A DNA stretch of 64,000 nt from Eledone cirrhosa. Lineage: Eukaryota. The notes beneath the pieces are model-generated. The model was given only the letters and a program-made list of their open reading frames with translations. It did not search any database and was not told the DNA's origin. The stretch lies in NCBI GenBank assembly GCA_964016885.1, contig OZ024764.1, positions 13,082,001 to 13,146,000 on the forward strand, in the 5' to 3' direction. Position 1 is the stretch's first letter, and each line of letters opens with the position of its first letter. Shown here in pieces: positions 1-64,000 of the stretch. Position numbers and translations under genes: made by a program.

Positions 1-662
1 CGCCTACACATTCACTTTACAGTGTGGGCTGGGTGTTTTTTTGCCATGGCGCCTACACATCCACTTTACAGTGTGGGCTGGGTGCTTTTTTGCCGTGGCG
101 CCTACACATCCACTTTACAGTGTGGGCTGGGTGCTTTTTTGCCGTGGCGCCTACACATCCACTTTACAGTGTGGGCTGGGTGCTTTTTTGCCGTGGCACC
201 TACACATCCACTTTACAGTGTGGGCTGGGTGCTTTTTTGCCGTGGCACCTACACATCCACTTTACAGTGTGGGCTGGGTGCTTTTTTGCCATGGCGCCTA
301 CACATTCACTTTACAGTGTGGGCTGGGTGCTTTTTTGCCGTGGCGCCTACACATCCACTTTACAGTGTGGGCTGGGTGCTTTTTTGCCGTGGCGCCTACA
401 CGTCCACTTTACAGTGTGGGCTGGGTGCTTTTTTGCCGTGGCGCCTACACGTCCACTTTACAGTGTGGGCTGGGTGCTTTTTTGCCGTGGCGCCTACACG
501 TCCACTTTACAGTGTGGGCTGGGTGCTTTTTTGCCGTGGCGCCTACACGTCCACTTTACAGTGTGGGCTGGGTGCTTTTTTGCCGTGGCGCCTACACGTC
601 CACTTTACAGTGTGGGCTGGGTGCTTTTTTGCCGTGGCACCTCCACGACCACCTTGCAGTGG
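1..662 (+). repeat. 49-bp minisatellite (~13 copies) amplified from the internal part of a dispersed element
   Basis: Unit cgcctacacatccactttacagtgtgggctgggtgcttttttgccgtgg recurs at 1, 50, 99 and onward. A single-copy form lies at ~5650-5715 and a near-identical array is on the minus strand at ~19895-20625. Confidence 0.95.
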
Positions 663-769
663 GAGGATATACATATATATGATATGTTGAATAAAATCAT
701 AATTAACTGATCATCCTGTATTTTCTTTTACCCAAAGCAAGGAACTTTTCAGCTCCCCCTCATAAAATA

Positions 770-925
770 ATTGTTCCTACTTTAGGCACAAGTGTATTAC
801 CCCAACAATTACCCCAGTGTATTACAGTTACTTTATTTTATCGACCCTGATCCCATAAGGATGAAAGATAAAGCTAACCTCGGCTGGATTTGAACTAAGA
901 ATGTAAAGGGCCATAGTGTGTAGCT
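770..925 (-). mobile_element. tRNA-derived SINE (abundant family A), partial
   Basis: Reverse complement of the gagttcaaatcc...gaggttaactttgcctttcatcc...gtcgataaaataaagtaccagt consensus that is seen many times in the window. Confidence 0.75.
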
Positions 926-1054
926 ATTAATGTTACTGTTGTTGTTGTTGATGTTGTTGCTAAACTATAAAGCAATATGTTCTGGTGTAGTCATGATTAG
1001 GGAAGGGGGGAGGGGGGGGGGTATGGAGCAGATAATCCTGAGTGTTGGAATACT

Positions 1055-1274
1055 CACACACATATATATATATATGTGTGTGTGTGTGTATATGTATATA
1101 TATATAGATATTTATATATACATATGTGTATATATATGTATATATAGAGGTATATATATATATATACACATATAGATATGCATATGTATATATATACACA
1201 TATGTATATATATATATATATATACACGTGTATTTATATATATACATATACATATGTGTATATATATATATACA

Positions 1275-1315
<41 letters not shown>

Positions 1316-1382
1316 GCATATATATATATATATATATATATATGCATTTATATATATATGTATACATAAATAAATATATATA

Positions 1383-1418
<36 letters not shown>

Positions 1419-1456
1419 ACATATATAAGTATATATATATATATATATACATACAT

Positions 1457-1490
<34 letters not shown>

Positions 1491-1611
1491 TATATACATA
1501 CTTACATATATATATATACTGTATATATATATATATATATATATGTATACATATATAAGTATATATATATATATATACATACATTATATATATATATATA
1601 TATACATACAT

Positions 1612-1650
<39 letters not shown>

Positions 1651-1800
1651 ATATAGATACATATATATATATATATATATATACATATTTATATATATAC
1701 ATATATATATATATACATATACATACATATATATATATATATACATATACATACATATATATATATATATACATATACATACATATATATATATATACAT

Positions 1801-1859
<59 letters not shown>

Positions 1860-1905
1860 TATATATATATAGGTATATATATAAATGTACATATGTATAT
1901 ATATA
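1055..1905. repeat. (TA)n/(CA)n compound microsatellite
   Basis: Dinucleotide runs that produce the YI-repeat pseudo-ORFs. Confidence 0.95.
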
Positions 1906-1982
1906 TATTGTCGAAGAGACACAAATGCTTTAATTTGTTAATGGTTGAAAGGGATCATGGGAAATCATTTTGTAGAACTGCT

Positions 1983-2335
1983 CAACAACAACAACAACAA
2001 CAACAACAGCCACAACAACAACAACAACAGCCACAACAACAACAACAACAACAACAACAACCACAACAACAACAACAACCACAACAACAACAACAACAGT
2101 CACAACAACAACAACAGCCACAACAACAACAACAACAAAACAGCCACAGTCACAACAACAACAGCCACAGTCACAACAACAACAGCAGCCACAACAACAA
2201 CAGCAACAACAACAACAACAACAACAGCCACAACAACAACAGCCACAACAACAACAACAACAACAGCCACAACAACAACAACAATAACAACAATGACTAC
2301 AAAAACAACAATAACAACAACAATATTAACAACAT
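1983..2335. repeat. (CAA)n trinucleotide microsatellite forming the tail of the adjacent SINE
   Basis: CAA/CAG/CAC repeats directly abut the 3' end of a minus-strand SINE. Confidence 0.9.
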
Positions 2336-2680
2336 TGTTTCTACTTTTGGCACAAGGCCAGCAATTAACCCCAGTGCATTACTGGTACTTTATCTTATCG
2401 ACCCCGTAAGGATGAGAGGCAAAGTTGACCTCGGTGGGATGTAAACTCAGACCGTAAAGGGCCGTAACTCTATGCTGCAATGCAAGGCGTCTGATGCCCT
2501 ACCGGTAAGGATGAAAGGCAAAGTTAACCTCGGCGGGATGTGAACTCAGACCGTAAAGGGCCGTAACTCTATGCTGCAATGCAAGGCGTCTGATGCCCTA
2601 CCGGTAAGGATGAAAGGCAATGTTGACCTCGGCGGGATTTGAACTCAGACTGTAAAGGGCCGTAACTCTATGCTGCAATT
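2335..2680 (-). mobile_element. Family A SINE with an internal ~99-bp segment triplicated
   Basis: gtaaggatga(a/g)aggcaa...gaactcagac...ctatgctgcaa occurs at ~2406, 2505 and 2604. Confidence 0.85.
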
Positions 2681-2704
2681 TACCATCAACATAATATCAA
2701 TATA

Positions 2705-2863
2705 TCTAACAACAACTACAATAGCATCATCATCATCAACGACTGTAACAAAATTTATGACAACAACAACCACAGTGGCAACACCAACAACACCAACAAC
2801 ACCAACAACAATAACAGCAGCAGTAACAACGACACCAACAACACCACCACCACCACCACCACC

Positions 2864-2895
<32 letters not shown>

Positions 2896-3340
2896 CAACA
2901 CCAACAACAACACCACCACCACCACTACCAACAACACCACCAACACCACCCCCAAAACCAACACCACCACCACCACCAACCACAACAACACCAACACCAC
3001 CAACAACACCACCACCACCATCAACAACACCACCAACACCACCCCCAACAACAACAACACCAAAACCAACACCACCACTACCACCACCAACCACAACAAC
3101 ACCAACACCACCACCACCACCAACACCACCACCACCACCATCAACACCACCACCACCACCACCGCCACCAACACCAAAACCAACACCACCACCACCACCA
3201 CCAACCACAACAACACCAACAACACCAACAACACCACCACCAACAACACCACCACCATCAACACCACCACCACCACCAACAACAACAACACCACCACCAC
3301 CGCCGCCACCACCACCACCAACACCACCACCACCAACAAC
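2705..3340. repeat. (CCA/CAA)n microsatellite
   Basis: Imperfect trinucleotide repeats. A similar tract lies at 15760-16745. Confidence 0.9.
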
Positions 3341-3439
3341 ATTATTAGTGGAATCATCAAAAACTTTAATTCTTTGTTAAATACAAACTAAATTGTTTTC
3401 TCTGTTCCTGTTTATGATATAAATATGTGTAATGTTGTT

Positions 3440-4005
3440 TGTGTATATATGTGTATGGTATTTGTGTATATGGTGTGTGTATATAGAAGCTTGTGTATAT
3501 ATGTGTGCATATATATGTATATATATATATATATATGCAATATATATATATGTATATATATATATATACAATATATATATATGTATATATATATATACAT
3601 ATATACGATATATATATATATGTGTATATATATACATTATATATACATATACATATTATATATTTATATAATGTATAAATGTATATATATATATACATAT
3701 ATACACATATATACGCACACATATATATATATATATATATAATGTATATATCTATATATATATATACATATATATACTGTATATATATATATATACACAT
3801 ATATACGCACACATATATATATACAGACATATATATTTATACAGACATATATATATACAATATAATTGTATATATATATATATGTATATATACATTATAT
3901 ATATATAATATAAAAATATATATATATATATATATGTAAATATATATATTTGTATACATATGTATATAAATATATTTGTATACATATGTATATATATATA
4001 CACAC

Positions 4006-4037
<32 letters not shown>

Positions 4038-4362
4038 TTAAATAACTTAATTTGTTGATGTATTTACAATGCAACATTAAACTAAGAGATTAAAACATTT
4101 AAAAAAATCAAAAGGGGGGGGGGGGATAAACAATAAACAGATCAATATTTATATATGCCCACTAAGTATGTATATACACTCATCTATATATGTATGTGTG
4201 TGTATACATGTATACACCATCATGGGATTAATGTTGTTTAATAAATACAATGTAACTGTTTGGAGATTGTGATGGCGAGGCTGGGAAGGGGGGGGGGGGG
4301 GGGGGTTCACACACACACACGCATACATGCATATACTGACACACACACACACGCATATACTG

Positions 4363-4426
<64 letters not shown>

Positions 4427-4921
4427 TTTTACGTCCGCTTTTACCTGCTTGCAATATATATATATATATGTGTATATAAGTATATATGTATATATATACA
4501 TACATAAATATATATGTGTGTGTATATATAAATATATATATATATATATATGTGTGTGTATATAAGTATATATGTATATATATACATACATAAATATATG
4601 TGTGTCATCATCATCATCATTTTACGTCCGCTTCTCCCTGCTTGCGTACATATATATATATATATATACACACACACATATATAAATATATTTATATATA
4701 TATACACACATATATAAATATATTTTTATATATACACACACATATATAAATATATTTATATATATACACACACACATATATATAAATATATTTATATATA
4801 TATATATACACACACACATATATAAATATATTTATATATATATATACACACACATATATAAATATATTTATATATATATATATATATACACACACACATA
4901 TATATATATATTTATATATAT

Positions 4922-4958
<37 letters not shown>

Positions 4959-4965
4959 AGTGTGT
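3440..4965. repeat. (TA)n/(CA)n compound microsatellite region
   Basis: Dinucleotide runs with short unique islands. Confidence 0.9.
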
Positions 4966-4989
4966 ATATCATACAGGACACAAGATTAC

Positions 4990-5320
4990 CACTTTGGAAA
5001 TAATAGTACATCAGTAATCACATGGTTTAAAAGTAAAGTGGATAAAACTAATTTTAAGTTCACTTAGTTTAACATTGTAGAGTTTTATCCCTCTATCACA
5101 AAAAACCTTTCTTCATAAAAGCCCACCATCCAGAAGAAGATTCAGTGATGTTAATAATTTAATAAAACAGAAATTGACATTATTTATAATACCTGAAAAT
5201 CACTTTTCTTCCACATTAATTCATAAGGGGTTAAAAATGATAGCAACAATCTTTTTAATACAGCCATGGGGAGTTTTGACGTAGCAAGAATATGTGAACT
5301 AATGGGTTTTTATACAGAGT
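4990..5320 (+). pseudogene. Decayed Penelope-like retroelement reverse transcriptase fragment
   Basis: Frameshifted translation NSTSVITWFKSK...F*FNIVEFYPSIT...EIDIIYNT*KSLFF...NNLFNTAMGSFDVARICELMGFY resembles the PLE RT motifs FDIVDFYPSI and FDVTMGSYDGAEVCELVGL. Contains stops. Confidence 0.7.
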
Positions 5321-5544
5321 GGTTTGTAAGTCGCGCACCAAAGCATTAAAAACAATTTAGTATCCATGTACATTGTATTGTATTAATAACAAAAATTGTT
5401 GAAGCAACAAAGGTATTATATTCATCAACCTATCATTTGTTATTTTAAGGTACTGATTGAGTCCAATGGTTGATACTTTTGCATGAAAGCACACACTTGA
5501 TCATGCATAACTTAAGGCCCAACCCTATATGTTAAACTCACTCA

Positions 5545-5715
5545 TCATTTCATTTTTCATTTTACGTCCACTTTTCCCTGCTTGCAAGGGTGGGACTGGA
5601 ACTGATTCTGGCTTGATTTCTACAGCTGGATGCCCTTCCTAACACCAACCTCATTTACAGTGAGTGCTGGGTGCTTTTTTTTTGCCGTGGCACCTCCACG
5701 ACCACTTTGCAGTGG
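5545..5715 (+). mobile_element. Dispersed element (catcat...tttacgtcc...ctggatgcccttcctaacaccaacc...), single-unit parent of the 48/49-bp arrays
   Basis: Related copies at 20625-20790 (-), 48745-48815, 56295-56555 and 61865-62015 (-). It carries one copy of the array unit. Confidence 0.75.
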
Positions 5716-5744
5716 AATGATTTGGACCCCAGTCCCTATCATGT

Positions 5745-5887
5745 CATTTCTACAGCTGAGTAAACTGGAGCAATGTGAAATAAAGTGTCTTGCTCAAGGA
5801 AACAACACATCACCCAGTCTGAGAATTGAACTCACAACCTTTCGATTGCAAGGCCAATGCTCTAACCACTAAGCCATGTGCCTCCAT
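5745..5887 (-). mobile_element. tRNA-derived CORE-type SINE (family B)
   Basis: Reverse strand reads ggaggcacatggcttagtggttagagcattggccttgcaatcgaaaggttgtgagttcaattc...ccttgagcaagacactttatttcacattgctccagtttactcagctg (A and B boxes plus a CORE-like segment). Copies at 60885-61030 (+), ~49170-49275 (-), and a head at 52430-52495. Confidence 0.75.
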
Positions 5888-5973
5888 AACAAATTCCCCC
5901 AATTTGACCTAGGCCTGTATAGAGATGATAGTCTAATTGTATTACATTTCTCCAGTGGAGTCACCCTTGTTAA

Positions 5974-6196
5974 CCCTTTAGCATTTTTACATTACTCTAT
6001 ATTTACTATTGTATTTTCATGGTAAACACTTTACCTCACATAATTATCTCACATAGAATCTAATCTACGAGATTTTGATATTATTTATTTTGAGAACAAT
6101 ACCTTAATATCAGTATGAGCGGCCGGTTACAGCCGGTTTGAACAGAAAGGGGTGAGAGAATTCTGGCTGAATATGGTCGGTTTAAATGCTAAAGGG
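5974..6196 (+). mobile_element. piggyBac-like MITE (223 bp) with TTAA target duplication
   Basis: TTAA|CCCTTTAGCATTT ... AAATGCTAAAGGG|TTAA: perfect 13-bp TIRs, with TTAA at 5970-5973 and 6197-6200. Confidence 0.9.
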
Positions 6197-6528
6197 TTAA
6201 ATTTTTAAAAAATAATTAATAAAAATCTGCATGAAGTTTAATCAAGAGATAACAGTTAATACCAACATCAGAATTATTAATTTTAGAGACCCAAATTCTC
6301 TGACGTCTTTCGGTTCAAAGTGGCTGTAACTGGTCGCTCATACTGATGTTAAGGTATTGTTCTCAAAATAAATAATATCAAAATCTCATAGCTTCGATAT
6401 GAGAATAATATCTCAACTGCACAGCTATATCTATGCATGGTTCTGCAACTCCTGACAGCGTTGTAGGGGTGATGTACTGACATACAAAGTTTCTTGGGTA
6501 TTTTAAGCCTGGCAGACCCCATCCCTCT

Positions 6529-8250
6529 CCAGGCCTGAGTACAGCAAATTTCTTCCAGAGAAAGACAAAGAATGGAAGACTAGAAATGAGAAAGAGATAT
6601 AAAGGAAGAATCAACCCCAGTATTAGACTGGTACTTTTATATCAACCTTAATGGATGAAAAGCAAAGTCTACCTCAGCGGGATTTGAACTCAGACCAGGC
6701 CTGAGTACAGCAAATTCTTCCAGAGAAAGACAAAGAGTGGAAGACTAGAAATGAGAAAGAGATATAAAGAATCAACCCCCCAGTATTAGACTGGTACTTT
6801 TATATCAACCTTAATGGATGAAAAGCAAAGTCTACCTCAGCGGGATTTGAACTCAGACCAGGCCTGAGTACAGCAAATTCTTCCAGAGAAAGACAAAGAG
6901 TGGAAGACTAGAAATGAGAAAGAGATATAAAGAATCAACCCCCAGTATTAGACTGGTACTTTTATATCAACCTTAATGGATGAAAAGCAAAGTCTACCTC
7001 AGCGGGATTTGAACTCAGACCAGGCCTGAGTACAACAGATTTCTTCCAGAGAAAGACAAAGAGTGGAAGACTAGAAATGAGAAAGAGATATAAAGGAAGA
7101 ATCAACCCCCAGTATTAGACTGGTACTTTTATATCAACCTTAATGGATGAAAAGCAAAATCTACCTCAGCGGGATTTGAACTCAGACCAGGCCTGAGTAC
7201 AGCAAATTCTTCCAGAGAAAGACAAAGAGTGGAAGACTAGAAATGAGAAAGAGATATAAAGAATCAACCCCCAGTATTAGACTGGTACTTTTATATCAAC
7301 CTTAATGGATGAAAAGCAAAGTCTACCTCAGCGGGATTTGAACTCAGACCAGGCCTGAGTACAACAGATTTCTTCCAGAGAAAGACAAAGAGTGGAAGAC
7401 GAGAAATGAGAAAGAGATATAAAGGAAGAATAAACCCCAGTATTAGACTGGTACTTTTATATCAACCATAATGGATGAAAAGCAAAGTCTACCTCAGCGG
7501 GATTTGAACTCAGACCAGGCCTGAGTACAACAGATTTCTTCCAGAGAAAGACAAAGAGTGGAAGACTAGAAATGAGAAAGAGATATAAAGGAAGAATCAA
7601 CCCCCAGTATTAGACTGGTACTTTTATATCAACCTTAATGGATGAAAAGCAAAATCTACCTCAGCGGGATTTGAACTCAGACCAGGCCTGAGTACAGCAA
7701 ATTCTTCCAGAGAAAGACAAAGAGTGGAAGACTAGAAATGAGAAAGAGATATAAAGAATCAACCCCCAGTATTAGACTGGTACTTTTATATCAACCTTAA
7801 TGGATGAAAAGCAAAGTCTACCTCAGCGGGATTTGAACTCAGACCAGGCCTGAGTACAGCAAATTTCTTCCAGAGAAAGACAAAGAGTGGAAGACTAGAA
7901 ATGAGAAAGAGATATAAAGGAAGAATCAACCCCCAGTATTAGACTGGTACTTTTATATCAACCTTAATGGATGAAAAGCAAAGTCTACCTCAGCGGGATT
8001 TGAACTCAGACCAGGCCTGAGTACAACAGATTTCTTCCAGAGAAAGACAAAGAGTGGAAGACTAGAAATGAGAAAGAGATATAAAGGAAGAATCAACCCC
8101 CAGTATTAGACTGGTACTTTTATATCAACCTTAATAGATGAAAAGCAAAGTCTACCTCAGCGAGATTTGAACTCAGAGAGCTGGAACAACTATGGCAAAG
8201 GATTCTATTCAATGTTCTAACAACTCTGCCAAATTGCTGCCACTTGTACA
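6529..8250 (-). repeat. ~165-bp tandem array (~10 copies) of a SINE body plus flank, ending in the SINE head
   Basis: ccaggcctgagtac recurs at ~6529, 6695, 6858, 7020 and on to 8011. The unit includes ccccagtattagactggtactttt...gggatttgaactcag. Single-copy relatives lie at 58010-58360. Confidence 0.9.
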
Positions 8251-8354
8251 TATACTGTCTTTAATATTCTAATGTAGATTAATAAATTGAACTAACTTAA
8301 TCTGCTTATAAAGGATTATCTGCTTTCGTTTGTCATAGCATCTTGTAACACTCA

Positions 8355-9050
<696 letters not shown>

Positions 9051-9179
9051 ATATGTGAATATAGACATAGAATATTCGAAAATATTCTGTATGTTTATAA
9101 TAAACATTTTGAAGACCTAATCGCTATAGAATAGAATACGTCACGTATTACAATTAGATTCTCGATAAAAGCAAGGGAA

Positions 9180-9222
9180 GTAATCTACGCGTTTCATTCT
9201 CGTTAGAAATCATCAGGACTAC
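9180..9222 (-). ncRNA. Minimal type-I hammerhead ribozyme
   Basis: Minus strand: GTAGTC CTGATGA tTTCTaacgAGAAt GAAAC gc GTA GATTAC. Stem I has one G-U pair and the core is intact. Confidence 0.8.
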
Positions 9223-9692
9223 ATATCCAGTGCTTTTATCGAGAATGACACAGCTAGAGACTTATAGAATACTTAGCTGTGTACAGGAACTGGTTTGAAA
9301 GAGCGGTTGCCGGTCCGGCAGAAATTAGAAATTGGAATAAATGCTCTGAAATAGCGATATATATGTGAATATAGACATAGAATATTCGAAAATATTCTGT
9401 ATGTTTATAATAAACATTTTGAAGACCTACTTGCTTTTATCGAGAATCTAATTGTAATACGTGACGTATTCTATTCTATAGCGATTAGGTCTTCAAAATG
9501 TTTATTATAAACATACAGAATATTTTCGAATATTCTATGTCTATATTCACATATATATCGCTATTTCAGAGCATTTATTCCAATTTCTAATTTCTGCCGG
9601 ACCGGCAACCGCTCTTTCAAACCAGTTCCTGTACACAGCTAAGTATTCTATAAGTCTCTAGCTGTGTCATTCTCGATAAAAGCACTGGATAT

Positions 9693-9735
9693 GTAATCCT
9701 GATGATTTCTAACGAGAATGAAACGCGTAGATTAC
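9693..9735 (+). ncRNA. Minimal type-I hammerhead ribozyme
   Basis: GTAATC CTGATGA tTTCTaacgAGAAt GAAAC gc GTA GATTAC: 6-bp stem I, CUGAUGA and GAAA core, palindromic stem III ACGCGT, GUA cleavage triplet. Confidence 0.85.
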
Positions 9736-9912
9736 TTCCCTTGCTTTTATCGAGAATCTAATTGTAATACGTGACGTATTCTATTCTATAGCGATTAGGT
9801 CTTCAAAATGTTTATTATAAACATACAGAATATTTTCGAATATTCTATGTCTATATTCACATATATATCGCTATTTCAGAGCATTTATTCCAATATATAT
9901 ATATATATATAT

Positions 9913-10548
9913 ATGGAAAGAATGAAACCAAATTTCATTTCTCACTCTTAGTACGGCTGTTAATTAAATATAGGTATGTATACATACATACATATATGTA
10001 TACAGACGTACAGTAGTATGTATCTATATACATACATGCATACATATATATATATATATGTACATATGGGTTTATCGAACATTTATTATAATGTTCGGTG
10101 TGTTTGTAAACAAACATCCCGGATTAAGCCGTACAGTGTCTAGCAACCATCGTTGCCCTTTTGTTCAACACTGACAAAGGAATGATGTACTAGTTTCAAG
10201 CTTATTAGCTATCGTCAGCATCGTATACCTTCCTGTCAGATGATTGAACGTCTGAAAGTATATACTTTCCCCTATGCATATTAACGGCTGAGCAGCCTAA
10301 TTTGCATATCGAGTGAGTTAGTCGGCCGGGCGCACCGAAAATGATAAATGGAAAGAATGAAACGAAATTTCATTTCTCACTCTTAGTACGGCTGTTACTT
10401 AAATATTAGTATGTATACATACATACATATATGTATACAGACGTACAGTAGTATGTATATATATATATACATACATGCACACATATATATATGTACGTAT
10501 GGGTTTATCGAACATTTATTATAATGCTCGGTTTGTTTGTAAACAAGA
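9913..10548 (-). mobile_element. Second Penelope-like/retrozyme-like element: ~435-bp period with ~200-bp direct repeats
   Basis: atggaaagaatgaaac... at 9913 and 10348. Flanked by (TA)n on the left and contains a hammerhead. Confidence 0.7.
10184..10222 (-). ncRNA. Minimal type-I hammerhead ribozyme (different family)
   Basis: Minus strand: GATG CTGACGA tAGCTaataAGCTt GAAAC ta GTA CATC, with palindromic stem III ACTAGT. Confidence 0.8.
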
Positions 10549-10689
10549 TTGAAAATCTGCCAACTTTTTCTTAAAGCACTCCACGGTTTTTGTTCATCTG
10601 GAGTTTTATTATAATAGTAAACAAGAAAGACGATATATTTACTTATGTATATAATATATGTTCGTTACTGTGGAAGATAGACGTTAAAC

Positions 10690-10728
<39 letters not shown>

Positions 10729-10789
10729 ACAAGATGGCTGCAAACTCTGTTAAGAATATTGCAATCGCTTGTTAGATTTATAGAAAATG

Positions 10790-11075
10790 GTGCACTTTTA
10801 GGCTACGGCCAGCCACACGAACCTGTAACATATCCTGAACAAGCAATGTCTGTGATTTGAAGGTTTTTTTAAGTGGGGTAAGGCCTTGCACTCGACCAAT
10901 CCCACCCTCAGAGCATCGAAAACACTACCCGAAAAGGAGAACTGGTCAACATCATCGGATGCTTCCCAAGCTGCGGGGTTTTTTTTCAGAGTTGCCAGTT
11001 TAGTCGCCGACAACCCGACCATGAGACAGGTTGTACTGGGTTACATGTCACCAGTAGTACTCGAGGGCAACCTAA
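10790..11075 (+). mobile_element. Unclassified dispersed repeat
   Basis: gttgccagtttagtcgccgacaacccgaccatgagacaggttgtactgggttacatg is also present inverted at ~60085-60170. Confidence 0.65.
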
Positions 11076-11311
11076 CACACACACACACACATATATATAA
11101 ATATAAATATATGAAAATATGGCGTGCTGCGTGGTTGCAAATGGGTTACATATGAATAAATTTAGTCCTTCATCAGTGATCTTCCAGCCTTCATTGGTAT
11201 TTCATCTCTTTAAAGACCATATACCTCCGGTTGGTGCGAGCAACGGCTAAAGAAAGTCGTTGGGACACGTAAATATGGGGAACGAGCGAGACAGTAAACA
11301 AACAAAGATGG

Positions 11312-11351
<40 letters not shown>

Positions 11352-11483
11352 AAAAAAGATGAAATCGAAAATGCAACTGGAGACTTTTTTTTTAAATATA
11401 TATTTATTTATTTGGTTCCTTTACCGGTTTCGCAGTTCTTCTGCTTTTCAAAAGTAGAATTGAGATGGAAGGTTTGTGTTTTA

Positions 11484-11528
<45 letters not shown>

Positions 11529-12244
11529 TATTCATATATATATATGTGTGTGTGTGTGTGCGCGCCTGTGTATATCTAGTCTTTAATGCGAAGAAATACC
11601 AATGATAATCAGCAGACTACTGATGATGGACATTCCAGTTTCTCGGTCTATTTTCATGCATATGTTTATATTCGCAACAACGCAGCACGCCATTTTTCAT
11701 TCATATATATACATATATATATAAGGATCAAAGAGATAAAGACATAAGAGACACCCACTGCAACAACCACCCCACTTCACAGGGCACCCTCCTCAATCGG
11801 ATCGCCATCTTTCCGACTTTACGAGGACCAAGGACACCAAATGTATTGCCAGGCCCCGGTATTTAACTTATAATTAATTAATTGTTTCTACTTTGGGCAC
11901 AAGGGCAGCAATGACCCAGTGCATTACTGGTACTTTATTTTATCGACCCCGGAAGGATGAAAGGCAAAGTTAACCTCGGTGGGATTTGAACTCAGATCAT
12001 ACAGGGAGGTAACTCTATGCTTCAAAGCATGGCATCCGACCCTCTACCGATACTGCCATTAATTAATGTAATTAAATTTTAAAGAATTAATTTCACATGA
12101 TAAATATACAGTAATGGGTTTTAAAGAAAGGTAACTGCGGTAAAGTTTATACAAAAGTTGCCTCCCTTAACAAAAATTTCTTTCAGGGGAAATAATCGAG
12201 TATTGCCTTAAAAGAACATTTCAATTAAATTCGCTTATATATAT

Positions 12245-13160
12245 TACAGAGTGTACTGGGTGTATTTAATCATGGCATTAGCACTACCACTTTACAGAGT
12301 GTACTGGGTGTATTTAATTCATGGCATTAGCTCTACCACTTTACAGAGTGTACTGGGTGTATTTAATCATGGCATTAGCTCTACCACTTTACAGAGTGTA
12401 CTGGGTGTATTTAATCATGGCATTAGCACTACCACTTTACAGAGTGTACTGGGTGTATTTAATCATGGCATTAGCACTACCACTTTACAGAGTGCACTGG
12501 GTGTATTTAATCATGGCATTAGCACTACCACTTTACAGAGTGTACTGGGTGTATTTAATCATGGCATTAGCACTACCACTTTACAGAGTGTACTGGGTGT
12601 ATTTAATCATGGCATTAGCTCTACCACTTTACAGAGTGTACTGGGTGTATTTAATCATGGCATTAGCACTACCACTTTACAGAGTGTACTGGGTGTATTT
12701 AATCATGACACCAGCATTACCACTTTACAGAGTGTACTGGGTGTACTTTTTCATGGTACCAACACTACCACTTTACAGAGTGTACTGGGTGTATTTAATC
12801 ACAACACCAGCACTACCACTTTACAGAGTGTACTGGGTGTATTTTTTCATGGTACCAACACTACCACTTTACAGAGTGTACTGGGTGTATTTAATCATGG
12901 CATTAGCACTACCACTTTACAGAGTGTACTGGGTGTATTTAATCATGACACCAGCATTACCACTTTACAGAGTGTACTGGGTGTACTTTTTCATGGTACC
13001 AACACTACCACTTTACAGAGTGTACTGGGTGTATTTAATCACAACACCAGCACTACCACTTTACAGAGTGTACTGGGTTTATTTTTTCATGGTACCAACA
13101 CTACCACTTTACAGAGTGTACTGGGTGTATTTTATCACAGCACCAGTATTACCACTTAAC
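12245..13160 (+). repeat. 48-bp minisatellite (~19 copies), variant of the 49-bp family
   Basis: Unit ccactttacagagtgtactgggtgtatttaatcatggcattagcacta, with ordered variant units at the 3' end. Confidence 0.95.
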
Positions 13161-13242
13161 AGAATGTATAAAGGGTATTTTACCATACCAACAGTACTAC
13201 TTGATATCTTTATTTACATTAATAATAATAATAATAATAATT

Positions 13243-13962
13243 CAAGAGCAATCCCTCAGAATGAAATGGGTGAAACACCATATTGAATAGGAGGAGGCTA
13301 GCTCACTGTGTAGGATCTGTGAAGAGAGAGAGAGAGGAGACTGTAGCTCACATTGTATCTGAGTGTAAACACCTAGGCCAGACTCACTATAAATGCTGGA
13401 GATATGATATGATAGACAGGGTGGTTCACTGGCATTTATGCAAACTAAATAATTTACCACATTCTGAGAAGTGGCATGAACATAAGCCAGAGTCCGTGAT
13501 AGAAAACGATCAAGTGAAGGTGCTATGGGATTTCAGGATACAGACAGACAAGAAATTAGAACACAACAGGCCTGACATGGTGGTTTTTTGACAAGGAAAA
13601 AAAGATCTTGCCTGATTGTAGATGTAGCTTGACCCTTTGACACAAGAGGGCAAGAAAAGGAGAAGGAGAAAATTAACCGATACCAGGATTTAAAGTGGAA
13701 ATTAAAAAGGATTTGAGACTGTCATGAGATCAAGGTCTTCCCGATTGTCATAGGGGCACTAGGTACTATCTCAAAGAGTTTCCAAGGATGGTTAAAGAAG
13801 ATTAGTCCAGTACTCTTTTTTGGAACATTTCAAAAGTCATGCTTGCTGGGAACAGCAACAACCCTCCGATACGTCCTGAATATCTTGGGCTACAGGTAGT
13901 GGCTTGATGTTCATTTGAACAAACTTTCCAGTTAAATAACATCAATGACTGAGACTCTAAGT
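13243..13962 (+). mobile_element. 5'-truncated, decayed RLE-type non-LTR retrotransposon (R4/Dong-like) in (TAA)n
   Basis: Translates as ETVAHIVSEC (CCHC knuckle)...KVLWDFRIQTDKKLEHNRPDMVV...LIVDVA...EKINRYQDL...PIVIGALG...QKSCLLGT, with stops and frameshifts. (TAA)n lies on both sides. Confidence 0.85.

Positions 13963-64000: not shown

Follow-up and report, generated by a model that had tools for sequence, protein, structure and literature searches.

The window, that is, the whole stretch of 64,000 nucleotides that was analysed, contains two related hammerhead-bearing elements, here called E1 and E2, with 3' ends that lie in the same (TA)n tract. The features of this region are as follows.

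8966-9054, no strand: (TA)n tract, left remnant of the target (TRF, 44.5 copies); its last 8 bases are common with E1
9047-9429, minus strand: left arm of E1, inverted, 5'-truncated and tailless, with its 3' end at site 1, the equivalent of 9868 (382/383 match)
9158-9246, minus strand: minus copy of the E1 hammerhead, including the extension of helix I; its core spans 9180-9222 and the predicted cut separates 9186 from 9185; has the majority G
9430-9558, plus strand: upstream copy in the right arm of E1, 5'-truncated and pseudo-LTR-like (sequence comparison)
9559-9868, plus strand: complete 310-bp unit of E1, which closes on itself
9669-9757, plus strand: E1 hammerhead, plus copy; core 9693-9735, predicted cut after 9729
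9766-9874, plus strand: downstream module of E1, a 6-bp hairpin (9766-9780) and an 8-bp long-range helix (9788-9795/9867-9874)
9869-9894, plus strand: 26-bp tail of E1, at the right end alone; equal to the first 26 bp of a next unit, stopping at site 2
9893-9914, no strand: (TA)n tract separating the 3' ends of E1 and E2
9915-10546, minus strand: E2, a diverged relative made up of a 435-bp unit preceded by a 5'-truncated copy at 10344-10546; its 3' end lies in the TA tract that also borders E1
10163-10249, minus strand: E2 hammerhead; core 10184-10222, predicted cut between 10188 and 10187

E1 was made up of a 310-bp non-coding unit of 34% GC, within the range of retrozymes (150-450 bp, <45% GC), arranged in two arms. 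The right arm (9430-9894, plus strand) held 1.5 units and the left arm (9047-9429, minus strand) 1.24 units, and the two were joined 5'-to-5' at 9429/9430. Exact match comparison showed that 9430-9584 and 9740-9894 were identical at 155 of 155 positions, with a period of 310, and that 9047-9119 and 9357-9429 were identical at 73 of 73. The left arm was the reverse complement of 9486-9868 at 382 of 383 positions (sole mismatch, 9219/9696), giving a palindrome with a 56-bp loop (9430-9485) in which the 3' ends of both arms faced outward into (TA)n. At its 3' end, the right arm extended 26 bp beyond the left arm. The outer ends, 9047 and 9894, are not sharp, since their AT letters overlap the (TA)n on either side, and a target-site duplication cannot be read within such a tract. 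The original prediction had described a unit of ~310 bp in partial tandem fused to an inverted partial tandem, with a single difference between the two ribozyme copies. The exact matches bore out this layout and refined its ends to 9047 and 9894, and the difference proved to be the one at 9219/9696, the only one in 383 bp.

The unit joined its own end to its start (9868 to 9559). The longest ATG frame on the circular unit was 30 codons, no protein was encoded, and there was no long frame for rolling translation of a circle. Judged by eye, there was no PLE-like frame (PLE, Penelope-like element) in the unit or among the 80 frames of at least 120 codons in the window. As a linear molecule the unit folded at z = -5.8, with none of 100 shuffles as good. 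The right arm started 10 nt past the position of the predicted ribozyme cut, for which the chance is ~3% if positions are uniform. This fits a template with a ribozyme-made 5' end, although as one junction, noticed post hoc, it is only suggestive.

The unit of E2 was 36% GC. Its upstream copy matched it at 92% identity across 205 bp; outside a microsatellite, the two differed at 7 of 113 positions. This AT/AC microsatellite has grown inside the long-range helix of E2 (9975-10066), where it forms a long hairpin and explains much of the extra length. Alignment of E1 with E2 over most of the unit scored 154.5, compared to a shuffled mean of 100.7, and none of the 300 shuffles scored as high; for the ribozyme region alone and the tail region alone, 1 of 300 shuffles did so in each case. 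The partial tandem with a 5'-truncated upstream copy was found in both arms of E1 and in E2, the 3' end of E2 lay in TA at a motif homologous to site 2 of E1, and no inverted copy was found at E2. We regard E2 as the older of the two insertions, from a homologous family and at the tract that E1 also occupies. Taking the rate of 0.0036 per million years reported for octopus (PMC13282606), a rough estimate puts the divergence of the E2 repeats at about 8-9 million years and that of the E1 arms at under half a million.

In both units, the ribozyme was followed by a 6-bp hairpin and then by the 8-bp long-range helix, which began 59 nt (E1) and 54 nt (E2) past the cut. The 3' strand of this helix in E1 starts at site 1, and the layout of the module is common to E2. 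Read from the alignment, 4 of the 8 pairs of the long-range helix were changed on both sides between E1 and E2. This downstream module may be a signal for the reverse transcriptase. Both units, otherwise AT-rich, also had a short GC-rich hairpin after the tail motif (9595-9607 on the plus strand in E1; ~10322-10338 on the minus strand in E2), possibly a promoter or protein-binding signal.

Elsewhere in the window, an intronless frame at 32595-34559 (plus strand) encoded a thermolysin-type M4 metalloprotease (Pfam Peptidase_M4, M4_C, and a weak FTP match). The best named relatives belonged to Argonauta and species of Octopus (identity 59-68%; 6 of 13 matches), and matches in scallops were weaker (36-41%), so the host is probably an octopod. 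M4 proteases are mainly bacterial, and this frame may belong to an old transferred family in molluscs. A frame of 279 codons at 46701-47540 (plus strand) encoded tandem C2H2 zinc fingers with an 84-bp period. The units of the tandem arrays at 2406-2679, 6529-8177, 13976-14556, 34595-34980, and 35509-35820 look like pieces of one interspersed repeat, which is presumably SINE-like. Minisatellites of 48-49 bp were located at 1-661, 19904-20626, 61055-61872, and 12244-13168, the first three of which look mutually related, in both orientations.

Structure and type of the hammerhead ribozymes

The E1 hammerhead had a complete core. Its helix I was 6 bp long (9693-9698/9730-9735) and was extended by a UAU/U internal loop, 3 bp, and then 16 perfect bp, which form the outer helix of the plus copy (9669-9684/9742-9757). 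Helix II had 4 bp and a 4-nt loop, with a U.U closing pair (9706/9719), and helix III was a palindromic hexamer, at 9723-9728 in the plus copy. The E2 hammerhead had the same spacing, U.U pair, 4-bp helix II, and UAU/U loop, but the palindromic hexamer of helix III was different. A descriptor for type-I hammerheads with a palindromic helix III and a helix I of at least 4 bp matched the window at 3 sites but had no match in any of 200 shuffled windows, and the type-I hammerheads originally placed at 9693-9735 (plus strand) and 9180-9222 (minus strand), with a palindromic stem III, were confirmed at those positions. The U.U closing pair and the third hammerhead, that of E2, had gone unmentioned.

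The 98-nt extended E1 motifs folded at z = -6.2 and -6.3, with none of 200 shuffles as good. The bare 43-nt motifs were no better than shuffles (z = -0.4 and 0.0), and the fold of the E2 ribozyme was weaker than that of the extended E1 motifs (z = -2.2, 4 of 200 shuffles as good). An Rfam search of 8000-11000 gave 45 matches, none of them hammerhead-like, and Rfam gave no hammerhead match on E2. Rfam matches to microRNAs and snoRNAs were dismissed as low-complexity or chance. A search with hammerhead models had been proposed as a check, and its support was weak: with 151 bases of E1 alone, Rfam returned Hammerhead_HH9 (17.5 bits, E 0.044), a score far below the gathering threshold of 52. A covariance model of our own, built from two of the three ribozymes in the window, yielded only the three known ribozymes there, with the next match at 10 bits.

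Comparison of E1 with E2 showed that 7 of the 15 hammerhead pairs were changed on both sides, 7 were invariant, and 1 was broken in E2, leaving 29 of 30 cells paired. Covariation as high as this was found in 4 of 500 shuffles, and slid controls had 0-2 two-sided changes. With two sequences, from which the structure itself was drawn, these changes are support rather than proof for a conserved fold.

The predicted lowest-energy fold of two copies of E1 was a double hammerhead, at -68.7 kcal/mol compared to 2 x -31.3 kcal/mol, while closing helix III within the monomer is predicted to cost 5.2 kcal/mol. The E1 hammerhead therefore probably works as a dimer, as had been suggested from its palindromic stem. 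The predicted two-copy fold of E2 was not a double hammerhead. A comparable ribozyme is the axolotl HHR_Amex2 of Rtz_353, in which helix III is short and helix II starts from a U.U pair, and for which 22% cleavage per hour as a monomer and far better cleavage as a dimer were reported (PMC7229834). E1 is like HHR_Amex2 in being of type I and in both of these traits; helix III has 2 bp and a tetraloop in HHR_Amex2, and 1 bp and a palindromic tetraloop in E1 unless dimerised. Self-cleavage of E1 cannot be assumed, because only 1 of 9 predicted Xenopus retrozymes was reported to cleave in vitro (bioRxiv 10.64898/2026.07.22.740005).

The ribozymes had been labelled minimal, which the helices contradict. 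The minimal hammerheads of PLE pseudo-LTRs are described as type I, with a palindromic helix III and dependence on dimerisation (PMC4209133). In the minimal type, helix II has 7-8 bp and helix I 4-5 bp, loop 1 is poorly defined, position 9 is followed by an additional base, and there is a G10.1-C11.1 pair, whereas in both E1 and E2 helix II has 4 bp, helix I is extended with 6 bp, and the U.U pair is present. By the definitions of that source, the E1 ribozyme is a canonical, retrozyme-type hammerhead and not of the minimal PLE type. E1 also differs from viroid-like circular RNAs, reported to have ribozymes in both polarities (PMC8781251), in that one hammerhead was found per unit by the descriptor, Rfam, and our own model, with other ribozyme classes covered by Rfam only.

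Scanning metagenomes with the E1 core identified at least 94 loci, with hammerheads of the minimal PLE type. A scan of viral sequences with a loose core identified 30 loci. None of the 124 loci listed in the two scans had a BLAST match to E1 at E 0.001, and there was one 48-bp match to E2 (E 6e-4). Among the 94 metagenome loci listed, only 9 frames of at least 250 codons were present, none PLE-like by eye. Our covariance model, run on 40 of the 94 metagenome loci listed and on the 30 viral loci, gave 21 weak matches (18-23 bits), all in metagenome loci and none in viral ones. Degenerate patterns specific for E1 or E2 had 0 matches in the viral and prokaryote collections. The metagenome loci were rejected as relatives of E1, given their minimal type and the lack of BLAST matches to it. 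Two of them (L032 and L075, each at 8001-8240) had two minimal-type hammerheads 200 bp apart and pointing apart, the head-to-head layout of E1 in an unrelated family; in L032, a further inverted pair of similar motifs enclosed this pair.

Copies of the unit in sequencing runs

Twenty of the 24 sequencing runs listed, from 18 coded organisms and 17 studies, held 0.61-0.93 of 28 words sampled from the unit, and no RNA run was among the holder runs listed. Four runs (X1, X9, X10, and X24) were compared with 9559-9894; X24 gave 0 reads in 1,938 million letters, a result that carries no weight as a test. In X1, 642 short contigs matched 9559-9894: 345 were at least 99% alike, 157 were at 95-99%, 100 at 90-95%, and 40 below 90%. 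Depth reached 3,950 for single X1 contigs among those listed, although summed contig depth is not a copy number. These contigs point to a young family with many copies. No run-on into other long sequence was found among the X1 contigs listed, which are short, and the joints listed for X1 did not include the central junction 9429/9430.

Some ends of the X1 contigs resembled those of E1. Among the 6 of 34 loose-end rows listed, (TA)n followed 9868, the position at which the left arm ends, in 10 contigs; near the end of the tail, (TA)n came shortly behind 9883 in 6 contigs and after 9589 in 1, and one row had TA before 9759.

At 9696, G accounted for 424,212 of 452,910 of the summed X1 contig depth (94%), and G was also the letter in X9 and X10. 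Since G is the majority letter, the A of the plus copy is the variant. RNA editing as a source of the A/G difference was rejected as unnecessary, G being the majority. A variant at 9706, at 16% in X1 and fixed in X10, replaces the U.U with an A-U pair, in agreement with the proposed hammerhead fold.

Of the 17 holders other than A, X9 and X10 were compared, and both gave flankless circles. Each consisted of one 340-nt contig that closed on itself with a period of 310, at depths of 13.8 and 34.2. The circles differed by 1 and 3 letters, and all three differences occur among the X1 contigs. The closed circles show only that the end of the unit is joined to its start, and they agree equally well with transfer, with a circular RNA, and with traces of a host rich in the repeat.

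Origin of the insertion and output of the locus

The metazoan non-LTR retrozymes are described as protein-less units of ~300 bp and <45% GC with a canonical type-I hammerhead, for which mobilisation by PLEs was proposed (PMC7229834; bioRxiv 10.64898/2026.07.22.740005). E1 is alike in size, GC content, absence of a protein, and ribozyme. It differs in being a dispersed, inverted insertion of 1.5 and 1.24 units in (TA)n instead of a tandem array, and its host, probably an octopod, is not among the examples given in those papers. Insertions of PLEs are reported to contain partial tandems, often with an inverted, 5'-truncated 5' copy, to have a tail of 30-40 bp at one end, and to be biased toward microsatellites (PMC8557442; PMC3846280). 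Four of these hallmarks were present in E1: the partial tandem, the inverted truncated copy, the one-end tail, and the TA target. The tandem and inverted arrangement, which had been compared to that of Penelope-like elements, is thus the ordinary PLE insertion pattern. Compared to insertions of endonuclease-bearing PLEs, E1 has the same layout but lacks a reverse transcriptase or GIY-YIG frame and has a 26-bp tail. Since there was no reverse transcriptase plus GIY-YIG frame, E1 was not filed as an autonomous PLE.

We therefore consider E1 to be a young insertion of a non-autonomous, protein-less element of the retrozyme type, moved by a TA-targeting, endonuclease-bearing PLE enzyme, with a probability of roughly 0.78. 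The insertion layout, the X1 contigs, and the covariation with E2 agree with the earlier proposal of a young, non-autonomous hammerhead family linked to Penelope-like elements and retrozymes. Against this reading, an autonomous PLE partner was not found among the X1 contigs listed, and the tail is shorter than the reported 30-40 bp. The helper may have been of the Neptune clade, a guess from the reported microsatellite bias and the absence of canonical hammerheads from Naiads.

The insertion would have begun at a source locus elsewhere with several units, from which multimeric or circular RNA was made. In such an RNA, two hammerheads would swap strands via the palindromic helix III and then cut, as in the predicted fold. 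The PLE enzyme would then nick both strands of (TA)n, and each would serve as primer for reverse transcription from an internal site of the RNA, one at 9868 and the other at 9894 (139 and 165 nt past the cut, 26 nt from each other), beside the conserved long-range helix. Purified lizard PLE protein was reported to cut AT-rich DNA on both strands and extend both, with two internal start sites that mark the limits of the tail and no need for ribozyme cleavage (PMC11167929). Double priming in E1 is proposed from the observed ends together with this in vitro work, as are the enzyme and the template. Both copies are longer than one unit, so either the template exceeded a linear monomer in length or the enzyme switched from one template to another; these lengths fit circular or multimeric templates. 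Joining of the copies 5'-to-5' would produce the palindrome with a tail on one side that is seen at the locus.

Other origins differ from this one in the donor or in the way the second arm was made. Most PLE insertions are reported to be 5'-truncated, leaving only terminal repeats (bioRxiv 10.64898/2026.07.22.740005), and Octopus vulgaris to have PLEs with recently active copies (31 families, 336 insertions; PMC13282606), so E1 could consist of stacked end pieces (pseudo-LTRs) of an autonomous PLE with the coding part missing here. However, the tail leads back into the 310-bp unit, whose end meets its start both in the window and in the X9 and X10 circles, the ribozyme is canonical as in retrozymes and not of the minimal PLE type, and none of the X1 contigs, short as they are, run on into sequence unlike the unit, all of which makes this origin improbable. 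The second arm could have arisen from the same template by fold-back self-priming of the first cDNA, as proposed for head-to-head PLE inversions (PMC3846280), which would alter only the double-priming and joining steps. Favoring this are arms that are identical at 382 of 383 positions and a junction match, imperfect, of 4 of 6 bases. This match is weak, however, with a mismatch at the very base that would prime; the left arm halts at the common 3' end of the family with the tail uncopied, and the arms have different letters at a site that is also variable among the X1 contigs. Self-priming is a possible but doubtful source of the palindrome.

The near identity of the arms, together with the lack of a spanning read seen at the central junction, might also suggest an assembly or fold-back read artefact. 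This seems hardly credible for arms that are asymmetric in the manner of PLEs, that differ at an X1-variable site, and whose left end matches the ends in 10 X1 contigs. A wider question is whether a circular RNA or a mobile DNA form of this unit has also moved between unrelated hosts, as the 20 of 24 runs listed, from 18 organisms, with 0.61-0.93 of the sampled words could indicate, along with the flankless closed circles in X9 and X10, both of the holders compared among the 17 other than A. Trace DNA or RNA from a repeat-rich host, through cross-contamination or prey, would assemble alike, however, the three circle differences are all present among the X1 contigs, the coded organisms may be relatives, and only one polarity of the unit contains a hammerhead. 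Such movement is very unlikely; the same holds for its more specific form, in which a 310-nt ribozyme-bearing circular RNA or DNA copy recently spread, with hardly any change, among many hosts and resident PLE enzymes integrated it into TA microsatellites via the helix-and-tail module, for which we see a very slim chance.

Other loci of the family may release the 310-nt monomer or circle that was originally suggested. The E1 locus itself cannot release a monomer or circle, because each strand has one cut site. It also lacks two consecutive ribozyme-bearing units and is by definition not an 'active' retrozyme locus. When either strand is read through, the ribozyme in the transcript is predicted to pair with its antisense copy (~-673 kcal/mol, 94% paired), although the right arm alone keeps helix I in its predicted fold. 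With one ribozyme per strand, and both locked in a 383-bp hairpin on read-through, the locus is a passenger and not a source. Transcription through E1 would instead yield long double-stranded RNA.

Significance for retrozyme mobilisation

Mobilisation of retrozymes by PLEs was already known as a proposal (PMC7229834; bioRxiv 10.64898/2026.07.22.740005). In those papers, the link came from the ribozyme type, tandems, co-occurrence, and pseudo-LTR homology, whereas for E1 it comes from the architecture of the insertion. What E1 adds is the presence of PLE insertion scars on a protein-less unit with a canonical hammerhead; the earlier case for borrowing of PLE enzymes, as presented there, was mainly co-occurrence and repeat homology. 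A search of the literature by title or the start of the abstract did not find an octopod hammerhead element, though repeat libraries may hold the family. If host-to-host movement were true, this would be an animal retrozyme moving between hosts and of much greater interest. E1 and E2 represent two diverged families with a common fold, end motif, and target, making the long-range helix and the tail motif candidate cis signals, which could be tested with a purified PLE enzyme in the assay that already exists (PMC11167929).
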